Shown: piece after piece, positions 1-64,000 of the stretch
Layout of the letters: each line of letters opens with the position of its first letter
How positions within the stretch are numbered: the first letter of the stretch is position 1
Source of the DNA: an uncultured Clostridia bacterium
Lineage (GTDB): Bacteria; Bacillota; Clostridia; TANB77; CAG-508
Length of the DNA: 64,000 nt
NCBI GenBank assembly: GCA_947629045.1
Contig: CANRCF010000001.1
Location: 72,078-136,077 of the forward strand
Direction of reading: 5' to 3'
Program-made: the position numbers and the translations under genes
The notes under the pieces: model-generated
Seen by the model: only the letters and a program-made list of their open reading frames with translations
Databases searched by the model: none
What the model was told of the DNA's origin: nothing

Positions 1-921
1 AATTGTTCCTAAGTCTTTATCTTGATAGCGATGCTTAAAAGTAATTATACTAAAATCTTTTAACTTTTCATTTTCGCTTTCATCACCTATATACACATTT
101 ATATCTTGTGCAAATCCAGTATTTAAAAGGTCTAGCATAACTTCTTTTGTATCTAATAGATTTATAAAGTTTTTTGCTACTTCCAAACTTTTAAATTCTG
201 GTAGTTCAAAGGATTTGTTTGCTCCTTCTAAATAAAGATGGTCTTCTTCTCGTATAGCTCTTTCTAATTGAAGCATTACTGGTTTTATAACATTTAAGCT
301 TTGATGCATTTCTGAAAATATATATTCTTCTAATGGTTTATCTATTGCCTCTAATGGCTTTCCTTTTAGCTTACTATTAAAAAGATTATTTAAGATATTT
401 ACTTGTTCTTCTGTAATATCTTCGTCAAATTTAATAATTGTTTCTTTTACAATGCCTGTATCTGTAAGTATTACTGCCATTAGCATTCTGCTGCCAAGCA
501 ATACAAATTTTACTTCTTCTATGTTCTGCAAGTTTGCTTTTGGTCCTACTGCAACAGACGTATAGTGTGTTACTTCTGATAAAGTATTTGTTGCAATTTT
601 TGTTAATTCCTCAATTTCATTTACTTTTGTTTCTAATTTTGACTGAATATATTTAATTTCTTCTAAGCTGATATTATCTTCTTTTATTAACTCATTTACA
701 TAGAAACGATAACCTTGTGCTGATGGCACTCTTCCGCTTGATGTATGTGGCTTATCTAAGTAACCACTTTTTTCTAGTTCTACCATTTCATTACGAATTG
801 TGGCACTACTACAATCCAAATTATATTTTTCTGCAATTACACCCGAACTTACTGGCTCTGCAGTATTTATATATTCATCTATAATTGCTTGCAATATCTT
901 TTTCTTTCTGTCATCTAGCAC
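1..921 (-). CDS. hrcA: Heat-inducible transcription repressor HrcA (3' end runs off the window)
   Basis: Own minus-strand translation from GTG at 921..919 (GAGGTGA 6 nt upstream): VLDDRKKKILQAIIDEYINTAEPVSSGVIAEKYNLDCSSATIRNEMVELEKSGYLDKPHTSSGRVP..., open to position 1. Absent from the ORF track because the window edge truncates it. A CIRCE operator lies just upstream. Confidence 0.85.
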   Translation of the reverse strand, partial: MLDDRKKKILQAIIDEYINTAEPVSSGVIAEKYNLDCSSATIRNEMVELEKSGYLDKPHTSSGRVPSAQGYRFYVNELIKEDNISLEEIKYIQSKLETKVNEIEELTKIATNTLSEVTHYTSVAVGPKANLQNIEEVKFVLLGSRMLMAVILTDTGIVKETIIKFDEDITEEQVNILNNLFNSKLKGKPLEAIDKPLEEYIFSEMHQSLNVIKPVMLQLERAIREEDHLYLEGANKSFELPEFKSLEVAKNFINLLDTKEVMLDLLNTGFAQDINVYIGDESENEKLKDFSIITFKHRYQDKDLGTI

Positions 922-1030
922 TTCTTTTCACCTCTATTTCTTTTAGTAGGTTTATTTAGTATATTCAATAACTTTTATATTTCTTATATTGTATTTAAAA
1001 TATTATTTTTAAAGTTTAGCATTTTTATTT

Positions 1031-1057
1031 TTAGCACTCTTGTTCTTTGACTGCTAA
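1031..1057 (-). promoter_or_regulatory. CIRCE operator (HrcA binding site)
   Basis: TTAGCACTC-N9-GACTGCTAA. Left arm 9/9 and right arm 8/9 against the CIRCE consensus TTAGCACTC-N9-GAGTGCTAA. Lies between a promoter-like element and the hrcA start. Confidence 0.85.
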
Positions 1058-1066
1058 ACTTTATAT

Positions 1067-1095
1067 ATATTATAACCATTTTTAGCAATTGTCAA
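1067..1095 (-). promoter_or_regulatory. Candidate sigma-A promoter of hrcA
   Basis: Minus-strand TTGACA (1095..1090), then TATAAT (1074..1069, spacer 15) or TAATAT (1072..1067, spacer 17), upstream of CIRCE. Confidence 0.4.
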
Positions 1096-1253
1096 TATAT
1101 ATTGCTAAAAAGTTGTGTGAAATTTGTGTGAAGGCATAAAAATAAGAACAGACATACTGTTCCTATTTATTTTTCTTTATTTAATTTTACTTGAGTTTGT
1201 ATTTTTTATTAGCTAAATTTATTTTCCATTAGAATAATTTTGCTTAAAAAATT

Positions 1254-2861
<1,608 letters not shown>

Positions 2862-2907
2862 CTATTCACTTACTTTTTATGATTTATTTTATTTTGAGCT
2901 TATAAAT

Positions 2908-2960
2908 AAAAAAAATAGATTTAAAATAAAATACCTTTTGGGGTGTTTTTTTTAAATCTA
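2908..2960 (-). terminator. Rho-independent terminator after the toxin-antitoxin pair
   Basis: Long hairpin TAGATTTAAAA...TTTTAAATCTA (2916..2926 / 2950..2960) with an inner AAAATACC/GGGTGTTTT extension. On the minus strand a T-run follows (plus-strand A-run 2909..2915). Confidence 0.55.
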
Positions 2961-3016
2961 TCATATTTATATGATACTACTATTTATCATAATTTGTAAA
3001 GAGTCTTTTGGAATAT

Positions 3017-3313
3017 TTATAGAAATAAATATAATTTTTTAAAGAAAAAATTTTTTGAATTATTTACTATTGCATGAATATAAATTTTATCATTTTCAAT
3101 TTGGTATATGATTTTATGTTTTCTAAATATAAGTTGTCTTATGTTATGAAATTTAGATTTACTAATTACTTTGCCTATATACGGCATTTCTTCTAAAATT
3201 TTAATATAATTTAAGAGGTTAAGAATGTATGTTTTTTTCATATTGTAGTATGAAATTTTATTCATAATTTCTTTTAAGTCTTGGAGGCTTGTTTTTGTAA
3301 AAATTATTACCAC
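3017..3313 (-). CDS. RelE/ParE-superfamily type II toxin
   Basis: 98-aa ORF overlapping the upstream small ORF by 7 nt, a typical TA coupling. Size and the C-terminal ...KHKIIYQIENDKIYIHAIVNNSKNF pattern fit ParE/RelE-like toxins. Family call is from memory only. Confidence 0.65.
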   Translation of the reverse strand: MVIIFTKTSLQDLKEIMNKISYYNMKKTYILNLLNYIKILEEMPYIGKVISKSKFHNIRQLIFRKHKIIYQIENDKIYIHAIVNNSKNFFFKKLYLFL

Positions 3314-3471
3314 GTCTCAACCTCTTTTCTTAATTCGTCTAGTGAACATATTTCTCCATTGTTAATTGCTTCAATACTTTTCTCTATTTTTTTATCAATA
3401 TAAGCATAATATATGTTCTCCATAATTTTATTTGTAGTTCCTAATTTGATAGTCTTCTTCTTAACTTGCAA
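3307..3471 (-). CDS. Putative antitoxin partner of the ParE/RelE-like toxin
   Basis: Small ORF directly upstream of and overlapping the toxin. I prefer the TTG at 3471, which has AAAGGAGTGA upstream, over the track start at 3489, which sits directly after a TATAAT box. Confidence 0.5.
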   Translation of the reverse strand: MQVKKKTIKLGTTNKIMENIYYAYIDKKIEKSIEAINNGEICSLDELRKEVETW

Positions 3472-3610
3472 TTTTATCACTCCTTTCAATAGTATTATAC
3501 TAAATTTCTGTTAGATTAGTCAACAAATTTTTTCTTACATTTTTCGACAAATTCAATAAAAATTAAGCACTATAATACTTAAAATTAAGAATTATAGTGC
3601 TTGTTTATTT

Positions 3611-4087
3611 TTATTTTGTAATAGATAAAATTTTGTATTGTATAGTTCCTGCTGGTGCTTGAACTTCAACTATTTGATTCTTTTTTGCACCTAAAATAGC
3701 ACTTCCTATTGGAGACTCGTTTGATATTTTGTTTTGTGCTAAATCAACTTCTGTAGAACCAACTAAAGTGTAGCTTACTTCTTCATTGAACTCTATATCT
3801 AACAATTTTACAGTGTTTCCAACTTGAACTGTCTTAGTATCTATTTCAGATTCGTCAATTATTTTTGCATAACGAATTTTATTTTCTAATTCAGCGATTT
3901 TTGTTTCGTTTTCAGCTTGTGCATTTTTTGCTTCATCATATTCAGAATTTTCAGATAAGTCGCCAAATCCTAAAGCAATTTTTATTCTTTCGGCAATTTC
4001 GCCTCTTTTTGTTGTTTTTAAATAATTTAACTCTTCCTCTAATTTATCATAGCCTTCTTTTGTTAGTAATACTTCCTTATCGTCCAT
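3611..4087 (-). CDS. greA: Transcription elongation factor GreA
   Basis: [24 protein letters not shown]...[15 protein letters not shown] is GreA-like. ATG at 4087 is preceded by AGGAGG. The track ORF starts further upstream without an SD. Confidence 0.9.
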
Positions 4088-4239
4088 TTGTCTATGCCTC
4101 CTTTTGCTTTTAAAATGTAATTGCAACAAACTATATAAAAATATAGGTTGTTGCTCATTGCGTTCTAATATAATAAATTTTTTAAAATTTGTCAAGTTTT
4201 TTACAAGATTTTTCACAAAATGTTCACTTTACAATTTTT

Positions 4240-5263
4240 TTAAGCTGAATTTAATTCTTTTTCTCTCACTCTTTTACATTCTTCATTTGTAATAATTCCA
4301 TTTTTTCCATATAACTTTATAATTCTAACTTTATCTCCTATTATTTTATTTCTTATTTTATAGAACTGCCTTTGATTCAATAAGCTTTCATATAATGTAG
4401 TAATTGGTATATTGTCTAATAAATTATATTGTGAAAAAATTTTCTTTGCTTCATCTGATGTATCTATATCTATTTTTTTAATTTGAATTCCTTCAAAGCC
4501 TAAATTATCATAGTTATAGTTTTTATCCATAGTTATTATTACAGCCATTCTGTATATAGAATATTTTTTTATTTCTTCATCTTCAAAATCAAAATTTATA
4601 ATCCATTTAGCTTTTTTCAGGCTCTTCTTTTTATTATTACTAATTGTTACAACAATATTCTCTTTTTCTTCTATTTTTTCAATTATTTTTTGAAATTTGC
4701 TTATATTCGGCGTAATTATATGTATATTTCTAAAATATTCTCCTAAATAACTAATGTTGTCAATATAAATTTGCCTTGGTTCCTTCATGCAAAAGTATAA
4801 ATCTTCAAGCTCAGTTTGCTCTCCTTGCTGTTTTAAAATATATTCTAAGGTTTCTTTTATTAAATATGGCATTAGTCCGCTTCCGTCAATAATATGTATC
4901 TTTCTTGTAACTTCTTCTTCAAAAATGCTCAAATTTTTTTCCAATTCATTTGAAAATACTAAATTATCTATTTTATATTTTTCAATTAGTTTTCTTACTT
5001 TTTTCATACATTTTTTTAGTTTTACATGATATTTTTTGCCGAGTAAATTGACCAAATGGAAGAATAAATATATATGCATCATAAATTTTCTTTACAGTTA
5101 TTAAATTAAATAAGTATTTTATTTTTACAATTAGTTCATAAAATGTAAAGCACAGTAGATATTGAAGTTTAGCAAATTTTGTTTTTTTATTTTTTATATT
5201 TGTTAAATAGTCAGTTTCATATAATTCTTCATTTGAAGTTTTTTCCTTTATATAACCCAGCAT
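4240..5263 (-). pseudogene. Hypothetical protein apparently split by a frameshift in an A7/T7 run
   Basis: Track ORFs 4982..5335 and 4240..5082 overlap in different frames. A good SD (AGAGGTG, 5 nt spacer) precedes the ATG at 5263, while no SD precedes any Met of the downstream ORF. Removing one base from the run at 5011..5017 fuses them (...KTKK|CMKKVRKLIEKYK...). Confidence 0.4.
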
Positions 5264-5335
5264 AGAAACACCTCTACTTTTAGATATATTTATTATAATT
5301 TTTTGGTCTGCTAATTTCATTAGCATTTTTTTCAT

Positions 5336-5386
5336 AAAAAAAGCCCCGATATAATATAGCTTGTTCTACATTATATTGAGGCTTTA
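5336..5386 (-). terminator. Rho-independent terminator after the GH18 gene
   Basis: Minus strand reads AAGCCTCAATATAAT...ATATTATATCGGGGCTT followed by T7. Confidence 0.6.
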
Positions 5387-5414
5387 TTTTATTTATGATA
5401 ATTATTCTTATTTT

Positions 5415-7124
5415 TTATTTAATTTCTAATTTTTCAGCAATTAAATTCCAAATGTCATTTGTTTCAAATCCTTTTCTCCAATATCCTGCACCTGCTAAAT
5501 TATATTCTGAAACTAAATCTAGTTTTGCTGAAAAAGATTTTTCATCTTCTATCCACATTTTATAGGTATAGCCATTTTGTCCATATTCTACATAGTATTG
5601 TTTTAAATTATCATCCCATGTTTTTTCTATTCCGCTTGGTAAAGTACTTTCTATTTGATTCATTCCTTTAGCACTTGAAGTTACTTTTCCATTATTTTCT
5701 CTCCAAAGTCTTGTATAGAAAGGCATTCCTAGTATTAATTTTTCAGGAGCCACACCTTCTTGACCTAAGAATTTTCTAACATTTTCTTCTACCCAGCCAC
5801 AGCCTGCTGTTGTGCCTGCTTTATTTGAAGATTCGCCATATTGGTCATATCCCATGAAAATTATATAATCTGCTACTTTTCCAATTGTGTATCTATCATA
5901 GCATAAAGACCATTCTGGTGAGCCGTCTGGTGCTGTAACATCAACAGATAATATTTTTCCTATTTCATTTAATTTAGGCTCTAATTCTATTAAGAAACGA
6001 GAAAATTTATCTTTATCTGTTTCATACATATTTTCAAAGTCTATATTTATACCATCAAGATCATATTTAATTACTAAATTCACAATTTCGTTTATTGTAT
6101 CTTCTCTTAATTTGTAATCATTTAAGATTTCTGATGTTGTTTTTATTTTAGATTCATTTGAAATAGAAGCCCATACTTGATAGCCTCTGCTATGTGCCCA
6201 TTCTATATATCTTCTTCCTTGCTCTCCAATATTTGTAAGTATTTCTCCTTTTCCTAATTCTTTTAGTCTGAAAAATGTTGGTGCTACTACATTTATTCCA
6301 TTAATTGTGCTTCCTGTTCTATCTGGTGCAGATACATATTCTGAAAAATAATCCCAAACTAAACTTACTTTTCCTTCTATTAATTGTTTTTTCTGCATAT
6401 CTGAACGAATTTCATTTTGCCTTCCCATTGAATTTTCTTTTACATATCCAAGTATTCCATCTTCAGTTCTTACTCTTACCCATCCTTCTGGTACAGGATA
6501 TTCGCTTCTATTTGCAATTACTAGAGTTTCACCAGTTTTTACTTTTGCTACAGTTCTTGAAATATTTGTTGGTTTATATTTCACTGAATTATTTTTGCTT
6601 GCAGTTGCTACTATATATGCTCTATCTAAAGAATCTATTGTAACTATGTTAGTTTCTTCAATGTAATTTGTGCTGATATTATATACTAAACCAAGTTCTG
6701 ATATAGGAAGATAATAAGTGTCGTCTTTTTTTTCTACCATTCCTTTAATTGTTGTATTAGAGCTATTTATAGAAATTTCTCTACTTTCAACTGGAAGGCT
6801 AGCGACTTTGTTTTCTGAACAAGTTATTATTTGATTGTATTTTTCATCATAAGTAATTGTATTATCTAAAAAGTTTTTTATATCTTGCATGGCTACATAT
6901 ACTATGCCGTTTTCAACATATAAATCTTTCTTTAAACTTGATGTAACATTACTATTGTTAATTATTAAGTTTGTTTTATCTTTAATATCATTTCTTACAT
7001 AATTCTTTCCTGCTATCGAAAGCACGGTTGTTATTCCAACTAAAAAAATTGCTACCACAAATAATTTATATATTACTTTTATTATTTTTCTTTCTTTTCT
7101 TTCATTTTTGGCACGTTTCGACAT
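5415..7124 (-). CDS. Glycoside hydrolase family 18 protein (YaaH/YdhD-like spore peptidoglycan hydrolase), N-terminal membrane anchor
   Basis: 569-aa ORF with the GH18 catalytic motif LDGINIDFE and an N-terminal hydrophobic helix IIKVIYKLFVVAIFLVGITTVL. Confidence 0.8.
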   Translation of the reverse strand: MSKRAKNERKERKIIKVIYKLFVVAIFLVGITTVLSIAGKNYVRNDIKDKTNLIINNSNVTSSLKKDLYVENGIVYVAMQDIKNFLDNTITYDEKYNQIITCSENKVASLPVESREISINSSNTTIKGMVEKKDDTYYLPISELGLVYNISTNYIEETNIVTIDSLDRAYIVATASKNNSVKYKPTNISRTVAKVKTGETLVIANRSEYPVPEGWVRVRTEDGILGYVKENSMGRQNEIRSDMQKKQLIEGKVSLVWDYFSEYVSAPDRTGSTINGINVVAPTFFRLKELGKGEILTNIGEQGRRYIEWAHSRGYQVWASISNESKIKTTSEILNDYKLREDTINEIVNLVIKYDLDGINIDFENMYETDKDKFSRFLIELEPKLNEIGKILSVDVTAPDGSPEWSLCYDRYTIGKVADYIIFMGYDQYGESSNKAGTTAGCGWVEENVRKFLGQEGVAPEKLILGMPFYTRLWRENNGKVTSSAKGMNQIESTLPSGIEKTWDDNLKQYYVEYGQNGYTYKMWIEDEKSFSAKLDLVSEYNLAGAGYWRKGFETNDIWNLIAEKLEIK

Positions 7125-7304
7125 TTTTATTTTTCTCCTTCAAGTTTCTTTTCTAAACTATATCACAATTTTTGTTTTTCGTGAATACTATTTTTTATTT
7201 TTTAATAATTTATTCATTTTTGTCGAATTATGTCACAATTTTTTAATTGATTTTCTTAACACACTAGTATATAATTATAAAAAAGTAAAGGAGTGTTTAG
7301 TTCA

Positions 7305-7652
7305 ATGAAAGATTTTTATAATAAAGATTTAACAGAAATTGTTGATACTTTTTATAATGGCAATGCTCAAAATTATGTTACAGAATTAACAAATGATTTT
7401 GACAACAAGCTAAAACAATCCAAATTGTCTTTATCTAACTACAACGGAATTAATGTAAATGATAATACAGAAGAATATAATTATATTAATAAATCTTCTA
7501 CTATATCTAAAGAAATAGAAAAGAGACTTTATAACCAAATAAATTTAATTAAGCAAATGCAAAAATTAGATAACAATAAACTTTATTCTAAAGAAGAAGC
7601 CTTTTTTCTTATATTTGGAGATGATTATACTAGTGAATTGTTATCAAATTAA
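7305..7652 (+). CDS. Hypothetical protein (possible antitoxin partner of the degraded ParE-like gene)
   Basis: ORF with AAGGAG upstream of the ATG at 7305. Its last codons overlap the GTG of the ParE-like remnant. Confidence 0.4.
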   Translation: MKDFYNKDLTEIVDTFYNGNAQNYVTELTNDFDNKLKQSKLSLSNYNGINVNDNTEEYNYINKSSTISKEIEKRLYNQINLIKQMQKLDNNKLYSKEEAFFLIFGDDYTSELLSN

Positions 7653-7987
7653 ATATTCTGTTTCTCGGCATACAGTCATCTTTATCTATTTATAATTATA
7701 TAAAATATAAGTTATGCAATCCTATTGCAGCAAAAAATTTCTACCGTAAATATGATGAAACAATTAAAATATTAGAAAATTTTCCTTTTGCCTATCCTGA
7801 ATTAAAAGATACAAATTTTAGATATCTTGTTTTAAATCAATGGATTGTTTTATATGAAATTCAAAATTATCTTATTATCATTCATTTTGTATTACACTCT
7901 AGACAAAATTTCCATAAAAGTAATTCTGACTTGTCCCAAGTACCCCAAAAATGGGAAAGTGGACCTGGTCCCTTTACTGCTTCTTAA
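7633..7987 (+). pseudogene. ParE/RelE-like toxin remnant (frameshifted)
   Basis: From GTG 7633: VNCYQIKYSVSRHTVIFIYL then a stop. The next frame continues ...SIYNYIKYKLCNPIAAKNFYRKYDETIKILENFPFAYPEL...IIIHFVLHSRQNF, which is ParE-like. That frame has no canonical start and runs on through the repeat at 7925..7972. Confidence 0.5.
7925..7972. repeat. Copy A of a ~50-nt intergenic repeat (second copy at 52984..53035)
   Basis: TCTGACTTGTCCCAAGTACCCCAAAAATGGGAAAGTGGACCTGGTCCC versus TCTGACTGACCTGTCCCTTTTACCCCAAAAATGGGGAATTGGACCTGGTCCC. Confidence 0.6.
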
Positions 7988-8360
7988 TTTTAGGTTTTGC
8001 TAGAAGTGATGCTAGATAGCCAAAAAATACTGCTGCTGCAATTCCACCAGCTGAGGCTTTAACCCCGCCTGTAAATGCTCCAAGAAGACCTGCTGTTTTT
8101 ACTTCCTGCATAGCACCTTTTGCAAGGTTAGCACCAAAGCCAAGTAATGGTACAGTGGCTCCTGCTCCTGCAAAATCAATTAAATATTTATAAATTCCAA
8201 GTCCTCCTAAAATAGCACCAGTTGTTACAAATATAACTAAAATTCTTGCAGGTGTAAGTTTCGTTTTGTCAATTAGAATTTGTCCTATTATACATATTAT
8301 TCCACCTACTACAAAACATTTTAAGATTCCCATCCAATCTATACTTTGTATAAAATCCAT
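7974..8360 (-). CDS. spoVAE: Stage V sporulation protein AE (SpoVAEB-type)
   Basis: 128-aa membrane protein, ...VVGGIICIIGQILID...GAGATVPLLGFGANLAKG..., last gene of a spoVAC-AD-AE run. Confidence 0.85.
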   Translation of the reverse strand: MDFIQSIDWMGILKCFVVGGIICIIGQILIDKTKLTPARILVIFVTTGAILGGLGIYKYLIDFAGAGATVPLLGFGANLAKGAMQEVKTAGLLGAFTGGVKASAGGIAAAVFFGYLASLLAKPKIKKQ

Positions 8361-8448
8361 CTTTTTAAGTTCCTTTCTGAATTTTTATTGTTAATTTATT
8401 TTTTCATGCAAAATTCTTTTTAGTTTATTTTTTAGTTTTTAATTATTT

Positions 8449-9462
8449 TTAATTTATAGAAGTTTCAATTGCAACTGCATGTGCAATTCCAGGAATACTT
8501 TCTCCTTGTTGAGATGTAGTAGCATTAGTTAAAGCACCAGTTGCAACTAATAATATTCTATTTAGCTTTTTGTCTTTTAATTGTTTAAAGAAATACCCTG
8601 AAAATGTTACACCAATACAAGCACATCCGCTTCCTCCAGAGTGTGTATCTTGTTTTTCTTTATCAAAAATTAAAACTCCACAATCCTCATAATTGTTTTT
8701 TATGTTATAGCCCTTAGTTTCTGTAAGCTCGCATACTATCTCTTTTCCTACATAACCCAAGTCGCCAGTGATAATCATGTCATAATAACTTGGTTTTCTT
8801 CCTGTATCTCTAAAATGTGTTATTAAAGTATCTACTGCTGCTGGTGCCATTGCGGCTCCCATATTATTTGCATCTTTAATTCCCATATCTACGATTTTTC
8901 CTGGTGTTACCATTGTAATATATGGTCCACTTCCGTTTTCTCCAACAACTGCTGCGCCTGAGCCTGTTACTGTCCATTGTGAAGTTGGGGGTCTTTGATT
9001 TCCAAGTTCTAGTGGAAAACGGAATTGTTTTTCTGCACTACAAAAATGGCTGGATGTAGCACATAAAACATTTCTAGCAGCTTTTGCATCTACAAATATG
9101 CTACCTAAGCATAAGCTCTCTACAAATGTAGAACATGCCCCAAATACACCAAAAAATGGTATGTTTAATTCTCTTAATCCAAAGCTTGATGATATACATT
9201 GATTTAATAAATCCCCTGCAAAGCAGTAATCTATTTGATCTGCTGGAACTCCTGATTTTGTAATTACAGAATTTACAGCTTCTTTAATAATTTTACTTTC
9301 TGCTTTTTCCCATGTTTTTTCTCCCCAAAATTCATCTTCTAAGCATTGGTCAAAGTATTTTGCAAGTGGTCCTTGTCCTTCTTTTGGACCTACGATACTT
9401 GCTACTTCAACGATGGTTGGAGGATTTTGTAATTTTATTGTTTGTGCTCCTAAACGCTCCAT
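8449..9462 (-). CDS. spoVAD: Stage V sporulation protein AD
   Basis: 337-aa thiolase-fold-like protein sitting between spoVAC and spoVAE. Confidence 0.9.
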   Translation of the reverse strand: MERLGAQTIKLQNPPTIVEVASIVGPKEGQGPLAKYFDQCLEDEFWGEKTWEKAESKIIKEAVNSVITKSGVPADQIDYCFAGDLLNQCISSSFGLRELNIPFFGVFGACSTFVESLCLGSIFVDAKAARNVLCATSSHFCSAEKQFRFPLELGNQRPPTSQWTVTGSGAAVVGENGSGPYITMVTPGKIVDMGIKDANNMGAAMAPAAVDTLITHFRDTGRKPSYYDMIITGDLGYVGKEIVCELTETKGYNIKNNYEDCGVLIFDKEKQDTHSGGSGCACIGVTFSGYFFKQLKDKKLNRILLVATGALTNATTSQQGESIPGIAHAVAIETSIN

Positions 9463-9576
9463 TATTTTATTGCCATATAAATTTTACTTATACTTGCGAA
9501 TTTATATGGACTACTCCTTTATATTAAATTTAGGTTTTTTAATTTAAAGGCTAAACCTATAAACCATAAATTATTT

Positions 9577-10020
9577 CTACATAAATAAAAGTGCAACTAT
9601 ACCAACAATTACAGAAGCTGAAATACCAAATACTAAAACTGGACCCGCTACTGTAAACATTTTTCCTCCTACACCCATTACATAGCCTTCTGATTTATAC
9701 TCAATAGCAGGAGAAACAATAGAGTTTGCAAATCCCGTAATTGGAATTAAAGACCCTGCACCTGCAAATTTTCCAATTTTATTAAATACATTTAAACCTG
9801 TTAAAATTGCTGATATTGCAATAAGTATAATAGATACTACCGTAGATGCTGCTGTTTCATCTAAGCCTTTAAATTTACAAAAATCCATTATAATTTGTCC
9901 TATTGTACAAATAAGTCCACCTACCCAGAATGCATTAAAGCAATTTTTTAATATTGGTGAATTAGGTGATTTTTGGTCTACATAGTTGCTATATTCTTGC
10001 TTAGTTTCAATTGGTTTCAT
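9577..10020 (-). CDS. spoVAC: Stage V sporulation protein AC
   Basis: 147-aa membrane protein, ...FWVGGLICTIGQIIMD...GAGSLIPITGFANSIV... Confidence 0.9.
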   Translation of the reverse strand: MKPIETKQEYSNYVDQKSPNSPILKNCFNAFWVGGLICTIGQIIMDFCKFKGLDETAASTVVSIILIAISAILTGLNVFNKIGKFAGAGSLIPITGFANSIVSPAIEYKSEGYVMGVGGKMFTVAGPVLVFGISASVIVGIVALLFM

Positions 10021-10135
10021 TTTATTTTACCTCGTATAATTAAATATTCTAATTATACTCTCCTTTCCTTTTTTAATTTCATGTGATATTCTTTTTTTAC
10101 TATTCTTACTTTGCCTTACTAATTATTCTGTGTTA

Positions 10136-10348
10136 TTAGTCCCTATCTCTATCAATTACAAAGCATAAATCTAAATCCACAAAATATTCAACTAATTTTT
10201 TTCCTTCTATTCTTGCTCTTTGCTCTAATATTTTTACTCCTGATAAATAATCAATTGTTTTTGAAGCCTCGTTAACTGCTTGTACTACTGCATCCTTCCA
10301 AGATACTGTTGAAGTAGCTGTAATTTTTAAATGTTTTTCAATTCCCAT
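10136..10348 (-). CDS. Dodecin-family protein
   Basis: MGIEKHLKITATSTVSWKDAVVQAVNEASKTIDYLSGVKILEQ... fits dodecin (~70 aa). ATG at 10348 has GAAAGGA 9 nt upstream. Confidence 0.65.
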   Translation of the reverse strand: MGIEKHLKITATSTVSWKDAVVQAVNEASKTIDYLSGVKILEQRARIEGKKLVEYFVDLDLCFVIDRDRD

Positions 10349-10591
10349 TTTTGTCATTCCTTTCACTGTGCCATATATGCACAAAATTTAATTTTTAATA
10401 AACTCGTGATATTCATTTATTTGCTGTTTTTATCTTTTCCAAAAAATTAAGTTTTATACAAAAAATAGGAATTTTAATAAAAACTTCTAAAAAGCAAATA
10501 AGAATTTTGTTTTTTGCACAAAAAAAGAGATTATCCTAATATTTTAGTTTAATCTCTAATTTTTAATTTCAAATTAATTCTTATTTTATTC

Positions 10592-10942
10592 TTATGCTTT
10601 TTTAGCTACTTCTGCAATTTCAGCAAATGCTTTTGGATCTGTAGCTGCAATTTCTGCAAGCATTTTTCTATTGATAACAACATTTGCTTTCTTTAATCCG
10701 TTAATTAGTTTGCTGTATGTCAAACCATTTAAACGACTAGCAGCATTAATTCTTGCTATCCATAATTTTCTAAAGTTACTCTTTTTGTCTTTTCTACCTA
10801 CATAAGCATAATTTCCAGATTTCATAACTGCTTGTTTTGCCATTCTAAATCTATAATGTTTTGCTCCATAGTAACCTTCTGCTCTTTTTAATATTTTTTT
10901 ATGTTTTTTACGACTAATTCTTGCTGTTTTAACTCTTGCCAT
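10592..10942 (-). CDS. rplT: 50S ribosomal protein L20
   Basis: [29 protein letters not shown]... Confidence 0.95.
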
Positions 10943-11027
10943 TTTATTTCACCTTCCTTAATTATTATGCGGGGCAATTTATTATTAACTTAATTCTAAC
11001 TTCCCCTAACAAGTTATTTTTAATTTT

Positions 11028-11231
11028 CTAATTACCGTATGGTAACATTCTCTTAATTCCTGCTTCGCAAGTCTTATCTGCATAAGCATCTTGTACTTTT
11101 CCTCTAGATTTTGCTCTACTTGTTTTGCGAGCTAAAAGATGTCTTTTATTAGATTTTGTTCTTTTTACTTTTCCTGTAGCTGTATAAGAATATCTTTTCT
11201 TTGCTGCTTTATTTGTTTTTAATTTTGGCAT
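11028..11231 (-). CDS. rpmI: 50S ribosomal protein L35
   Basis: MPKLKTNKAAKKRYSYTATGKVKRTKSNKRHLL... Confidence 0.95.
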   Translation of the reverse strand: MPKLKTNKAAKKRYSYTATGKVKRTKSNKRHLLARKTSRAKSRGKVQDAYADKTCEAGIKRMLPYGN

Positions 11232-11266
11232 AGTCTTTTCCTCCTTTAAATTTATGCTAATCTATT

Positions 11267-11785
11267 TTATTTATCAGCTTTTTTTGCTAATATAATAAAC
11301 ATATTTTTACCTTCTAATATTGGCTTTTTTTCTGGAACAGAAATATCTGCTAATTCATCAGTAAATTTTTGAAGAACTTCTTCTCCTAATTTTATGTAGT
11401 TCATTTCTCTTCCTCTAAATTTTAATGTTATTCTTACCTTGTTGCCATCTTCTAAGAATTTTCTAGCATTTTTTGCTTTGAATTCAAAGTCATGTTGTTC
11501 AATATTAGGTGTAATTCTAATTTCTTTTAATTCAAATGTTTTTTGTTTTTTACGAGCTTCTTTTTCTTTTTTTGCTTGTTCAAATTTGTATTTGCCATAG
11601 TTCATAATTTTGCAAACTGGCATATCTGGATTTGGAGATACCATAACTAAATCTAATTTTTTATCATAGGCTAAATCTAAGGCATCTTGAAGATTCATAG
11701 CTCCTTTTTTTTCTCCGTTTTCATCAATTAATTGCACTTTACTTGCTCTTATTTCTTCATTAATTGGTAAATCTTGTTTTATAAT
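11267..11785 (-). CDS. infC: Translation initiation factor IF-3 (probable ATT start)
   Basis: ...IKQDLPINEEIRASKVQLIDENGEK... The track TTG start at 11800 lies inside the SD (TGGAGGTG). ATT at 11785..11783 follows GGAGGTG by 4 nt, and a non-AUG start is the known autoregulatory feature of infC. Confidence 0.85.
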   Translation of the reverse strand: MIKQDLPINEEIRASKVQLIDENGEKKGAMNLQDALDLAYDKKLDLVMVSPNPDMPVCKIMNYGKYKFEQAKKEKEARKKQKTFELKEIRITPNIEQHDFEFKAKNARKFLEDGNKVRITLKFRGREMNYIKLGEEVLQKFTDELADISVPEKKPILEGKNMFIILAKKADK

Positions 11786-11800
11786 AAAACACCTCCACAA

Positions 11801-12066
11801 ATTTTTATTTTACACTTTAATATATTTTATAATTTTATATTTTTGTGCAAAATCTGTTTTAATATATTTTAATAAATATGTGTACAAAAAAAGATTGATT
11901 TTTCTTAAAATCAATCCACACTAAATTATAACTATATTTGCAATAATACATTTCAATTTTGTATTTACCTTTTATGTGATGCTATTCATAAAAGTATATA
12001 AGTTATATATTTTAACCTTTTCCCTATTTGGTTAAGGTGAGCATGGATTGCTTCTTTTTTTGACTT
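11801..12066 (-). promoter_or_regulatory. infC-rpmI-rplT leader (L20-leader-like, with internal attenuator)
   Basis: ~265-nt untranslated leader between a sigma-A promoter and infC, containing stem-loops and an intrinsic terminator. This matches the known L20-controlled attenuation layout of Firmicutes. No covariance model was run. Confidence 0.45.
11886..11916 (-). terminator. Leader attenuator/terminator upstream of infC
   Basis: Minus strand reads GATTGATTTT-aaga-AAAATCAATC followed by T7. Confidence 0.6.
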
Positions 12067-12070
12067 AATT

Positions 12071-12100
12071 ATTATACTGCACTTTTTAGTTATTTGTCAA
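12071..12100 (-). promoter_or_regulatory. Sigma-A promoter of the infC operon
   Basis: Minus strand TTGACA (12100..12095), 18-nt spacer, TATAAT (12076..12071). Confidence 0.5.
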
Positions 12101-12151
12101 GACTTTTTATAAATTTTTCAGTTTTTCGGTTTTTTACATTTTTTGACAATG

Positions 12152-12196
12152 CAAAAAAGCTACTCAAAAATTTTTTTCTTCTAAGTAGCTTTTTTA
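12152..12196 (-). terminator. Rho-independent terminator after the FGE-domain gene
   Basis: AGCTACT / AGTAGCT stem (12158..12164 / 12184..12190) flanked by an A-run and a T-run, so it could act in both directions. Confidence 0.65.
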
Positions 12197-12259
12197 TTTT
12201 TAACACACCATATTATACAATCTCATTTTAACATTTACATCTTTGCAAATTTTCAGTCA

Positions 12260-13621
12260 CTATTTTAGGTAAAGCACAGGACGAAAGCCGACGTCGATGT
12301 CGTAGCTGCCAACCGTGTAGTCACCACTGCGTTTAGCTGCTGGGTAACCGCCGCCGTTGTTGTAAAAGCCGCCCCCGCGAAGAACAGCGTAGATAGTATT
12401 TCCTGTTGGTTCTGTCTTTGTTTCTGTTGTTGTACTACTATGACTTCCTTTTTCTGTTGTCCATTCCCACATGTTTCCTGCAAAATCATATATATTTTTT
12501 GCTTTATTCCTTTCTGATATTCCTGTTGCTAATTCATATAATGTTTGTTCTCCTTCCGCAGACCTTGCCTCAAAATTTACTGACCCTCTTTTATAATTTC
12601 CTTGGTTTTCTGTACATGTCCATCCATTATTATAGTCTATACTATGTATTGAATATAATCCATTTACTCCTTCTCCTGAATCTGCATTTACATAGTTACC
12701 CCATGAGGTACTATCTGTTACATCATATTTATTATCTTTACTTAGCCAGTGGCATATTGTGTCCCATGCTTGTGAATCTATTAATCTACTTGTTACTGAT
12801 GTGCTATCTTCGTACATCCTTTCCGATAATCCTTTTGCAACTGTTTGACTTACATAATTCCATGCTTGTAATCCTTTCCTTGATGCTGGTAAATTTTCTT
12901 TTGTTACTTCTTTTGCTGATTTATTTCTGTTTGCTTCATTTGATTTTTCTGTATATTTAGTAGTTTCATCATAGTTTATGCTCTCTGGCACTCCTGCTTC
13001 ATATCTTGCTACATAAAATCCCCCATATTTTTTTACGCTTTCTTTTCTTTCTGTTATGTTTTCTTCGTCCCACCAATCTTTATAATCTTTGTAATTTGCA
13101 TTTGCTTTTTCTTTCCATGTTTTTGTGTCTTGTCTATATATTATTTTTCCATTTTTTTCATCTTTTTGAATCTCATTATTACCTTCTTCACTATTTGTAC
13201 TATTTACAGAAATAACTTTGTCACCTTCTTCTACACCATCTACTGGCACCCATACAAATTCATTTCCTTTGCTATCAATAATTACTAGTCCTTCATCAAC
13301 AACATTTTCTCCCTCAACCCCACTTACTGCAAATCCTGCTGGGACTGTTATTGTTTTTCCATTTTTATCCGTATATTTCGTATTTTCAAAATGCATTAAT
13401 GCTTCTGCAATTGTAATTTGCCTTAAATCTTTATCTTTTGCCTCATTTGTTTTTTCTCCTGCTTCTTTGGCGAGCTGCAATATTCCATTATCTCCAAATA
13501 CCACTGTTACGCTTACCGATGCCAAAATCAAAAGTACTACTATTGTTACTACTAGAGCTATTAATGTTATTCCTTCAACATTTAAGCCTTTTCTTGTGTT
13601 GGTCCTTTGTCTCTTTTTCAT
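12260..13621 (-). CDS. Pilin-like N-terminal anchor + FGE-sulfatase (SUMF1 / C-type-lectin fold) domain protein; candidate DGR target
   Basis: 453-aa ORF with AAGGAGG upstream. N-terminus is ...KGLNVEGITLIALVVTIVVLLILASVSV (prepilin-like hydrophobic segment). C-terminal domain carries AWDTICHWL, GNMWEWTTE, LRGGGF and VGFRP motifs of the FGE/SUMF1 fold. Confidence 0.8.
   Translation of the reverse strand: MKKRQRTNTRKGLNVEGITLIALVVTIVVLLILASVSVTVVFGDNGILQLAKEAGEKTNEAKDKDLRQITIAEALMHFENTKYTDKNGKTITVPAGFAVSGVEGENVVDEGLVIIDSKGNEFVWVPVDGVEEGDKVISVNSTNSEEGNNEIQKDEKNGKIIYRQDTKTWKEKANANYKDYKDWWDEENITERKESVKKYGGFYVARYEAGVPESINYDETTKYTEKSNEANRNKSAKEVTKENLPASRKGLQAWNYVSQTVAKGLSERMYEDSTSVTSRLIDSQAWDTICHWLSKDNKYDVTDSTSWGNYVNADSGEGVNGLYSIHSIDYNNGWTCTENQGNYKRGSVNFEARSAEGEQTLYELATGISERNKAKNIYDFAGNMWEWTTEKGSHSSTTTETKTEPTGNTIYAVLRGGGFYNNGGGYPAAKRSGDYTVGSYDIDVGFRPVLYLK
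12263..12395 (-). other. Candidate diversity-generating retroelement variable region (VR)
   Basis: Abrupt switch to G+C-rich sequence over the last ~44 codons. Codons are mostly NNC (GGC GGC TTT TAC AAC AAC GGC GGC GGT TAC ... GGC AGC TAC GAC ATC GAC GTC GGC TTT CGT). Placement at the extreme C-terminus of a CLec/FGE fold, ending in GFR, matches known VRs. Confidence 0.55.
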
Positions 13622-13817
13622 TTTCCATTTTCCTCCTTAATTATTAACTTTCTTCGTATTTTGTAAATTCTTCTCAGATTTACTTTTTTAATTTATATAT
13701 TTTTTTATTCTCATTTATATTTAAATAAAAAAGAATAAAATATTAAAATCTAATATAATTTTTCTACATTTTTTTCAAAAAACTAATAAAAAATAAATAG
13801 TTATTCATTTACAAGCA

Positions 13818-13860
13818 ACAAAAAGGACAGGCTATTTTATTTTTATAAAATAGTCTATCC
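13818..13860 (-). terminator. Hairpin/terminator between the microsatellite ORF and the FGE-domain gene
   Basis: 16-bp imperfect stem GGACAGGCTATTTTAT / ATAAAATAGTCTATCC (13825..13840 / 13845..13860). On the minus strand TTTTT follows. Confidence 0.5.
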
Positions 13861-13999
13861 TTTACTAATTTATTATATATATTTTTTATATTATCTATGT
13901 TTTTTTCACTATATATGTTGTTTGTATTTTTTATATTGCTTATTTTTGCTACTATAATATTAGCTATTTTACTTGCAAATAGCTTTATATCTTTTTTAT

Positions 14000-14119
<120 letters not shown>

Positions 14120-14226
14120 TTTTTTCTCCTTCTCTTTTGTCTTGTTTTACTTTATCATAACTTTTCACTTTTTGCAACTATTTTTTTCTTTATTTTAAGT
14201 TGAAACGAAAAATTTTCAAGTTTTTC

Positions 14227-14255
14227 TTGACTTTTACTTGTTTTTGTAATAAAAT
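14227..14255 (+). promoter_or_regulatory. Candidate sigma-A promoter of rplM-rpsI
   Basis: TTGACT (14227..14232), 17-nt spacer, TAAAAT (14250..14255), followed by a ~100-nt leader. Confidence 0.45.
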
Positions 14256-14363
14256 ATTAAAGCATGTATAAGAATGTAATTATTTTTTAGCTTCTCCCCG
14301 GTGGCTTAAAAGTAGTTTCATATAGATAATGTTTTGAAAAATGAATGGAGGATTTGATTTACC

Positions 14364-14801
14364 ATGAATAATACAACTTACAGTGTAAAAAAGAATGAAA
14401 TTGAAAGCAAATGGTATGTAATTGACGCTACAGATAAACCATTAGGTAGAGTAGCTGCTGAAGCTGCAAAATTATTAAGAGGAAAACATAAACCAACTTA
14501 TACTACACATATGGATGTTGGTGATCATGTAATTGTTATTAATTGCAGTAAAGTACTTTTAACAGGAAAGAAATTAGATCAAAAAGTTTATACAAACTTC
14601 TCAGGTTATATTGGAGGAATGAAAGAAATTACAGCAAGAGATTTATTAGCAAAAAGTCCAGAAAAAATGATGACTCGTGCTATAACAGGAATGCTTCCTC
14701 ATACAAAACTTGGAAGACAAATGGCTAAAAAATTAAGAGTATATGCTGGTAGCGAGCATGAAAATATAGCTCAAAAACCTGAAGTTTGGGAGGTAAAATA
14801 A
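14364..14801 (+). CDS. rplM: 50S ribosomal protein L13
   Basis: ...[33 protein letters not shown]... Confidence 0.95.
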
Positions 14802-14802
14802 T

Positions 14803-15207
14803 ATGGCAAAGAAAGCTAATAATATTGTATTTTTAGGTACAGGTAGAAGAAAAAAATCAATTGCTAGAGTTAGATTAGTAGAAGGTAAAGGAAATATTAC
14901 TATAAATGGAAAAGCTCTAGATGAATATTTTGGAACAGAAGTATTAAAAGTTATAGTTAAACAACCATTAGTTGCTACAAATACTCTTGATAAATATGAT
15001 GTTATTTGTACAGTAACAGGTGGTGGATTTACTGGTCAAGCAGGTGCCGTTCGTCACGGTATTGCAAGAGCATTAAATGAAGCTAATAGTGAATATAGAC
15101 CTGCTCTTAAATCTGCAGGTTTCTTAACAAGAGATCCTCGTATGAAGGAAAGAAAGAAATACGGTCTTAAGAAAGCTAGAAAAGCTCCACAATTCAGCAA
15201 GAGATAG
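14803..15207 (+). CDS. rpsI: 30S ribosomal protein S9
   Basis: ...[14 protein letters not shown]...[25 protein letters not shown]. Confidence 0.95.
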
Positions 15208-15261
15208 TAACTTAAATAAAGATAGTTTTAGAGTTGATTTATTTATCAATTCACAATATAT

Positions 15262-15296
15262 AAAAAACCATATCAAGTTTTTGGTATGGTTTTTTC
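15262..15296 (+). terminator. Rho-independent terminator after rpsI
   Basis: AAAAAACCATA-loop-TATGGTTTTTT. Confidence 0.7.
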
Positions 15297-15312
15297 ATAT
15301 AAAAATTTATAT

Positions 15313-15351
15313 AAAAAAAGGAATTATTATTTTTTAATAACTCCTTTTTTT
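15313..15351. terminator. Bidirectional hairpin terminator
   Basis: AAGGAATTATTA / TAATAACTCCTT stem with one mismatch, flanked by an A-run and a T-run. It serves the convergent 93-aa ORF and any rpsI read-through. Confidence 0.5.
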
Positions 15352-15370
15352 CTCCAACTTTTTTAGTTAA

Positions 15371-15652
15371 TTAGCAATAGGCATTGCCTTTTTTGCTGAA
15401 TTTTTTAGCCTTTCGGCTGAATTTTCCGCTTCTGATTAGCGTCATAGCCTCATAAGCTTCGGCTTTATCAGCTTCAAACTTTTCTGCCCAAGTATAAAAA
15501 TCATTTTTCATGATTTCAATGCTTGATTTTACAGGTTCCTCTTCAGGATACTTGGCTTTAAGTAAGAAACGAAGCTTTCTTAAATAAAAAAGCATCATGT
15601 TTACGTCTGTCCGTGCAATTCCTATTGCACATTTTGCCTCTCTTTTTGTCAT
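15371..15652 (-). CDS. Hypothetical protein (93 aa)
   Basis: ORF with its own terminator. By eye somewhat more G+C-rich than its neighbours. No family recognised. Confidence 0.45.
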   Translation of the reverse strand: MTKREAKCAIGIARTDVNMMLFYLRKLRFLLKAKYPEEEPVKSSIEIMKNDFYTWAEKFEADKAEAYEAMTLIRSGKFSRKAKKFSKKGNAYC

Positions 15653-15866
15653 TTGTTTAAAACCTCACTTTAAATTTATTTTAACTTTAATTACTAAAGT
15701 TAAATTAGCTTTAAAAAGTTGGAAAATTAAAGCTAAAAAAACTTTTCGTATCTTTAATTATACCATATTATTTTTTAAATAGCAAATGTCACATGCTTTT
15801 TTACTTATAAATTGATACAAATACAATGAATTAAGCTAAAATATTATTTTTTAAATTGTAACAATT

Positions 15867-16625
15867 TTACTCCACAATATCTAGCAAATTATCTGATTGC
15901 ATTCCTTCTAAATTATAATAAGTGCTTGGTATATCTCCTATTATTACCCCTTCTGCTAGCAATACTTGATTTACTATTTTTTCCTCCATTGTTTGAGAAG
16001 GTGTTAGTATAATAACATTGCACACTATTTCTAAATAAATTTTGTGCATGGTTTGATTTATTCCACTAGCTATAAATTCAGATTTAAGTGAAGTATCTAA
16101 ACTTCCTGCTACTTCCATTTTAATGTTTACTTTTGGTCCCCTACCTGATAGCAAATTGATTCCTAGAAAGCTTCCTAAAGGAATCGAAAAATGGTTGTTT
16201 TCACTTTGCTCGATTTGGTTTTGTATTCTTATTGGAATTTCTGAAATGATTTCATTAACAGTAATCATGTTTGTTGTTACCATTTTAATATTTCCACTCT
16301 CGTCTTTTGTAATGTTTAATAAATCTTCATATTTGTAATTTACCATTACTTTGCTAGATTCTTCATTACAAATTTTAGTAGCAATAGATTTTGCCATTGC
16401 TTTACATTGTTTTTCCATTATTGGCTCTATTGATTTTAAAGCATAATATGCAAATGTGAAAGCTATTATAAGTATTACAATTAGACTTATAAAAGCTCCA
16501 TATTTTCTCCTTTGTTTATTACTTCCACCATATTTGCCTAGCCTTTTTAACCTATTTGCCGTACGAAATTTAAGTGGACGATAATTAAACCTCCACTTAT
16601 TTCTTGTATAAATTTTATCATCCAT
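15867..16625 (-). CDS. yunB: Sporulation protein YunB
   Basis: 252 aa with an N-terminal membrane helix, then ...NIKMEVAGSLDTSLKSEFIASGINQTMHKIYLEI... typical of YunB. Confidence 0.75.
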   Translation of the reverse strand: MDDKIYTRNKWRFNYRPLKFRTANRLKRLGKYGGSNKQRRKYGAFISLIVILIIAFTFAYYALKSIEPIMEKQCKAMAKSIATKICNEESSKVMVNYKYEDLLNITKDESGNIKMVTTNMITVNEIISEIPIRIQNQIEQSENNHFSIPLGSFLGINLLSGRGPKVNIKMEVAGSLDTSLKSEFIASGINQTMHKIYLEIVCNVIILTPSQTMEEKIVNQVLLAEGVIIGDIPSTYYNLEGMQSDNLLDIVE

Positions 16626-18150
16626 GGTATCTAGGAATAAATAATTGTTTTCCTACTTGCAAATTATTTGCATCTTCTATTCCATTTACCCTAGCAATAT
16701 TTTCTACTGTACTGTTAAATTTTTTAGCAATCTTCCATAAAGTATCTCCCGGTTTTGCAAAGTAAATAATCATGCTGTATGCATTTTTTGCTTTTTCTTC
16801 TTGTGTTTCAATTTCGTCTATAATTGAAATATTTCTATCTTGCTCACTTATTGCTGTAAAGCTCAAGTCTATTTTTATGTCTATGCTTTCGTCTTGTTTT
16901 ATAATAAAGTCTTGCTGTGAAATTTCTATTACTGTATTTATATTATCATCAGGTGTTATTCCATCAAAGTCCATTGTAAAGTTGATTGGAAGCATTATTT
17001 TCTTAGCATCTATTCCAGCATTACTATTTGAAGAATAAATAAAGTTTAATTCAAGGTCTCCTTCATAATTAATTGAATTTGCTCCTACTTGTTGCTTTTG
17101 AATTATTGGTAATACCTCAACATCATAAATTTTTCGAGAACTAATTTCTGGAATTACTTGATTTTCTCTAACACTATATGTTTGCTCTTTAGTACTTCTT
17201 TTTTGCATCATTCTTACTTTTCTTTGATGAAATTGCAAGTTTACAGTTGGACTATATAAGTCTTGTATCATTTTTAAGTTTTTGCTTTCATAAGCTTCAC
17301 AATATACTTCAATTTCAGCTTCTACATAAATAGAATGTTCTTCTACATTATTAGGTTTAATTATAATGTTTTTAATTTCGTATTTCACATCGCAAAGATG
17401 CTCCTCACTAATGTTTGGAAGGTCAACAAAGCCTACAATAGGTATAGTTGCTTCTTTTATATTTATACGATTATCATCTGTTAAATAAATAATTTTGGTT
17501 AGCATATCCGCTTTAATTAGTACCTTATTGTAACTAATTTTGATGTCCTTGTTTACAATCTTAAAATCTGTTTTCATGACTTCTACTAAGTTGTCAGCTT
17601 CATCAATCATAACCGTATCTTTTGCATAAACTTTTGTTGTACCACTTCCTATTAAAGAATTGATTTCAAAATCACTATTCAAAAATTGAATGTCTTTCAA
17701 GTTAGAAATCTCCTTAACATATTCTACTGTTTCATTTGAAGAAACTTTGCTTTCCACCTCCAAAATAGCTTTAATATGAATTTTTCTGCCGTTTAGTACT
17801 TTGCAGTCTAGTCCTTTTAAAATGATATTAACATCTAACTGCATTCCCACTTTTGCCGTTGGTACATCAATTATTTGTGTAAATTCTAAATTTGTGTTTA
17901 AGCTTCTTACCTGATTTTCCTCTGAATCTGCCAAGTACATTACGTATGTATTTACACACCCATCTAACCTAATTTTTCCATCTAAGATTTCTTTTTTATA
18001 AATACAGGTTGTTCCACTACTGCTAATTACACTTAATATGTCCGGTTTTACATCTGGAACAATGCAGTCATCTTCTACCATGAAAGTGTCTTTCTTTTGG
18101 CTAATAACTTGGTTTAAGGTAAGAGTATCTTTTGCTGTTTCGAGTACCAT
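16618..18150 (-). CDS. DUF3794 (SPOCS)-repeat protein with C-terminal LysM domain
   Basis: 510 aa. The C-terminus YFAKPGDTLWKIAKKFNSTVENIARVNGIEDANNLQVGKQLFIP is a LysM domain. The N-terminal two thirds resemble DUF3794 sporulation proteins. Confidence 0.75.
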   Translation of the reverse strand: MVLETAKDTLTLNQVISQKKDTFMVEDDCIVPDVKPDILSVISSSGTTCIYKKEILDGKIRLDGCVNTYVMYLADSEENQVRSLNTNLEFTQIIDVPTAKVGMQLDVNIILKGLDCKVLNGRKIHIKAILEVESKVSSNETVEYVKEISNLKDIQFLNSDFEINSLIGSGTTKVYAKDTVMIDEADNLVEVMKTDFKIVNKDIKISYNKVLIKADMLTKIIYLTDDNRINIKEATIPIVGFVDLPNISEEHLCDVKYEIKNIIIKPNNVEEHSIYVEAEIEVYCEAYESKNLKMIQDLYSPTVNLQFHQRKVRMMQKRSTKEQTYSVRENQVIPEISSRKIYDVEVLPIIQKQQVGANSINYEGDLELNFIYSSNSNAGIDAKKIMLPINFTMDFDGITPDDNINTVIEISQQDFIIKQDESIDIKIDLSFTAISEQDRNISIIDEIETQEEKAKNAYSMIIYFAKPGDTLWKIAKKFNSTVENIARVNGIEDANNLQVGKQLFIPRYHG

Positions 18151-18254
18151 TTTTTATCCCTCCTATTCATTTTTTCTAATTTATATATATGTTTAGGGAC
18201 AAAAAAAATTCCTAAAACTTAGGAATTTTTTGTTTTATTTTAATTTATTTAACT

Positions 18255-18554
18255 TTATGCTAAATTCTTTTGTCTCTTTGCTTCAAGTACTGGTGGTGGA
18301 ATAAGTGGACTATAACTGGTTCCATCAAATACATCCACTTCTACTGTTCTTGTTAAGACATCAGTATAGCTATAAGTAACATTTCTTTTCTCTTCCTCAT
18401 ATTTAATAACAAAAATATTTGGATAAGCTTTTTCTATTGTAGCTTCTTTTTCAAAGGTTTTGCATCTTCCAAGAGATCCTTTGACAATTATCTTTTGTCC
18501 GACCATTTCATTAATGTCAGTTTTTAAATTAGCAATATCATTTGGACAAATCAT
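18255..18554 (-). CDS. veg: Veg family protein
   Basis: ...GQKIIVKGSLGRCKTFEKEATIEKAYPNIFVIKYEEEKRNVTYSYTDVLTRTVEV... aligns with B. subtilis Veg. Confidence 0.85.
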   Translation of the reverse strand: MICPNDIANLKTDINEMVGQKIIVKGSLGRCKTFEKEATIEKAYPNIFVIKYEEEKRNVTYSYTDVLTRTVEVDVFDGTSYSPLIPPPVLEAKRQKNLA

Positions 18555-18837
18555 AACATCACCTACTTTTTTAATATGGGCAAATTATATCATTTAAATC
18601 TAAAAATGTCAAAAAAGTTCGGTTTGTGTCATTAGCTGTAATTTAGATATATCAATGGTTTTGGAGCTTTATTACATTTATATTACAATTTTATTACATG
18701 CGTGTAACAAAGGTTTTGTAATGTCTATTTCCGTAAATTATTTTTAATTTTTAAGCTTGCTTTTATTTTAATAATTCTTATAATTTACTAAAAATTCTTA
18801 TAACTTGCTTAAAAATAATTTATATTTTATATTTAAT

Positions 18838-19678
18838 TTAGACTAAAAGTGTCTTTTTCTTTCCCTGACCACCTATTCCACTTACCCCTCTTTGTCCGTC
18901 TCTAAGTTCTTCTTCCATATCTCTAATTGTTACGAATTTTTCTTCATTTGTTGTAGCTATTTTTTCTGCTACAATAAGTGGGTCCATAAAGTCAATTAAT
19001 ATTCTTGCTGGTGATGATGCAAAATTTGCTCCTGCTAGCATTAGCTTTTCATAATAACTTTGGCAAGCTCCTGCAAAAATTACTAAATCTTTATCTAACT
19101 TTTGCTTTCTTGCTTCAATTACTGCTGAAACAAAATATTTTGAATTTCTATAATTTGATAAATCGTTAAATCTTGCACCTTTTCTAATCATTCCGTCATG
19201 TCCGTGTGATTATTAATATATCTGGCTCATATCTTTGTATTAACCCTTTTATATAATATGGTTGATTCCTTTCAGGTATATTTTTGACAAATGCTGTTAA
19301 ACCTAACTTTTTATAGTATCTACGAGATTTTTCACTATACTTTCTATCACCATCTATATGAAGAATTCTTCCTGTATAAGAGACTAGAGTTTCACGAAAT
19401 GGCTTAGATAAATTTTTTATTTCTTCTTGTTTTTGAATTCTTTTTAATGCTTTTTCTTCTACTTTTCTTATGTGTTCTTCTACAATTTTAGGGCTTACTT
19501 CTTCTAAATCTTCTAGTGGGCTATCTGCCTGAACTCTAACTGTTAAGCCATTTAAAATTGCTATTTGGTCTCCATCTTTTGTTTTTATTATTCTTTGTAT
19601 TACAAATATTATATCTTTTCCGTATGATAATCTTGCTACAATGTCACCTTTCTTAAGTTTTTTCATATCAAAATTCAT
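18838..19678 (-). pseudogene. yabG: Sporulation-specific protease YabG, interrupted by a +1 frameshift
   Basis: Track ORFs 19196..19678 (...YEPDILIITRT stop) and 18838..19191 (MIRKGARFNDLSNYRNSKYF...) are the two halves of YabG. The conserved ...ILIIT-GHDGMIRKG junction is restored by deleting one base at about 19204 (ATCACA[C]GGACATGACGGA). Confidence 0.8.
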
Positions 19679-19817
19679 TCCTTTCTAGATTTGCTTTTTT
19701 TGGGGTAACTCCCCTACATTCCTTTATAGAAAGAATTTTGCATTTTATAAATATGCAGTTATCATATTTTATGTCGTATTTTGTAGTTTGGTGACAGGGT
19801 AAAATTTTTGAAAACTA

Positions 19818-19847
19818 TTGACTTTTTTAAATAAAAAAGAGTATAAT
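19818..19847 (+). promoter_or_regulatory. Sigma-A-type promoter driving the tandem-repeat RNA
   Basis: TTGACT (19818..19823), 18-nt spacer, TATAAT (19842..19847). Confidence 0.5.
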
Positions 19848-19886
19848 GAATATAATAGTAGTGGATATTTAATATCTACTATAATT

Positions 19887-19982
19887 AAAATGTGAACCGC
19901 AACCCTATTTGCGAAATATAAATTTATAGGTGAGAAAATGTGAACCGCAACCCTGCTTGCGAGATATAAATGCGCAGGTGAA
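19887..19982 (+). repeat. Two tandem 48-nt repeats, each able to fold as an H-type pseudoknot (candidate structured RNA)
   Basis: Unit 1 is 19887..19934 and unit 2 is 19935..19982, with 8 differences. Stem 1 is CGCAA/TTGCG. The loop CCTAT pairs with ATAGG in unit 1 and becomes CCTGC pairing with GCAGG in unit 2, which is two compensatory base-pair changes. A perfect 12-bp helix (19877..19888 / 19989..20000) encloses both units. Confidence 0.7.
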
Positions 19983-20054
19983 AAAATGTTAATTATAGTA
20001 AAATGTGGGGTCTAAAAAATTAGATCCCATAGTTTGTTCCGATATCTACTAAAT

Positions 20055-20365
20055 ATGAAAAATATAAAAGAATATATGAAAATAAGAAGTTAAAAAGTGG
20101 GAACAAACCTGTATATAACTTTGTATTTGGTAAGGTATTAGGGAAAAATTCAGTCTTTTTAATACAAAATATATTTCCTACTACTGAAAAATACATAGAG
20201 AAGAAATATACTAATTCAAATATAGATGTTGAGATACCAACAACTGAAAGAGATAATGTTATCGTTACATCTCTTAGAGTAGTTGAGCTTGCACAAAGAG
20301 GAATTAATGTTCCTTTTTATAATATAATTGAAATGAAAAAAATTTTGTTAAATGATAATAAATAA
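20055..20365 (+). pseudogene. Hypothetical ~100-aa ORF lacking an in-frame start (frameshift right after the ATG?)
   Basis: 111 codons are open from 20033 to the TAA at 20363..20365, with no ATG, GTG or TTG until near the end. ATG at 20055 is one frame off. Extending the A5 run at 20058..20062 to A6 would give MKKYKRIYENKKLKSGNKPVYNFVFGKVLGK... Confidence 0.35.
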
Positions 20366-20436
20366 AAGTTTATCATAATACAAACTCTCCTTGAATACAA
20401 TGTAACAAAACAGCGTAATTCAAGGGGGTTTTTCAT

Positions 20437-20703
20437 TTGAAAAGAAATGTATCAATAGAAGAACGTGCTGTTAATTTAGCACAATATATTATAGATAGCA
20501 AAGATACTGTTAGAGGAGCTGCCAAGAAGTTTGGTGTTAGTAAAAGTACTGTTCACAAAGATGTAAGTGAAAGATTACTTAAGATAAATCCCATTTTAGC
20601 TCATGAGGTTAGGCAAATATTAGATGAAAACAAAGCTGAAAGACACATAAGAGGAGGCCTTGCTACAAAAATGAAGTATAGCCATCATGAGGAGGCTATA
20701 TAA
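20437..20703 (+). CDS. spoIIID: Stage III sporulation protein D (mother-cell transcription regulator)
   Basis: ...IEERAVNLAQYIIDSKDTVRGAAKKFGVSKSTVHKDVSERL...AERHIRGGLATKMKY. TTG start with GGGGG upstream. Confidence 0.9.
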   Translation: MKRNVSIEERAVNLAQYIIDSKDTVRGAAKKFGVSKSTVHKDVSERLLKINPILAHEVRQILDENKAERHIRGGLATKMKYSHHEEAI

Positions 20704-20746
20704 AGTACAAAAAATCTACCTTTTTAGAGGTAGATTTTTTTGTTAT

Positions 20747-20911
20747 TTAAGCATTGTTATTATTTCTTCTTTGTGCTTTTCTTGCTTTTCTGCATTCTGG
20801 GCATCTTTGAGGTTCATTTGTAAAACCTTTTTCAGCATAGAATTGTTGTTCACCTTCTGTAAAAACAAATTCTGCTCCACAGTCTTTGCATTTTAAAGTT
20901 TTATCTGCCAT
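20747..20911 (-). CDS. Zinc-ribbon protein (CxxC...CxxC)
   Basis: MADKTLKCKDCGAEFVFTEGEQQFYAEKGFTNEPQRCPECRKARK. ATG at 20911 has AAGGAGG 8 nt upstream. Confidence 0.7.
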   Translation of the reverse strand: MADKTLKCKDCGAEFVFTEGEQQFYAEKGFTNEPQRCPECRKARKAQRRNNNNA

Positions 20912-21358
20912 GATATATACCTCCTTCTTTATTTTTGACATTTAATATTTTGATACAATGACCTTTTTAATATCAAATTTAAGAAGGGATAGTTTCAAAA
21001 ATAATTAAATTCATTTAAGCTTCTTTTGAAAGCCACGAATATTGTAGCATAAGAAAAACTATAAAGCAAGCAAAAGTTAAAAATTTTTAGTATAAATTGT
21101 ATTTAACTTTTTTACTTATTGGTCATTTTCATTTCTGTTGTTAATTATTTTCATAAAAAATTTTATATTAAAATTTGGTACTATTTCCCATATATGTAAA
21201 ACATTTTTCTTATAAAATCTAATATTTTTTATTTTTATGCGCAAAATAATATTAAATATGTTTATGAACTTATTTAGAAATATTTACTTTGGTGTGTCTT
21301 TGAAGTATTAAAAATAAATGCTATATATAGTTTAAATAGAATATGGAGGGTAAATTTT

Positions 21359-21685
21359 ATGGCACTCGATTATACAATTATTGGACAAAGATTAAAGAAG
21401 GCTAGAATCGATAAAAAAATGACACAAGAAAATTTAGCCGAGAAATTAGATGTTTCAATTGCATTTTTGAGCAGAATTGAACGTGGAAATTCTCATATTA
21501 ATTTAAAAAGATTAACTCAAATTTGTAACATTTTAGGTGTTTCTGAAGGTTATATTTTAAATGGTGTTTCAAGTAAATCTTCTAATTATCTTAATGCAGA
21601 ATTTAATGAGATTTTAAGTTCAGTTTCTCCTGAAAAACAAAAGCTTATTTATAATATTGCTAAAGTAATTAAGGAACAAGAATAG
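21359..21685 (+). CDS. XRE-family helix-turn-helix transcriptional regulator
   Basis: ...IGQRLKKARIDKKMTQENLAEKLDVSIAFLSRIERGNSHINLKRL... Confidence 0.8.
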   Translation: MALDYTIIGQRLKKARIDKKMTQENLAEKLDVSIAFLSRIERGNSHINLKRLTQICNILGVSEGYILNGVSSKSSNYLNAEFNEILSSVSPEKQKLIYNIAKVIKEQE

Positions 21686-21712
21686 TTTTTGTTAAAATGG
21701 TTATATTAAAAG

Positions 21713-21744
21713 CAAGAATTATATACATAATTCTTGTTTTTTTT
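21713..21744 (+). terminator. Rho-independent terminator
   Basis: CAAGAATTAT-atac-ATAATTCTTG followed by T8. Confidence 0.7.
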
Positions 21745-22000
21745 CGATATTGTAATATTTTTTTACAATCTTTTAAGTAAAAATTAAATGCAATTTTACA
21801 GATTAAAAATTTGGGGTAATATTGTCGTTTTTTTAGTGAAAGTATTGATAAATATTTAAATTTATGCTAATATTATCAATACGCGTTTTAAATTATTAAT
21901 ACTTAAATTTTAAGTAAATTGATAATTTAAACTTTTAAATATATTGACGACTTAAAGTTAATAAATTAATAAAATTAACAACTTATAGGAGGTATTTTAA

Positions 22001-24244
22001 ATGGATTTTGAACAATGGAATGGTTTTAACAAACAAGGTGAATGGACTAAGGAAATTGATGTTAGAGGCTTTATTCAAGCAAACTACACACCTTATGAAG
22101 GAGATGATTCATTTTTAGTAGGTCCAACTGAAAAGACTAAAAAATTATGGAATAATGTTTTAGATTTATATAAGAAGGAAACAGAAAATGGTGGTGTTTT
22201 AGATGTGGACTCTTCTACCCCATCTGGAATTAATCGTTTTGCTCCAGGATATATTGATAAAGACTTAGAGGAAATTGTTGGTTTTCAAACTGATAAACCT
22301 TTAAAAAGAGCTATTATGCCAAATGGTGGTATTAGAATAGTTGAGAAATCTTGTGAAAGCTATGGCTATAAAGTTGATGAGCAAATTTCTCATATTTATC
22401 ATGATTTAAGAAGAACTCACAATGATGGTGTTTTCTCTGTATATACACCTGAAATTAGAGCAGCTAGAAGCTCACACTTAATTACAGGTCTTCCTGATGG
22501 TTATGGTCGTGGAAGAATTATTGGTGATTACAGAAGAGTTGCTCTATATGGTGTGGATACTCTAATTGCTGAAAAACAAGAGGCTTTTTCTATTGTAGAT
22601 GCTGATGAAATGACAGAAGAAATGATTCGTCAAAGAGAGGAAATTCATGACCAAATTGTTGCTTTAAATGAATTAAAACAAATGGCTCAAAGCTATGGTT
22701 TTGACATTTCTAAACCTGCTTCAAATGCTAAAGAAGCTATACAATGGCTATATTTTGGATATTTAGCAGCTATTAAAGACCAAAATGGTGCTGCAATGAG
22801 TTTAGGTAGAACTTCTACCTTCTTAGATATTTATATTGAAAGAGATTTAAAAAACGGACTTATAACAGAAAATGAAGCTCAAGAATTAATGGATCACTTT
22901 GTTATGAAATTAAGAATGGTTCGTTTCTTAAGAGCACCTGAATATAACGCTTTATTTAGTGGAGACCCAGTTTGGGTTACTGAAAGCATCGGTGGTATGA
23001 GCATTGATGGTAGAACTTTAGTTACCAAAAACTCTTTTAGAGTTCTTCATACATTAATAAATTTAGGACCTGCACCAGAGCCAAATTTAACAGTATTATG
23101 GTCTAAAAATTTACCTGAAGGCTTCAAAAAATACTGTGCAATGATTTCAATTAAAACATCTTCTATTCAATATGAAAATGATGATTTAATGAGAATTACT
23201 TTAGGTGATGACTATGCTATTGCTTGCTGTGTATCGGCTATGAAGGTAGGTAAACAAATGCAATTCTTTGGTGCAAGAGCAAACTTAGCTAAAACTTTAT
23301 TATATGCTATAAATGGTGGTAGAGATGAGAAAACTGGAAAACAAGTTACACCTCGTTTTGAGCCTATCACATCTGAATATTTAAATTATGATGAAGTAAT
23401 GGAAAAATTTAATTGCATGATGGATTATGTTGCAAAAATTTATATTAAAGCACTTAATATGATTCATTATATGCATGATAAATATTCTTACGAAGCTTTA
23501 GAAATGGCTTTACATGACAGAGAAAGAGATTTATTAAGAACAATGGCTTGCGGTATCGCAGGTTTATCAGTTGTTGCAGACTCTTTATCTGCTATAAAAT
23601 ATGCTAAAGTAAAAGTTATTCGTGATGAAACTGGCTTAGCAGTTGATTACCAAGTTGAAGGAGATTTTCCAAAATACGGTAATGATGATGATAGAGTTGA
23701 TGATATCGCAGTTTCAGTTGTAAAAACATTTATGAAAAAATTAGAAAGTCACCATACTTACAAGCATTCAAGACCAACACTTTCAATATTAACAATTACA
23801 TCTAATGTAGTTTATGGTAAAAATACAGGTAATACACCTGATGGAAGAAAAGATGGAGAGCCTTTTGGTCCTGGTGCTAACCCACTTCATGGTAGAGATA
23901 CTAACGGAGCACTTGCAGTTATGAATACTATTTCAAAACTACCTTATGAATATGCAGAAGATGGTATATCTTATACCTTCTCTATCACACCTGGAACACT
24001 TGGAAAAGACGAAGCTTCTAAGATATCAAATTTAGTAAATATGTTAGATGGTTTCTTCATTCAAACTGGTCACCATATAAATGTAAATGTATTTGATAGA
24101 AGTTTACTTTTAGATGCTATGGATCACCCTGAGAAATATCCACAACTTACAATTCGTGTTTCTGGCTATGCTGTAAACTTTACTAAATTAACAAGAGAAC
24201 AACAATTAGATGTTATAAACAGAACAATTCATGAGAGTATTTAA
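22001..24244 (+). CDS. pflB: Formate C-acetyltransferase (pyruvate formate-lyase)
   Basis: 747 aa with the active-site ACCVSAM and glycyl-radical RVSGYAV motifs. Confidence 0.95.
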
Positions 24245-24251
24245 TGTTTTT

Positions 24252-24296
24252 GAACAGGTCAGATGAACAGTTATGCATTCTGACCTGCTCATTTTA
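24252..24296 (+). terminator. Intergenic hairpin between pflB and pflA (partial terminator/processing site)
   Basis: GAACAGGTCAGA / TCTGACCTGCTC form a 12-bp stem with one mismatch, followed by ATTTTA. Confidence 0.4.
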
Positions 24297-24331
24297 CAGT
24301 ATTTTAAGAATTAAATAATTGAAAGGAAAAA

Positions 24332-25051
24332 ATGGACGAACTAAAAGCAAGAATTCACTCATTTGAATCATTTGGTACAGTTGACGGACCTGGAATCAGG
24401 TTCGTAATTTTCATGCAAGGATGTCATTTAAAATGTAAATATTGCCATAATAGAGATACATGGGATACTTGTGGTGGTATGCTTTATACCATAAATGAAA
24501 TAATTGCTAAAATAGAAAGATATAAAAATTATTTTATGCCTTCTGGAGGTGGAGTTACAATCAGTGGTGGCGAGCCATTATTACAAGTTAAGTTTTTAAT
24601 TCCACTTATCGAAAGGTTAAAGGCTGATGGAATTCATACTGCTATTGATACTTCTGGAAATTTTCTTATTACTGAAGATATAAAAAAGGTAATTGATTTA
24701 GCTGATTTATTTCTATTAGATATAAAAAGTATAAATGATGAAGTTTGTAAAGATTTGACTGGGGTTTCTAATAAAAATGAGCTTGCTTTTGCTAAATATT
24801 TAAGTGATAATAATAAAGATATGTGGATTAGACAAGTGTTAGTTCCCGGAATTACAGATAATGAAAAAGATTTAATTGACTTAAAAAATTTTATTGATAC
24901 TTTAAGAACTGTGAAAAAAGTTGAAATTCTTCCATATCATGATATGGGTAGATTTAAATGGGAAAAGCTTGGTAGTAAATACCCTTTAGATGGTGTTCCT
25001 ACTGCAACACCTGATGATGTGGATAGGGCTAAGAAAATATTAAAAATTTAA
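24332..25051 (+). CDS. pflA: Pyruvate formate-lyase activating enzyme (radical SAM)
   Basis: ...FESFGTVDGPGIRFVIFMQGCHLKCKYCHNRDTW... (CxxxCxxC). Confidence 0.95.
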   Translation: MDELKARIHSFESFGTVDGPGIRFVIFMQGCHLKCKYCHNRDTWDTCGGMLYTINEIIAKIERYKNYFMPSGGGVTISGGEPLLQVKFLIPLIERLKADGIHTAIDTSGNFLITEDIKKVIDLADLFLLDIKSINDEVCKDLTGVSNKNELAFAKYLSDNNKDMWIRQVLVPGITDNEKDLIDLKNFIDTLRTVKKVEILPYHDMGRFKWEKLGSKYPLDGVPTATPDDVDRAKKILKI

Positions 25052-25101
25052 TAAATGTTCCTAGCTTTGCTATTTTTTTATAAAATACATTTTTAAAATT
25101 A

Positions 25102-25130
25102 TTGACATCTCTAAGAAATAATGTTATACT
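25102..25130 (+). promoter_or_regulatory. Sigma-A promoter with extended -10
   Basis: TTGACA (25102..25107), 17-nt spacer ending in TGT, TATACT (25125..25130). Confidence 0.55.
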
Positions 25131-25136
25131 AATAGT

Positions 25137-25203
25137 AGCTTAAGAGTGTAGCTATTCATTAAGCAACACCTGATATGTGAGTGATGACACATATCTTTTT
25201 TTT
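25137..25203 (+). ncRNA. Candidate small RNA (~65 nt), promoter to intrinsic terminator, no ORF
   Basis: Bounded by the promoter above and the terminator GATATGTG-agtgatga-CACATATC plus T8 (25172..25203). No SD or ORF lies between them. Confidence 0.4.
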
Positions 25204-25207
25204 GCCT

Positions 25208-25237
25208 AAAAAACAGAGCAGGTGATGAACTGCTCTG
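25208..25237 (-). terminator. Rho-independent terminator of the convergent small ORF
   Basis: Minus strand reads CAGAGCAG-ttcatcac-CTGCTCTG followed by T6. Confidence 0.6.
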
Positions 25238-25249
25238 AACTGAAAGAAA

Positions 25250-25345
25250 TCAGTTTTTAATTGTGTTGTTCTTATATGTATTTAACTCTTCTTCCAATTT
25301 TTCAATTTTCTGAAGCAAAATCCATATAAGCATGTAGCTACTCAT
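25250..25345 (-). CDS. Small ORF (31 aa)
   Basis: GGAGGTG lies 10 nt upstream of the ATG at 25345. Product is MSSYMLIWILLQKIEKLEEELNTYKNNTIKN. It has its own terminator and is below the track's size cut-off. Confidence 0.3.
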   Translation of the reverse strand: MSSYMLIWILLQKIEKLEEELNTYKNNTIKN

Positions 25346-25518
25346 ATTTATACAACACCTCCTTTCACAAAGATTTCCTTTATGGAAAGGATGTTCTTAT
25401 TATACTTTATTTTTTTACATTTTACAATGAATTTTTTAATATTTTCTAATTTATTGTTCTTTATATAATTGTTTTATTAACTTATATAAGCTTAAGACAA
25501 AAACCCCGTCCCATTGTC

Positions 25519-26361
25519 TTACTCTTTAACTAACTTTCTTATTCCAAAAGTAATAAAATAAATTATTCCTGAAATTAGAACTATCATAGAACCTGTTGGA
25601 ATATTCCAATAATACGAAATTACTAAACCTGCAGTGCCAGAAAATAGAGAAAATATAACCGATAATAGATGATAACTTCTCATATTCTTAGTAACATTTC
25701 TACTTGAAGCTGCTGGTAAAATTAATAATGAATTTATTAGCAAAATTCCAATCCAACGAATTGAAATCATGACAATAACTGCAATTAGAATAACAAAAAT
25801 ATTATCAATTAACTTTGTGTTTACTCCTCTACTTTTTGCTAATGTACTATTTATGCTAAGAACATTTAATTTATTAAATGTAAAATACCAAAATGCAAAT
25901 ACAGCTATAAAAGCTAAGAATAAGTATAAAATTTCTATATTACTTATACTTAAAATATCTCCAACTAAATAACTAGAATATTTATTAAAGTTTCCACTTT
26001 GTGCAAGCATAGCTAAGCCAAGTGCTATTGCTATTGAAGAAAATACGCTAATTATTGTATCTGCTCCATAGGTGGTTTTATTTTTTACAAAGTTAAGTAA
26101 AAGAGCAAATATTACAGCAAAGAATATCATTGAGATGTTCATGTTACTAATTCCTAGTACCATTCCTATTGCTATACCTGTTAATGCCGAGTGCCCAAGT
26201 GCATCCGAGAAAAATGCCATTTTATTATTTACAATCATTGTTCCTAATATTGCAAATACTGGTGTTACCAACAAAATAGCAAGTAGTGCATTTTTCATGA
26301 AGGTATATTCTATAAATTCAAATGGTAATATTGCTTCTAATATATTATAAATAATGTCCAT
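25519..26361 (-). CDS. Metal (Zn/Mn) ABC transporter permease
   Basis: 280-aa polytopic membrane protein of the ZnuB/TroCD type, third gene of an SBP-ATPase-permease run. Confidence 0.85.
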   Translation of the reverse strand: MDIIYNILEAILPFEFIEYTFMKNALLAILLVTPVFAILGTMIVNNKMAFFSDALGHSALTGIAIGMVLGISNMNISMIFFAVIFALLLNFVKNKTTYGADTIISVFSSIAIALGLAMLAQSGNFNKYSSYLVGDILSISNIEILYLFLAFIAVFAFWYFTFNKLNVLSINSTLAKSRGVNTKLIDNIFVILIAVIVMISIRWIGILLINSLLILPAASSRNVTKNMRSYHLLSVIFSLFSGTAGLVISYYWNIPTGSMIVLISGIIYFITFGIRKLVKE

Positions 26362-26510
26362 ATTTACTCCTTTTCCTTTCTGTTTTTATTTTCAAAACTA
26401 ATTTTACTTTGCTTTTTATTTTCATAAGCTCTATTTATTTGCATTTTTTCTTTTAAACTTATTCTATTATTCAAATTTATTTTCATTTTAAACTTATCTT
26501 ATTACTAAAC

Positions 26511-27245
26511 TTATTTTAAATTTCCAAACCTATTTTGAAACTCTAAGCTATGAAATACTTCTTCTGGAGTTCCCTCTTTTACTACTTCTTTATCTAATAA
26601 TACTACTTTATCTGCATATTTTTTTACTAAATCTAAGTCATGTGAAACTAATAAAATAGACATATCATATTTTTGTTTTAAATTATTTACTAATTCATAA
26701 AAATCCTCTGTTCCATTTTTATCAATTCCTGAAACCGGTTCATCTAAAATAAGTAAATTTGGTGTTGGCTTTGTTGCTATTGCTAATAGTACTCTTTGTA
26801 ATTCTCCTCCTGACAAGTCCCCTATGCTTTTATCTATTAATTTTTCTGCCCCAAATAGCTTTAATTGCTCTTTTATTTCTTGATAAATTTTTTTATCTTT
26901 TTTTAAGAATACTGGCACATGACAAATGCAAGAAGCAAATAAATCGTATACAGTGGTTGGCATGTGTTTTTCTATGTGTATTGATTGTGGTACATAACCT
27001 ATTTTTATTCTTTTGGTTATGTTTTCCTTCATATCTGTAAATACAATATTTCCTGTATGCTCTACTTCTCCTAAAATTGCTTTTAAAAGTGTAGATTTTC
27101 CTGCGCCGTTTCTTCCTATTATTACTGTTAGTTGTCCACAATGCACATGAAGATTAACATCTTTAAGCACAACTTCTTTTCCAAACTTTACATTTATATG
27201 ATTTATTTTAGTACAATGTAAGCCACATGCTACTGATTCACTCAT
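26511..27245 (-). CDS. Metal ABC transporter ATP-binding protein
   Basis: Walker A GRNGAGKST, signature LSGGELQR, Walker B LLILDEP. Confidence 0.85.
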   Translation of the reverse strand: MSESVACGLHCTKINHINVKFGKEVVLKDVNLHVHCGQLTVIIGRNGAGKSTLLKAILGEVEHTGNIVFTDMKENITKRIKIGYVPQSIHIEKHMPTTVYDLFASCICHVPVFLKKDKKIYQEIKEQLKLFGAEKLIDKSIGDLSGGELQRVLLAIATKPTPNLLILDEPVSGIDKNGTEDFYELVNNLKQKYDMSILLVSHDLDLVKKYADKVVLLDKEVVKEGTPEEVFHSLEFQNRFGNLK

Positions 27246-27408
27246 TTTATTTTCACCTACTTTTTAGTTTTTAATATTTTTCGCTTACTTTTACATTCTG
27301 CATATTTTTCTTTTTAATATTGTTTGTTTATTACTATTTTCATACGTTTTATTATTCATTTTTATTTAAATATTCATATACTTTTTAAATATTTATATTC
27401 TTTGAAAC

Positions 27409-28368
27409 TTAGCTATTTTCTAATATTTGTTTTAACACCTCTAAGTTGTTTTGCATACTAGAAATATAGCTATCTCTTTCATAATTTATATTTTCACTTG
27501 AGTTGTCATCTGCATTTATATCAGAATTTTTATCTGAATTGTTATTTTTGCTCATACAAGAATCTAATTTATATATTTTAGCATCAGTTTCATTTTCTAA
27601 AGTTTTTGCATTGTCTATAGCTTCTTCTCCAACTATAATTGCTTTTATATTTTCATTTTTAATTTCATTTATTACATTTTTAATTGTATCAGCTGACAAT
27701 GTGCTTTCTTCATGATTTGTAGTTATTTGAATACATTCCATGCCGATTTCTTTAATCAAATATGTTAGTGCTTCATCTAAACAAACTACTTTTTTTCCTT
27801 TTAACCCACTTAATTCTTCATTATACTTAAGTTTTAATTCATTTAATTTTTCTTTATACTTATTACAATTTTCTTGATAGATACTAGCATTTTCTGGATT
27901 ATATTCACTTAAATAGTTAGTTATTGTATCTATTTGTATAATATAGTTTTCTATACTTGTCCAAATATGTGGATTTGTACCTTCATCACCATCTTCTATT
28001 TTATTTGCAATGTTTTTGCTACTGTCAATAATTTTTAAGTTTGGATATGTGCCTATTATCTTTTCCATAAAGTTTTCTAGGCCAAGACCATTTTCAATAA
28101 AGATATCTGCTTTCTCTACTTTTTTCATATCTGATGTTAATAAAGTATAGTCATGTAAACATCCAACATCATTTTGCGTTAAATTAGTAAGTTCTATACC
28201 CTGCGCCCCATCTGTTATGTTTTGAGTCATAACATAAATTGGATAAAATGATGTTACTATTTTTACTTTTTCGTTTCCAGTTTGCTCTATATTTTCTTTT
28301 GGAATTAATAAAAAAACTATAAAAGCAATTGCTATTATTCCTAGCAAAATATATATTTTTTTATTCAT
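27409..28368 (-). CDS. Metal ABC transporter substrate-binding lipoprotein (ZnuA/TroA family)
   Basis: N-terminal signal/anchor, then ...KIVTSFYPIYVMTQNI...NPHIWTS... typical of cluster A-I SBPs, plus a D/N/S-rich C-terminal extension. Confidence 0.85.
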   Translation of the reverse strand: MNKKIYILLGIIAIAFIVFLLIPKENIEQTGNEKVKIVTSFYPIYVMTQNITDGAQGIELTNLTQNDVGCLHDYTLLTSDMKKVEKADIFIENGLGLENFMEKIIGTYPNLKIIDSSKNIANKIEDGDEGTNPHIWTSIENYIIQIDTITNYLSEYNPENASIYQENCNKYKEKLNELKLKYNEELSGLKGKKVVCLDEALTYLIKEIGMECIQITTNHEESTLSADTIKNVINEIKNENIKAIIVGEEAIDNAKTLENETDAKIYKLDSCMSKNNNSDKNSDINADDNSSENINYERDSYISSMQNNLEVLKQILENS

Positions 28369-28548
28369 ATTTCCCCTTTTCTAATTTTTATATTATGATA
28401 ATAATTGTATTTTCAATATATTTTACTTAATAATAATACCATAATAATTGGCTTTTTTCAATATGTAAAATGCCCTATGTTTATGATAAAAATAAAGAGA
28501 AACACTTAAATTGATTAAGCATTTCTCTTTTATAATATTTTTTCTATA

Positions 28549-28833
28549 TTATTCTTGTGTGTATGGTAACACAGCGATTTGTCTAGCTCTTTTAACAGCT
28601 AGTGTAATATCTCTTTGATGAATTGCACAAGCACCTGTTGCTCTTCTTGGAAGTATTTTTCCTTTTTCATTTATATATTTCTTTAATTGCTCTGCATTCT
28701 TATAATCTAATTTTAAATTTTTATCTGCACATAATGGGCATACTTTTTTTCTTGTTTTTCTAAATCTTGGATTATAATCTTCATCATTATTTCTATTACT
28801 ATTATTTCTTCTAGTATTTTTCTTGTCTGCCAT
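28549..28833 (-). CDS. rpsR: 30S ribosomal protein S18
   Basis: ...[64 protein letters not shown]. Confidence 0.95.
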
Positions 28834-28857
28834 TTTATATTTACCCCCTATTCTTTT

Positions 28858-29286
28858 TTAAAATGGTAGGTCATCTCCTGATGATATTTCAAAGTCTGAA
28901 CCACTATTTGAAGTAGGCATTGTTCCAAATGTTGCATCAAAATTTGTTCCTCCTGCTTCTCCGTCTCTTTTGCTATCTGCAAAATAAGCTTCTTCTGCTA
29001 CAACCTCTGTAATATAATGCTTTTGACCTTGGTCATCATCCCAAGTTCTTGTTTGTAGTCTTCCAACTATACTTACTTGTTGACCTTTTTTAAAATATTT
29101 ACTGCAAAATTCTCCAAGCTTGCTCCATGCAACTACGTTTATGAAGTCTGCTTGTCTTTCTTCTCCTTGTCTAACAAATCTACGATTTACTGCTAAACTA
29201 AAAGAAGCAACTAAGGTATTATTTGTTTGAGTATACCTAACCTCAGGATCTCTAGTTAAACGACCCATTAAAATTACTTTGTTCAT
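28858..29286 (-). CDS. ssb: Single-stranded DNA-binding protein
   Basis: MNKVILMGRLTRDPEVRYT... OB fold with the acidic tail ...GDDLPF. Confidence 0.95.
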   Translation of the reverse strand: MNKVILMGRLTRDPEVRYTQTNNTLVASFSLAVNRRFVRQGEERQADFINVVAWSKLGEFCSKYFKKGQQVSIVGRLQTRTWDDDQGQKHYITEVVAEEAYFADSKRDGEAGGTNFDATFGTMPTSNSGSDFEISSGDDLPF

Positions 29287-29348
29287 TTTTTATACCTTAC
29301 CTTTCTATATTTAAAAGCCCGTATTTTGTCTTTTATTTTCAGGTAATT

Positions 29349-29630
29349 TTACTCTGCTTTTACAGTAATGAATTTAATTACTTCATCAATGATTCTGTAA
29401 TTTCTTTCTAATTCTGCAATTAAACTTGGATTTGCTTCAAAGTTTATTACTACATAATAACCCTCTTTGTTTTTCTTAACTTCATAAGCTAGTTTCTTTT
29501 TGCCAAGTTCTTCAACTTTTTCTACTTTTCCGTCATGATTGATTAAATCTGTAAATCTTTGAGATAGTTCTTTTACTTTCTCTTCTTCTACAGATGGATC
29601 AATAATGACAACACTTTCGTATTTGTTCAT
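29349..29630 (-). CDS. rpsF: 30S ribosomal protein S6
   Basis: MNKYESVVIIDPSVEEEKVKELSQRF... Confidence 0.95.
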   Translation of the reverse strand: MNKYESVVIIDPSVEEEKVKELSQRFTDLINHDGKVEKVEELGKKKLAYEVKKNKEGYYVVINFEANPSLIAELERNYRIIDEVIKFITVKAE

Positions 29631-29773
29631 TATTTTTCACCTCCTTATGGATTACAACCTGCAAATATTTTTGCAAGTAAGGAATTTTTTTCCTTTTTGA
29701 CGCTATTTATTTTACCACATTTTTTCTCATTGTGCAATATGTAATTTACAATATTTTGCAATATTTGGCAATA

Positions 29774-30454
29774 TTAAATTTTATTAGAATAATAGTTATC
29801 ATCATAGCTATCTTTTTTTCTTAATTTCTCTACTTGCTTATAAATATTCTTTTTCATGCTATAATACTTTTCATTTTGAATTACTAAATACCATAAATAT
29901 AACAAGATTATTATGATGGCAAAGTTATGTATGTATAAAATTGCAATACTTGAAATAATTGTAAGTAAAATCACTGTAATTTTAGCTACTAAGTTAGTTA
30001 CTTCATACGATTTTTGGTTTCCTTTTCGCATTTTTACTACTTCTTGCAAAATTCTTCCTCCGTCTAATGGATATATTGGAAGTAAATTAAAAATTGCAAG
30101 TAATATATTTGCATATATTATTGTTTCATTATTAAATATTGGAACAATTAGACATATAAAAGCAATTACTAAATTAGTAATTGGTCCTGCAAGTGCAATT
30201 GTAATTTTTTTTAATGATAAATTTATTTTTTTATTCTCATTATAACTATCTGCTGGAACTAAAAAGCTTATTTGAAATCCACATGGATTTATTTTTATGC
30301 TATTGGGTTTGAATTTTAGTGCTAGTCCACAGATTAAATGTGATAACTCATGTATTAGAGCAAATATCATTAAAAACATATATATTTCAATTTGTTTTGT
30401 AAAATAAAATAAAACTATAAATAGAAAAATTTTTAAATCTATTTTTATACTCAT
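29774..30454 (-). CDS. M50 (site-2 protease) family metallopeptidase, SpoIVFB-like
   Basis: HELSHLICG (HExxH) and NLLPIYPLDGGRIL motifs. ATG at 30454 has AAGGAG 7 nt upstream. Follows an M23-domain gene, as in spoIVFA-spoIVFB. Confidence 0.75.
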   Translation of the reverse strand: MSIKIDLKIFLFIVLFYFTKQIEIYMFLMIFALIHELSHLICGLALKFKPNSIKINPCGFQISFLVPADSYNENKKINLSLKKITIALAGPITNLVIAFICLIVPIFNNETIIYANILLAIFNLLPIYPLDGGRILQEVVKMRKGNQKSYEVTNLVAKITVILLTIISSIAILYIHNFAIIIILLYLWYLVIQNEKYYSMKKNIYKQVEKLRKKDSYDDNYYSNKI

Positions 30455-30536
30455 TTGCCTTCTCCTTTTCTTCTTAGGTTTCTCAAATTTTCTCATTTAC
30501 TTTTTTCTTCTGTTTTTTACTCTATAACATTTTGTC

Positions 30537-31664
30537 TTATCCCCACTTCAAGATTAGCTCTGGATTAATTGTTCTTCCGCTTCTTCTAATTTCAAAATGT
30601 AAATGTGGTCCTGTTGTGTTGCCAGTATTACCTGATAATGCAATTTTTTGCCCTAACTTTACTTGTTGCCCTTCTTTAACTAAAATTTTGCTACAATGTG
30701 CATAGATTGTAGTAATATCATCTTTTTCTATTTTTACGTGTGTGCCGTAGCTTCCCTCCTTAGAAACCAAGCTTACTTTTCCTTCTATTGCTGCAACTAC
30801 TGTTGTTCCAACATTTACACCTATATCAATTCCTTGGTGGTTTTCAGATACTATCTCTGTTGGCTCTCTTTTTCCATAAGGAGAGGTTATTTTACCTGAT
30901 ACTGGAATTTTCATTTTATAATTTGCTTTTATGTATTCTGCATCTTTTTCCATTTGAGTTTTGGCAGTTGTTGTATTTGTGTTTTGATTTGCTACTTGTA
31001 CAGTTTCTTCATCATCACTGCCGCCACCTATTCCCATTGTGACACTTGCATCCTTTGTATTTTCATTATTGCTTGCATCATTATTGTTTTCACTATTACT
31101 TTGATTGCTTGCTTCGTTCTTATTCTCGCTATTATTTTGATTATCTGTTTCGTTTTTATTTTCGGTATTATTTTGATTACCCGTTTCGTTCTTATTTTCT
31201 ACGTTATTTTGATTGCTTTCTACATTTTGATTTTCGTTGCTAGTATTTTCAGCATTATTTTCTTCAACGTTACTTGCCTGATTATTGTCTTCATCTTTAG
31301 AATTTTTTAGCCAACTATTTATAAATTCAAAGTTTTGTTCATTATTTTCAAAAAATTTTCCTACATTTTCTGAAACCACTTTGAAATTTATATCGGTGCT
31401 TAGCATTTGTTTTGTTTTATTAACTAAACCTTCTGAGAAAAAATAATTGGCATCTTTTATTAGTGAAAAAACTAAATATATAAGTACGCACACTAATATT
31501 TGCAATACCATTTTTTTGTATAATGAATATTGCCTTTTTTCTGCATTTTCAGTTACTTGCGAGCTTGACATTCGTACACTACTACCGCCTAGCTTTTGTC
31601 TTCTACTATAATAAATTTCTTCCGCTCTTCTTATTCTTTCTTCCGGAGACATGGTTTTTTCCAC
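30537..31664 (-). CDS. M23 family metallopeptidase with membrane anchor and Asn-rich repeat linker (SpoIVFA-position)
   Basis: C-terminal HQGIDIGV ... GNTTGPHLHFEI motifs of LytM/M23. Central NQNN(T/S/V)ENKNE repeats. Confidence 0.8.
   Translation of the reverse strand: MEKTMSPEERIRRAEEIYYSRRQKLGGSSVRMSSSQVTENAEKRQYSLYKKMVLQILVCVLIYLVFSLIKDANYFFSEGLVNKTKQMLSTDINFKVVSENVGKFFENNEQNFEFINSWLKNSKDEDNNQASNVEENNAENTSNENQNVESNQNNVENKNETGNQNNTENKNETDNQNNSENKNEASNQSNSENNNDASNNENTKDASVTMGIGGGSDDEETVQVANQNTNTTTAKTQMEKDAEYIKANYKMKIPVSGKITSPYGKREPTEIVSENHQGIDIGVNVGTTVVAAIEGKVSLVSKEGSYGTHVKIEKDDITTIYAHCSKILVKEGQQVKLGQKIALSGNTGNTTGPHLHFEIRRSGRTINPELILKWG
31095..31238 (-). repeat. In-frame 36-nt tandem repeats (about 4 units) encoding the Asn-rich linker
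   Basis: Units at 31095..31130, 31131..31166 and 31167..31202, plus a degenerate fourth. Confidence 0.6.
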
Positions 31665-31795
31665 AAAAATACACCTCTTCCTTTGTAGACTTTTTACATT
31701 TATATGTCTAGAAGAGATGCTTTATGATTAATTTATTTTTATTTAATAATTTTTTATCTTATTTATATTTTTAAACTTACCAATATAACTTTATA

Positions 31796-32167
31796 CTAAA
31801 TAAAAAAACTCATTATTGCGACAAAAGCAATGCCTACTGATAAAAAGTAATTCAATGCTCTTGCTTTTTTATATTTCTTTTTTAAATTTTGAATAGATTG
31901 ACTTTCTTTTTGATTTTTCTTTTCTGTTTTTAAAATATATTCTGCTATTAGTAATTGAGCTTCTTTTACTATATAATCTTTCGAATTTTCACTTTTTACA
32001 TTTGTCTTTTTTTCTAAATTTCCTGTTTGATTTTTATTTTTCTCACTATCAACAAACTCTAACTTCTCATTTTTCTTGTTTTGCTTTAATACAACAATGG
32101 CCTCCTCAACTAAATTAGAGGGCAAGTCCTTTAACACTACTATATTTTTCAAATTACTTGTATCCAT
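31796..32167 (-). CDS. Hypothetical protein with C-terminal membrane helix
   Basis: 123-aa Lys/Asn-rich ORF ending in ...YFLSVGIAFVAIMSFFI. Confidence 0.45.
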   Translation of the reverse strand: MDTSNLKNIVVLKDLPSNLVEEAIVVLKQNKKNEKLEFVDSEKNKNQTGNLEKKTNVKSENSKDYIVKEAQLLIAEYILKTEKKNQKESQSIQNLKKKYKKARALNYFLSVGIAFVAIMSFFI

Positions 32168-32361
32168 TTTGTACCTCCATTTTTTATATACAAATCTATT
32201 TTTGCAAGTAGCAAATTTAGTTTTTTATTATTAATAAAATTTTTTCCATTTTTTATTTTTTTATACAAGTAATTGGAAATTTATAGCTTTTATTCTTTAT
32301 GAATTCAAAATATTAAATACTTTTAATCTATTCTTACCTTATACCATTTACCTTCGGCAAC

Positions 32362-32808
32362 CTACCATTCATATACTACTTTTGCTATTTTATTTGCAAC
32401 ATTTTGTGCTAGTAAATCTACTTGATTTATATTTAGCATTTTCTGCTTGTTTGATACTACAGTTTTTATGCTTAAATATGCAGGAAAATAAAAACTTTTT
32501 CCATATGCTTTTCCTATTTCTGTTCCACCATGACTTACATAAGTTGTTCCTATTTTTTTATTTATATCAATTGCTGAATCTATTAAAATAGTCTTGCTAT
32601 ATTCATCTATTTTAAGTTTTTCATCATTTTCCAGTTGCATTAAAATTTTCTTTGCGTTTTTAAAGTGAATTGGTTCTTTCATAGTTCCAAACACTTTAAT
32701 ATTAGATATATCTTTAAAACTATCTTTTAACTTTTCTCCAACTCTCGGTCCAAAAGAATCTGATATCAATTTATTAGTGCCTATGCATACAAATACATAC
32801 TGCTCCAT
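32362..32808 (-). CDS. yyaC: Spore protease YyaC
   Basis: ...FVCIGTNKLISDSFGPRVGEKL... matches the YyaC/DUF1256 signature. Confidence 0.8.
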   Translation of the reverse strand: MEQYVFVCIGTNKLISDSFGPRVGEKLKDSFKDISNIKVFGTMKEPIHFKNAKKILMQLENDEKLKIDEYSKTILIDSAIDINKKIGTTYVSHGGTEIGKAYGKSFYFPAYLSIKTVVSNKQKMLNINQVDLLAQNVANKIAKVVYEW

Positions 32809-32920
32809 GCCATTTCCCCTTTTGCATTTTATTTAAACTTTTTAAATTATGTTTTATAAAAAACTTCGCTTTTAATTTAAAAATTAATATTTTATTTTTT
32901 AGTTTACAATATTATAATTA

Positions 32921-33175
32921 TTAATCTTTGCTAAAAGAAATGACAATTTTAACGTTTTTGTTGTTTTTATATTTCTTTATTATATCTTCTGAAAAGCCTG
33001 CTACTTCGTTTGAAAGTACAATTGTATCATAATCATTTTTAACTAAGTTTCTTACTGTTTCATCTGTTTTTTCTAAATCACTTAATGAAAACACATCAAA
33101 TCCTAAAGCTTCTGGTAAGCGAAAACTTCTTTTGTCTTTTTCATATTTAACCCAAGATATTTTCATTTTCATCAC
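32921..33175 (-). CDS. V-type ATPase subunit F-like small protein (orphan)
   Basis: ...ALGFDVFSLSDLEKTDETVRNLVKNDYDTIVLSNEVAGFSEDIIKKYKN... resembles V/A-ATPase subunit F. No other ATPase genes are nearby. Confidence 0.4.
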   Translation of the reverse strand: MMKMKISWVKYEKDKRSFRLPEALGFDVFSLSDLEKTDETVRNLVKNDYDTIVLSNEVAGFSEDIIKKYKNNKNVKIVISFSKD

Positions 33176-33256
33176 CAGTACTTAGTTTTTGATGTGTTTT
33201 ACTTTTTTATTCATTATTATTTTTTAAATATTTATAAAATTAAAAAATTAATTTGG

Positions 33257-33328
33257 TTGCAAATTTTAATTGTTTACATTTTGCAAACTTTAATTATTTA
33301 CATTTTACAAACTTTAATTACTTTACTT
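33257..33328. repeat. Three tandem 24-nt repeats
   Basis: TTGCAAATTTTAATTGTTTACATT / TTGCAAACTTTAATTATTTACATT / TTACAAACTTTAATTACTTTACTT. The third unit overlaps the stop of the upstream gene. Confidence 0.75.
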
Positions 33329-33998
33329 TCATACTTCTTAATTTTTCTTTTGTTTTATCATCAACTCTATATGATTCTATCATTTTTTGCAAAGCTTTAT
33401 TATATGTAAATTTATCTAAATTATTATTGTTTAAAAATTTCATCGTTTTTTCAGGAAATTTTATATAACATTCTGATATTGCCCAAGCTACAGCCATTTT
33501 TACATAGTAGCCATCATGCTGTATATTATTATATATTTTTAATACTTCATCTATATATTTTTCTTTTATGTAGTAATCCATTAGCATAACAATTGCAAAA
33601 CGAAGCTCATATTCTTCATTTGAATTTATATATTTTTGTAAATAATCCCATATTTCTTCCAAATTTTTTTCTACAAATTTAAAGGTTGAGATAGTAGAGT
33701 CGCAAACCGCCCAATTATCAATCATAGGAACGAATTTATCTAAGTATTTTATTCTTTCTTCTAGTTTCATAGCTTTGTAGCCTATCACAAATCCATATAA
33801 CATTTTTTCTTCGTAAAATTTTATATCTGCGTTTTCTAAATATTTATATGCATCGTATTTTACAATTTCTTTTGCTAAGCTTCTTAAAATAGGAATTCGT
33901 ACACCTATTATATTATCTACATTTGGACATAAACCACTATGAAATTTTTGGTACTTCTTATCTTGCAATTCTAATAATCTATCTCTTATGTTTTGCAT
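33318..33998 (-). CDS. DNA alkylation repair protein (AlkD-like HEAT-repeat family)
   Basis: MQNIRDRLLELQDKKYQKFHSGLCPNVDNIIGVRIPILRSLAKEI...WAVCDS... matches the family. Confidence 0.75.
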   Translation of the reverse strand: MQNIRDRLLELQDKKYQKFHSGLCPNVDNIIGVRIPILRSLAKEIVKYDAYKYLENADIKFYEEKMLYGFVIGYKAMKLEERIKYLDKFVPMIDNWAVCDSTISTFKFVEKNLEEIWDYLQKYINSNEEYELRFAIVMLMDYYIKEKYIDEVLKIYNNIQHDGYYVKMAVAWAISECYIKFPEKTMKFLNNNNLDKFTYNKALQKMIESYRVDDKTKEKLRSMKVK

Positions 33999-34005
33999 TT
34001 TATTT

Positions 34006-34533
34006 TTACCCTTCTGCTGGTGGATTTAAAATATTTTGAACATCTGCATCTTTTTTTAATTCATCAGAGCCAATATACTCTTTTGCTCTTTTATCTTGTG
34101 AAATTGCGGCAAGTACTATATCTTTATCATTCCTCATTCGTTTGCTTGCATATTTTAAAATTAATCCTTTATTTTGAACTGCCGCTAAAACCATGTCTTT
34201 ATCATCGCGAAGCTCTTTTGATGCATAATACAAAATTTGCCCATCTATTTTTGCACCTGATAGCATAACCTCTTTATCTGCTCTTAGTTTATCACTTGCA
34301 TAGCAGGCTGTCCACCCTACTTTTGAAACTGATGGCATAACTACTTCTTTATCATTTTTTAATTTTGGGCTTGCAAATTCAAGTGCTATTGGGTTTTGAT
34401 TAATGGCTTCCATAACTATTTCTTTGTCATCTTGCAATTTTGAACTTGCTAAATCTAATAATTTTCCATCTTGTTTTACCATTTGCATAACATATTCTTT
34501 ATCGTCTGCTTTATTTATATCAAATTCTTCCAT
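34006..34533 (-). CDS. DUF4116 repeat protein
   Basis: Repeated ...YAS(K/D)(E/K)L(R/K)(N/D)DK(E/D)(V/I)V(L/M)xAV... units. Confidence 0.75.
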   Translation of the reverse strand: MEEFDINKADDKEYVMQMVKQDGKLLDLASSKLQDDKEIVMEAINQNPIALEFASPKLKNDKEVVMPSVSKVGWTACYASDKLRADKEVMLSGAKIDGQILYYASKELRDDKDMVLAAVQNKGLILKYASKRMRNDKDIVLAAISQDKRAKEYIGSDELKKDADVQNILNPPAEG

Positions 34534-34547
34534 TTTTCTTTCCTTTT

Positions 34548-36725
34548 TTATTTTAAATCATTTTTGTCATTTGTCCTAATTGCCCCATAGCCAATACCTT
34601 GCTCTTTCATCACGTGAATAATATTTATAAAATCATTTACATCTTGATTTTTTTCTAAGTAAATTTTCGTAATATGTCCACCATTTGTGTATTGATGATA
34701 TGGTGCTTCTAGCAAGATTTTTTCCTTAGCGGTAACTTTACATTGACTAGGTATGTGAAATGAATTAGTATAACTTTCTTTATCTGTAATTCCTTTTAAT
34801 TTTCCATAAATCGCTTGGTCTAATTTAATTAGCTTTCCTGTAATTTCTCCATCTGGTGTTGCTACCAAATTAAAATTCATGTTATATTTTTTTGAATATT
34901 CATCACATTTTGCTCTCATTGTTTTAATAATTTTTTTGCCTAACTTTTGTGCTTCTTCGCTTTCTCCATGATGCTTTCCAGTTAACGCTTTTAAACATTC
35001 TGCTAAGCCTACAAAACCTATGCTTAAAGTTCCGTGTTTTAACACTTTCTTTAAATTATCTGTTTCTTTTATTTTTTCGCTATCTAGCCATATTTGCTCT
35101 CCCATTAAAAATGGAAAATTATATGCTTTTTTCTTACATTGTATTTCATATCTTTCTATTAATTGGTCTTTGCTTAAATCTAATTTTTCTTCTAATTCTT
35201 CAAAAAATCCATTTAAGTTTGCCTTTTCATTAGAAACTACTCCATATTTTATTCCAAGCCTTGGTAGGTTTATTGTAGTAAGTGATAAATTTCCTCTACC
35301 AATTGAAGTTTCTTTGTTTGAATCTACTTCATTTTCCATTACTCTTGCACTTGTTCCCATGTATGCTACTTCTGTTTCTATTTTGTTTGGTTTATAGAAT
35401 TTTTTATTAAATGGAGCATCTAAAAATGAAAATGTTGGAAAATCTCTTTTCATTGATACCCTACATGCAAGCTTAAATAAGTCATAGTTAGGTTCTCCCT
35501 CATTATAATTTACCCCTTCTTTTACTTTAAATATAGAAATTGGGAATGTAGATGTTTCATGGTTTCCAAGCCCTGCTTCTGCTGCCTCTAAGAAGTTTTT
35601 TATTACCATTCTTCCTTCTTTTGAGGTATCTGTTCCAAAGTTAATGGAGGATGCTGGAATTTGGCTTCCTACCTTAGCTTGCATAGTGTTTAATGTATGT
35701 ATAAATGATTCCATTGCTTGATATGTAATTCTATTTGTTTTTTCTAATGCTTTTTTGTATGAAATTCTAAACATTCTTTTTAATTCTTCTGAATCTCTAC
35801 AATATTTATCAAATATACTACTATCAAATTCAATAGTGTTTATTTTTTCTATTTCTCTTTCTATGCCATTTATGGCAATAAATTTGTCAAAGTCCGTTAA
35901 TTCTAGATAATCAAAAATAATTTGTTTTAATTGCTTTTTAAAAGTTTTTAAAACACCCGGTGCCATGTAATAGTCAAACGCAGGAATTCCCTGCTCTCCA
36001 TGTTGGTCATTTTGATTAGATTCTATTGCTATTGTAGCTAAGGCTGTGTATGACCTTATATCATTTGGACTTCTTAAAAAGCAAAAGCCTGCTGAAAAGC
36101 CATCTTCATATAATTTTTCAAGATTTATTTGTGTGCAAGAGGTTGTTCCCATTGGAATAAAATCCATATCATGAATAAAAATATCGCCATTTTCATGTGC
36201 TTCTGAAAATTTCTTTTTCATTAAGTAAGTTATTGCAAACTGCCTAGAAATTGTGCCACCATACTCTAGCATTGTGCTCATGGTGGTTTCGCCTTCTTTA
36301 TTTACTTTTTCTTCTCCTTCTGCTGATTTTAAGCCTAAATTTTCCAATGCTTTTAAAAACTTATGTTGCTTTTTTTCATCAAAAAATAACTGTCTTGATT
36401 GTGCTCTTTTTTCACGATAGCTAGAAAATGCCTCATAAACATCTTGATATCCATTATTTTTTAATTCTTCTTCTATTAAATCTTGTATTTCTTCTATTTT
36501 AATTCTTTCTCCTTCTATTTTCTCAATTCTCGAAAGAACTTTGCTATATACTTTATTTACATCTGTTTGGTTGTATTTTGCATTTGCTAAATCTTCATTT
36601 CCAACAATATCGCCAAAACCCTTTTGTATTGCTAATGCTATTTTGGCTCCATCAAATTCAACCTTTTTTCCGTCTCTTTTAATTACAGTTTTTTTAGCTA
36701 CTTTTTCTGGTACTTCTATTATCAT
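34548..36725 (-). CDS. nrdD: Anaerobic ribonucleoside-triphosphate reductase (class III)
   Basis: N-terminal ATP-cone (VIKRDGKKVEFDGAKI) in a ~725-aa glycyl-radical enzyme. ATG at 36725 has GAAAGGA 8 nt upstream. Confidence 0.9.
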   Translation of the reverse strand: MIIEVPEKVAKKTVIKRDGKKVEFDGAKIALAIQKGFGDIVGNEDLANAKYNQTDVNKVYSKVLSRIEKIEGERIKIEEIQDLIEEELKNNGYQDVYEAFSSYREKRAQSRQLFFDEKKQHKFLKALENLGLKSAEGEEKVNKEGETTMSTMLEYGGTISRQFAITYLMKKKFSEAHENGDIFIHDMDFIPMGTTSCTQINLEKLYEDGFSAGFCFLRSPNDIRSYTALATIAIESNQNDQHGEQGIPAFDYYMAPGVLKTFKKQLKQIIFDYLELTDFDKFIAINGIEREIEKINTIEFDSSIFDKYCRDSEELKRMFRISYKKALEKTNRITYQAMESFIHTLNTMQAKVGSQIPASSINFGTDTSKEGRMVIKNFLEAAEAGLGNHETSTFPISIFKVKEGVNYNEGEPNYDLFKLACRVSMKRDFPTFSFLDAPFNKKFYKPNKIETEVAYMGTSARVMENEVDSNKETSIGRGNLSLTTINLPRLGIKYGVVSNEKANLNGFFEELEEKLDLSKDQLIERYEIQCKKKAYNFPFLMGEQIWLDSEKIKETDNLKKVLKHGTLSIGFVGLAECLKALTGKHHGESEEAQKLGKKIIKTMRAKCDEYSKKYNMNFNLVATPDGEITGKLIKLDQAIYGKLKGITDKESYTNSFHIPSQCKVTAKEKILLEAPYHQYTNGGHITKIYLEKNQDVNDFINIIHVMKEQGIGYGAIRTNDKNDLK

Positions 36726-36920
36726 ATTTACCATCCTTTCGCTAGCTTTTTCTTTATTATATAGTTACGAATTTGATTAGTCAACATTTATACTATAAAT
36801 CACATAGTACAAATGGCATTTACTTTACAGAATTGCATTTAACTTTTCACTTGATGTTTCAAACTTTTTGTATTTTGCAAAATAAAAGTAACATACTTTG
36901 ATAATTTAATAGAGCATAAA

Positions 36921-36952
36921 CAAAACCGATAGCAATTACACTATCGGCTTTG
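36921..36952 (-). terminator. Rho-independent terminator of the G+C-rich orphan gene
   Basis: Minus strand reads AAAGCCGATAG-tgtaattg-CTATCGGTTTT followed by GTTT. Confidence 0.65.
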
Positions 36953-37008
36953 TGTCCTCTCCAATAATATTTTGTTGTTCATCTGAATTACAAAATTTAC
37001 TTTAAGGT

Positions 37009-37422
37009 TCACTCTGTATGCATAGGAACCATTCCGCAGAATTCCTCGAGTGTTGTATTGCCATAGAATTTACTAAGGCTCTTACAGTTCTCGATCTCTG
37101 CGATTTCTCTGCCTGCTCTTCCTGCTTCATTTGCGAGATAATATACAGTTTCGTTCCACTTTCTGTAGAACATTCCCTGCTTAACATAAGGGTTTCCCCA
37201 TCTGTAAAAGCTTAGGGCTACCCACTCAGCTTCACCCTTTACCTGTAACTCATCTACGCTAAATCTCGGCTCCGGGTTGTCGATAAACGGACTGTAATCA
37301 ATGCTTTTAGAAATCTCTTCAAGCTTGGTTAAGTTTCTTTTCTTTCTTAACTCAAGAATTCCAAGATCTACAAGCCGATCAACTTCAGAACGTACATGAT
37401 CTATAAGTGCTGCTCTATCCAT
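37009..37422 (-). CDS. Hypothetical protein (137 aa), compositionally foreign
   Basis: ORF with GGAGAG upstream, its own terminator and a 5' UTR hairpin. Visibly higher G+C than everything around it. No family recognised. Confidence 0.6.
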   Translation of the reverse strand: MDRAALIDHVRSEVDRLVDLGILELRKKRNLTKLEEISKSIDYSPFIDNPEPRFSVDELQVKGEAEWVALSFYRWGNPYVKQGMFYRKWNETVYYLANEAGRAGREIAEIENCKSLSKFYGNTTLEEFCGMVPMHTE

Positions 37423-37637
37423 TATGAGTCTCTCCTATCTTATATTTGAATTAGCTAAGAAGTTTTTGGAGAGGAACTTTTCTAACTAATTCATGGCATT
37501 ATTATATAACCTTTTCGGTGTTATGTCAATCTTTAATATTAAAAACTACAATTTTTATACTTCATAACTACATTTAAAACAAACTATTTTTAAAAATAAT
37601 ACATATTATTTTAATTATTTGAATAAAGGTTTAATTT

Positions 37638-38468
37638 CTATGCGCTCTTTAATTCAAGCCTCAACTTATCAGCAATCATTGCAATAAACTCTGAGTTTGT
37701 AGGCTTTCCTTTTGATGCTGAAACAGTGTATCCAAATATGTTTTCTACTGTTTCTTGTTCGCCTCTTCCCCATGCAACTTCTATTGCATGACGAATTGCT
37801 CTTTCTACTCTTGATGGTGTAGTATTATATTTTCCAGCAATATTAGGGTAAAGCTGTTTTGTAATTTGATTTATTACATCTGTATCTTTTATAACCATCA
37901 TAATTGCTTCACGTAAATATTGATAACCTTTAATGTGTGCAGGTACACCTACTTCATGGATTACGTTTGTTACTAATGCTTCAAGGTTTTCTTGATTTTT
38001 CTTTTTTTCTGGAGAGATATCAATATACTGAGCTTTAATTTCTCTGCTAATAAGTCCACCTTTAAATTGACCTGGTTGATAATTTTTAAGCTCCTTCATT
38101 CTTTTAATTAGCACATTTATATCGAATGGTTTTACTATGTAATATTGTGCTCCTAATGCAATTGCTTTTTGTGTTATTTTGTCTTGTCCAACTGCTGATA
38201 AAATAATGCATAATGGTCTTTTTCCCATTTCTGTTTCATATATTTTTTCAAGTACGCCTAAACCATCTAAATGAGGCATAATAATATCTAATAATAAAAT
38301 ATCTGGTTCTAGATTTAATGCCATTTCTACTGCTTCATTGCCATCCCTTGCAATTCCTACTACTTCGATTTGCTCCTCCTTTTGTAAATAATTTGATAAT
38401 GTTGTTGTAAAGTCATTGTTGTCATCTGCTATTAATACTGTAATTTTTTCGTTCACTTTTTTACCCAC
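37638..38468 (-). CDS. spo0A: Sporulation master regulator Spo0A
   Basis: Receiver domain ([10 protein letters not shown]...[14 protein letters not shown]) plus the Spo0A DNA-binding domain (...[19 protein letters not shown]...[15 protein letters not shown]). Confidence 0.95.
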
Positions 38469-38601
38469 CTTTCAAAATTTGTAAATATTTAACATTTTTT
38501 ACATTTCAAATTATATTACTGTTTAGTGGATTTGGCAATAAGTTTTTGGAATTTTTTTCCATATTTTCATAATTTCATTTATTTTTAGCCATTTTTTAAA
38601 A

Positions 38602-39219
38602 TTATTTTCTAATATTCTTTTCTTTTACAATTTCTATTTTTTCTATATTAAACTGATTTTCTTGTATTTCATTTATTATTTTCGTTTTTTCGTATAAAGA
38701 AATTTCTATAATACAGCTTACATCCTCTGAAAAATTACTTTCTATGATATTTATATTGTTTGTTTGACAATAATATTTAAATTTTTGAAACTCTTGATAT
38801 GGTATTATTATTTTTATTTCTAATCCCGGTTCTTCTGAAATAATAATTGCACTTTCTAAAGCTTCTTTAGTAGCTTCCGTATATGCTCTTACTAAGCCTC
38901 CTGTTCCTAAAAGTATTCCGCCAAAATATCTAGTTACTACTGCTAAAACATTTACCATTTCCGACTTTGCTAATAAATTTAACATTGGCTGACCTGCCGT
39001 ACCTGATGGCTCCCCGTCATCACTTGACTTTTCTAATATTTCATTACTTTTTTGAATTCGATAGGCATAGCAATTATGCCTAGCATCATGATACTTTTTC
39101 CTTATTTGTGCTAGTTTTTGCTCTGCTTCTTCTACGGTTTTCACATAGAATATGTTTGCTATAAACTTTGACTTTTTTTCTACAATTTGTGCTGTTACAT
39201 CTTCTTTTATTGTTTTCAA
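38602..39219 (-). CDS. YigZ/IMPACT family protein
   Basis: ...EKKSKFIANIFYV...HNCYAYRI...DDGEPSGTAGQPMLNLL... Confidence 0.85.
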   Translation of the reverse strand: MKTIKEDVTAQIVEKKSKFIANIFYVKTVEEAEQKLAQIRKKYHDARHNCYAYRIQKSNEILEKSSDDGEPSGTAGQPMLNLLAKSEMVNVLAVVTRYFGGILLGTGGLVRAYTEATKEALESAIIISEEPGLEIKIIIPYQEFQKFKYYCQTNNINIIESNFSEDVSCIIEISLYEKTKIINEIQENQFNIEKIEIVKEKNIRK

Positions 39220-39363
39220 ATTTTATACCCCTTTTTATTTAATATATCTCTAATTCTTATTTTTCCGTCTGGTGCCATCATTTTCAATTGACTACATTTT
39301 TTAGTCAGTTCACTACCTTCTTTTTTAATACTGACCAATATTTTCTTGGTTCTTTACTATCAG

Positions 39364-40629
39364 TTAGTGCCCTCCGGCTACATAACCAGTGGAATATGCA
39401 ATTTGAAGATTAAATCCACCTGTATATGCATCTACATCTATAATTTCTCCTGCAAAATATAAACCTTTTACTAACTTTGATTCCATTGTTTTTGGGTTAA
39501 TTTCTTTTATAGAAATTCCACCTGAGGTTATTATTGCTTCTTCTATTGGTCTAAAGCCTTCTATTGTAATTTCAAAATTTTTAAGTAGTTTTAATAGTTT
39601 TTCTCTTTCTTGCTTTGTTATAGAATTTACTTTTTTATTTTCCGATATTCCTGATAATTTTATTATTGGTGCTATCATTTTTTTTGGCAATAATTCATCT
39701 AGGCTATTTTTAAATTCTTTATTTTTTTCTTTTTCAAAATCTCTTAAAATTCTTTCTTCTAGCTTTTCTTCTGATAATGCTGGTTTTAAGTCAATTGTAA
39801 GAAGTACATTTCCATTTTTTAATAGTTCTTCTACATTTTTATACCTAAGTAAATGTGCTGAACTGCTTAATATTGTAGGACCTGATACGCCCCAATGTGT
39901 GAATAGCATTTCCCCAAAGTCTTCATATATAGTTTTGTTCTTTTGCTTATTAAGTAGTTTAATTGATACATTTTTTAAACTTAAACCTTGAAGACTTTTA
40001 CATATTTCAAGTGAATTTTTGCCTGAAACTAATGGTACTAATGACGGCTTTATTTCAGTAATTGTATGACCTAGTTTTTTTGCAAGTATATAACCATCTC
40101 CTGTTGAACCTGTTACCGAATAGCTTTTACCACCTGTTGCTAGAATTACTTTATCTGCTCTTAATAATAAATTTTGTTCACTGCCGAAATCGCACTCTAC
40201 TCCTACAACTTTTCCTTCTTCAACTACTATATTTTTTACATTTGCATCAGTTAAAACTTCTACTTTAGATTTTTTTAAGAGTTTTAAAAATACTTCTAAA
40301 ACATCTCTTGCATTATCTGTTACAGGGAAAATTCTGTGACCTCTTTCCTCTTTAACCTCTAAGCCTTCACTCTTTAATAAATTAATTATGTCTTCATTTG
40401 TAAACTGAGAAAAGCTACTATATAAAAACATACCATTTCCGGGTACATTTTGAATAAACTCATCTATTGGAATTGAGCTTGTTATATTACATCTTCCTTT
40501 TCCTGTGATTAATAACTTTTTTCCAAGAGAGTTCATTTTTTCTAATAATATTACTTTATCTCCTAGCTTGCTTGCGTGTAGTGCCGCCGTCATTCCAGCA
40601 GGGCCACCACCTATTACAACTACCTTCAT
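39364..40629 (-). CDS. NAD(P)/FAD-dependent oxidoreductase (HI0933/BaiN-like)
   Basis: MKVVVIGGGPAGMTAA...GKGRCNITS... Confidence 0.85.
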   Translation of the reverse strand: MKVVVIGGGPAGMTAALHASKLGDKVILLEKMNSLGKKLLITGKGRCNITSSIPIDEFIQNVPGNGMFLYSSFSQFTNEDIINLLKSEGLEVKEERGHRIFPVTDNARDVLEVFLKLLKKSKVEVLTDANVKNIVVEEGKVVGVECDFGSEQNLLLRADKVILATGGKSYSVTGSTGDGYILAKKLGHTITEIKPSLVPLVSGKNSLEICKSLQGLSLKNVSIKLLNKQKNKTIYEDFGEMLFTHWGVSGPTILSSSAHLLRYKNVEELLKNGNVLLTIDLKPALSEEKLEERILRDFEKEKNKEFKNSLDELLPKKMIAPIIKLSGISENKKVNSITKQEREKLLKLLKNFEITIEGFRPIEEAIITSGGISIKEINPKTMESKLVKGLYFAGEIIDVDAYTGGFNLQIAYSTGYVAGGH

Positions 40630-40830
40630 TTTTAAAATATTAGGTGTTAGTTCTATTTAGCTAACACCTTTTCCTTTCTTTTTTTAATTTATTTCTTTTA
40701 TTAAACTATAAAATAACTGGTAGAGCGAGTTTAATTATATTTTATAGTCTTTCTTTTATTTAAATTTAAAATAAATGGTAAAGCACTTTAAACTTTGCTA
40801 TGTTTCATCATTATTGAAAATTTTTTAATG

Positions 40831-42078
40831 CTATTTAACAATTAATTCTACTGCTTTTAGTACACCTAATTTTCCATATTCATAAGTTAAACCGCCTTGT
40901 AAAAATGCAACATAAGGCTCTCTTACTGGTGCATCACATGAAAGTTCAATAGACGAACCTTGTGTAAATGTTCCTGCTGCCATTATTACTTGGTCTGTAT
41001 AGCCTGGCATATCTGATGGCTCTGGCACTGAGTTACTATCAATTGGAGAACCCATTTGAATTCCTTGGCAAAATTTAATTAGCTTTTCTCTATCATGGAA
41101 TATAATAGTTTGAACTATGTCGCTTCTTTTTGCATCATATTTTGGTTTTGCTTCATAACCTAAATTTTCTAATAACTTACTTGCAAATACAGCTGTTTTT
41201 AAGCTACTTGCAACAACACTTGGTGCAAAAAATAGTCCTTGTAAAAATTGTTTATTTATTCCTAGTGTAGGTCCTTCTTCTTTTCCTATTCCTGGTGAAG
41301 TTAATCTTTCTGCTGCTAGCTTTACTAATTCCTTTTTGCCTGCAATGTATGCACCATTTGGTGCAATTCCTCCACCTAAATTTTTAATTAGAGAACCTAC
41401 TATTACATCTGCACCAATATTTGTTGGCTCTATTCTATCTACCATTTCGCCATAGCAATTATCTACCATTATAATTACTTCATCATTTACTTCTCTAATT
41501 GTTTTTATTACTTTTTCCATCTTTTCTAAGCTAATGCTATCTCTTAAACTATATCCTCTTGAACGTTGTATCTCAATTAACTTAACGTTTTTCTTTGCTA
41601 CTCTTTCTTTTATTTTTTCATAGTCAAAATCTTCATCTATCAAATCAATTTGCTCATATTTTACTTGATGAGCTTTTAATGAACTTGGATTATCTACAAT
41701 TCCTATTACTTCGTCTAGTGTATCATATGGCTTTCCACATATACTAAGTAAAGTATCTCCTGGTCTTAGAAAAGCAAATAGTGCTACTGTTAAAGCATGT
41801 GTTCCAGAAATAAATTGACTTCTTACTAAGCTATCTTCTGTATGCAAAATTTCTGAATATACCTCTTCTATAACATCTCTTCCTATGTCACTATAACCAT
41901 AGCCTGTTGTGGTATTAAAATGAATATCTGAAACATGATATTTTTGAAAAGCATTTAATACTTTTAAACTATTATACTCACATATTTCATCTATTTTTTT
42001 AAATTCTTCTTGTACTTCTTTTTCTGCTGTTTCAGCCATTTTTATTACTTCATCACTTATTCCAAATTGCTTGTACAT
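40831..42078 (-). CDS. Methionine gamma-lyase-family PLP protein (aluminium resistance protein, YnbB-like)
   Basis: ...NSLKVLNAFQKYHVSDIHFNTTTGYGYSDIGRDVIEEVY... is typical of the family. Confidence 0.8.
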   Translation of the reverse strand: MYKQFGISDEVIKMAETAEKEVQEEFKKIDEICEYNSLKVLNAFQKYHVSDIHFNTTTGYGYSDIGRDVIEEVYSEILHTEDSLVRSQFISGTHALTVALFAFLRPGDTLLSICGKPYDTLDEVIGIVDNPSSLKAHQVKYEQIDLIDEDFDYEKIKERVAKKNVKLIEIQRSRGYSLRDSISLEKMEKVIKTIREVNDEVIIMVDNCYGEMVDRIEPTNIGADVIVGSLIKNLGGGIAPNGAYIAGKKELVKLAAERLTSPGIGKEEGPTLGINKQFLQGLFFAPSVVASSLKTAVFASKLLENLGYEAKPKYDAKRSDIVQTIIFHDREKLIKFCQGIQMGSPIDSNSVPEPSDMPGYTDQVIMAAGTFTQGSSIELSCDAPVREPYVAFLQGGLTYEYGKLGVLKAVELIVK

Positions 42079-42112
42079 TGTTTTTTTCCTCTCTTCTATT
42101 ACATATTATTAA

Positions 42113-42261
42113 AATATAGTAGTTTTAAGCAACACCGCGCAGCGTTCAAACGGAACGAAGTGAAGTGCGCTTGGAGCAGTCTACTTATATTGTGTAATAA
42201 ATCGTTAAATTTATTACACAATAAGACTGCGACAGCAAGGTGTAAGTAAAGCTACTATATT
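42113..42261 (-). repeat. Structured repeat, copy 1 (110-nt conserved core 42133..42242 inside a copy-specific outer stem)
   Basis: The core CACCGCGCAGCGTTCAAACGGAACGAAGTGAAGTGCGCTTGGAGCAGTCT...AGACTGCGACAGCAAGGTG recurs at 45506..45617. Outer stem is ATATAGTAG / CTACTATAT. Minus orientation is suggested by changes that remain G-U pairs only in the minus-strand transcript. Confidence 0.75.
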
Positions 42262-42273
42262 TTATATAACAAG

Positions 42274-44031
42274 TTATAATGACAAATTATCGCTATATCT
42301 TGTTTCACCAGCCCAAGTGTTTATGCGGTAATATTTTCCTAAAAAGCTTGGTTGTAGCCAGTCTAATTCATATATTGGATTTTCTACAATATTTCCAAGT
42401 TTGTCTATTATTCCCCATTTGCCATCTTTTTTTATTCCTGCATATCCATATTCATTTAAATCAGTTACCATATCATACTCAGCTGATATAACTTCATTTC
42501 CAGCTCTATCTACAAATCCCCATTTATCACCTATTTTTTGTGCTAACAACATATTAGATGGGAAAATGTTTCTCGCTTCTAATTCATTTCCTTGAATATC
42601 ATAATATTTTAACTCATCATTTGATGATAGCATAATATATTCTTGTGAATTTGTTTTTGACTCTTTATACTGAGCAATCATTGCACCATCCATACTTGCT
42701 ACTTTTTGCATTTGTAAGTTATATAAATCAATAGTCTTTGTTTCTGAAATTTCTGCTTGAATTAAATTTGTATCATTAAATTTAAAAATACTTGTATATT
42801 TAAGTTCTACTGCGAAATTTCCATAACTATCTATAATTCCGTTTTTTCCGTCTCGTGCAACTATAAAATAATTTCCTGGCAAGTCTTCCATATATGTGTA
42901 ATTATCGTCTAATATTGTCCTTCCATTTGCATCTACAAGTTTATATATATCATTTTTGTCAGTCGCAATATAATAATTTGGATTATCTGTCTCAGTCATA
43001 CTTATATTTTCCGTTTGTATTCTAACACCTTTTGCATCAAATATAAACGTTTCATCGTCTCTTATTGCATTTAAGTAGATACCACCAAATAAAATTTTAT
43101 CATATTCTGGTCTTATTATAGTCTCACCTGTCCTAGTTACAATTCCTTTTTTTCCATTTCTTTGAGCAATAAATATGTCATGTTGTGCATTATATTCAAA
43201 ATCCTCATATTCATAATTTAAAATAACTTCATTATTTTTTAAAAGACCTGCTTGTCCATTTTTGAAAGCTATAAAGTATATATCATTTTCACTAGGTATT
43301 TGTGTTACTCTTTCAAGCTCTGTGTATTCTGTATCAAGTATTATATCTCCTCTATAATTTATATAGCCATATCTATAGCCTTCTTCTGTTTTTTTACTTA
43401 CAATAAAGCCTGTTGTTTTATTATAAGTAGTTTCATTATAATAATTATCAGAAGTGATAGTTTCATATTCACTATTAATAATAACTTTTCCCTTCATGTT
43501 TACAACGCCATATTTTTCATCCTGCTTTACTAAAAAACTTCCTTCTTTATAGTTTATACTACTAATTTCATCATATATTGGTTTTGTAATTTTTTTACCA
43601 TCTAAACTAATAATTCCATACTTTCCATCTTCTTTATATGTAAGTACACTCTTTTCGTAAGGATTTGTTTCAATATTTGTTTGAACTGGAATTGCTTGTA
43701 CATTTTTATAGTTTTCTAAAATTATCTCTTTTTTTTCATTATATACTACTGTTTCATAATCTTTAGAATCTTGATTATAAGAATTTACACAAATAAATAC
43801 TGGTTTCGATGGGTTAGGAATTTGTACAGCTATATAGTTTGGCTCTATTATTACATTAGCATCTTTATCAATTACGCCATACTTTTCGCCTTCTATAAGT
43901 ACAAAATAATTATATTCTTTTATTTGTTCAACTGTATATTGTAATTGAGATTCATTGATTATAATTATAGTTAAAATTACTGCTACTACTAATATAATAG
44001 CTAATACAATCCATTTTATTTTTCCCTTCAT
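42274..44031 (-). CDS. WG-repeat (KWG) protein with N-terminal membrane anchor
   Basis: 585 aa with many (D/E)GK(Y/W)G(I/V)(I/V)(D/N)xxG units. Confidence 0.8.
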   Translation of the reverse strand: MKGKIKWIVLAIILVVAVILTIIIINESQLQYTVEQIKEYNYFVLIEGEKYGVIDKDANVIIEPNYIAVQIPNPSKPVFICVNSYNQDSKDYETVVYNEKKEIILENYKNVQAIPVQTNIETNPYEKSVLTYKEDGKYGIISLDGKKITKPIYDEISSINYKEGSFLVKQDEKYGVVNMKGKVIINSEYETITSDNYYNETTYNKTTGFIVSKKTEEGYRYGYINYRGDIILDTEYTELERVTQIPSENDIYFIAFKNGQAGLLKNNEVILNYEYEDFEYNAQHDIFIAQRNGKKGIVTRTGETIIRPEYDKILFGGIYLNAIRDDETFIFDAKGVRIQTENISMTETDNPNYYIATDKNDIYKLVDANGRTILDDNYTYMEDLPGNYFIVARDGKNGIIDSYGNFAVELKYTSIFKFNDTNLIQAEISETKTIDLYNLQMQKVASMDGAMIAQYKESKTNSQEYIMLSSNDELKYYDIQGNELEARNIFPSNMLLAQKIGDKWGFVDRAGNEVISAEYDMVTDLNEYGYAGIKKDGKWGIIDKLGNIVENPIYELDWLQPSFLGKYYRINTWAGETRYSDNLSL

Positions 44032-44050
44032 ACCTTTACCTCTTTCTTAT

Positions 44051-45367
44051 TTATTCTTCTTCATCTTGTATTTCTTCCTTCTTCTTTTTGCACACTTTAA
44101 CCCACTTAATTCTTTTATCTTCATATTCTTCAATTTGGTAAATTAAATTTTCATCCTCTATAACTGGGTATTCTGCTTCTTCTGGAAGTCTTCCTAACTT
44201 TTCAATTATATAACCTGATAGAGTTTCATAGTCTCCTTCTGGAAGTTCTACATCTAATATTTTTTTAAGTTCATACAAACTCATACTTCCTTCTAACAAA
44301 TAGGTGTCATCATCTAATTTTTGATATTCAACTTCTACGTCATCATATTCATCAAAAATGTTTCCAACTAATTCTTCTAAGATATCTTCCATTGTTAGAA
44401 TTCCTGCTGTTCCGCCGTATTCATCTACAACTATTGCCATTTGCATTTTATTTTTTTGTAACTCTTTAAATATTTCATCTATCGGCTTTGATTCTGGAAC
44501 AAAATATGCCTCTTTAATCATATCTTTTATTTTTATATTTTCTTTTCTACTTACTGCAACTAAAATATCTTTTACAAATAAAATACCTTTAATATTATCT
44601 ATTGTTTCTTCATATACTGGTATTCTACTATATTTGTAGTTATCTATCTCCTCTAATAATTCATATAAGTCTTGATTTATTTCAATTGCATACATTTCTG
44701 TACGGTGAGTCATAATTTCAGATGCTACTATGTCATTTAAGGCAAATACATTATTTATAAGCTCTTTTTCAGTTTCTTCAATTGAGCCATTTTCTTCACC
44801 TTGGTCCACCATCATTTTTATTTCTTCTTCTGTTACAACTTCTTCATCTTGCTCACTAACGCCAAAAATTTTTGAGACAATATTCGTTGAGAAAGTTAGA
44901 AGCTTTACAAATGGTGCTGTTAGAATAGATATTCCTCTTATAACCCCTACTGTACCAAATGAAATTTTTTCATAATATTTCATTGCTAGTCTTTTTGGAA
45001 CTAACTCTCCAAATACTAATGTGAAGAAGGATAGAATTAGAGTAATTATTACTATTGAAATATCCTGCCAAACTGAAACACTTAAAAATGGCATCCATGT
45101 AGCTAAAATTGGAGCTAACTTATCTGCAAAAACATCTGATGCAAAAGCACTTGATAAAAATCCTGCTAGAGTAATTCCTATTTGAATTGTTGATAAAAAT
45201 TTGCTTGGATTTCTTAACATTTTTTGAATTAATTTTGCTTTCTTATTTCCTTCCTTTACTTGCTTTTCTATTTTCGCATCATTTAAAGAAATAAAAGCAA
45301 TTTCTGTTGCAGCAAAATAGGCATTCAGTAGAATTAAAATTGCTAAAAATATTAGCTGTATAATCAT
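44051..45367 (-). CDS. Hemolysin/CNNM-family protein (DUF21 membrane domain + CBS pair + CorC_HlyC)
   Basis: 438 aa. N-terminal four-helix DUF21, then ...MTHRTEMYAI...IPVYEETIDNIKGILFVKD...VVDEYGGTAGILTMEDILEELVG. Confidence 0.85.
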   Translation of the reverse strand: MIIQLIFLAILILLNAYFAATEIAFISLNDAKIEKQVKEGNKKAKLIQKMLRNPSKFLSTIQIGITLAGFLSSAFASDVFADKLAPILATWMPFLSVSVWQDISIVIITLILSFFTLVFGELVPKRLAMKYYEKISFGTVGVIRGISILTAPFVKLLTFSTNIVSKIFGVSEQDEEVVTEEEIKMMVDQGEENGSIEETEKELINNVFALNDIVASEIMTHRTEMYAIEINQDLYELLEEIDNYKYSRIPVYEETIDNIKGILFVKDILVAVSRKENIKIKDMIKEAYFVPESKPIDEIFKELQKNKMQMAIVVDEYGGTAGILTMEDILEELVGNIFDEYDDVEVEYQKLDDDTYLLEGSMSLYELKKILDVELPEGDYETLSGYIIEKLGRLPEEAEYPVIEDENLIYQIEEYEDKRIKWVKVCKKKKEEIQDEEE

Positions 45368-45479
45368 GTTTTTTTCACTTTCTCCTTATATTTTTCTTGA
45401 CATATTTTTCTAGTATTTATTATATATTCTATCGGTTCCTATGTCAATAAATAGAGTTATTTTTTTATCTATATAATTT

Positions 45480-45642
45480 AAAGTTGAAGTATTACGTTTT
45501 GCATGCACCGCGCAGCGTCCAAACGGAACGAAGTGAAGTGCGCTTGGAGCAGTCTACTTATACTGTTTAATAAATTGTTAAATTTATTAAACAATATAAG
45601 ACTGCGACAGCAAGGTGCAAAAAAACATAATACTTCAACTTT
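45480..45642 (-). repeat. Structured repeat, copy 2 (core 45506..45617 inside a different outer stem)
   Basis: Same core as copy 1, with 5 substitutions and one 2-nt indel. Outer stem AAAGTTGAAGTATTA / TAATACTTCAACTTT (15 bp) is unrelated in sequence to the outer stem of copy 1. Confidence 0.75.
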
Positions 45643-45692
45643 TATTATAACTATAAAAAAATTTATATTATAGAATAGTTAAATAATTTGAT

Positions 45693-48389
45693 TTAGAAGC
45701 CTGTTCTTGGAAGTTTCTTTTTAACTTCTACACTTTTATTTTCAATAGTAATTCCTACTGTTTTTAAGTTTTGATTTATTTCAATTTCATATTTATTTGT
45801 ATTTAACACATAATATTTAGAACCAGTGTCTTTTTCTTTTATATAATATTTTCCATATTCTAATAATTTACTTGTAGCCTTGCCATCTTCTTTTGTAGTA
45901 ATTGTATCTACTAGTTCATCTTTTTCATTATATATTTCAAATATTGCGCCTTTAAGTGCTGTGCCCTTTTTTTCATTAGTTATGCTATTATCATCAGCGC
46001 TTACTTTTGTAATTTCAATGTAACCTTTAATTTTTTCGTTTGCAAAGTTTAGGGTTGTAATTTGGTTTTCTTCTAATACTACTGTTTTTTCTTCATCACT
46101 TAGTACATAATTTTCTAAGGTTTTTGTTTCTTTTATAGTATATTTTTGGTCAATTGGTAATTTTTTTGTTACAGCTTCTCCATTTTGATCTGTTACTAAT
46201 GATTCTACAAGGTTACCTGCTTCGTCATATACTTCAAATTCAACGCCTTCTAGTTTTATTTCGTTATTATCTTTATCAACTTTTATTACTTTTATTTGAC
46301 CTTTTTTCTTTTCATTTTTAAATACTAAATTTGTTATTTCGCCTTGCTTTAATACTACTGTTTGTGCATTTTGGTCTAATACATACCACTTTCCAGTTTT
46401 AGTTTCCTTTACTTTGTATTCTTGTCCTAATGGTAGTTTTTTGCTTATAGCTTCTCCGTTTTTATCAGTTATTAAAGTATCAACTACTTCTCCATTTTGA
46501 TCATATATTTTAAATTCAACATCTGGCAATTTTACTTCGTTATTGTCTGCATCTATTTTTATTACTTTAATTTGGCCTTTTTTAACTTCGTTTTCAAAAA
46601 CTACACTACTTATTTGATTTTCTTTTAAAGTAACAGTTTTAGGAGCTTCGTCTAATACATAGTTTTCTAACGTTTTTGTTTCTTGAAGGGTTAATTTTGA
46701 AAAATCTCTTACTGCATATTTTTTTGTTAATGCTTCACCATTTTTATCTGTTTTTATTGTTTCTAGAATGTTTCCTTTTTCATCAATTACATTAAATTCT
46801 ACATCTTTTAATTTTATTTCTTTATTTTCTTTATCAACTTTTATTACTTTAATTTGTCCTTTTTTAAGCTCGTTTTCTATTTTTGTTTCTACAGTTTCGT
46901 TTTCTTTTACTGTTACTAAAGTTTTTGTGTCATTTAATTTGTACCATTTATTTGTGCTTTTTTCTAGCCAGCTATAATTGCCTACTCTTAAGTTTTCTAC
47001 TAAAATTTCTCCGTCTGCGTTTGTGTAATATGTTCCTATTACCTTACCTTTTTCTTCTGAATATAAGTCAAATTCTACATTTCCAAGTGTTATTTGGTTA
47101 TTATCTTTGTCAACTTTAATAAGCTTTAAATTGCCGGTTTTTCTAGTATTTTCAAAAGTTACTCTTGCTACACCATTATACTCTAATTCTACTTTTTTTA
47201 CTTCATCTGATAAAATATAATTTTCATTTGCTTCTATTTCTTTTACATCATATATTCCAGGGTATAGATTTTCTATTGTAGCTTTTCCACTTTCATCTGT
47301 TTTTACTGTTGTAACTACACTTCCGTCTTTGCTAATTTCTAAAGTAGTATTTGAAACTGGCTCTTTTGTGTCTTTATCTATCTTCATTATTTCCATTTTT
47401 GAATTATTGGTTTTAAGTTCAAATGTAGTAGATGTGCTTAGTTCTTCATAAGGATTTGCAACTACTACATAATCTTGGTAATCTGGATTTTCTGCCTTAG
47501 CAAAAAAGGCTGGATAAGTTTTTATTTGTGCTTTATTTATTTTAACATTTATTCTTACATCTTGCATTATACTGCTTTTAGGGATTTTTACTGATATTGT
47601 TGTGCCATTTTTTGTGTAAGTAGCAGCTTTAAAGCCTTCAATTAAAACTTCGTAATTTCCAATTTCTTTATTTGAATTTAATTTAAAATCCTGTACTAAA
47701 TTATTTCCATTACTATATATTGAACCGCTTTTTTCTAATGATATTGTTGCTGTTTCATAATTATCTTTACTGGTTGTAGCATAATTATATAGTTTTTCTG
47801 CTGCATCTAAAATTTTCTTTCCTCTTCTTTGAACATCCTCTAATGTAAGGCCTAATTTTTTATCAGAATTTGCGATATGTGTAGGTACTTCATATTTTGT
47901 CTTTGGTGATACTGCTTGTTTTTCATTTAAACAATGAATAACTAATTTAGTTACAAAATACCAATCATCATCACTTTCTACAACTGGTCCTGATTTCATC
48001 TCTTTATTGTCAGTATCAGATGTAGTTGTTTCATTCCACTTTTTGCCAAAATAGCCATGATACAAAGCTCTCCATACCCTTGCATCATCTATCTCTTTTG
48101 TTATTTCTGTTAAATAGTTATCTCCTCCACCTGTTCCAACGCCTGGGTCTAATGGTTCTAAGCAAAATGCTTCTAATCTTTCTCCATTTTTATCTTGATA
48201 ATATACTCTATATACTAATTTCAATGAACTGTCTGACTTGTACTGAACAAAGCCTGGAAGTTCTCTTTCTGCATATAATCTTGTTTTATCTCCTAATTTT
48301 ACTGTGTATGCTGTTACTATTGGACTTAAAGTATTTATAAGCATTATTAGCGCTAGTAACATATAAATACCTTTTTTAATTGTTTTCAT
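45693..48389 (-). CDS. Surface adhesin: signal peptide, thioester-type N-terminal domain, seven or more Cna-B/SpaA-type repeats, LPRTG motif (sorting signal truncated)
   Basis: 898 aa. EAFCLEP and VWRALYHGYFG thioester-domain motifs. Repeated KKGQIKVIKVDKDNNE...GVEFE(V/I)YD units. The ORF ends ...KKKLPRTGF then stop, with no hydrophobic or charged tail. Confidence 0.85.
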   Translation of the reverse strand: MKTIKKGIYMLLALIMLINTLSPIVTAYTVKLGDKTRLYAERELPGFVQYKSDSSLKLVYRVYYQDKNGERLEAFCLEPLDPGVGTGGGDNYLTEITKEIDDARVWRALYHGYFGKKWNETTTSDTDNKEMKSGPVVESDDDWYFVTKLVIHCLNEKQAVSPKTKYEVPTHIANSDKKLGLTLEDVQRRGKKILDAAEKLYNYATTSKDNYETATISLEKSGSIYSNGNNLVQDFKLNSNKEIGNYEVLIEGFKAATYTKNGTTISVKIPKSSIMQDVRINVKINKAQIKTYPAFFAKAENPDYQDYVVVANPYEELSTSTTFELKTNNSKMEIMKIDKDTKEPVSNTTLEISKDGSVVTTVKTDESGKATIENLYPGIYDVKEIEANENYILSDEVKKVELEYNGVARVTFENTRKTGNLKLIKVDKDNNQITLGNVEFDLYSEEKGKVIGTYYTNADGEILVENLRVGNYSWLEKSTNKWYKLNDTKTLVTVKENETVETKIENELKKGQIKVIKVDKENKEIKLKDVEFNVIDEKGNILETIKTDKNGEALTKKYAVRDFSKLTLQETKTLENYVLDEAPKTVTLKENQISSVVFENEVKKGQIKVIKIDADNNEVKLPDVEFKIYDQNGEVVDTLITDKNGEAISKKLPLGQEYKVKETKTGKWYVLDQNAQTVVLKQGEITNLVFKNEKKKGQIKVIKVDKDNNEIKLEGVEFEVYDEAGNLVESLVTDQNGEAVTKKLPIDQKYTIKETKTLENYVLSDEEKTVVLEENQITTLNFANEKIKGYIEITKVSADDNSITNEKKGTALKGAIFEIYNEKDELVDTITTKEDGKATSKLLEYGKYYIKEKDTGSKYYVLNTNKYEIEINQNLKTVGITIENKSVEVKKKLPRTGF

Positions 48390-48422
48390 ATTTACTTTTT
48401 ATTCCTTCTTTCTTTTTTATTA

Positions 48423-49124
48423 TTACATTATATTTTGTTCATAACTTGCAACCTCTACTGCCTGCACGCATCTTCGGTATTCTTTTCTATTTTCTTCACA
48501 GGTAATTAATGTAATACGATTGTCCCTTGTTTGTTCTAAATAGCTCCAATCTGTTTCTAATATTACTTTATTCGTTTGTACTTTATATACTCTCTTTCCG
48601 TACTCAGAAGTATAAATAATTTCATCTCCTATTTTTAAATTTTTTATATACTGAAAGAAATTACATTGATTTCCTCTGTTGTGCGCTGCTAAACCTACAT
48701 TTCCATTCCAAGTACTTGTTTCTTCAAAATGGCCTACTGAATGTAGCATTACATCTAAGTTTGCACCTTCTTGAATGTGAACATCTAGATTTATTTTTGG
48801 AATTTGAATACGCCATTTTACATTTTTATATTCTTTTATCCATTGTCTTTGAGTTTTTTCATTTGTATTTTCTTCTTGACCTAACTCTTCTAAGTTTATT
48901 AGTTCATTTGCACCTTCGTTTTCTTTATTACTTGCATTACTAGCTTCTATTTCTCCTTGTGATGCAATTACATTACTTAATGAAATTTGTTTTTTAAATA
49001 TTTGATTGTTAAAAATTGGAATTTGTAATACACTTATAAAGTATATTGCAGAAAGAATTAAAAATATTAGAATAGTAATTACAAAAGAAATAAAGTTTAC
49101 ATTTCTTTTGGTATATGTAATCGT
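48423..49124 (-). CDS. Sortase (TLITC active site) with no canonical start codon; possible pseudogene
   Basis: The frame is open from 49130 and encodes a membrane anchor (...NFISFVITILIFLILSAIYFISVL...), then ...IPKINLDVHIQEG...VGHFEETS...LAAHN...RITLITC. The only in-frame ATG, GTG or TTG is at 48749, inside the catalytic domain. ACG at 49124..49122 sits 6 nt after AGGTGA. Confidence 0.6.
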   Translation of the reverse strand, partial: TITYTKRNVNFISFVITILIFLILSAIYFISVLQIPIFNNQIFKKQISLSNVIASQGEIEASNASNKENEGANELINLEELGQEENTNEKTQRQWIKEYKNVKWRIQIPKINLDVHIQEGANLDVMLHSVGHFEETSTWNGNVGLAAHNRGNQCNFFQYIKNLKIGDEIIYTSEYGKRVYKVQTNKVILETDWSYLEQTRDNRITLITCEENRKEYRRCVQAVEVASYEQNIM

Positions 49125-49417
49125 TAAACTTCACCTACCTTTATGGAATTTTAATGCTTTAATTTTTTGGAAAAATTTTTAGAATAAATTTTTCTAATAG
49201 ATTTTTAATTTTTCAAAAAAGATTTTGAAATGATTTCTTGATTTAAAAATTGCAATTTTAAAACTACTTATATATTACTACATTTTTAAGCTTTTGTAAA
49301 GAAGTTTTTATCGACAAGAATTTACATATTTTGACATATATAAAATAAAATGTGAAACATTTTAATATATTTTTATTAATTTTGTTTCACATTTTATTTT
49401 TAATATATAATTATATT

Positions 49418-50917
49418 TTATTTAGCCTTATTTACTTCAAAATAGAACTCTACGCCATTTTCCTTATTTAAAGCACCATACGCATTTGCATAGTTTGTTT
49501 GAATTGCCTTTACAAGCGCAAGACCTATTCCTGTTCCGCCATTCTCTCTATTTCTTGACTCATCAATTTTATAGAACCTGCCCCATATTCTCTCTAAATC
49601 TTCTTCAGATATTTGTTTTCCTGTGTTATAAATTGACATTTTTATTTTTTCTTCTTTTTCTTCGATAGTAATTTTTATTTGCTTTTTGCCATCTACTTCT
49701 TCGGCATGCTTAATTGCATTTGTGAAATAATTTGTTACAACTTGGTCTATGTAAAAATCGTCTGCATACGCATAAACTTGCTCTTTTGCGTCAAATACAA
49801 CTTCTATTTGTTTTTCTTTAAGCATAACGTCACATTTTCTAATAACTTCTTTGGTTAGTTCTACTAAATTAAATTTACTGTCATTAAATTCTCTTTTTCC
49901 ATATTCTAATTTCATAAGTTCTAAAAGTTGTTTTACTAGCTTATCCATTTTGTTTGATTCATCTAAAATTACTTCAGCATAAAATTTTCTAGATTCCTCA
50001 TCTGTATTTACATTTTCAAGTAATCCCTCTGCATAGCCTTGAATTAAAGCTATTGGAGTTTTAAGTTCATGTGATACATCTGAAATAAATTGCTTACGCA
50101 TTTCATCTATTTTTGATTTTTCTTCAATATCTTTTTCTAGTTCAAAATTGTTTTCTCGTAATTGTTTAATTGTTGTTTCTAGCTTATCTGACATGGTATT
50201 TATATTTTTACCAAGTTCATTTATTTCATCATCTGAGTCTGTAATTCGGTATTTCTGGCTAAAATCTAATTTTGAAACTTTTTTGGTTATATCATTTAAT
50301 TGCAAAATTGGGTCTGTAAACTTACGAGAAATAAAAGATGCAATAAATGATGATAATATAATTGTTAAAATACCTATACAAAATAAAGTAGTATTTGAAA
50401 TTCTAACACTTTCTTCTATTGGAGCAATTGGCATTCTTATGTATAAATTGTAGTCATTAACTAGTGTTGCTGTTAATAAAATATAATTTGAATTATTGCT
50501 ATTATCCATTATTGTAGTTATTTCAATTTCTTTATCTTTGTAAATAGTATTAGTTCTACTAAATTTTCCTTTTAATTCAGCTAAATTGGTTATTTGGTTT
50601 ATGTTGTCTAAAAAATCTCTATCGGTTGAAAATAGTATTAAGTTTGTATCTGTTTTTATTAAAATATCAAAGTTATTTCTATATGCTATTTTTCTTATTT
50701 CATTCTCCAAGTTATATTCTAATGATGGCTCTGCATAATAATCATTTATTCGTTTATATGCTTCCTTGATTGCCTTTGTTTTACTATACATATAGAAATT
50801 TTCTAGCACTAAATTATTTATAATTACAAGGCACAAAACTAAAAACATTATGATAACGCATAATGTAAAAAATAACCTTACTCTTACTGATTTTAGTTTT
50901 TCTTTTAATTTTTTCAT
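49418..50917 (-). CDS. Two-component sensor histidine kinase
   Basis: Two TM helices, HAMP, H-box FISDVSHELKTPIA, and N/G boxes (...NAIKHA...GGTGIGLALV). Confidence 0.85.
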   Translation of the reverse strand: MKKLKEKLKSVRVRLFFTLCVIIMFLVLCLVIINNLVLENFYMYSKTKAIKEAYKRINDYYAEPSLEYNLENEIRKIAYRNNFDILIKTDTNLILFSTDRDFLDNINQITNLAELKGKFSRTNTIYKDKEIEITTIMDNSNNSNYILLTATLVNDYNLYIRMPIAPIEESVRISNTTLFCIGILTIILSSFIASFISRKFTDPILQLNDITKKVSKLDFSQKYRITDSDDEINELGKNINTMSDKLETTIKQLRENNFELEKDIEEKSKIDEMRKQFISDVSHELKTPIALIQGYAEGLLENVNTDEESRKFYAEVILDESNKMDKLVKQLLELMKLEYGKREFNDSKFNLVELTKEVIRKCDVMLKEKQIEVVFDAKEQVYAYADDFYIDQVVTNYFTNAIKHAEEVDGKKQIKITIEEKEEKIKMSIYNTGKQISEEDLERIWGRFYKIDESRNRENGGTGIGLALVKAIQTNYANAYGALNKENGVEFYFEVNKAK

Positions 50918-51002
50918 TTTTCCTCTCTCTATTTTCCTTTATATTGTACTAATTTTATGCTATTTTTTATAATTTGTTTTGTGATTGATTTACTCAATAT
51001 AA

Positions 51003-51680
51003 TTACTTAATTTCAAACTTGTAGCCAATTCCTCTCATAGTTTCAATATACTTTCCTTTTTTACCTAGTTTATGTCTTATTTTCTTTATATGGCTATCAA
51101 TAGTTCTTGAATCTCCATAATAGTCATAGTTCCATACATTGTTTAATATTTTATCTCTTGATAAAGCAATATTTTCATTATCTACTAAATACTTTAATAG
51201 CTCATATTCTCTTAGGCTCATGTCTACTTGCTTGCCATCTACTTTTACAGTTCTGCCTTCTGGGTCTATTACAATTCCCCCATAGTCTTTTGTTTCGTTT
51301 TTATCTCCAGAAGTTCTTTTTAATATAGCCTCTACTCTTGCAACTAAAATCTTTGGGCTAAATGGCTTAGAAATATATTCATCTACGCCTAATTCAAATC
51401 CAAATAATTCATCTTGTTCTTCGCCTCTTGCTGTAAGCATTACAATAGGAACTTTCGAGGTTTGTCTAATTTGACGAAGTACAGACCAACCATCTAACTT
51501 TGGCATCATAACATCTAATAAAATCAAATTTATCTTACTTGAATTTTCTTCATATACTTTTAATGCTTGTTCTCCGTCTTCTGCTTCTAGTATATTATAA
51601 CCTTTTTGCAATAAAAAGTCTTTAATTAATTTTCTCATTCTTGATTCATCATCTACAACTAATATGGTACTATTATTCAT
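51003..51680 (-). CDS. OmpR-family response regulator
   Basis: MNNSTILVVDDE...LILLDVMMPKLDG... plus a winged-helix C-terminus (...IETMRGIGYKFE). ATG at 51680 is preceded by GAGGAGG. Confidence 0.9.
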   Translation of the reverse strand: MNNSTILVVDDESRMRKLIKDFLLQKGYNILEAEDGEQALKVYEENSSKINLILLDVMMPKLDGWSVLRQIRQTSKVPIVMLTARGEEQDELFGFELGVDEYISKPFSPKILVARVEAILKRTSGDKNETKDYGGIVIDPEGRTVKVDGKQVDMSLREYELLKYLVDNENIALSRDKILNNVWNYDYYGDSRTIDSHIKKIRHKLGKKGKYIETMRGIGYKFEIK

Positions 51681-51789
51681 ATTGCTTCCTCCTCGCAATT
51701 TTACTTTTAATTATTGCATATTGTTTAATGTAAATTTCAATATTATTATACATTATATATTGGCTTTATGTCTATATTGTGAACGGAAG

Positions 51790-52866
51790 TTAAACAATAT
51801 ATTTAATTTCATTATTTGGAAAATATTTTCTCATTAAATCTCTTAAAAATATTTCCGCTTCTTCTCTTACTTCTCTGTTATAGGTATATTTGCCTTTTCC
51901 TCTACCAGTCATAATGTTTGGGTTATATAAATTAAGTAAAGTTGGAAATGCTTCTTCGTTTATTTTTCTATGAATGTAACTATAAGTCATAAATATAAGC
52001 TCAAAGAAAGCCACTTTTTTTACTTTTTCACTTAAATTTTCAGCTAAATATTGTACTAGTTCAGTATATTTTTCTCTCCAATCTTCTACTAGAATAATTG
52101 GTGCTATTAAAATTCCTATTGGATAATCTGCATCACATAGCTTGTTTATTGCTTGAACTCTTTTTTCAAGTGGAGATGTCCCTATTTCAACAGTTCTTAC
52201 TATTTCTTTTGGATTTACGCTCATTCGTACTATTATTTTTCCTTTATGGTTTAAAGGAAGTATTGGGTCTACCATATCAAATTTAGTTGGGAATGTTAGA
52301 AATCCTTTTTGATTTTCTACAAAATTTTCTATTGTCCAATTTAAGTTTCCTGTAATTGTATTTTCTAAAATTAAGTCGCTATTACTTCCTATTTCTAATA
52401 CTAAATCTTTCTCACTTTGGTTTGCTACTTTCTTAATTTTATCTAGCATTTGCTCACGATTAACAAATAACCTTAAATATGCACATTTGTTATAATTACA
52501 TACTAAGTAGCAGTATAAGCACATTGCTATACAACCTGATGAAGTGTATGGCACTAGGAAGTCTGAAATTTTGTGTTCTGTGGAATGCTCATTTTTAACA
52601 TTATTCCACTTTCCTTTTCCCTTATCTTGATTTGGTACAAAGTTATGTGTTTTACGAATTCCGATTATCAAATTTTGCTTCATGTTAGGAAATTCGCTGT
52701 TTGATTTTTTCCTCATTTCTTCTATGTTGTTATGATTTGCAATTTCTATACATGGAATTCCTTTCTCTCTATATCTTGTAAGTAGCTCTTTTCCAAGCTT
52801 ATAATTTTCACTTTCTTTTTCATAATAAACTGATTTAGGCAAGAACATAAGTATTCTCCTTTTCAT
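51790..52866 (-). CDS. splB: Spore photoproduct lyase (radical SAM)
   Basis: 358 aa with CIAMCLYCYL (CxxxCxxC) and overall SplB-like sequence. Confidence 0.8.
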   Translation of the reverse strand: MKRRILMFLPKSVYYEKESENYKLGKELLTRYREKGIPCIEIANHNNIEEMRKKSNSEFPNMKQNLIIGIRKTHNFVPNQDKGKGKWNNVKNEHSTEHKISDFLVPYTSSGCIAMCLYCYLVCNYNKCAYLRLFVNREQMLDKIKKVANQSEKDLVLEIGSNSDLILENTITGNLNWTIENFVENQKGFLTFPTKFDMVDPILPLNHKGKIIVRMSVNPKEIVRTVEIGTSPLEKRVQAINKLCDADYPIGILIAPIILVEDWREKYTELVQYLAENLSEKVKKVAFFELIFMTYSYIHRKINEEAFPTLLNLYNPNIMTGRGKGKYTYNREVREEAEIFLRDLMRKYFPNNEIKYIV

Positions 52867-52983
52867 TTTTTACTTATATTCTTGCCTATTTTAAGTTTAT
52901 TATTCTATTAATTTTTACTATATTCTAATATATGTATAGAACTTTATCATATTTCAATTTATCTTTAATTTAAAAATATAAAA

Positions 52984-53035
52984 TCTGACTGACCTGTCCC
53001 TTTTACCCCAAAAATGGGGAATTGGACCTGGTCCC
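52984..53035. repeat. Copy B of the ~50-nt repeat (first copy at 7925..7972)
   Basis: See copy A. This copy overlaps the last 11 codons and the stop of the trmB ORF. Confidence 0.6.
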
Positions 53036-53692
53036 AATAAGTGCTTTAATTTTTATTCCTTGCTCGCTAAACATTTTTTCATGCTCTGTTTCAATGTTTT
53101 CAAAACTATCCCAAAAGTTTTCTTCATTTTTTAAGTCTCTTGTTATCTTTTCTATTTTAAATCCAGTATTTTCAAAATAGTGTATACTTTCTTCAAATAA
53201 ATTACTGTCATCTGTTTTAAAATATATTTTTCCTTCTGGCTTTAAAAATTCTTTGTAGTGTTCAAGTTGCCTTGTATATGTAAGTCTTTTTTTGTGATGC
53301 TTCCCTCTTGGCCATGGGTTACAAAAGTTAATATATATTCCATCTACTGCATCTTGTTCAGATAATATTAGTAAAATTCTTTCTATATCAAATCTAGTTA
53401 AAATTACATTGTCTATTTCTTTTTTTGCTTCTTTGTAAACTTCTTCTACCTTTCTTTTTGCTAAGCCTAACATAGGATCAACTAAGTCTATTGCTATATA
53501 ATTGTTTTCTGGATGTTTTAGAGCCATTTGTGATATAAATGCTCCTTTTCCACATCCTAATTCTACAAATAATGGATTTTCTGGTCTTGCAAATTCTTTT
53601 CTCCATTTTCCTTTTATTTCTTCTGGATGCTCTCTATAAAAAGCACTTTCTTCTAGTTCTTTTCTTGCCCATGGTTTATACCTTATTCTCAT
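53003..53692 (-). CDS. trmB: tRNA (guanine-N7)-methyltransferase
   Basis: MRIRYKPWARKEL...FVELGCGKGAFI...NFCNPWPRGKHHKKRL... The C-terminal ...GTRSNSPFLG is encoded by the repeat. Confidence 0.9.
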   Translation of the reverse strand: MRIRYKPWARKELEESAFYREHPEEIKGKWRKEFARPENPLFVELGCGKGAFISQMALKHPENNYIAIDLVDPMLGLAKRKVEEVYKEAKKEIDNVILTRFDIERILLILSEQDAVDGIYINFCNPWPRGKHHKKRLTYTRQLEHYKEFLKPEGKIYFKTDDSNLFEESIHYFENTGFKIEKITRDLKNEENFWDSFENIETEHEKMFSEQGIKIKALIGTRSNSPFLG

Positions 53693-53783
53693 TTATTTTT
53701 ACCATTCTTTCTAGTTGTCTTTGAATTATTATTTAATTTCTTTATGGAAAATTCAAGTTTTTAAGCTTTTTTATTTTCTATCA

Positions 53784-54983
53784 TTAGTCATTACTACAAA
53801 TATGTTTTCTTGTCATTTCTAAAAGGTCTAATGGTGTAAATCCTATTATCTGTGTTTTAGACCTATCCTTTTTAAGCTCTGCTTCTAATGTTTTTAGAAC
53901 TTTTTGCTTAGTTTCTTCTTTTTCCATATCTATGTAATCTATTATTATAATGCCACCTATGTCACGCATACGTAACTGTTTTGCGATTTCTATGCTTGCT
54001 TCTCTATTTACTGTGCATACTGTTTCTTCTAGCTCTTTGTTTCCAGTATATTTTCCTGAGTTTACATCTATTGCAGTTAAGGCTTCTGTTTTATCTATTG
54101 TAATAAAGCCTCCACATTTAAGCCATATTTTTCTATTATTTGCTTTTTCTAACTGATTTTCTAAACCGTATATATCAAATACATTTTCTCTTTTTTCAAG
54201 CTTTACTTTTCCTTTTAGTCCAACGCCTGCTAAGAACTCGTCAACATAGTTATATACTTCATTATGGTTTGTAACTATTCTTTCTATGCTTTGGTCTATA
54301 ACATCAGTCAATAGTTTTTTTACAATCCCCTCGTTTTTATATAATAATGTTGGTTTTACTTTTGGGCTCTTTTTAAGCTTTTCTGCTTGATTTATAATTT
54401 CTTTATATTCTTCTAATACTTTTTCTATATCTTGTTTTATTAATTCTTCTGCCTTTCCTTCGGCTGATGTTCGTATAATCACACCATAGTTTTTTGGTAA
54501 ATTTTTTCTTGCTATTTCAATTAATCTTTTCTTTTCTGATTCTTTTTCTATTTTTTGTGAAATTGTAATAAATTCAGTATCAGGCATAAGTACAACAAAT
54601 CTTCCTGGTAAACTTATATGGGTAGATACTCTAGCGCCTTTTTTGTTTGTGTTATCTCTTTTTACTTGCACTAAAATTGGCATGCCTGAACGTATATAAT
54701 TTTTAATATCATATTTACTCAATATCTCGTTTTTATTTCCTGTTTCATTGCTAATTTTAGGTATAATATCTTTAATATGAATAAAGGTATTTTTACCTAA
54801 CCCAATATCTACAAATGCTGCTTGCATACCAACTAAAACATTTTCTACTATTCCTAAATATATGTTACCTTCTAATCTTGTCTGGTCTTGTCTTTCTTCA
54901 TATTTTTCTACTAAATTACCATTTTCAACTAAGGTAACAATTTTATTATTTTGTTCATCTTGTTTTATTATAATTTCTTGCAT
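53784..54983 (-). CDS. rng: Rne/Rng-family ribonuclease (RNase G-like)
   Basis: S1 domain (GNIYLGIVENVLVGMQAAFVDIGLGKNTFIH) followed by the RNase E/G catalytic core (...AIDVNSGKY...). Confidence 0.85.
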   Translation of the reverse strand: MQEIIIKQDEQNNKIVTLVENGNLVEKYEERQDQTRLEGNIYLGIVENVLVGMQAAFVDIGLGKNTFIHIKDIIPKISNETGNKNEILSKYDIKNYIRSGMPILVQVKRDNTNKKGARVSTHISLPGRFVVLMPDTEFITISQKIEKESEKKRLIEIARKNLPKNYGVIIRTSAEGKAEELIKQDIEKVLEEYKEIINQAEKLKKSPKVKPTLLYKNEGIVKKLLTDVIDQSIERIVTNHNEVYNYVDEFLAGVGLKGKVKLEKRENVFDIYGLENQLEKANNRKIWLKCGGFITIDKTEALTAIDVNSGKYTGNKELEETVCTVNREASIEIAKQLRMRDIGGIIIIDYIDMEKEETKQKVLKTLEAELKKDRSKTQIIGFTPLDLLEMTRKHICSND

Positions 54984-55168
54984 ATTTCTTTTTTGCTATC
55001 TTACTATTCTATTTTAGATAGATAGTTCTCCCTTTCTTTTACTATTTACTATATTTATATTTTTCTTTACATAGCAATTTAATTTTAATATATAAACTAT
55101 GAATATAGCTTAATATAAATATAACTTAATATGAATATAGCCATTCAAATTTAGTTTTATTCATGTCT

Positions 55169-55726
55169 TTAATTATACTTGTTCATAGCAGAATCAATTC
55201 CATTTTTCAAAAACTCATCTGTTGCTTCTGCTGCCTTCTCTATTCCTACTTCTAAGCTTTTATAAGTTTCTTCATCTAATGGTCCTATTACATAGTCTAT
55301 TGCATCATACTCATCTACCGGCTTTCCAATTCCTACACGTATTCTCGGGAAATCTTCATTTACTAATTCGTGAACTACTGATTTTGCACCATTATGCGTA
55401 CCTGGCCCACCTTTTTTTCTGATTTTAATTGTTCCTACTTCTACATCCATATCATCATAAATTACTAAAATATTTTCTACTGGAATTTTATAAAAGTCTG
55501 CAAATGGCTTTATACATTGGCCGCTTAAATTCATAAAAGTTTGTGGTTTTAGCAAAATTACTTTTTGATTTTCTATTATTCCGCTTCCATATTCGCCATT
55601 AAATTTATTTCTTGTAATATCTATTTCATATTTTTTTGCTATTTTATTTATTACATCGAAACCCATGTTGTGCCTAGTTTTGCTATACTGTGGTTCTGGG
55701 TTTCCTAAGCCTACTATTAAATACAT
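55169..55726 (-). CDS. pth: Peptidyl-tRNA hydrolase
   Basis: MYLIVGLGNPEPQYSKTRHNMGF... Confidence 0.95.
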   Translation of the reverse strand: MYLIVGLGNPEPQYSKTRHNMGFDVINKIAKKYEIDITRNKFNGEYGSGIIENQKVILLKPQTFMNLSGQCIKPFADFYKIPVENILVIYDDMDVEVGTIKIRKKGGPGTHNGAKSVVHELVNEDFPRIRVGIGKPVDEYDAIDYVIGPLDEETYKSLEVGIEKAAEATDEFLKNGIDSAMNKYN

Positions 55727-55727
55727 A

Positions 55728-56864
55728 TTAATCTCTTTCTCTTTCTTTATTATTTTCTACTTTATATTGTGATATTTGTTTATAATATTGCTCTAAAAGT
55801 TCTACACTTTTATTCCAATTAAAATTTTGAGCTGTTTTACTTGCATTTTTAGCAAGCATTTTTCTATACTCCTTATTTTTAATTAATTCTTCTACTTTTT
55901 CAACAATATCATCTACGCTATTCTTTTTTACAATAAGTCCATTTACTTTATCTTGTACAAAATCTGAAATTCCTCCGTTATCTGTTGTAACAACAGCTGC
56001 ACCACATGTCATAGCTTCCAAAACTGGTAATCCAAATGATTCATAATCAGATGCACATATATAAATATCTGTATTTCTAAGTGTATTTCCAATTTCTATT
56101 TGTGGTGGGTTTATAATTGCTTTTTCTAAATGTTTTTTGGGTTCGCTTTGGCTTATCCAATGAAAAACAATATTTTTATACTTTTCTTTTAATATAGAAA
56201 CTGCTTGTATTATATTATCTACATGTTTAAATGCGAATTCTTCTGGCCCTATTGTTGTAATATCTATTGTATTTTTTCGTTTTTCTTTTTCATCTCTTTG
56301 GTAAAATATATTTGAATCAACAGCATTGGGAACCACAAATGCTTCTTTTTGATACTCTTTTTTTATTACATCTCTTGCATAACTTGAAACTGTATATACA
56401 AATGGAACAGTTTTTATACGATTTTCTACAATTTCTTTTTTTCTTTCATCTTGATTAGCAATATCAAAAATATGTCCGCCACCCTGTTCAAAATAAGCTA
56501 CTGGAGCGACATTTGCTTTCATTGCACTATAGATATTCTTCCAACTTGTTGCTACTACTAAATCACAATTTGGAATGTTATCTTCCATTTTTTGTTCTGG
56601 AGTTAATTTAATAAATTCTATTTTTTCATCTAGATGGAACCAATTTGGTTTTTGATCATATGTAACAATTTTAATTTTATGTCCTAGTTCCGCTAATCTA
56701 TTGGCATATTCTAAAATAATTTTGCTACCACCACATGTTTTTGTCCATACCATTAAATATACTATATCAAGTTTTTCTTTTGGTGATGATTGCTTTTCTA
56801 ATTTTTGTTCAGTAGTTTTTTCTTGTCTTTCTAATTCTATTTTTTCAATATCATGTATATCCAT
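55728..56864 (-). CDS. Glycosyltransferase family 4 (GT-B)
   Basis: C-terminal ...ESFGLPVLEAMTCGAAVVTTDNGGISDFV... EX7E-type motif. Confidence 0.8.
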   Translation of the reverse strand: MDIHDIEKIELERQEKTTEQKLEKQSSPKEKLDIVYLMVWTKTCGGSKIILEYANRLAELGHKIKIVTYDQKPNWFHLDEKIEFIKLTPEQKMEDNIPNCDLVVATSWKNIYSAMKANVAPVAYFEQGGGHIFDIANQDERKKEIVENRIKTVPFVYTVSSYARDVIKKEYQKEAFVVPNAVDSNIFYQRDEKEKRKNTIDITTIGPEEFAFKHVDNIIQAVSILKEKYKNIVFHWISQSEPKKHLEKAIINPPQIEIGNTLRNTDIYICASDYESFGLPVLEAMTCGAAVVTTDNGGISDFVQDKVNGLIVKKNSVDDIVEKVEELIKNKEYRKMLAKNASKTAQNFNWNKSVELLEQYYKQISQYKVENNKERERD

Positions 56865-56943
56865 TTAACTATGTATAATCCAATTATTTAATATTACTAA
56901 AATAGTTGAATTACCTCTCCCTTCTATTAAAATTTTATAAAAA

Positions 56944-57444
56944 TTACTTTATACAATATTTTTTATATTGACCATTCTTAAGTATTTCATTTGTACTTTT
57001 AGTTTTTAAAAAGTATTGTTCTATCATTGATGTAATGCAGGCATGAGTTACTATTAATATATTGTTACAGTTTTTATATTTTAATATTATATCATCTAAA
57101 AAACTGTATACCCTTTTTTTCAAATTTTCTAATGTTTCAATTTGAAATTCTTCTATTCTATTTTCATAATCTTCAATACTATATTTTCCTTCTAATTTTC
57201 CAAAGCTTCTTTCTATTAATCTATTATCTACTATAATTTCAGAATTTGTAACTATTTTAGCTGTTTGTAAGGCTCTTTTTAAAGGTGATGAAAAAACAAT
57301 TTCAAAGTTAATATCTTTTAACTTTTCTGTCACCATTTTAGCTTGCTCAATTCCGTTGCTATTTATTGGAATGTCAACCTGACCTTGAAATTTGCCTTGT
57401 ACATTATAATCTGTTTGTCCATGTCTTAATACATATATATTCAT
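56944..57444 (-). CDS. Histidine phosphatase family protein
   Basis: MNIYVLRHGQTDYN (RHG motif) ... VTHA. Confidence 0.8.
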   Translation of the reverse strand: MNIYVLRHGQTDYNVQGKFQGQVDIPINSNGIEQAKMVTEKLKDINFEIVFSSPLKRALQTAKIVTNSEIIVDNRLIERSFGKLEGKYSIEDYENRIEEFQIETLENLKKRVYSFLDDIILKYKNCNNILIVTHACITSMIEQYFLKTKSTNEILKNGQYKKYCIK

Positions 57445-57500
57445 CTTCTACTTCCTTTTTATCATTAAAAAGATTAACCCTTTTAGGGTCAATCTCTTTT

Positions 57501-58151
57501 TTAAATTTTATTTGCTCTTTTTAAAATTGCACTAGCTACCTCTTTAGCCATTTTAGGTAAAGACTGCCACGATTGTGAATTATTATCTATTCTTCCTATA
57601 TGTATTTCTTCTATTTTTATATTGTTATTTATCATATCTAATAATATGCCTATATCTACTCCATAGTCTTTTTCAAATACTATCTTATCAAAAGCCTCTT
57701 TTGTTCCGGCTATAATTCCACTTAATGGTTGTTCAAAATTTTTTATATTAGGAAAAAGTAGCTCTAATAATGGTTTTGCAACTAGTTCAGTTACTCTGCC
57801 ACCTTCTCTAATAAAGGCAGATTTTGTAAATTCTGCCTTGCCTTCAATTATTGGACTTACCATTAAATTTATTATATCATGTGTATAAATACCAAGGTCG
57901 CCATCTATAAATGTAATAATGTTTCCTGTTGCATACTTAATGCCTTCTTCCATTGCATAACCTTTTCCTCTATTTTGACAATATACTGTTTTTACCTTTT
58001 TCTCTTTTGCAATTTCTTCTGTTCTATCTGTTGAACAATTATTTACTACTATAATTTCTGTATCTATTTTACTTTCTCTTACTTTATCTATAACTTGTCC
58101 TATTGTTTTTTCTTCGTTATAAGCTGGTATAATAACACTTACATTGTTCAT
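57501..58151 (-). CDS. Glycosyltransferase family 2
   Basis: VSVIIPAYNEEKTIGQVID...FIDGDL (DxD). Confidence 0.8.
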   Translation of the reverse strand: MNNVSVIIPAYNEEKTIGQVIDKVRESKIDTEIIVVNNCSTDRTEEIAKEKKVKTVYCQNRGKGYAMEEGIKYATGNIITFIDGDLGIYTHDIINLMVSPIIEGKAEFTKSAFIREGGRVTELVAKPLLELLFPNIKNFEQPLSGIIAGTKEAFDKIVFEKDYGVDIGILLDMINNNIKIEEIHIGRIDNNSQSWQSLPKMAKEVASAILKRANKI

Positions 58152-58234
58152 AAATTTCTCCTTGTTGGAACTAATTTTTACTTATCAATTATATCAAATA
58201 TTATTGATTTTGTCAAAGAAGTAAGATTTTGAAT

Positions 58235-59242
58235 TTACAATAATTTTTCCCATTTTTTCTTTATATTATAAACATTATAATTAAAGCCCTTAATATTGTT
58301 TTTCAAGCTATCTTTCTCTTTTACAATTTCTTTTATTCTATCTTTCCAATTTTCCATATCATTTTTAGGCAAAATAATACCATCTTTTAAGTCTGTAATT
58401 TGTTCAAAAGCCGCTTCAAAATCAGTTACTATACACGGAGTGCCAACTATTTTAGATTCTGTAATTACTAGTCCAGAGGTTTCTCTTTCACTAAGCAATA
58501 CTGTATAATCACTATTTTTCATATAACAATATGGGTTGTCTTTATGTCCCATCATAATAATATTGTTCGAATAATCTTTTAACAAATTAACAACTTCGTC
58601 ATGCTCTTTCTTATTGCTTCCTTTTCCTAATACATACCACTTAAAATCAATATTTTCTTTCATTAATAGCTCAGCTAAATATTTAACTCTTGTATAACCT
58701 TTTATTGGTGCAAATCTAGCTACTGTTGTTAATGTTAAAGTTTTTCCTTTTTCTATTGATATATTAACCTTAGATTTCTGTTTAATTTCTTGTACTTGTA
58801 ATATATTATGTATGATTTCTATCATGTCTTTAGCTTTTGGGCAAATTGATATTAGCTTGTCCTTTGCGTACTTACTTACTGTTATTACTTTATCAATATA
58901 TTTATTTTCAATGCCATCTATTAAAAATTCTTCTTGACCATCACCAAAATAATGAAACCAAAAATATGCATTTTTGTAACGTACATTTTTTATAATTGTT
59001 TTAATTTCAGTGCTAGCTTGTGTACAATATATTAATGTATCTATTTCAATTGGTAAATAAATATTTTCATATTTAGCAACTTCATTATATTTATCTAGCA
59101 TTTTAGAATATGAATTATCTTTATCTTGATAATAATATAAAAATTCATATTCTTCTTTATTTAATGCTTTCATCAAGTTTAAGGTTTCAATTTCAGTTCC
59201 CCCATTGTATATACCACTAAAATAAAAAAGGATTCTTTTCAT
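58235..59242 (-). CDS. Glycosyltransferase family 4 (GT-B)
   Basis: ...RETSGLVITESKIVGTPCIVTDF... The start is taken at MKRILFYFSG, while the track ORF begins 14 codons earlier. Start is uncertain. Confidence 0.7.
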   Translation of the reverse strand: MKRILFYFSGIYNGGTEIETLNLMKALNKEEYEFLYYYQDKDNSYSKMLDKYNEVAKYENIYLPIEIDTLIYCTQASTEIKTIIKNVRYKNAYFWFHYFGDGQEEFLIDGIENKYIDKVITVSKYAKDKLISICPKAKDMIEIIHNILQVQEIKQKSKVNISIEKGKTLTLTTVARFAPIKGYTRVKYLAELLMKENIDFKWYVLGKGSNKKEHDEVVNLLKDYSNNIIMMGHKDNPYCYMKNSDYTVLLSERETSGLVITESKIVGTPCIVTDFEAAFEQITDLKDGIILPKNDMENWKDRIKEIVKEKDSLKNNIKGFNYNVYNIKKKWEKLL

Positions 59243-59317
59243 TTTAAATTTCATTCCTTTCTTAGTTTGTTCGAAAATACACATAATTATGAAAATTTAT
59301 TATTTCCAAATTATTTT

Positions 59318-60553
59318 TTATTCCTTAACTTTTAATCTATCCCAAATTTCGTTAGTCTTTATGTATTCTTGATAATTCTTTTTTACATTTTTATCATATT
59401 TATTTAAATCATCTAGCAAAATATTGCATTTTTCACTTTCAAATAACTTATTAATTTCAGGAATTCCTGTTTCTAATTTTCTGTGAATTTCCAACATTTT
59501 TTCTTTGTAATTTTCTTGGTCTGTAACATATTGAAATAGTGGCTTATACTTTATCCAACCTCTAGATGCTTGTATAAATCTTTTTGCAATCTGTTCATCT
59601 TCTACTTTAATTTTTCTTAAAGTTTTTGGATATTTTCCTCTTAAAATGTTGGTATATTTCAAGAATCCATCATGGAAGTGATAAACTGGTACTTTTATTA
59701 CTTTTGCTTTGTCTAGCATTGTACCAAAAAAAGTATCTTCACCTCTTGCTCCTTCTGGATTATAAAATGCTGGTATTTTGTCAATATGCTTTAAATTTAA
59801 ACATAATGTAGAACCTGCAACCCATTTTCCACCATTTTGTTTCTTAATTTCATAAGGGTCTTTTCCTGACGCAATCAATTTATCTGCATATGTTATTCCA
59901 TTATCTTTTACAAATTTTGTACGAATAGAATCCCATGAAACGACTTCATTACTAATTGCTTCAACATAATCTTTAAATAATTGTTCATCTACATCTTCAT
60001 TTAATTCTACATAAGGGATTGGTGAAATATAGCCACAATGGTATCCAATTGTTACATCTGCTTTTTGAATATACTTATAATGCATTAGAATGTTATCCTG
60101 CTTTTGCCATGTAATTTCTTTTGTTTCATCATTTTTTATACATGCTACTGGGTATTCATCATCATCCCAAAATAATAAATAGTCCATATTTCTAATAAAG
60201 GCATAATACATTAGAGTATTTCTACCTTTAGCATGTCCATGACCAAAGAATAGCTCTGCTTCATCTTTTGTAAGCTTTCCTCTACCTACAAGTCTTTTTT
60301 TCATTTCTTCTATATCTTCTGGTGTAATATATTTTATTTTTATATCTTTATAAACTTTTGGCATCAATCCATAAAAATCTACTCTAGTAGTATATTGATA
60401 GCTTAAATCAAATAATATAAATATTGTTAATTCTACTTTACATTCTTCATCTTTAAATTGATCTATTAATTGTTCATAAGTGTTATTTATAACTTTACAT
60501 ACATTAGGTCTTCCGGTTACAAAACCCAATCCAAATTGAACTGTCTTGCTCAT
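59318..60553 (-). CDS. Hypothetical protein with DxD motif (putative GT-A-like glycosyltransferase)
   Basis: ATG at 60553 is preceded by GAGGAGAG. LLFWDDDEYP motif. Last gene of a glycosyltransferase run. No family recognised. Confidence 0.5.
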   Translation of the reverse strand: MSKTVQFGLGFVTGRPNVCKVINNTYEQLIDQFKDEECKVELTIFILFDLSYQYTTRVDFYGLMPKVYKDIKIKYITPEDIEEMKKRLVGRGKLTKDEAELFFGHGHAKGRNTLMYYAFIRNMDYLLFWDDDEYPVACIKNDETKEITWQKQDNILMHYKYIQKADVTIGYHCGYISPIPYVELNEDVDEQLFKDYVEAISNEVVSWDSIRTKFVKDNGITYADKLIASGKDPYEIKKQNGGKWVAGSTLCLNLKHIDKIPAFYNPEGARGEDTFFGTMLDKAKVIKVPVYHFHDGFLKYTNILRGKYPKTLRKIKVEDEQIAKRFIQASRGWIKYKPLFQYVTDQENYKEKMLEIHRKLETGIPEINKLFESEKCNILLDDLNKYDKNVKKNYQEYIKTNEIWDRLKVKE

Positions 60554-60671
60554 AACTCTCTCCTCTGCATATGCTATCATCAAATAATGATATTTAACCA
60601 TTAAATTATATCATATTCCATTTTTTGTGTCAAACTTCAAAAAAAGCTTAAATTTCAAGCTTTTTTAGCTA

Positions 60672-61388
60672 TTATTCTAATTTATATTCTTTCTCCAATT
60701 TCTCATTTAAATATAACTTGCTAATTAAGTTTAATTCATTCAAATTTTCTTCTGCAATTTTGAAAGAGAATATTTTTTTTGCATCTGCTAATAATATATA
60801 TCTAATAGCAGAATTTGTAGCTTCTGAAATTTGAATCGCACCCTTATCTAGTTTTCCACAATTTTTACATTTAAAGCCATTATCTTTTATACTAAAATAA
60901 CTTAAATCTTCTTCTGTATGGCAGTTTATACAGTCTTTTATTCTAGGGGTAAAACCTAGTAAACTAAGAAGCCTTATTTTAAATACAGAGGTTATAAATT
61001 CTAAGTTTTCATCTGTTTCCGAAATCATATAAATTGTGTTTAAAAATAGTTGTAGAATTTTGTATGTATTTTGGTTTTCGTAAGTTACGTCATTTATTAT
61101 TTTTGTTATGTGTGAAGCATATTTTAGCTTGTCCAAATCTGTGCGAATTGGATAGAATACTTCTATTGTTTCGCATGAGTTTATGTGGTAGCTACTTGCT
61201 CCTTCATAAATCAAATAATCACCAAAGCACAAAAATTGAGTGCCTGCCATTAAGAGGCTTTTTGGTCTTCTAGCCCCTTTTGCACTGCACCCAATTTTTC
61301 CATTAGGAGTAAGTATTGTTACCATTTTATCAAAATCATTCATATTACTTTCCGAAAGAATGATGCCTTTGGTTTTGATTATTCCCAT
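60672..61388 (-). CDS. recO: DNA repair protein RecO
   Basis: MGIIKTKGIILSESNMNDFDKMVTILTPNGKI... plus a C-terminal Cys4 zinc motif (CINCH...CKNCG). Lies downstream of era as in most Firmicutes. Confidence 0.9.
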   Translation of the reverse strand: MGIIKTKGIILSESNMNDFDKMVTILTPNGKIGCSAKGARRPKSLLMAGTQFLCFGDYLIYEGASSYHINSCETIEVFYPIRTDLDKLKYASHITKIINDVTYENQNTYKILQLFLNTIYMISETDENLEFITSVFKIRLLSLLGFTPRIKDCINCHTEEDLSYFSIKDNGFKCKNCGKLDKGAIQISEATNSAIRYILLADAKKIFSFKIAEENLNELNLISKLYLNEKLEKEYKLE

Positions 61389-61491
61389 TTTTTGTTTTCC
61401 TTTATCCTACAATTTTTATAGTCTATATTTATTATGTTTTACTTTTTGCATATATTATTTTTATATTTAAAATTTTTTATGCTTAAAATGT

Positions 61492-61650
61492 TTAGTCGAC
61501 TTTTCCGATGCCTTCTATTTTGCTATTACCATCTAAATTTTTTATCTTATTTTCTGAAATATTATCTATCAATTTTAACTCCATGAAGGTATTTATATCT
61601 CCAGTTTGTTTAAAGGTATTCCATGCTAAATCTTGTATCTTAAATTCCAT
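61492..61650 (-). CDS. yqzL: YqzL-family small protein (52 aa)
   Basis: Own translation: MEFKIQDLAWNTFKQTGDINTFMELKLIDNISENKIKNLDGNSKIEGIGKVD. It occupies the conserved era-yqzL-recO position and is below the track's size cut-off. Confidence 0.65.
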   Translation of the reverse strand: MEFKIQDLAWNTFKQTGDINTFMELKLIDNISENKIKNLDGNSKIEGIGKVD

Positions 61651-61779
61651 ATATCGAATTCATCCTCTCTTGTTTTTTAAGTTTTCACTATTTATCTTTT
61701 GCTTTTTTTGTTATTTTATACTTAATTTTTACTAGCACAAATTACCAATTTTTTAAAATGTTTAATACAATTTATATTT

Positions 61780-61925
61780 GTTTGATAAAAATAGTTCTTA
61801 TTTGTAGTGAGGCTGTGGGGACCAACGAGTTATAGACTGTTATAAAATTTTACAAAGTAAAATTTTATTTACAGGCTATTACGAAGCAGGGATGGAACGG
61901 AAAATAAGAACTATTTTTATCAAAC
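61780..61925. repeat. Hairpin-in-hairpin element: perfect 24-bp outer stem enclosing a G+C-richer core and an AT-rich inner hairpin
   Basis: GTTTGATAAAAATAGTTCTTATTT (61780..61803) pairs perfectly with AAATAAGAACTATTTTTATCAAAC (61902..61925). Inner hairpin is TAGACTGTTATAAAATTTTAC / GTAAAATTTTATTTACAGGCTA. Confidence 0.6.
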
Positions 61926-61928
61926 TAA

Positions 61929-62834
61929 TTAATCCGTAGATTTAAACTTTTTAACAAATTCTTCTTGGTTAATCCAGTCTTCTCTTACTTTTACCCATAA
62001 TTTTAGATTAACTTGTTCTTCTAAAGTTTTTTCTAAATCTTGTCTTGCATAAGTTCCAATTCGTTTTAGCATACTTCCATCTTTTCCAATTATAATACCT
62101 TTGTGCGAATTTTTTATGCAATATATTGTTGCTTCAATGTTAAATATTGGCTTATTTTCTCTTGTTTTGCCTTTTTTCATTTTATCTACTTCTACAAAAA
62201 TTCCGTGTGGCACTTCGTCTTGCAATAGTTTTAATGCTTTTTCGCGAATTGTCTCTGATGCTATGTCTCTTAATGTTTGGTCTGTATATTCTTCTTTACT
62301 ATAATATGCTGGTCCTTCTTTTAAGTTCTTCTCTATTTCTTCTAAAATAATTTCAGCATCTGGCTTTTTTATCGTTGAAATAGGTATTATAGCTTTAAAA
62401 TTATATTCATCTTTGAAGGCTTCAATTAAATTAAAAATATGCTCTTTTTTTACTAAATCTATTTTGTTTATGATTAAAATTGTATTTGTCTTTGCTTCTT
62501 TTATTTTATCTAAAATCATTTTGTCGCCTTTGCCTATTCCTTCTGATGTGGCTTCTACAACAAATAATATAACATCTGCATCTGGAATACTGCCCCATGC
62601 AGTGTCATTCATTGCTATGCTAAGTTTTGATTTTGGTTTATGAATTCCTGGCGTATCTAAGAATATAATTTGTGAGTTTTCTCTATTTACAATTGCTTTA
62701 ATCATAGTTCTTGTAGTTTGTGGTTTGTCTACAACCACTGCTACCTTTTGACCTACTATTTTGTTTAGAATACTAGATTTTCCTACATTTGTTCTTCCTA
62801 CAATTGCTACAAAACCTGATTTAAAATTCTCCAT
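61929..62834 (-). CDS. era: GTPase Era
   Basis: MENFKSGFVAIVGRTNVGKSS...DTPG...NKID... plus a KH domain. ATG at 62834 is preceded by AAAGGGAG. Confidence 0.95.
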   Translation of the reverse strand: MENFKSGFVAIVGRTNVGKSSILNKIVGQKVAVVVDKPQTTRTMIKAIVNRENSQIIFLDTPGIHKPKSKLSIAMNDTAWGSIPDADVILFVVEATSEGIGKGDKMILDKIKEAKTNTILIINKIDLVKKEHIFNLIEAFKDEYNFKAIIPISTIKKPDAEIILEEIEKNLKEGPAYYSKEEYTDQTLRDIASETIREKALKLLQDEVPHGIFVEVDKMKKGKTRENKPIFNIEATIYCIKNSHKGIIIGKDGSMLKRIGTYARQDLEKTLEEQVNLKLWVKVREDWINQEEFVKKFKSTD

Positions 62835-62893
62835 ACATCTCCCTTTCACAATTAATTATGGCTCTTTTTATTATAATCACAACCGTATTTTAC

Positions 62894-64000
62894 TTATATT
62901 CTATATTTCTCTCTTTCAGTATAATGAGTATGTAATATTTCGTGTGCTTTGTGTCCGCCTGGTTCTCCTAAATAGTCCTGGTATATTTTTTGTAGTACAG
63001 GATTTTCGTGTGATTTTCTTATTTTGCTTTTTTCATCTATTGTATACATAGCATCAGCTCTTTTTTTACGAACATCTACTGTCATACGAGTTTTGCTACT
63101 CTTTATTGGCTGTCCCCCACCCATGATGCATCCACCTGGGCATGCCATTATTTCTACAAATTGATAGTCTGCTTTTCCTTGTTTTATTTCTTCCATAATA
63201 GTTTGAGCATTTCCAAGGCCGTGAGCAACTACAACTTTAATTTCATTATCTCCTATTTTAATTGTTGCTCTTTTTATTCCTGTTTGACCTCTTACTTCTT
63301 CAAAATCTATTTTTTCTAATTCTTTTCCTGTTAATATTTCTGATACACTTCTTAGTGCTGCTTCCATCACACCGCCAGTTACACCAAATATAGCACCTGC
63401 ACCTGTTGCTTCTCCCATTGGGTCGTCAAATGCTTCGTCTTCTAACTCTGTAAATTCTATATTTGCTGATTTTATCATACGAGCAAGCTCTCTTGTTGTT
63501 AAAACTGCATCTACATCATATAAGCCATTTTCCTTCATTTCTTCTCTTTGTCTTTCAAACTTTTTAGCAATACAAGGCATTACAGATACAACATATATTT
63601 TATCTGGATCTATATTTTCTTTTTCTGCATAGTATGTTTTTATAAGTGCTCCAAACATTTCGTGTGGAGATTTACAACTTGATAGATGTTTTAAATTTTC
63701 TGGGTAGTTCATTTCTATATATTTTACCCATCCTGGACTACAAGATGTAATCATTGGTAAATTGTCATTTTCTTTGAAACGCTTAACAAATTCTGTGCCT
63801 TCCTCCATAATTGTAAAATCTGCCCCAGTATTTGTATCAAATACTTTGTCAAATCCTAAGCATTTTAATGCATTTACCATTTTTCCGGTTACATTAGTTC
63901 CTATTGGCATTCCAAATTCTTCACCTAATGCTACTCTAACAGCTGGTGCTGTTTGTACTACTACATATGTGTCTGGATCTTTTAATTTTTTCCATACTTC
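62894..64000 (-). CDS. [FeFe] hydrogenase catalytic subunit (N-terminus outside the window)
   Basis: H-cluster motifs TSCSPGW, MPCIAKKFE and CPGGCIMGGGQP. The frame stays open to position 64000 (...VVQTAPAVRVALGEEFGMPIG...). Confidence 0.85.
   Translation of the reverse strand, partial: EVWKKLKDPDTYVVVQTAPAVRVALGEEFGMPIGTNVTGKMVNALKCLGFDKVFDTNTGADFTIMEEGTEFVKRFKENDNLPMITSCSPGWVKYIEMNYPENLKHLSSCKSPHEMFGALIKTYYAEKENIDPDKIYVVSVMPCIAKKFERQREEMKENGLYDVDAVLTTRELARMIKSANIEFTELEDEAFDDPMGEATGAGAIFGVTGGVMEAALRSVSEILTGKELEKIDFEEVRGQTGIKRATIKIGDNEIKVVVAHGLGNAQTIMEEIKQGKADYQFVEIMACPGGCIMGGGQPIKSSKTRMTVDVRKKRADAMYTIDEKSKIRKSHENPVLQKIYQDYLGEPGGHKAHEILHTHYTEREKYRI

Follow-up and report, generated by a model that had tools for sequence, protein, structure and literature searches.

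A G+C-rich gene end from an uncultured gut Clostridia bacterium as the very probable variable region of a remote, possibly recently orphaned target of a diversity-generating retroelement

The DNA analysed here, referred to as the window, is a stretch of 64,000 nucleotides with an overall G+C content of 0.279. On its minus strand, it carries a gene for a protein of 453 amino acids whose last codons differ in composition from everything upstream, and which adjoins ribosomal-protein operons on the chromosome. The features of this gene and its surroundings, read as the very probable target of a diversity-generating retroelement (DGR), are as follows.

12260..13621, minus strand: probable DGR target gene, open reading frame of 453 amino acids
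13502..13573, minus strand: N-terminal hydrophobic helix GITLIALVVTIVVLLILASVSVTV, from alignment, near-invariant in the family
12275..12550, minus strand: Pfam FGE-sulfatase match, residues 358-449
12273..12387 (115 nt), minus strand: probable variable region (VR), CTGTTCTTCGCGGGGGC...TTTCGTCCTGTGCT, encoding ..VLRGGGFYNNGGGYPAAKRSGDYTVGSYDIDVGFRPVL, bounded by gap-free alignment to template repeats (TRs)
12273..12289, minus strand: 3' end of the VR, GGCTTTCGTCCTGTGCT, likely IMH stretch, its last 14 nt identical to the TR of locus L212 (TR-L212)
12153..12189, minus strand: likely intrinsic terminator, a hairpin GCTACTTAGAAG...TTGAGTAGC followed by a T-run, as read from the sequence

The encoded protein begins with a pilin-like hydrophobic N-terminus, continues with a middle region that matches no family, and ends in a C-terminal domain of the FGE-sulfatase/C-type-lectin type that runs into the VR. 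A position of the VR at the extreme C-terminus of an FGE/C-type-lectin-fold protein had been claimed from the letters alone, and the Pfam FGE-sulfatase model agrees with it, as its match lies above the cut-off and includes the VR (E 7e-6, 26.3 bits vs a cut-off of 23.3). More than 5,000 homologues were found, and their alignment shows the motifs NIYDFAGNMWEWTTE, RGG and GFR to be conserved throughout the family. An AlphaFold2 model of the protein has a mean pLDDT of 71, and its top Foldseek matches are the DGR variable proteins Mtd and TaqVP, together with FGE, all of them weak (E 0.02-0.2); there were zero Foldseek matches at E <= 0.001, and a sequence search of the PDB with the protein gave nothing significant. 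The N-terminal segment forms a long helix of low confidence in the model and recalls a prepilin-type signal, with Ala, not Glu, at position 5 after the Gly. The Pfam N_methyl model (E 0.11, 12.6 bits vs a cut-off of 21.2) and the NCBIfam GspG model (E 0.11) both remained below their thresholds on this N-terminus; judged by sequence, the protein would not be counted among type IV pilins or pseudopilins, which it resembles in this segment. Display at the cell surface is presumed. On the 3' side of the gene, the hairpin at 12153..12189 was not among the predictions of a consensus terminator scan, and Rfam at gathering thresholds yielded no family in the window. About 130 nt beyond the stop codon are 91-94% identical in the homologous loci L002 and L124, L202 also aligns with the window there, and the module downstream of the target gene is common to paralogues.

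Re-reading of the sequence confirmed the last ~36 sense codons as they had been spelled out in the sequence-only reading, as well as the switch in composition that had drawn attention to them: in 100-nt windows, the G+C content is 0.50-0.56 at 12250-12400 vs about 0.30 elsewhere in the gene, and the 133-nt stretch 12263..12395 has the highest value of the whole 64 kb (0.549-0.564, z = 4.8; next peak 0.496). Codons ending in C make up 20 of 36 in the block (56%) vs 27 of 409 upstream (7%; Fisher p = 1e-12), those ending in A 3 of 36 vs 231 of 409. Glycine is encoded by GGC six times in the block vs GGA 24 times upstream, tyrosine by TAC in 4/4 cases vs TAT in 16/18, and arginine by CGY vs AGR. 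A G+C-rich final 150 nt is seen family-wide. Such a block might be explained without any DGR, either by a 3' cassette horizontally acquired or recombined from an organism of higher G+C content or by a high content of Gly, Arg and Ala, with ordinary recombination and selection generating the variation among homologues; the bias, however, lies in the synonymous choice (GGC/GGA, TAC/TAT, CGY/AGR) and thus goes beyond amino-acid content. The idea that the NNC codons are products of adenine-directed mutagenesis holds for some of them, whereas the others come from the TR itself, which is made up of AAC and of A-poor scaffold codons ending in C or T. The block stands out because this codon usage of the TR is imposed on a genome of 28% G+C.

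As had been noted before, the window itself contains neither a TR nor a reverse transcriptase (RT). An adenine-tolerant ungapped scan of both strands returned only the match of the block to itself, with at least 26 non-A mismatches everywhere else, and a repeat search of the window found no second copy. Pfam assigned the 20 open reading frames of at least 276 amino acids to housekeeping families or gave no match, and tblastn searches of the window with the family RT and the family Avd both ended at E > 6.

In MAGs of related uncultured gut Clostridia, homologous genes are followed by a cassette of bAvd, RT and TR, in the order target-avd-RT-TR, as in locus L169.

9914-11650: target gene
11798-12166: Avd (NCBIfam DivGenRetAVD, E 1.4e-18, 67 bits, under the model's 80-bit cut-off)
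12144-13157: RT
13180-13300: TR

Cassettes or their remnants also occur in L189, L192, L159, L163 and L174, and bAvd is found in all related cassettes (in L209 with Pfam bAvd at E 3.7e-15). The mismatches between TR and VR fall almost exclusively on adenines of the TR, with 10/13, 11/12, 11/12, 14/16, 15/17 and 13/16 in these six loci, and 17/17 for L209 and 11/12 for L212 with their own pairs. Thousands of related RTs exist in rabbit and human gut Clostridia. The cassettes closest to the window VR belong to the same series of rabbit-gut samples or to assemblies of public reads; in close relatives, the cassette lies downstream of another paralogue, beside rpmG-secE-nusG, and its RT, P0280, occurs with bAvd and a TR in L209 (related strains) and in L214 (sample ERZ27249158). 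Another RT, P0200, present on 3 contigs in NCBI and ENA, was ruled out as the RT of this family, since the DGR of which it is part is another one, whose TR is unrelated.

The window VR aligns without gaps to TR-L212 (1596-1710) and TR-L209 (4238-4352), with the same 5' and 3' boundaries. With TR-L212, there are 18 mismatches, 13 of them at TR adenines and 5 elsewhere (Fisher p 2e-5), with each of the 9 mismatches in the first 79 nt at an adenine; with TR-L209, there are 21, of which 13 are at TR adenines and 8 are not (Fisher p 2e-4). The only non-adenine site at which both observed TR alleles contradict the window VR is position 101. This homology with real TRs upholds the assignment of the block proposed at 12263..12395 as a VR and at the same time narrows the VR proper to 12273..12387. 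Across all TR/VR pairs of the family, homology ends straight after GTGCT (...CGTCCTGTGCT), where the VR continues with TTTAC or TTTAT and the TR with CTAATAT; it thus stops at a short G+C-rich stretch at the VR 3' end, and because of the paradigm of the Bordetella phage, 12273..12289 is likely to be the IMH.

A second line of evidence comes from the sibling locus L206, whose gene is paralogue-like, with 49% protein identity to the window gene and about 75-83% identity of the DNA outside the VR. The two VRs agree at 96 of 115 positions, also at synonymous sites, and of the 19 positions that differ, 17 lie where related TRs carry A; the base of the window at position 101 is also found in L206. 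At least 5 paralogues of the genome Lapin-005 bin70 likewise vary at TR-adenine codons on an invariant DNA scaffold. Since the VRs of the window and L206 have the same non-adenine scaffold and differ almost only at TR-adenine positions, both appear to have been written from a third TR allele, which would read CTGTTCTTCGCGGGGGC[A/G]GCTTTAACAACAACGGCAACG[A/G]TAACCCAGCAGCTAAACGCAATGGT[A/G]ACAACACGGTTG[A/G]CAACTAC[A/G]ACATCAACATCGGCTTTCGTCCTGTGCTC. The same bias of the differences disfavours plain gene conversion as the origin of the common scaffold.

Returning to an origin of the block without a DGR, the family does show mosaicism, some pairs of homologues have identical C-termini, and indels separate the VRs of different subfamilies. 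The clearest mosaic is P0002 (L202), which combines the first ~393 residues of the window gene product (P0001) with the C-terminus and the downstream context of P0008. P0002 is 94% identical to P0001 and differs only in its tail, but we rejected it as evidence of diversification, because the junction of a P0001 5' part with the 3' end and the downstream genes of P0008 marks it as an assembly chimera or a recombinant. Against ordinary recombination stand the collinearity of the block with real TRs beside RT and Avd, the clustering of differences on TR adenines with respect to both the TRs and the sibling VR, and the stop of homology exactly at the TR/VR boundary, and we therefore regard a non-DGR origin as highly improbable. 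The sequence-only proposal of a DGR variable region, in contrast, is backed by homologues adjoining bAvd-RT-TR cassettes whose TRs align in register with mismatches almost only at TR adenines, and we are confident, at a level short of certainty, that the 3' block is the variable region of a DGR target.

The third allele itself was sought widely. An 81-nt adenine-tolerant pattern with fixed scaffold codons, which matches the exact cognate allele only and would miss TR-209 and TR-212, had zero matches in 185,579 GTDB species-representative genomes or IMG/VR, and a fully adenine-tolerant version, in which each base X may be X or A, was overrun in IMG/VR by stretches of poly-A and N. A consensus pattern from the VRs of the window and L124 gave zero matches in the JGI metagenomes and IMG/VR, with one fixed G that is A in the inferred TR and may exclude it, and a corrected scaffold pattern found nothing beyond L001 and L206 in the same collections; of these two, only the corrected one is a fair test, because the first may have excluded the TR as later inferred. 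Every TR found has 5-8 non-adenine mismatches to the window VR.

By analogy with its relatives, the window gene would be diversified by a DGR RT that, with bAvd, copies the TR RNA and misincorporates opposite template adenines. The resulting cDNA would replace the last ~115 nt of the coding sequence; in this way, some twelve codons for the ligand-binding face of the C-type-lectin/FGE-fold domain would be randomised and the scaffold codons spared. The TR allele that would have written the window VR lies 5-8 non-adenine bases away from the alleles seen. The window gene would belong to a set of several scattered paralogues that are targeted in trans, and the family offers examples of such an arrangement: up to 12 or more paralogues occur per genome, and in Lapin-005 bin70 at least 5 unlinked paralogues have a common DNA scaffold and no RT in the 10 kb around them, and are therefore taken to be trans targets.

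The earlier reading had allowed for a remote target, an orphan or a relic. The gene is read here as a remote target whose VR has possibly been orphaned recently. Within the L206/L209 species, some strains have the cassette and others do not. L206 and L209 are 95-99% identical in flanking housekeeping genes, and L206, the only strain found with the TR allele of the window in a VR, lacks the avd-RT-TR-orf120 segment at the syntenic site by rpmG, with the junction at short A-rich repeats. As a variant of the DGR reading, the bAvd-RT-TR cassette would have been lost from the window strain by a deletion of ~2.1 kb next to rpmG, leaving a VR that is the frozen, intact product of the last homing event and is bound to decay towards A+T. 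We consider the prospects of such an orphaning to be evenly balanced. Only one cluster of RTs, with three members, is >73% identical to the L209 RT, and its listed contigs all carry TR-209, TR-212 or TR-213 and never the inferred allele; three further RT-carrying contigs, however, exist beyond those listed. Decay is visible in relatives. P0008, which comes from the same metagenome sample as the window gene at similar coverage and is assumed to be its paralogue within one genome, has a VR of low G+C content, and the 960-nt gap downstream of it, syntenic with the cassette of L189, contains no remnant of avd, RT or TR. L124 (Lapin-022 bin14) shows about four C-to-T changes in its VR relative to the inferred TR, as read by eye, and a frameshift. 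The window VR, on the other hand, contradicts both observed TR alleles only at the one site and is the top G+C block of the window, and any loss of the cassette must therefore have been very recent. Moreover, the deletion belongs to the L206 strain, which may differ from that of the window, and sample ERZ27249158 holds both proteins of the window strain and a cassette.

This last observation equally bears on the possibility that the window gene is an actively serviced remote target, with a cassette carrying the third TR allele on another contig and re-writing the VR in trans at times, which we hold to be somewhat less probable than orphaning. ERZ27249158 contains a cassette with an identical RT together with exact copies of P0015, which a database places on one 143,297-nt contig with P0001, and cassette and window-strain genes have similar coverage (6.5 vs 8.6-9.5). 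Unlinked remote targets are the rule in the family and have a non-phage precedent in Treponema with 7 non-adjacent targets (PMC5758913), the open reading frame is intact, the IMH-like 3' end equals that of TR-L212, and the window VR shows no decay towards A+T. However, the TR of ERZ27249158 is the TR-209 allele, with its 8 non-adenine mismatches to the VR, the TR-209 element copies non-adenines faithfully into its own VR, and the inferred allele was found in no database searched (GTDB representatives, JGI metagenomes, IMG/VR). No variation between samples was seen: the VR is identical in independent assemblies carrying the exact protein (3 contigs, one inspected, 0 mismatches over 11.9 kb), a constancy that fits an orphaned VR and gives no direct sign of ongoing diversification.

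Taking these data together, we tentatively propose a model, to which we give slightly less than even credence, in which a single small DGR on the chromosome serves, in trans, all the scattered members of a family of surface proteins with a pilin-like start and a lectin tip. A genome would contain as many as a dozen or more of these genes, often by ribosomal-protein operons in this lineage; strains of the same species would acquire and lose the cassette, and each VR island would act as a clock of its last homing. If this is true, fresh VRs such as that of the window keep the composition of the TR, orphaned ones decay by C-to-T changes and frameshifts, and the family offers a natural time series of DGR loss as well as a series of TR alleles (the inferred one besides TR-209, 212 and 213) co-evolving with its targets. 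With strains of a single species differing in whether they have the cassette, one could measure how fast a VR decays once its DGR is lost. The compositional cue alone, an island of C-ending codons at the 3' end of an A+T-rich gene, can flag a DGR target even when the retroelement lies tens of kilobases off or on a different contig, and such targets would be missed by standard DGR finders, as these need RT and TR nearby. The analysis also uncovers a large protein family that its source databases leave almost entirely unannotated; its predicted ligand-binding tips would be diversified in trans.

The DGR of the Bordetella phage BPP-1, with its target Mtd, is the paradigm of these elements, and combines avd-TR-brt with an IMH and a cruciform. 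The system described here shares with it Avd, RT and TR, the A-to-N changes, a target whose VR lies at the 3' end and a TR/VR homology that ends at a short G+C-rich stretch, and Mtd variants are the top, though weak, Foldseek matches to the window protein. It differs in that the TR of the window relatives sits after the RT (target-avd-RT-TR), and in that the window locus is chromosomal and lies by ribosomal-protein operons, whereas that of BPP-1 is a phage tail-fibre locus. The conserved G+C-rich hairpin that follows cis targets is not evident downstream of the window gene, where there is only a weak A+T-rich one. Multi-target DGRs of CPR/DPANN organisms and of multicellular bacteria are reported to comprise many paralogous targets per genome with one or a few cassettes (PMC4372165, PMC10907252); our family resembles them in the many paralogues, whereas RT clades, target architectures and hosts are likely to differ. 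The closest parallel is TvpA of Treponema denticola and its 'category b' targets, in which an FGE-sulfatase domain has a CLec1 VR as its C-terminus (Wu et al. 2018, PMC5758913). Both cases represent a cellular, non-phage DGR with a C-terminal VR in an FGE-sulfatase/C-type-lectin-type domain, the RGG...GFR frame, one element with several non-adjacent or remote targets, and adenine-specific mutagenesis, which is shown here for the relatives. In contrast to TvpA, to which it has no significant sequence or structure match, the window protein starts with a pilin-like hydrophobic helix instead of a lipoprotein signal and adds an N-terminal and middle region of ~300 residues without family match, its host is an uncultured gut Clostridia lineage of 28% G+C, and for the window copy neither the window nor the sequence databases yielded a cognate TR and RT. 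In conclusion, the locus adds a new and good example to a type of system already known, and the working principles of DGRs are unchanged by it.

The compositional switch at the 3' end of the target gene is real and extreme, and it is visible in synonymous codon choice. The gene and the region concerned, a variable region (VR) of a diversity-generating retroelement (DGR), are as follows.

Target gene and variable region in the window
12260..13621, minus strand: DGR target gene, 453 aa (product P0001); the block under study is its last ~45 codons
12273..12387, minus strand: VR, 115 nt

In 100-nt windows, the G+C fraction is 0.50-0.56 at 12250-12400, compared with ~0.30 elsewhere in the gene and 0.279 across the window, and nowhere in the 64 kb is G+C higher than in the C-ending-codon block (z = 4.8). 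In the block, 20/36 codons end in C and 3/36 in A; upstream, 27/409 end in C (Fisher p = 1e-12) and 231/409 in A. The synonymous swaps are GGA to GGC, TAT to TAC, and AGR to CGY. The sequence-only reading had described this switch to G+C-rich, C-ending codons, which these figures bear out, and its quoted DNA and peptide of the block were correct when the sequence was re-read. Its statement that the window contains no template repeat (TR) or reverse transcriptase (RT) also held: an adenine-tolerant scan of both strands returned only the self match of the block, a repeat search found no second copy in the window, and neither Pfam analysis of 20 ORFs nor tblastn with the family RT and accessory variability determinant (Avd) detected an RT or Avd there. 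The neighbors of the target gene are housekeeping and sporulation genes of a low-G+C Clostridia (infC-rpmI-rplT, rplM-rpsI, spoVA, spo0A, sipL).

All family 3' ends were blasted against 79 fetched loci of relatives, and TR-like copies outside genes were found at L163, L192, L189, L159, and L169, each directly 3' of an RT (YMDD) that itself lies downstream of an Avd homologue, as exemplified by L169.

Cassette at locus L169
9914-11650: target gene
11798-12166: Avd
12144-13157: RT
13180-13300: TR

The family TRs consist of AAC codons, and at the family loci 10/13, 11/12, 11/12, 14/16, 15/17, and 13/16 TR/VR mismatches fall at TR adenines. TR/VR homology runs from ..GTTCTTCG.. to ..GTGCT, and alignment puts the window block in the same register. 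These comparisons argue that the protein family of the window gene is a DGR target family, and the earlier proposal of a DGR VR at the C-terminus of an FGE/C-type-lectin-fold protein proved right on the same adenine-biased mismatches and in-register alignment. At least five unlinked paralogues of Lapin-005 bin70 have one common DNA scaffold that varies only at TR-adenine-type positions, and none of them has an RT closer than 10 kb. Targets served in trans or remotely are therefore the norm in this family, and they have been described for non-phage (cellular) DGRs (PMC5758913).

A small ORF of 90-123 aa lies just 3' of the TR in L209 (4525..4887), L189 (5817..6152), L169 (13445..13717), L212 (1979..2350), and L214 (1920..2282). 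In L209 its product weakly resembles an SSB/OB fold, with a score under the Pfam cut-off (SSB E 0.0027), and the ORF may represent a fourth, undescribed DGR accessory gene. Frameshifts at or just upstream of the VR 5' edge, around the ..RGG.. codons, were seen in L124 (1641..1757), L148, L161, and L187 (two copies), which suggests that indels recur at the homing boundary or that orphaned copies are decaying.

In the target protein, the only Pfam match is to the C-terminal part of the FGE-sulfatase domain; it spans residues 358-449 and exceeds the gathering score (E 7e-6). Homologues retain the motifs YGGFYVARYEAG, AWDTI, NIYDFAGNMWEWTTE, RGG, and GFR. The best PDB matches of the AlphaFold2 model (pLDDT 71, pTM 0.75) are Mtd and TaqVP, both variable proteins of DGRs, and FGE, all of them weak (E 0.02-0.2, TM 0.2-0.3); these matches agree with a predicted C-type-lectin/FGE fold, short of proof. 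The N-terminus (GITLIALVVTIVVLLILA) is near-invariant among homologues and resembles a prepilin signal, but we call it only pilin-like, as it scored under every cut-off in prepilin-type profile searches and lacks Glu5. Homologue searches gave >5,000 matches, with one named entry among the 120 matches listed, and the genomes identified as hosts are MAGs of uncultured Clostridia from the rabbit ('Lapin') and human gut, with at least 12 unlinked paralogues in Lapin-005 bin70 and at least nine in Lapin-027 bin8. In many family members the last 150 nt are G+C-rich (0.45-0.56 vs ~0.30 upstream), and the 3' tails of others have drifted to 0.30-0.40. Paralogues also resemble one another in their non-coding flanks, over ~400 nt upstream and ~130 nt downstream. 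Family genes and cassettes of this lineage (L206, L209, L214; L203) adjoin ribosomal-protein operons: the window gene lies beside infC-rpmI-rplT and rplM-rpsI, the genes of P0016 and P0017 beside rpmG-secE-nusG-rplK-rplA, and the L203 cassette beside rpsF-ssb-rpsR.

The comparison of orthologues that had been suggested, made here with homologues, yielded TR-RT-Avd cassettes beside relatives and a VR scaffold shared with locus L206. The L206 VR, in protein P0016, equals the window VR at 96/115 positions, synonymous sites included, and the two proteins are only 49% identical. A cassette is present at L209, whose target is P0017.

Cassette at locus L209
2852-3220: bAvd
3204-4214: RT
4238-4352: TR
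then a 120-aa ORF, followed by rpmG-secE-nusG-rplK-rplA

The 90% cluster of this RT has only three members, and the contigs of these that were inspected carry the TR alleles TR-209 (L209, L214, L215; L216 partial), TR-213, and TR-212.

Mismatches between TR alleles and VRs
TR-209 vs own VR: 17, of which 17 at TR adenines
TR-212 vs own VR: 12, of which 11 at TR adenines
TR-212 vs window VR: 18, of which 13 at TR adenines (Fisher p 2e-5; 9/9 in the first 79 nt)
TR-209 vs window VR: 21, of which 13 at TR adenines and 8 non-adenine
Window VR vs L206 VR: 19, of which 17 at TR-A positions (A in TR-212 or TR-209)

At the non-adenine sites that differ between TR-209 and TR-212, the window VR has the same base as the L206 VR, and at position 101, the only non-adenine site where the window VR departs from both seen alleles, the two VRs again share their base. 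This agreement argues that both were written from a third allele of the TR-209/TR-212 lineage, which we reconstructed; it was not found in the genome and metagenome collections scanned.

The flanking housekeeping genes of L206 and L209 are 95-99% identical, and the two loci are therefore from the same species; identity between their target genes is only 75% at the DNA level. A 2.1-kb avd-RT-TR-orf120 segment present in L209 (2778..4874) is missing from L206 (about 5059), and thus cassette presence varies among strains of this species. L206, the sole known strain with the window's TR allele in a VR, has no cassette at the usual site. P0008, which we take as a paralogue in the window genome because it comes from the same metagenome sample with similar coverage, has a decayed VR of lower G+C, and a 960-nt empty gap lies beside it at the place of L189's cassette. 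The related VR of L124, from the nearest GTDB representative (Lapin-022 bin14, GCA_947630185.1; 93-96% identity to the window on Era and Fe-hydrogenase genes), is frameshifted and, as we read it against the reconstructed TR, carries ~4 C-to-T changes. The window VR is intact and identical in the assemblies carrying it; across 11.9 kb, the independent assembly L001 departs from the window only in the length of a microsatellite, with 0 mismatches otherwise. We conclude that the window VR was written recently. That it has since become an orphan is, in our estimate, about an even chance. A target still serviced from a remote cassette is somewhat less probable. Sample ERZ27249158 contains both L214, a contig with a cassette, at coverage 6.5 and exact copies of P0015 at coverage 9.5. 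The database places P0015 with P0001 on one 143,297-nt contig, and the chimeric-looking P0002 is from this sample as well; the L214 TR is TR-209, not the cognate allele of the window VR. The window strain appears linked to the L206/L209 strains via the shared TR allele and sample co-occurrence, not via overlapping sequence. The absence of the cassette from the window, envisaged beforehand for a remote, orphan, or relic target, was confirmed.

Several further features were observed. A perfect (TG)17.5 microsatellite (14047..14081) lies ~430 nt upstream of the target-gene start, between this gene and the divergent rplM; it is 7 units (14 nt) shorter in L001, which could reflect a phase-variable tract or assembly collapse. 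P0002 (L202, compared with window 12127..14066 and L207) follows the window protein for its first ~393 residues and continues with the C-terminus and downstream genes of P0008; either the assembly is chimeric at a repeated gene or the gene is a true recombinant. Within ~550 nt upstream of these family genes, contigs L001 and L202 break off. Two direct repeats of 91 nt (42133..42223 and 45506..45596; 95% identical, ~3.4 kb apart) match no Rfam family. In each, one half is G+C-rich (CACCGCGCAGCGTTCAAACGGAACGAAGTGAAGTGCGCTTGGAGCAG) and an A+T-rich palindrome comes next; between the two repeats lie the genes of a WG-repeat protein and of CNNM/CorC. Tandem 48-nt units, 83% identical, are found in an intergenic region (AAAATGTGAACCGCAACCCT.TTTGCGA.ATATAAAT...; 19887..19982). 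A 76-nt repeat (7926..8001 and 52989..53064; 74% identical), in which a palindromic GGGACAGGTCAG / CTGACCTGTCCC-type sequence occurs at the ends of genes, is possibly a dispersed element of terminator or REP-like type. A second likely surface adhesin is encoded at 45693..48389: a SpaA/prealbumin-fold repeat protein of 898 aa, with internal DNA repeats of 276-282 nt that are 74-88% identical. Rfam at the gathering threshold gave no RNA families in the 64 kb, including ribosomal-protein leaders by infC-rpmI-rplT or rplM, which may reflect the extreme A+T content or lineage divergence.

The commonest class of DGR target, with TvpA as its type example, has an FGE-sulfatase domain that ends in a CLec1 VR (PMC5758913). 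The window gene has the same arrangement, and the biology of such targets is already established. A limited literature search found no mention of pilin-type DGR targets or of this Clostridia family. Compared with TvpA-type and cellular DGRs, the family is distinct in its pilin-like N-terminus and in the size and dispersal of its paralogues, and the relatives' cassettes in their target-avd-RT-TR order and the small ORF after the TR. Two further differences are that strains gain or lose the cassette and that the TR forms an allelic series.

What the first reader, a model, noticed from the sequence alone, without database searches (positions are those of the whole stretch)
19818..20030. Promoter-driven tandem 48-nt repeats with compensatory mutations supporting an SD-sequestering pseudoknot: unassigned structured RNA
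Downstream of TTGACT-18-TATAAT lie two 48-nt units (19887..19934 and 19935..19982). Each can form stem 1, CGCAA/TTGCG (19898..19902 with 19909..19913; 19946..19950 with 19957..19961). The 6-nt loop pairs downstream as stem 2: CCTAT/ATAGG in unit 1 (19904..19908 with 19926..19930) and CCTGC/GCAGG in unit 2 (19952..19956 with 19974..19978). Four of the eight differences between units are two compensatory base-pair swaps in stem 2. The 3' strand of stem 2 overlaps AGGTGA, which is followed 4-5 nt later by ATG-TGA (a start-stop mini-ORF). After unit 2, AGGTGA is followed by a 9-codon ORF (MLIIVKCGV). A perfect 12-bp helix (19877..19888 with 19989..20000) can enclose both units. An alternative 5' hairpin (about 19857..19884) competes for its 5' arm. 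A hairpin GGGTCTAA/TTAGATCCC follows. Tandem pseudoknotted repeats downstream of a promoter and upstream of a small gene recall type III (ToxI-like) RNA antitoxins. They also recall tandem translational riboswitches. I cannot match it to any family I know.
Basis: partly seen in the sequence, partly recalled or inferred. Interest (0 to 1): 0.75.

Follow-up and report, generated by a model that had tools for sequence, protein, structure and literature searches.

The report
CptI antitoxin RNA, truncated toxin
The two 48-base repeats are the RNA antitoxin (CptI) of a known type III toxin-antitoxin system, CptIN, and in this genome the neighbouring toxin gene has lost its first ~50 codons, so the structured RNA is real but belongs to a known kind.

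Summary
A near-consensus promoter (19818-19847) precedes 2.1 tandem copies of a 48-nt unit (19887-19989).

It matches the C-terminal 105 of 150 positions of the NCBIfam model for the CptIN type III toxin (E 8.6e-24) and the CptN crystal structure 4RMO. Close relatives (92-95% identical) are 160 aa.

An intact copy of the locus (L001) shows that the window lost about 176 nt: the 3' flank of the terminator, the ribosome-binding site, the ATG and roughly 48 codons.

In 80 related loci from uncultured gut Clostridia, a 46-49-nt x 2.0-2.3 array lies upstream of cptN in nearly all. Across 81 distinct units, both stems are strongly supported by covariation: 94% of cells paired, 9 of 11 pairs with double changes, 0 of 500 shuffles as good.

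The fold matches published E. rectale CptI: 1-nt L1 and an A-rich L2 containing AUAUAAAU.

The Shine-Dalgarno-sequestering and riboswitch reading is not supported. The ToxI-like suggestion is right. This is a new, decayed member of a known family; interest is low to moderate.

The parts
19818..19847 (+). Sigma-70-type promoter: TTGACT (-35), 18-nt spacer, TATAAT (-10). The transcript should start near 19854-19856.
   Evidence: 11 of 12 matches. TTGAC/TTGAT ... TATAAT sits at the same place in 65 distinct related loci. The start site is inferred, not measured.
19858..19882 (+). 5' leader hairpin of 11 pairs with loop UUA, at the extreme 5' end of the predicted transcript.
   Evidence: It is in the minimum-free-energy fold. 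91.8% of cells are paired in 67 loci, with little variation. Divergent clades have a hairpin of different sequence at the same place (L060, L064, L069, L079, L082, L085). A role as a 5' stabiliser is inference.
19877..19888 (+). 5' arm of the 12-bp A/U-rich helix that can enclose both units. It overlaps the 3' half of the 5' hairpin.
   Evidence: Perfect complement of 19989-20000. 87.9% of cells are paired in 67 loci. Single-sequence double changes are scattered over 8 of the 12 pairs; by eye most are in L057, which reads CTATTAC/GTAATAG. Not in the minimum-free-energy fold.
19887..19934 (+). CptI unit 1, an H-type pseudoknot. S1 is 19898-19902 with 19909-19913. L1 is C19903. S2 is 19904-19908 with 19926-19930. 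L2 is 19914-19925 and contains AUAUAAAU.
   Evidence: The sequence is identical to unit 1 of 13 related loci. The layout matches published CptI(Er) (PMC4627078).
19935..19982 (+). CptI unit 2, an H-type pseudoknot. S1 is 19946-19950 with 19957-19961. L1 is C19951. S2 is 19952-19956 with 19974-19978. L2 is 19962-19973.
   Evidence: Its S2 differs from unit 1 by two compensated pairs. The same unit 1 / unit 2 pair of S2 helices occurs in 44 of 67 distinct loci.
19983..19989 (+). Partial third repeat (AAAAUGU). By inference it supplies the 3' processing site of unit 2.
   Evidence: TRF copy number is 2.0-2.3 in nearly all loci. Rao et al. needed flanking GA / AAG for CptN to process a single repeat.
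19989..20000 (+). 3' arm of the 12-bp enclosing helix.
20004..20031 (+). Terminator hairpin between antitoxin and toxin. Its 3' end carries the deletion junction, near 20029-20032.
   Evidence: Alignment to the intact locus L001 and to other loci shows the usual ...GATCCCATATTTTCATAAAGGAG... replaced by GATCCCATAGTTTGTTCC.
20033..20365 (+). cptN remnant: an open frame of 110 codons plus stop, corresponding to residues ~51-160 of the 160-aa toxin. It has no ATG/GTG/TTG, no ribosome-binding site, and an in-frame TAG at 20030-20032.
   Evidence: NCBIfam NF047359 CptIN toxin, E 8.6e-24, profile positions 46-150 of 150, 84.1 bits against a cut-off of 90. PDB 4rmo_A, E 1.5e-7. 92-95% identity to 160-aa proteins. 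No ORF of at least 20 aa with a canonical start in this frame.

Best explanation
The feature is the antitoxin half of a chromosomal cptIN type III toxin-antitoxin cassette.

How intact copies work:
- A constitutive-looking promoter makes a short RNA: a 5' hairpin, two 48-nt CptI units, a partial third unit and a terminator hairpin.
- Read-through of the terminator gives cptN mRNA, which has its own ribosome-binding site.
- Each unit folds into an H-type pseudoknot: S1 of 5 bp, L1 of 1 nt, S2 of 5 bp, and an A-rich L2 lying in the S1 groove.

Inferred by analogy with the E. rectale CptIN crystal structure:
- The CptN endoribonuclease cuts the precursor in the single-stranded A-rich linker. My prediction is ...GGUGAGA^AAAUGU..., five nucleotides after S2, leaving a 3' A.
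- CptN then stays bound to the 48-nt products in a 2:2 ring that blocks its active site.

In this window, a deletion of about 176 nt removed the terminator's 3' flank, the ribosome-binding site, the start codon and about 48 codons of cptN. No toxin can be made from this locus. The promoter and both CptI units are untouched and are probably still transcribed, as an unprocessed RNA of about 180 nt. I read the locus as a recently decayed TA module that leaves an orphan antitoxin.

Shown here: homology, architecture, RNA fold covariation and the deletion.
Inferred: transcription, the cleavage site, complex formation and the present-day lack of function.
For: Toxin identity:
- NCBIfam CptIN hit for the downstream frame.
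- Intact relatives score 155 bits against a cut-off of 90.
- PDB 4RMO CptN matches at E 1.5e-7 for the fragment and 1.6e-20 for a profile of relatives.

Deletion:
- Alignment with the intact, near-identical locus L001 shows a 176-column gap spanning terminator flank, ribosome-binding site, ATG and codons 1 to ~48.

Linkage of repeats and toxin:
- Nearly all of the 80 genome loci carrying a cptN homologue have a 46-49-nt x 2.0-2.3 array ending about 70 nt upstream of the gene.
- Promoter, leader, terminator and ribosome-binding site are conserved.

RNA fold, on 81 distinct units:
- 94.4% of cells paired, against 28-48% when partners are slid.
- 9 of 11 pairs carry changes on both sides.
- 0 of 500 shuffles reach the observed value on any measure.
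- Examples: S1 as CGCAA/UUGCG, CGCCA/UGGCG or CGGAG/CUCCG; S2 as CCUAU/AUAGG, CCUGC/GCAGG, CCUAC/GUAGG, CCAGU/ACUGG or GUCAC/GUGAa.

Same design as published CptI(Er):
- 45-nt H-type pseudoknot, single-base L1, L2 of AUAUAAAUG, cut after A45, 2:2 complex (PMC4627078).

Family ranges:
- Repeats 40-48 nt, 1.9-3.4 copies, all chromosomal, with partial toxins already recorded (PMC3401426).

No other cptN or CptI in the 64-kb window.
Against: - No expression or processing data exist for this organism.
- The remaining 110 codons are still an uninterrupted frame in a 28% G+C genome. Their dN/dS against intact genes (0.04-0.10) is as low as between intact genes (0.05-0.15). The remnant is therefore either very recent or still selected.
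- Truncations at almost the same codon recur in other lineages (L071, L002-L006, and short proteins P0010 and P0046). This could hint at a functional short form.
- The exact deletion junction was not found in JGI metagenome contigs. It is known only from this sequence, so an assembly artefact cannot be formally excluded.
- The window fragment scores 84.1 bits, just under the NCBIfam cut-off of 90, because it is truncated.
Confidence: 0.88

Rival explanations
1. The orphan antitoxin is kept for use in trans. After toxin loss, the CptI array is retained because it neutralises cognate-type CptN toxins made elsewhere, either by a paralogous cptIN locus outside the window or by incoming mobile DNA. 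This would be an 'anti-addiction' or immunity role. It refines the best explanation rather than contradicting it.
For: - The promoter and both units are intact. Unit 1 is identical to that of 13 loci and unit 2 to that of L028.
- Related genomes often carry further orphan CptI-like arrays with no toxin within 1.4 kb.
- The cassette sits in different genomic contexts, so it moves.
- Antitoxins are specific for their cognate toxins (PMC4627078).
Against: - The low dN/dS of the toxin remnant indicates a recent deletion. An intact array is therefore expected even without selection.
- No other cptN lies in the window, and the rest of the genome cannot be examined.
- No relatives were found in IMG/VR viral contigs.
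Confidence: 0.2
2. The locus is still a working TA pair with a short toxin. The 110-codon C-terminal fragment would be translated from a non-canonical start or by coupling, keep ribonuclease activity, and be held in check by CptI.
For: - The open frame is preserved and dN/dS is low.
- The fragment begins just before the catalytic Ser-Thr-Lys stretch (..PISTK..), which aligns with LSSR of CptN(Er). It also keeps the Tyr that aligns with Tyr104.
- Short forms of 107-112 aa recur.
- Blower et al. recorded cptIN loci with partial toxins and left their activity open.
Against: - The frame has no ATG/GTG/TTG, no ribosome-binding site, and in-frame TAG codons at 20021 and 20030.
- The missing 50 residues are nearly invariant in the family. 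They align to the N-terminal part of the CptN fold.
- The other truncated alleles arose by different lesions (a deletion, a frameshift). That looks like repeated inactivation rather than a designed isoform.
Confidence: 0.07
3. One reading: tandem translational riboswitches, or a cis-regulatory leader whose pseudoknots sequester Shine-Dalgarno-like AGGUGA sequences and control start-stop mini-ORFs or the downstream gene.
For: - AGGUGA followed 4-5 nt later by AUG exists in both units.
- H-type pseudoknots with A-rich loops resemble SAM-II and preQ1 riboswitches. Rao et al. note the same A-minor twist as in SAM-II.
Against: - No Rfam family matches, even at E <= 10.
- The AUG-UGA start-stop is lost in many homologous units (AAAUGUUA, CAAAUGUUAC, AAAUAUAA).
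- In intact loci a terminator and a separate ribosome-binding site lie between the repeats and the only gene.
- The repeats are always linked to one gene family, cptN, whichever genes are nearby.
- The pseudoknot has no unpaired pocket. L1 is one base and S2 abuts S1.
Confidence: 0.03

Closest known systems
CptIN of Eubacterium rectale (CptI RNA / CptN toxin; PDB 4RMO; Rao et al. 2015, PMC4627078) and the cptIN family of Blower et al. 2012 (PMC3401426)
   Same: - The toxin is homologous.
- The gene order is the same: promoter, about 2 tandem repeats, terminator hairpin, toxin.
- The repeat length falls in the family range of 40-48 nt.
- The RNA is an H-type pseudoknot with a 1-nt L1, coaxial 5-bp stems and an A-rich L2 sharing AUAUAAAU.
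- The location is chromosomal.
   Different: - Units are 48 nt rather than 45, with a longer 5' tail and L2.
- Stem sequences are unrelated to CptI(Er).
- In the profile alignment to CptN(Er), identical residues are a minority; no identity figure was computed.
- The two units of an array carry different S2 helices in 64 of 67 distinct loci.
- A conserved 5' hairpin and an enclosing helix flank the array.
- In this window the toxin gene lacks its first ~50 codons.
ToxIN of Pectobacterium atrosepticum / Bacillus thuringiensis (type III TA, ToxI 36-nt repeats)
   Same: - The same logic applies: a repetitive RNA antitoxin is processed by its own endoribonuclease toxin and held in a closed RNA-protein ring.
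- A terminator sets the RNA:toxin ratio.
   Different: - It is a different toxin family; identity to CptN is below 15% according to Rao et al.
- It has 5.5 x 36-nt repeats.
- Its pseudoknots are triplex-stabilised.
- Its assembly is a 3:3 triangle rather than a 2:2 ring.
- It is often borne on plasmids or phages.
H-type pseudoknot riboswitches (SAM-II, preQ1-I/II) that sequester the Shine-Dalgarno sequence
   Same: It is a small H-type pseudoknot with an A-rich loop in a helix groove, and a purine-rich 3' strand that looks like a Shine-Dalgarno sequence.
   Different: - No Rfam match.
- No conserved ORF follows each unit.
- It is linked to a toxin gene, not to metabolic genes.
- No ligand pocket is evident.

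Membership tests
cptIN type III toxin-antitoxin family (Blower 2012 criteria; Rao 2015 structure) | The adjacent gene encodes a CptN-family endoribonuclease. | tested here: met
   The frame 20033-20365 hits NCBIfam NF047359 at E 8.6e-24, but only over profile positions 46-150 and at 84.1 bits against a cut-off of 90. It also hits PDB 4rmo_A. Relatives that are 92-95% identical and 160 aa long score 155 bits.
cptIN type III toxin-antitoxin family | A tandem array of short repeats lies upstream of the toxin (40-48 nt, 1.9-3.4 copies). | tested here: met
   48 nt x 2.1 copies at 19887-19989. The same is seen in nearly all of 80 related loci. The ranges come from PMC3401426.
cptIN type III toxin-antitoxin family | A palindromic terminator lies between the repeats and the toxin gene. 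| tested here: met
   Hairpin at 20004-20031. In the window, the deletion has replaced its 3' flank and U-tract; intact loci show GGGGUCUA..UAGAUCCCAUAUUUU.
cptIN type III toxin-antitoxin family | Each repeat folds as an H-type pseudoknot with a one-base L1 and a long A-rich L2. | tested here: met
   Covariation on 81 distinct units gives 94.4% of cells paired, 9 of 11 pairs with double changes, and 0 of 500 shuffles as good. L1 is a single C. L2 contains AUAUAAAU, as in CptI(Er).
cptIN type III toxin-antitoxin family | A complete, translatable toxin gene. | tested here: not met
   About 176 nt are missing, covering the ribosome-binding site, ATG and ~48 codons. The frame has no canonical start. 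The locus is therefore a degraded member: the antitoxin is intact and the toxin is a pseudogene.
cptIN type III toxin-antitoxin family | The toxin cleaves the repeat RNA into single units, and the RNA neutralises toxicity. | not testable with these tools
   This needs kill/rescue and cleavage assays. The cleavage site A^AAAUGU is predicted only by analogy with GA^AAG of CptI(Er).
Any Rfam family (riboswitches, ToxI and others) | A covariance-model match. | tested here: not met
   No match at gathering score in the whole window. No match at E <= 10 in 19680-20440.
Translational (Shine-Dalgarno-sequestering) riboswitch | A conserved ORF start immediately downstream of the sequestered Shine-Dalgarno sequence. 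| tested here: not met
   The AUG-UGA start-stop is not conserved among homologous units. The real gene has its own ribosome-binding site after a terminator.

The most novel reading that the evidence does not exclude
This CptI clade may have a precursor architecture not described for type III antitoxins. It has three parts:
- a 5'-terminal hairpin;
- a helix that clamps the two-unit array;
- two deliberately non-identical pseudoknots. S2 differs between unit 1 and unit 2 in 64 of 67 distinct loci, and each is internally compensated. This could prevent the 3' strand of unit 1 from mispairing with the 5' strand of unit 2.

In addition, orphan arrays such as the one in this window, left after toxin loss, may persist as trans-acting immunity against incoming cognate CptN toxins.
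Probability: 0.2. Interest if true: 0.5.

Novelty: new member of a known kind. Interest (0 to 1): 0.27.

Why it matters
- It shows that a sequence-only reader can detect a genuine structured RNA from within-array compensatory changes.
- It adds a large, well-covarying clade of CptI antitoxins from uncultured gut Clostridia. The set comprises 81 distinct units and about 65 distinct loci. The RNA has no match in Rfam, and the toxin fragment has no match in Pfam-A or PADLOC-DB. This alignment could seed an Rfam model.
- The window is an example of TA decay that removes the toxin and spares the RNA antitoxin. That bears on how orphan antitoxins arise.
- None of this changes the understanding of type III systems.

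Tried and rejected
- Rfam at gathering score on the whole window, and at E <= 10 on 19680-20440: nothing.
- Pfam and PADLOC on the downstream frame: nothing. Only NCBIfam recognised it.
- Riboswitch or Shine-Dalgarno sequestration: rejected because the mini-ORFs are not conserved and the repeats are always linked to cptN.
- A second toxin after the downstream arrays of relatives: none within 1.4 kb.
- Another cptN or CptI copy in the window: none.
- Conserved synteny (yabG - cptIN - spoIIID): rejected. Only about 10 of 86 loci have spoIIID nearby.
- Phage origin: no relatives in IMG/VR.
- A search for the exact deletion junction in JGI metagenome contigs: no hit, so the allele is not independently confirmed.
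- dN/dS to detect relaxed selection on the remnant: no difference from intact genes, hence uninformative beyond indicating a recent event.
- Covariation for the 5' hairpin and the enclosing helix: both are conserved, but they vary too little in the MAFFT alignment for a strong test.

Full report
**1. The observation**

The window around the finding is an intergenic stretch of about 760 nt in a 28% G+C genome. It lies between a yabG-like gene on the minus strand, which ends at 19678, and spoIIID on the plus strand, which starts at 20437.

- The promoter TTGACT-18-TATAAT at 19818-19847 is the best promoter-like site in the region, with 11 of 12 matches.
- Tandem Repeats Finder reports 19887-19989 with period 48, 2.1 copies and score 150.
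- The two units differ at 8 positions. Four of these are the two compensated pairs of stem 2.
- The 12-bp complement 19877-19888 with 19989-20000 is perfect.
- An 11-pair 5' hairpin (19858-19882) and a 12-pair hairpin (20004-20031) both appear in the minimum-free-energy fold.
- Rfam gives no match, either at gathering score or at E <= 10.

**2.

Immediately after the hairpin, the frame 20033-20365 is open for 110 codons. It has no ATG, GTG or TTG.

- Pfam and PADLOC do not recognise the frame.
- NCBIfam NF047359, 'type III toxin-antitoxin system CptIN family toxin', matches at E 8.6e-24. The match covers only profile positions 46-150 of 150.
- The CptN chain of PDB 4RMO matches at E 1.5e-7. 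A profile of relatives matches the same chain at E 1.6e-20.
- A database search gave 550 homologues. The closest, at 92-95% identity, are 160 aa long, and the window frame corresponds to their residues ~51-160.
- Intact relatives score 155 bits against the NCBIfam cut-off of 90. The window fragment scores 84.1.

**3. The deletion**

Locus L001 is a metagenomic contig carrying the same cassette, also followed by spoIIID. It is collinear with the window and has almost identical repeats.

L001 continues after the terminator as GATCCCACATTTTCATAAAGGAGAAAGGTAATAAGAATG..., followed by a full cptN. The window instead reads GATCCCATAGTTTGTTCC. This is a 176-column gap that removes the terminator's 3' flank, the ribosome-binding site, the ATG and about 48 codons. 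An in-frame TAG sits where Trp50 should be.

Other lineages have inactivated the toxin in different ways:
- L071 carries a different deletion and a TGA at the same Trp codon.
- L002-L006 carry a 1-nt frameshift near codon 53.

The remnant's dN/dS against intact genes is 0.04-0.10. That is indistinguishable from the 0.05-0.15 seen between intact genes, so the loss is recent on that time scale. The exact junction was not found in JGI metagenome contigs.

**4. Linkage of repeats and toxin**

A scan of one genome per species found 80 loci with cptN homologues at 46-95% identity. All come from uncultured gut Clostridia, for example Clostridium sp. CAG:245 and CAG:343.

- Nearly all carry a 46-49-nt x 2.0-2.3 array that ends about 70 nt upstream of the gene.
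- Across 65 distinct loci the whole layout is conserved: TTGAC/TTGAT ... TATAAT, a 5' hairpin, CTATAATTA, two units, AAAATGT, TAATTATAG, a terminator, AGGAG, then ATG.
- The surrounding genes differ from locus to locus. spoIIID is adjacent in only about 10 of 86 loci. The cassette is therefore a self-contained, mobile unit.
- No relatives occur in IMG/VR viral contigs. This agrees with the literature statement that cptIN loci are chromosomal.

**5. The RNA fold**

I extracted 81 distinct units and aligned them without reference to structure.

- 94.4% of cells pair. Only 28-48% pair when the partners are slid by 1-3 columns.
- 9 of 11 pairs carry changes on both sides.
- 0 of 500 shuffles reach the observed value on any measure.
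- S1 occurs as CGCAA/UUGCG, CGCCA/UGGCG, CGGAG/CUCCG and UGCCG/CGGCG.
- S2 occurs as CCUAU/AUAGG, CCUGC/GCAGG, CCUAC/GUAGG, CCAGU/ACUGG, CCGGU/ACCGG and GUCAC/GUGAa.
- L1 is a single C. L2 carries a nearly invariant AUAAAU.

This is the design Rao et al. solved for E. rectale CptI:
- a 45-nt H-type pseudoknot with coaxial S1 and S2;
- a one-base L1 and an L2 of AUAUAAAUG forming an A-minor twist;
- single-stranded tails that enter the toxin;
- cleavage after A45, leaving a cyclic phosphate;
- a 2 CptN : 2 CptI ring.

The family ranges of Blower et al. fit the window: repeats of 40-48 nt, 1.9-3.4 copies, and toxins of 45-213 aa that include unexplained partial toxins.

**6. Mechanism**

Shown here:
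- homology of the toxin;
- the cassette architecture;
- covariation of both stems;
- loss of the toxin's 5' end.

Inferred:
- Transcription starts near 19855.
- The 5' hairpin stabilises the RNA.
- In intact loci CptN cuts at A^AAAUGU. This places the cut five nucleotides after S2, as in CptI(Er), with a 3' adenosine at all three junctions (UUA^AAAUG, AGA^AAAUG, AAA^AAAUG).
- The partial third repeat supplies the last cut site.
- The 48-nt products hold two toxin monomers in an inactive ring.

In this window no toxin can be made, so the array is an orphan. I consider simple recent decay the most likely state. Retention for trans-protection and a functional short toxin are the rivals.

**7.

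The Shine-Dalgarno-sequestering or riboswitch idea fails for three reasons.
- The AUG-UGA start-stop is absent from many homologous units.
- AGGUG is the 3' strand of S2.
- The real gene has its own ribosome-binding site beyond a terminator.

The enclosing helix and the 5' hairpin are conserved, at 87.9% and 91.8% of cells paired. They vary too little for a strong covariation test. Divergent clades do have a 5' hairpin of different sequence at the same place.

**8. Verdict**

The RNA is real, structured and correctly drawn, but it belongs to a known kind. It is the CptI antitoxin of a cptIN type III toxin-antitoxin cassette, here with a truncated toxin gene. I classify it as a new (degraded) member of a known kind. 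Interest is low to moderate.

The main added value is the deep covarying alignment, since Rfam has no match for this RNA. The side observations are listed separately: non-identical S2 helices in the two units, orphan arrays downstream of cptN in relatives, and recurrent toxin truncation.

Noticed in passing
window 18838-19678 (- strand), lesion near 19196-19205: yabG, the sporulation peptidase gene, is split into two ORFs of 160 and 117 aa. The cause appears to be a 1-nt insertion inside the conserved ..IITGHDG.. stretch: the sequence reads ATCACACGGACATGACGG. This is either a pseudogene or a sequencing error.
   Followed up: partly
related loci, e.g. L001 29-125; alignment A5 (67 distinct loci): The two CptI units of an array carry different S2 helices in 64 of 67 distinct loci, and each helix is internally compensated. 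The counts are 44 x CCTAT/ATAGG + CCTGC/GCAGG, 10 x GTCAC/GTGAA + CCTAC/GTAGG and 3 x CCAGT/ACTGG + CCGGT/ACCGG. This may reflect selection against mispairing between neighbouring units.
   Followed up: partly
L001 692-789; L030 1991-2140; L045 2022-2165; L058, L063, L073, L080 (just after the cptN stop): Many relatives have a second, orphan CptI-like array immediately downstream of cptN. It is of the subtype found upstream of more distant toxins such as L068. In L030 and L045 it is followed by a unit resembling E. rectale CptI. No second toxin lies within 1.4 kb. The window lacks this array.
   Followed up: partly
L071 1440-1530; L002-L006 (e.g. L002 4850-5010); proteins P0010, P0015, P0046, P0075, P0077: The toxin has been inactivated or truncated independently at or near codon 50 in several lineages. 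The lesions differ: a different deletion with TGA at Trp50, a 1-nt frameshift, and short gene calls of 89-112 aa. The repeats stay intact in each case.
   Followed up: partly
window 19858-19882 and 19877-19888 / 19989-20000: A 5'-terminal hairpin and a mutually exclusive 12-bp helix enclosing both units are conserved across the clade. Neither is described for CptI in the two papers read. Their function is unknown; processing or stability are guesses.
   Followed up: partly
window 1-64000: No Rfam family reaches its gathering score anywhere in the 64-kb window. Pfam and PADLOC have no model that recognises the CptN fragment; only NCBIfam NF047359 does.
   Followed up: no

Follow-up and report, generated by a model that had tools for sequence, protein, structure and literature searches.

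Genomic setting of the repeats

The window, by which we mean the whole 64-kb stretch of DNA analysed here, is chromosomal DNA of 27-29% G+C from a spore-forming member of the Clostridia, with matches to sporulation-type domains (spoVA, spo0A, sipL, yunB). The minus strand carries nearly all of its genes; it is the G-rich and presumably also the leading strand. Two copies of a palindromic unit occupy spacers among these genes. Copy 1 (42110..42264, minus strand; delimited by folding, an inverted-repeat scan and empty orthologous spacers) lies between the stop of a WG-repeat gene (42274) and the start of a methionine-gamma-lyase-like gene (42078). Copy 2 (45459..45662, minus strand, from the inverted-repeat scan and including an outer, less perfect layer of arms) lies between the stop of a SpaA-domain surface-protein gene (45693) and the promoter of a CNNM/CorC transporter gene. 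Here the minus strand denotes the orientation in which the end carrying the motif CTTGCTGTCG is 5', co-directional with the flanking genes; cores and arms are given without strand.

The promoter of the CNNM gene, a perfect TTGACA-17-TATAAT at 45419..45447 on the minus strand that is conserved in sister species, lies outside the element and downstream of copy 2, and copy 2 is therefore not part of the leader of that gene. Between the two copies lie syntenic housekeeping genes, which relatives also have without the element, and the genes adjoining the elements described below are functionally unrelated housekeeping genes (methionine gamma-lyase-like, CNNM transporter, ABC transporter, grpE-dnaK). 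Domain scans or annotation of 35 window ORFs, a set apart from about 13 larger ORFs at 53-64 kb, revealed no transposase or recombinase domain.

Structure of the core

The cores of the two copies (42133..42242 and 45506..45617) are 93.8% identical over their aligned length. Re-alignment agreed with the five substitutions and one 2-nt indel counted by the first-pass annotation, the substitutions being T>C, T>C, G>T, C>T and C>A. The 19-mer AGACTGCGACAGCAAGGTG and a core 32-mer each occur exactly twice in the 64 kb, where shuffled sequences gave an expectation of 0 for both.

The core is predicted to fold as a three-way junction, with a side hairpin and a long central hairpin. The helices that had been proposed earlier from the sequence, GCGCA/TGCGC, CGTTC/GAACG and an AT hairpin, here of 14 bp, were all found, and a helix GCAGTCT/AGACTGC is also present. 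In copy 1 the closing helix is formed by CACC (42133-36) and GGTG (42239-42) and extended by TTG (42171-73) and CAA (42236-38); the side hairpin pairs GCGCA (42137-41) with TGCGC (42166-70) around CGTTC (42143-47) and GAACG (42153-57); and the central hairpin pairs GCAGTCT (42176-82) with AGACTGC (42224-30) and is topped by the 14-bp AT stem (42189-42202 with 42209-42222). Between these helices lie the conserved unpaired segments AAGTGAAG, GA and GACAG. Copy 2 has the same helices, with a compensated T-A pair in the AT hairpin. Folding of the 149-nt unit gave -59.3 kcal/mol on the plus strand (z = -8.4 versus shuffled sequence) and -51.5 kcal/mol on the minus strand (z = -7.4).

The junction sequences CTTGCTGTCG and CTCCAA are conserved. 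The former occurs as an exact match at 42230..42239 and at 45605-45614, both on the minus strand; these are its only matches in the window, where 0.02 were expected, and both lie inside the copies. With up to one mismatch, it was found in the fetched Clostridia loci only inside elements, save for one coding match.

The element is non-coding. Frames run open through copy 1 without an ATG, and a small ORF or type I toxin was ruled out because no frame is conserved: the 2-nt indel puts the copies out of frame with each other. Neither the six-frame concatenate nor the 56-aa ATG ORF of copy 2 returned a protein relative of ORFs across the element. A promoter inside the element was likewise ruled out, as the hexamers differ between copies, as was a K-turn at the GA-rich internal loop, where the consensus is not matched; a Dif/Xer site was considered and rejected. 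An intrinsic terminator was also rejected, since the arms are AT-rich and the T-run after them is at most 4 nt long, and a scan of 41800-46000 detected no intrinsic terminators.

Further copies and a diverged relative

The cross-genome search for the core that the first-pass annotation had called for returned further copies in one other MAG only. A scan of one-genome-per-species contigs with the 19-mer gave two real and two chance matches. The two true relatives, at loci L001 and L003, both belong to the rabbit-gut MAG 'uncultured Clostridia bacterium Lapin-021__bin51', and their cores are 85-87% identical to those of the window. Counted with the same MAG is L027, a locus orthologous to L003 at 97% identity that contains only the first half of the element. 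The break falls within the AT hairpin, and bases of the conserved end are altered; judged by these features it is a decaying copy. Within the window's own species, identical copies are present in other rabbit-gut assemblies (L012, L025), and copy 1 was found in all sampled contigs.

A scan for long-range perfect inverted repeats added a diverged relative in the window's own species, at 13641-13791 of locus L029, in the grpE-dnaK spacer about 0.8 kb beyond the start of the window. Identical-protein look-ups for this site returned the same species only. The arms of this relative pair perfectly over 19 bp and are like those of the core family in type; it also carries an identical decamer CTTGCTGTCG, the sole long sequence that it has in common with the window cores. 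CTCCAA lies opposite this decamer across a wholly different central hairpin, the side hairpin is absent, and the covariance model score of the relative is only 9.3 bits. Four full copies were thus available, in addition to a truncated one and the diverged relative. On sequence comparison, copies in two species and a diverged subfamily have the arms and the junction motif in common.

Other collections yielded chance matches only: one in metagenome contigs with the 19-mer and those of two patterns in viral contigs, all in G+C-rich DNA like the two chance matches above; and AT-hairpin matches in a blastn search of the unit against plasmids and phages. Searches of about 0.25-0.4 Mb of fetched related DNA with nhmmer and a covariance model found no additional copies of the core family, and a literature search for the motif sequences found no match. 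The element had earlier resisted assignment to a known RNA family, and our Rfam scan bears this out: across the whole 64-kb window no family reached its gathering score, and at E<=10 the three element regions gave only matches to generic hairpin (miRNA) models, at 10-19 bits. The repeat family is genuine, and none of the collections searched here lists it as a known family.

Arms as degenerate terminal inverted repeats

Each core is enclosed by long arms. In copy 1, TAAAATATAGTAGTTTTA (42110..42127) pairs with TAAAGCTACTATATTTTA (42247..42264) over 18 nt at 94% complementarity. In copy 2, AAAGTTGAAGTATTACGTTTT (45480..45500) pairs with AAAACATAATACTTCAACTTT (45622..45642) over 21 nt at 95%, and an additional outer layer of 19 nt (45459-45477 with 45644-45662) is 84% complementary. 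The opposite arms were located by the inverted-repeat scan. The outer stems described in the first-pass annotation are therefore present and are longer than it had stated.

The same annotation regarded these stems as copy-specific, a description that did not survive comparison across the family. The flanks of copy 1 resemble those of L003, those of copy 2 resemble L001, and those of L001 resemble L003 (p = 0.008 or lower versus shuffles). Alignment of five sense-side arms, L029 included, gave a loose consensus, roughly TTATAWTAAAATATTATKGTTTTTTG. The mean pairwise score of the arms of these five elements was 13.2, as against 9.4 +/- 0.9 for AT-rich 38-mers of the window, and this value was reached by none of 400 random sets. 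Since the arms are related beyond chance, they are best described as degenerate terminal inverted repeats, and the unit measures 153-205 bp. The anatomy of the element is thus one of AT-rich arms, a short closing helix and a G+C-richer core, with a total length of about 153-205 bp and not 110 nt.

The arms are far more degenerate between copies than those of classical MITEs. Despite cores that are 94% identical, the arms of copy 1 and copy 2 resemble each other only at chance level (score 9.0 versus a null of 9.1). Whole-unit copy-and-paste does not predict like cores with unlike arms, so that gene conversion is needed as an extra assumption. No consistent direct repeats were found at the palindrome ends of copy 1, copy 2, L003 and L029, where the AT-rich flanks make short repeats uninformative.

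A look-alike family

A second palindromic unit of similar build lies at 61776-61929 of the window, with 28-nt arms that are 96% complementary and a 98-nt core. A homologue in a different species (L022) conserves the 5' and 3' segments of this core, whereas its central hairpin is different yet paired and its 23-bp perfect arms are unrelated in sequence. Homology of the 61776-61929 core to the main core was rejected (local alignment p = 0.3-0.4). A short resemblance between the two families was noted, of CGAAGCAGGGATGG against CGACAGCAAGGTG. The homologue in L022 is absent from the orthologous peptidase M23-M50 spacer, which measures 220 nt with the unit as against 40 nt in the window and 92 nt in L018. 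This second family of the same architecture in the same genomes, likewise missing from orthologous sites, was counted in favour of a mobile-repeat origin of the first.

Filled and empty orthologous sites

Orthologous loci were fetched by way of the lyase-like protein from three sister lineages, whose neighbouring proteins are 93% (L015/L016), 83% (L018) and 81% (L019-L024) identical to those of the window. All three lineages keep the gene order and lack the element at both window sites. The spacer at site 1 measures 38, 23 and 10 nt in the sister species and 195 nt in the window, and the size gap of 157 nt corresponds to the entire 153-nt palindrome (42111-42263) and not to the 110-nt core. 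As the gap fits arms plus core, what was inserted is this palindrome together with its outer stem. In the sister species the conserved CNNM promoter aligns at site 2, where the element and its arms are absent. The whole unit therefore entered short spacers between genes once the lineage had separated from the sister species.

These empty sites bear directly on a proposal, raised in the first-pass annotation, that the element inserts into pre-existing hairpins. In that scheme a 110-nt mobile core would enter the loops of hairpins that were already in place, either terminators or an older palindromic repeat, which would account for the abrupt drop from 94% core identity to chance-level arms between copy 1 and copy 2 and for the palindrome that brackets every full copy. 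The sister spacers at site 1, at 10-38 nt, contain no hairpin and leave no room for one, and the size difference includes the arms; the look-alike in L022 presents the same picture. Moreover, when about 0.25 Mb of non-redundant related DNA was examined for 'empty' arms, only short AT-rich chance matches came up, the arms do not resemble the ordinary G+C-rich terminator of the clade (for example in L028), and they are common to the L029 element, whose core differs. We consider insertion into existing hairpins highly improbable.

Maintenance of pairing and the question of strand

The claim that pairing has been kept through sequence change holds at two places. The G-C pair that had been reported to become T-A in the hairpin of copy 2 is a real compensatory transversion (alignment columns 71/94); by a rough estimate, the chance that two of the five substitutions fall complementarily on partner positions is about 0.01. 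In addition, the closing helix is re-paired in the diverged relative, being GTGTC/GACAC in L029 and CACC/GGTG in the window copies, a difference that amounts to three to four compensatory double changes beside the fixed CTTGCTGTCG anchor. The closing helix and the arms thus stay paired as their sequences diverge, and this pairing could have been kept by selection on the hairpin, as DNA or as RNA, or by templated correction from arm to arm.

The first-pass annotation went further and derived a minus-strand transcript from two substitutions in copy 2. Both substitutions are real: on the plus strand of the copy 2 core they give C.A mismatches in CGTCC/GAACG and ACTG/CAAT, and hence G.U pairs on the minus strand. 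The conclusion drawn from them fails once the other copies are included, as the one-sided changes in L001 and L003 mostly give G.U on the plus strand (at GCGCA/TGCGT, GCGTA/TGCGC, CGTTC/GAGCG and the closing helix). Overall, 96.3% of cells form standard pairs on the plus strand and about 92% on the minus strand, the latter counted by hand. Per-copy minimum free energies favour the plus strand in copy 1 and L003, the minus strand in copy 2 and neither in L001. Every transition within a Watson-Crick pair leaves a wobble on either the plus or the minus strand, and such a mixture is therefore what neutral change in a DNA palindrome predicts. A covariation test of the core family had no statistical power, with one double change that was matched or exceeded in 220 of 500 shuffles.

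Orientation and a possible role as RNA

Six of the six copies that lie between co-directional genes (copy 1, copy 2, L003, L029 and the look-alikes at 61776-61929 and in L022) share one orientation (two-sided p about 0.03); on the sense strand, the 5' end is in each case that of the CTTGCTGTCG type. The seventh, L001, is the most degenerate copy, with degenerate arms; its flanking genes are divergent, and it lies upstream of the promoters of both. The co-orientation with flanking genes that the first-pass annotation had proposed is thus real, whereas a functional RNA is not singled out by it, the gene strand being also the leading strand. For this reason the bias would fit selection at the level of transcription and strand-specific mobilization alike.

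A functional structured RNA read from the minus (gene) strand, the view preferred in the first-pass annotation, would nevertheless account for several of these properties. It would be either a cis-acting element of operon transcripts, serving as a terminator or attenuator, as a processing stem of the RNase III type or in stability, or a small RNA released from the long flanking stem. The arms would then be selected for pairing only and the core for its sequence, consistent with junction sequences that are conserved and unpaired, with arms of about 20 bp or more that are perfect or nearly so, with folding z-scores from -4.6 to -9.7, and with a closing helix that covaries between subfamilies. 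The degeneracy of L001, the sole copy outside a co-directional unit, and the shared orientation of the other six would suit such a role as well. However, the wobble changes and the per-copy energies disagree on the strand, the covariation within the core family carries no statistical weight, and the orientation bias is ambiguous for the reason given above. The genomic context also argues against an RNA function: the orthologous sites of sister species lack the element, the adjoining genes have functions unrelated to one another, the promoter of the next gene lies downstream of copy 2 and of L001, and canonical terminator features are missing. We therefore regard an RNA function as a possible but unlikely primary explanation. 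The combination of orientation bias and a covarying closing helix, which would suit an RNA-level function too, was counted against the mobile-repeat interpretation.

Origin, mobilization and significance

The element is probably a new, low-copy, non-autonomous family of palindromic intergenic repeats of the MITE/bcr1/ERIC kind. It occurs in uncultured Clostridia of the rabbit gut, a clade of spore formers with AT-rich DNA (about 28% G+C). Under this interpretation, the element would have inserted as a whole unit into short spacers, including those of operon-like pairs such as grpE-dnaK and WG-repeat/lyase, and would have been mobilized in trans by an enzyme encoded elsewhere. The combination of fixed orientation and no recognizable target duplication would bring it closer to a strand-specific route by way of a folded single strand than to a cut-and-paste MITE of the DDE type. 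Within a copy, the complementarity of the arms may have been kept by hairpin selection or by arm-to-arm templated correction, and the near-identical cores and unlike arms in the window would be most simply explained by gene conversion between cores 3.4 kb apart. A read-through transcript would carry a hairpin with a stem of 20 bp or more, which could attenuate transcription or serve in processing or stability; such an effect at the RNA level is plausibly a side effect of insertion, and the function is a putative one.

Further observations were counted against a mobile repeat, among them the small number of copies available and the pairing of like cores with unlike arms in the window. Among close copies the best-conserved sequence is internal and not terminal; and no target duplication could be defined, nor was an autonomous partner found in the scanned ORFs.

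A more specific proposal, which overlaps with the mobile-repeat interpretation, is that the element is a substrate of a single-strand transposase of the HUH/Y1 type that would recognize the folded hairpin on one DNA strand at the replication fork. It would then be a palindrome-associated element, either REP/BIME-like or derived from IS200/IS605. This proposal would be consistent with the lack of a detected target duplication, an orientation fixed relative to the leading strand, a folded internal part that is more conserved than the termini, and the preserved integrity of the hairpin. However, the ends lack the similar subterminal hairpins that are typical of IS200/IS605, the unit is far longer than REP, AT-rich and without a 5' GTAG-type tetranucleotide at the foot of the stem, no Y1 transposase was seen in the window, and the Rfam models for IS605-associated RNAs gave no match. 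We therefore judge this mechanism very unlikely.

The element and the look-alike family (61776-61929 and L022) might, in a distinctly unlikely scenario, both belong to a class of modules in gut Clostridia that has not been described before, oriented and embedded in hairpins, whose recognized and selected part would be the folded internal junction and not the termini. Such modules may move as folded single strands, by a mechanism that would itself keep the arms complementary. Alternatively, they may be small RNAs cut from operon transcripts at long stems, by analogy with the release of rRNA by RNase III.

If the element is a mobile palindromic repeat, as we favour, it adds one more lineage-specific family to the many known from bacteria. 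It would be of use in annotating the MAGs of this clade and in strain typing, and it would serve as a caution that palindromic repeats can mimic 'structured RNA with compensatory changes'. The strict orientation, the existence of at least two families of like build and the conservation of an internal junction would, if confirmed, go beyond the mobilization of classical DDE-type MITEs, and this combination would point either to strand-specific mobilization in Firmicutes or to RNA modules able to move from operon to operon. The chance that a census would uncover a new mechanism is small.

Comparison with known repeat systems

Several properties of the element are those of MITEs. It is small and non-coding (153-204 bp, where MITEs stay below about 300-500 bp), its copies share terminal inverted repeats (arms of 18-21 nt, 19 bp in L029, that are 94-100% complementary), and it is present or absent at orthologous sites, both window sites being empty in three sister lineages. 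It departs from textbook MITEs in that no target duplication is visible, the termini are less conserved than the internal junction, and the orientation is fixed.

A conserved insert between the halves of a palindrome gives the element a superficial likeness to IS1397/ISKpn1 within REP loops, to the IS110/IS1111 family at REP or attC sites and to class C group II introns beside terminators. Unlike these hairpin-targeting insertions, it has empty orthologous sites without a palindrome, and at 110-200 nt it has no coding capacity. An integron attC site was rejected, as the ends GTTTT...AAAAC have an arrangement opposite to that of the RYYYAAC...GTTRRRY boxes and the syntenic genes between the copies also occur in relatives that lack the element.

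REP sequences are G+C-rich hairpins of 20-40 nt with a conserved 5' tetranucleotide, present in hundreds of copies together with a RAYT gene. With the REP/BIME-RAYT system and elements derived from IS200/IS605, the element shares a folded hairpin that would, as proposed here, be the feature recognized, the lack of a recognizable target duplication, and a strand or orientation bias. In contrast to both, its two ends are not similar hairpins, and the window contains no RAYT or TnpA gene. Membership in REP/BIME was rejected on the grounds of a unit of 150-200 nt, AT-rich arms, two copies in 64 kb and no Y1 transposase seen in the window.

The element also resembles ERIC/IRU and other MITE-like palindromes of enterobacteria, as well as RUP and SPRITE (S. 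pneumoniae) and Correia elements, which are imperfect palindromes of 100-170 bp in intergenic DNA, and, like members of the ERIC/IRU group, it often lies at the 3' ends of genes and within operons. When co-transcribed, ERIC-type repeats form long RNA hairpins with a possible effect on mRNA stability or termination (PMC3184786). The ERIC/IRU group differs in its conserved termini, its target duplication (TA or another) and its copy number, which runs from tens into the hundreds. In our element, by comparison, conservation among close copies is lowest at the termini, a duplication is not visible, and a single orientation prevails between co-directional genes.

A further comparison is with bcr1 of the Bacillus cereus group, a repeat reportedly treated by Okstad in 2004 and Klevan in 2007. 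It is about 155 bp long and cruciform-like, with two stem-loops and compensatory changes, and its distribution is not conserved between strains (PMC3184786). A plasmid blastn search, an indirect test without the bcr1 consensus itself, gave no Bacillus match. Unlike bcr1, the element has much longer, AT-rich arms and so far a very low copy number, and 5-bp direct repeats cannot be defined at its ends. It resembles bcr1 in its Firmicute host, its intergenic location, its similar size, the predicted cruciform-like fold with two independent stem-loops inside a closing stem, the compensatory changes that keep the fold, and the presence of some copies that have lost stability.

Further palindromic elements

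A second family of palindromic elements, with the same build as the intergenic element family, is represented by one copy in the window (61776-61929), with arms of 28 nt that are 96% complementary, and by another at 21007-21169 of L022, a locus from a related species, with perfect arms of 23 bp. The arm sequences of the two copies are unrelated to each other; kept in both are a 5' segment of the core, GYAGTGA.GGCTGTGGGGACCA, and a 3' segment, AGCWGGGRTGGAACGGA. The sequences of the central hairpin differ between the copies, with pairing retained, and both copies point in the same way relative to their flanking genes. The L022 element is missing from the orthologous spacer of the window (30497-30536) and from that of L018, a locus of another related species.

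In the window's own species, the grpE-dnaK spacer, some 0.8 kb outside the window on the position 1 side, holds a diverged relative of the first family (13641-13791 of locus L029). It has perfect AT-rich arms of 19 bp, a junction (CTTGCTGTCG) identical to that of the family and a covarying closing helix, GTGTC/GACAC. Its central hairpin is different, and the side hairpin is lacking.

Other repeats and RNA structures in the window

On the plus strand, two tandem 48-nt units (19887-19982) are accompanied by a promoter-like site (19818-19847) and a hairpin (approximately 20007-20030), and are followed by a spoIIID-like gene at 20437. Both units contain a CGCAA...TTGCG hairpin. Its loop reads CCCTAT in the first unit and CCCTGC in the second, and can base-pair with ATAGG or GCAGG further downstream. 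This change between the units is compensatory, which suggests that a small transcript or leader contains H-type pseudoknots in tandem. No Rfam match was obtained for the units, even at E<=5.

Two genes on the minus strand, one spoVAEB-like (7974-8360) and the other at 53003-53692, each have at the 3' end a copy of a 67-nt repeat with 82% identity (7926-8001 and 52989-53064). The repeat includes the G+C-rich palindromes GGACCAGGTCC and CCCATTTTTGGGG, and may represent a terminator module common to the two genes or a further family of small repeats.

Across the whole window (1-64000), no Rfam family scored at or above its gathering threshold. Known leaders are frequent in rplM-rpsI and infC-rpmI-rplT operons, both present here; these leaders are either absent or too diverged in this lineage.

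The ABC-transporter locus in relatives

In L026, a short contig, an orthologue of the ABC-transporter gene, 99% identical, has another gene directly after it in place of the element (2650-2706, compared with 7128-7330 of L003, the Lapin-021__bin51 locus with a full copy). This is a rearrangement breakpoint exactly at the ABC-transporter stop codon, adjoining the element's site. Approximately 10 kb from the ABC-transporter locus, a related species carries a bAvd and reverse-transcriptase pair (L028, 309-1686), typical of a diversity-generating retroelement.
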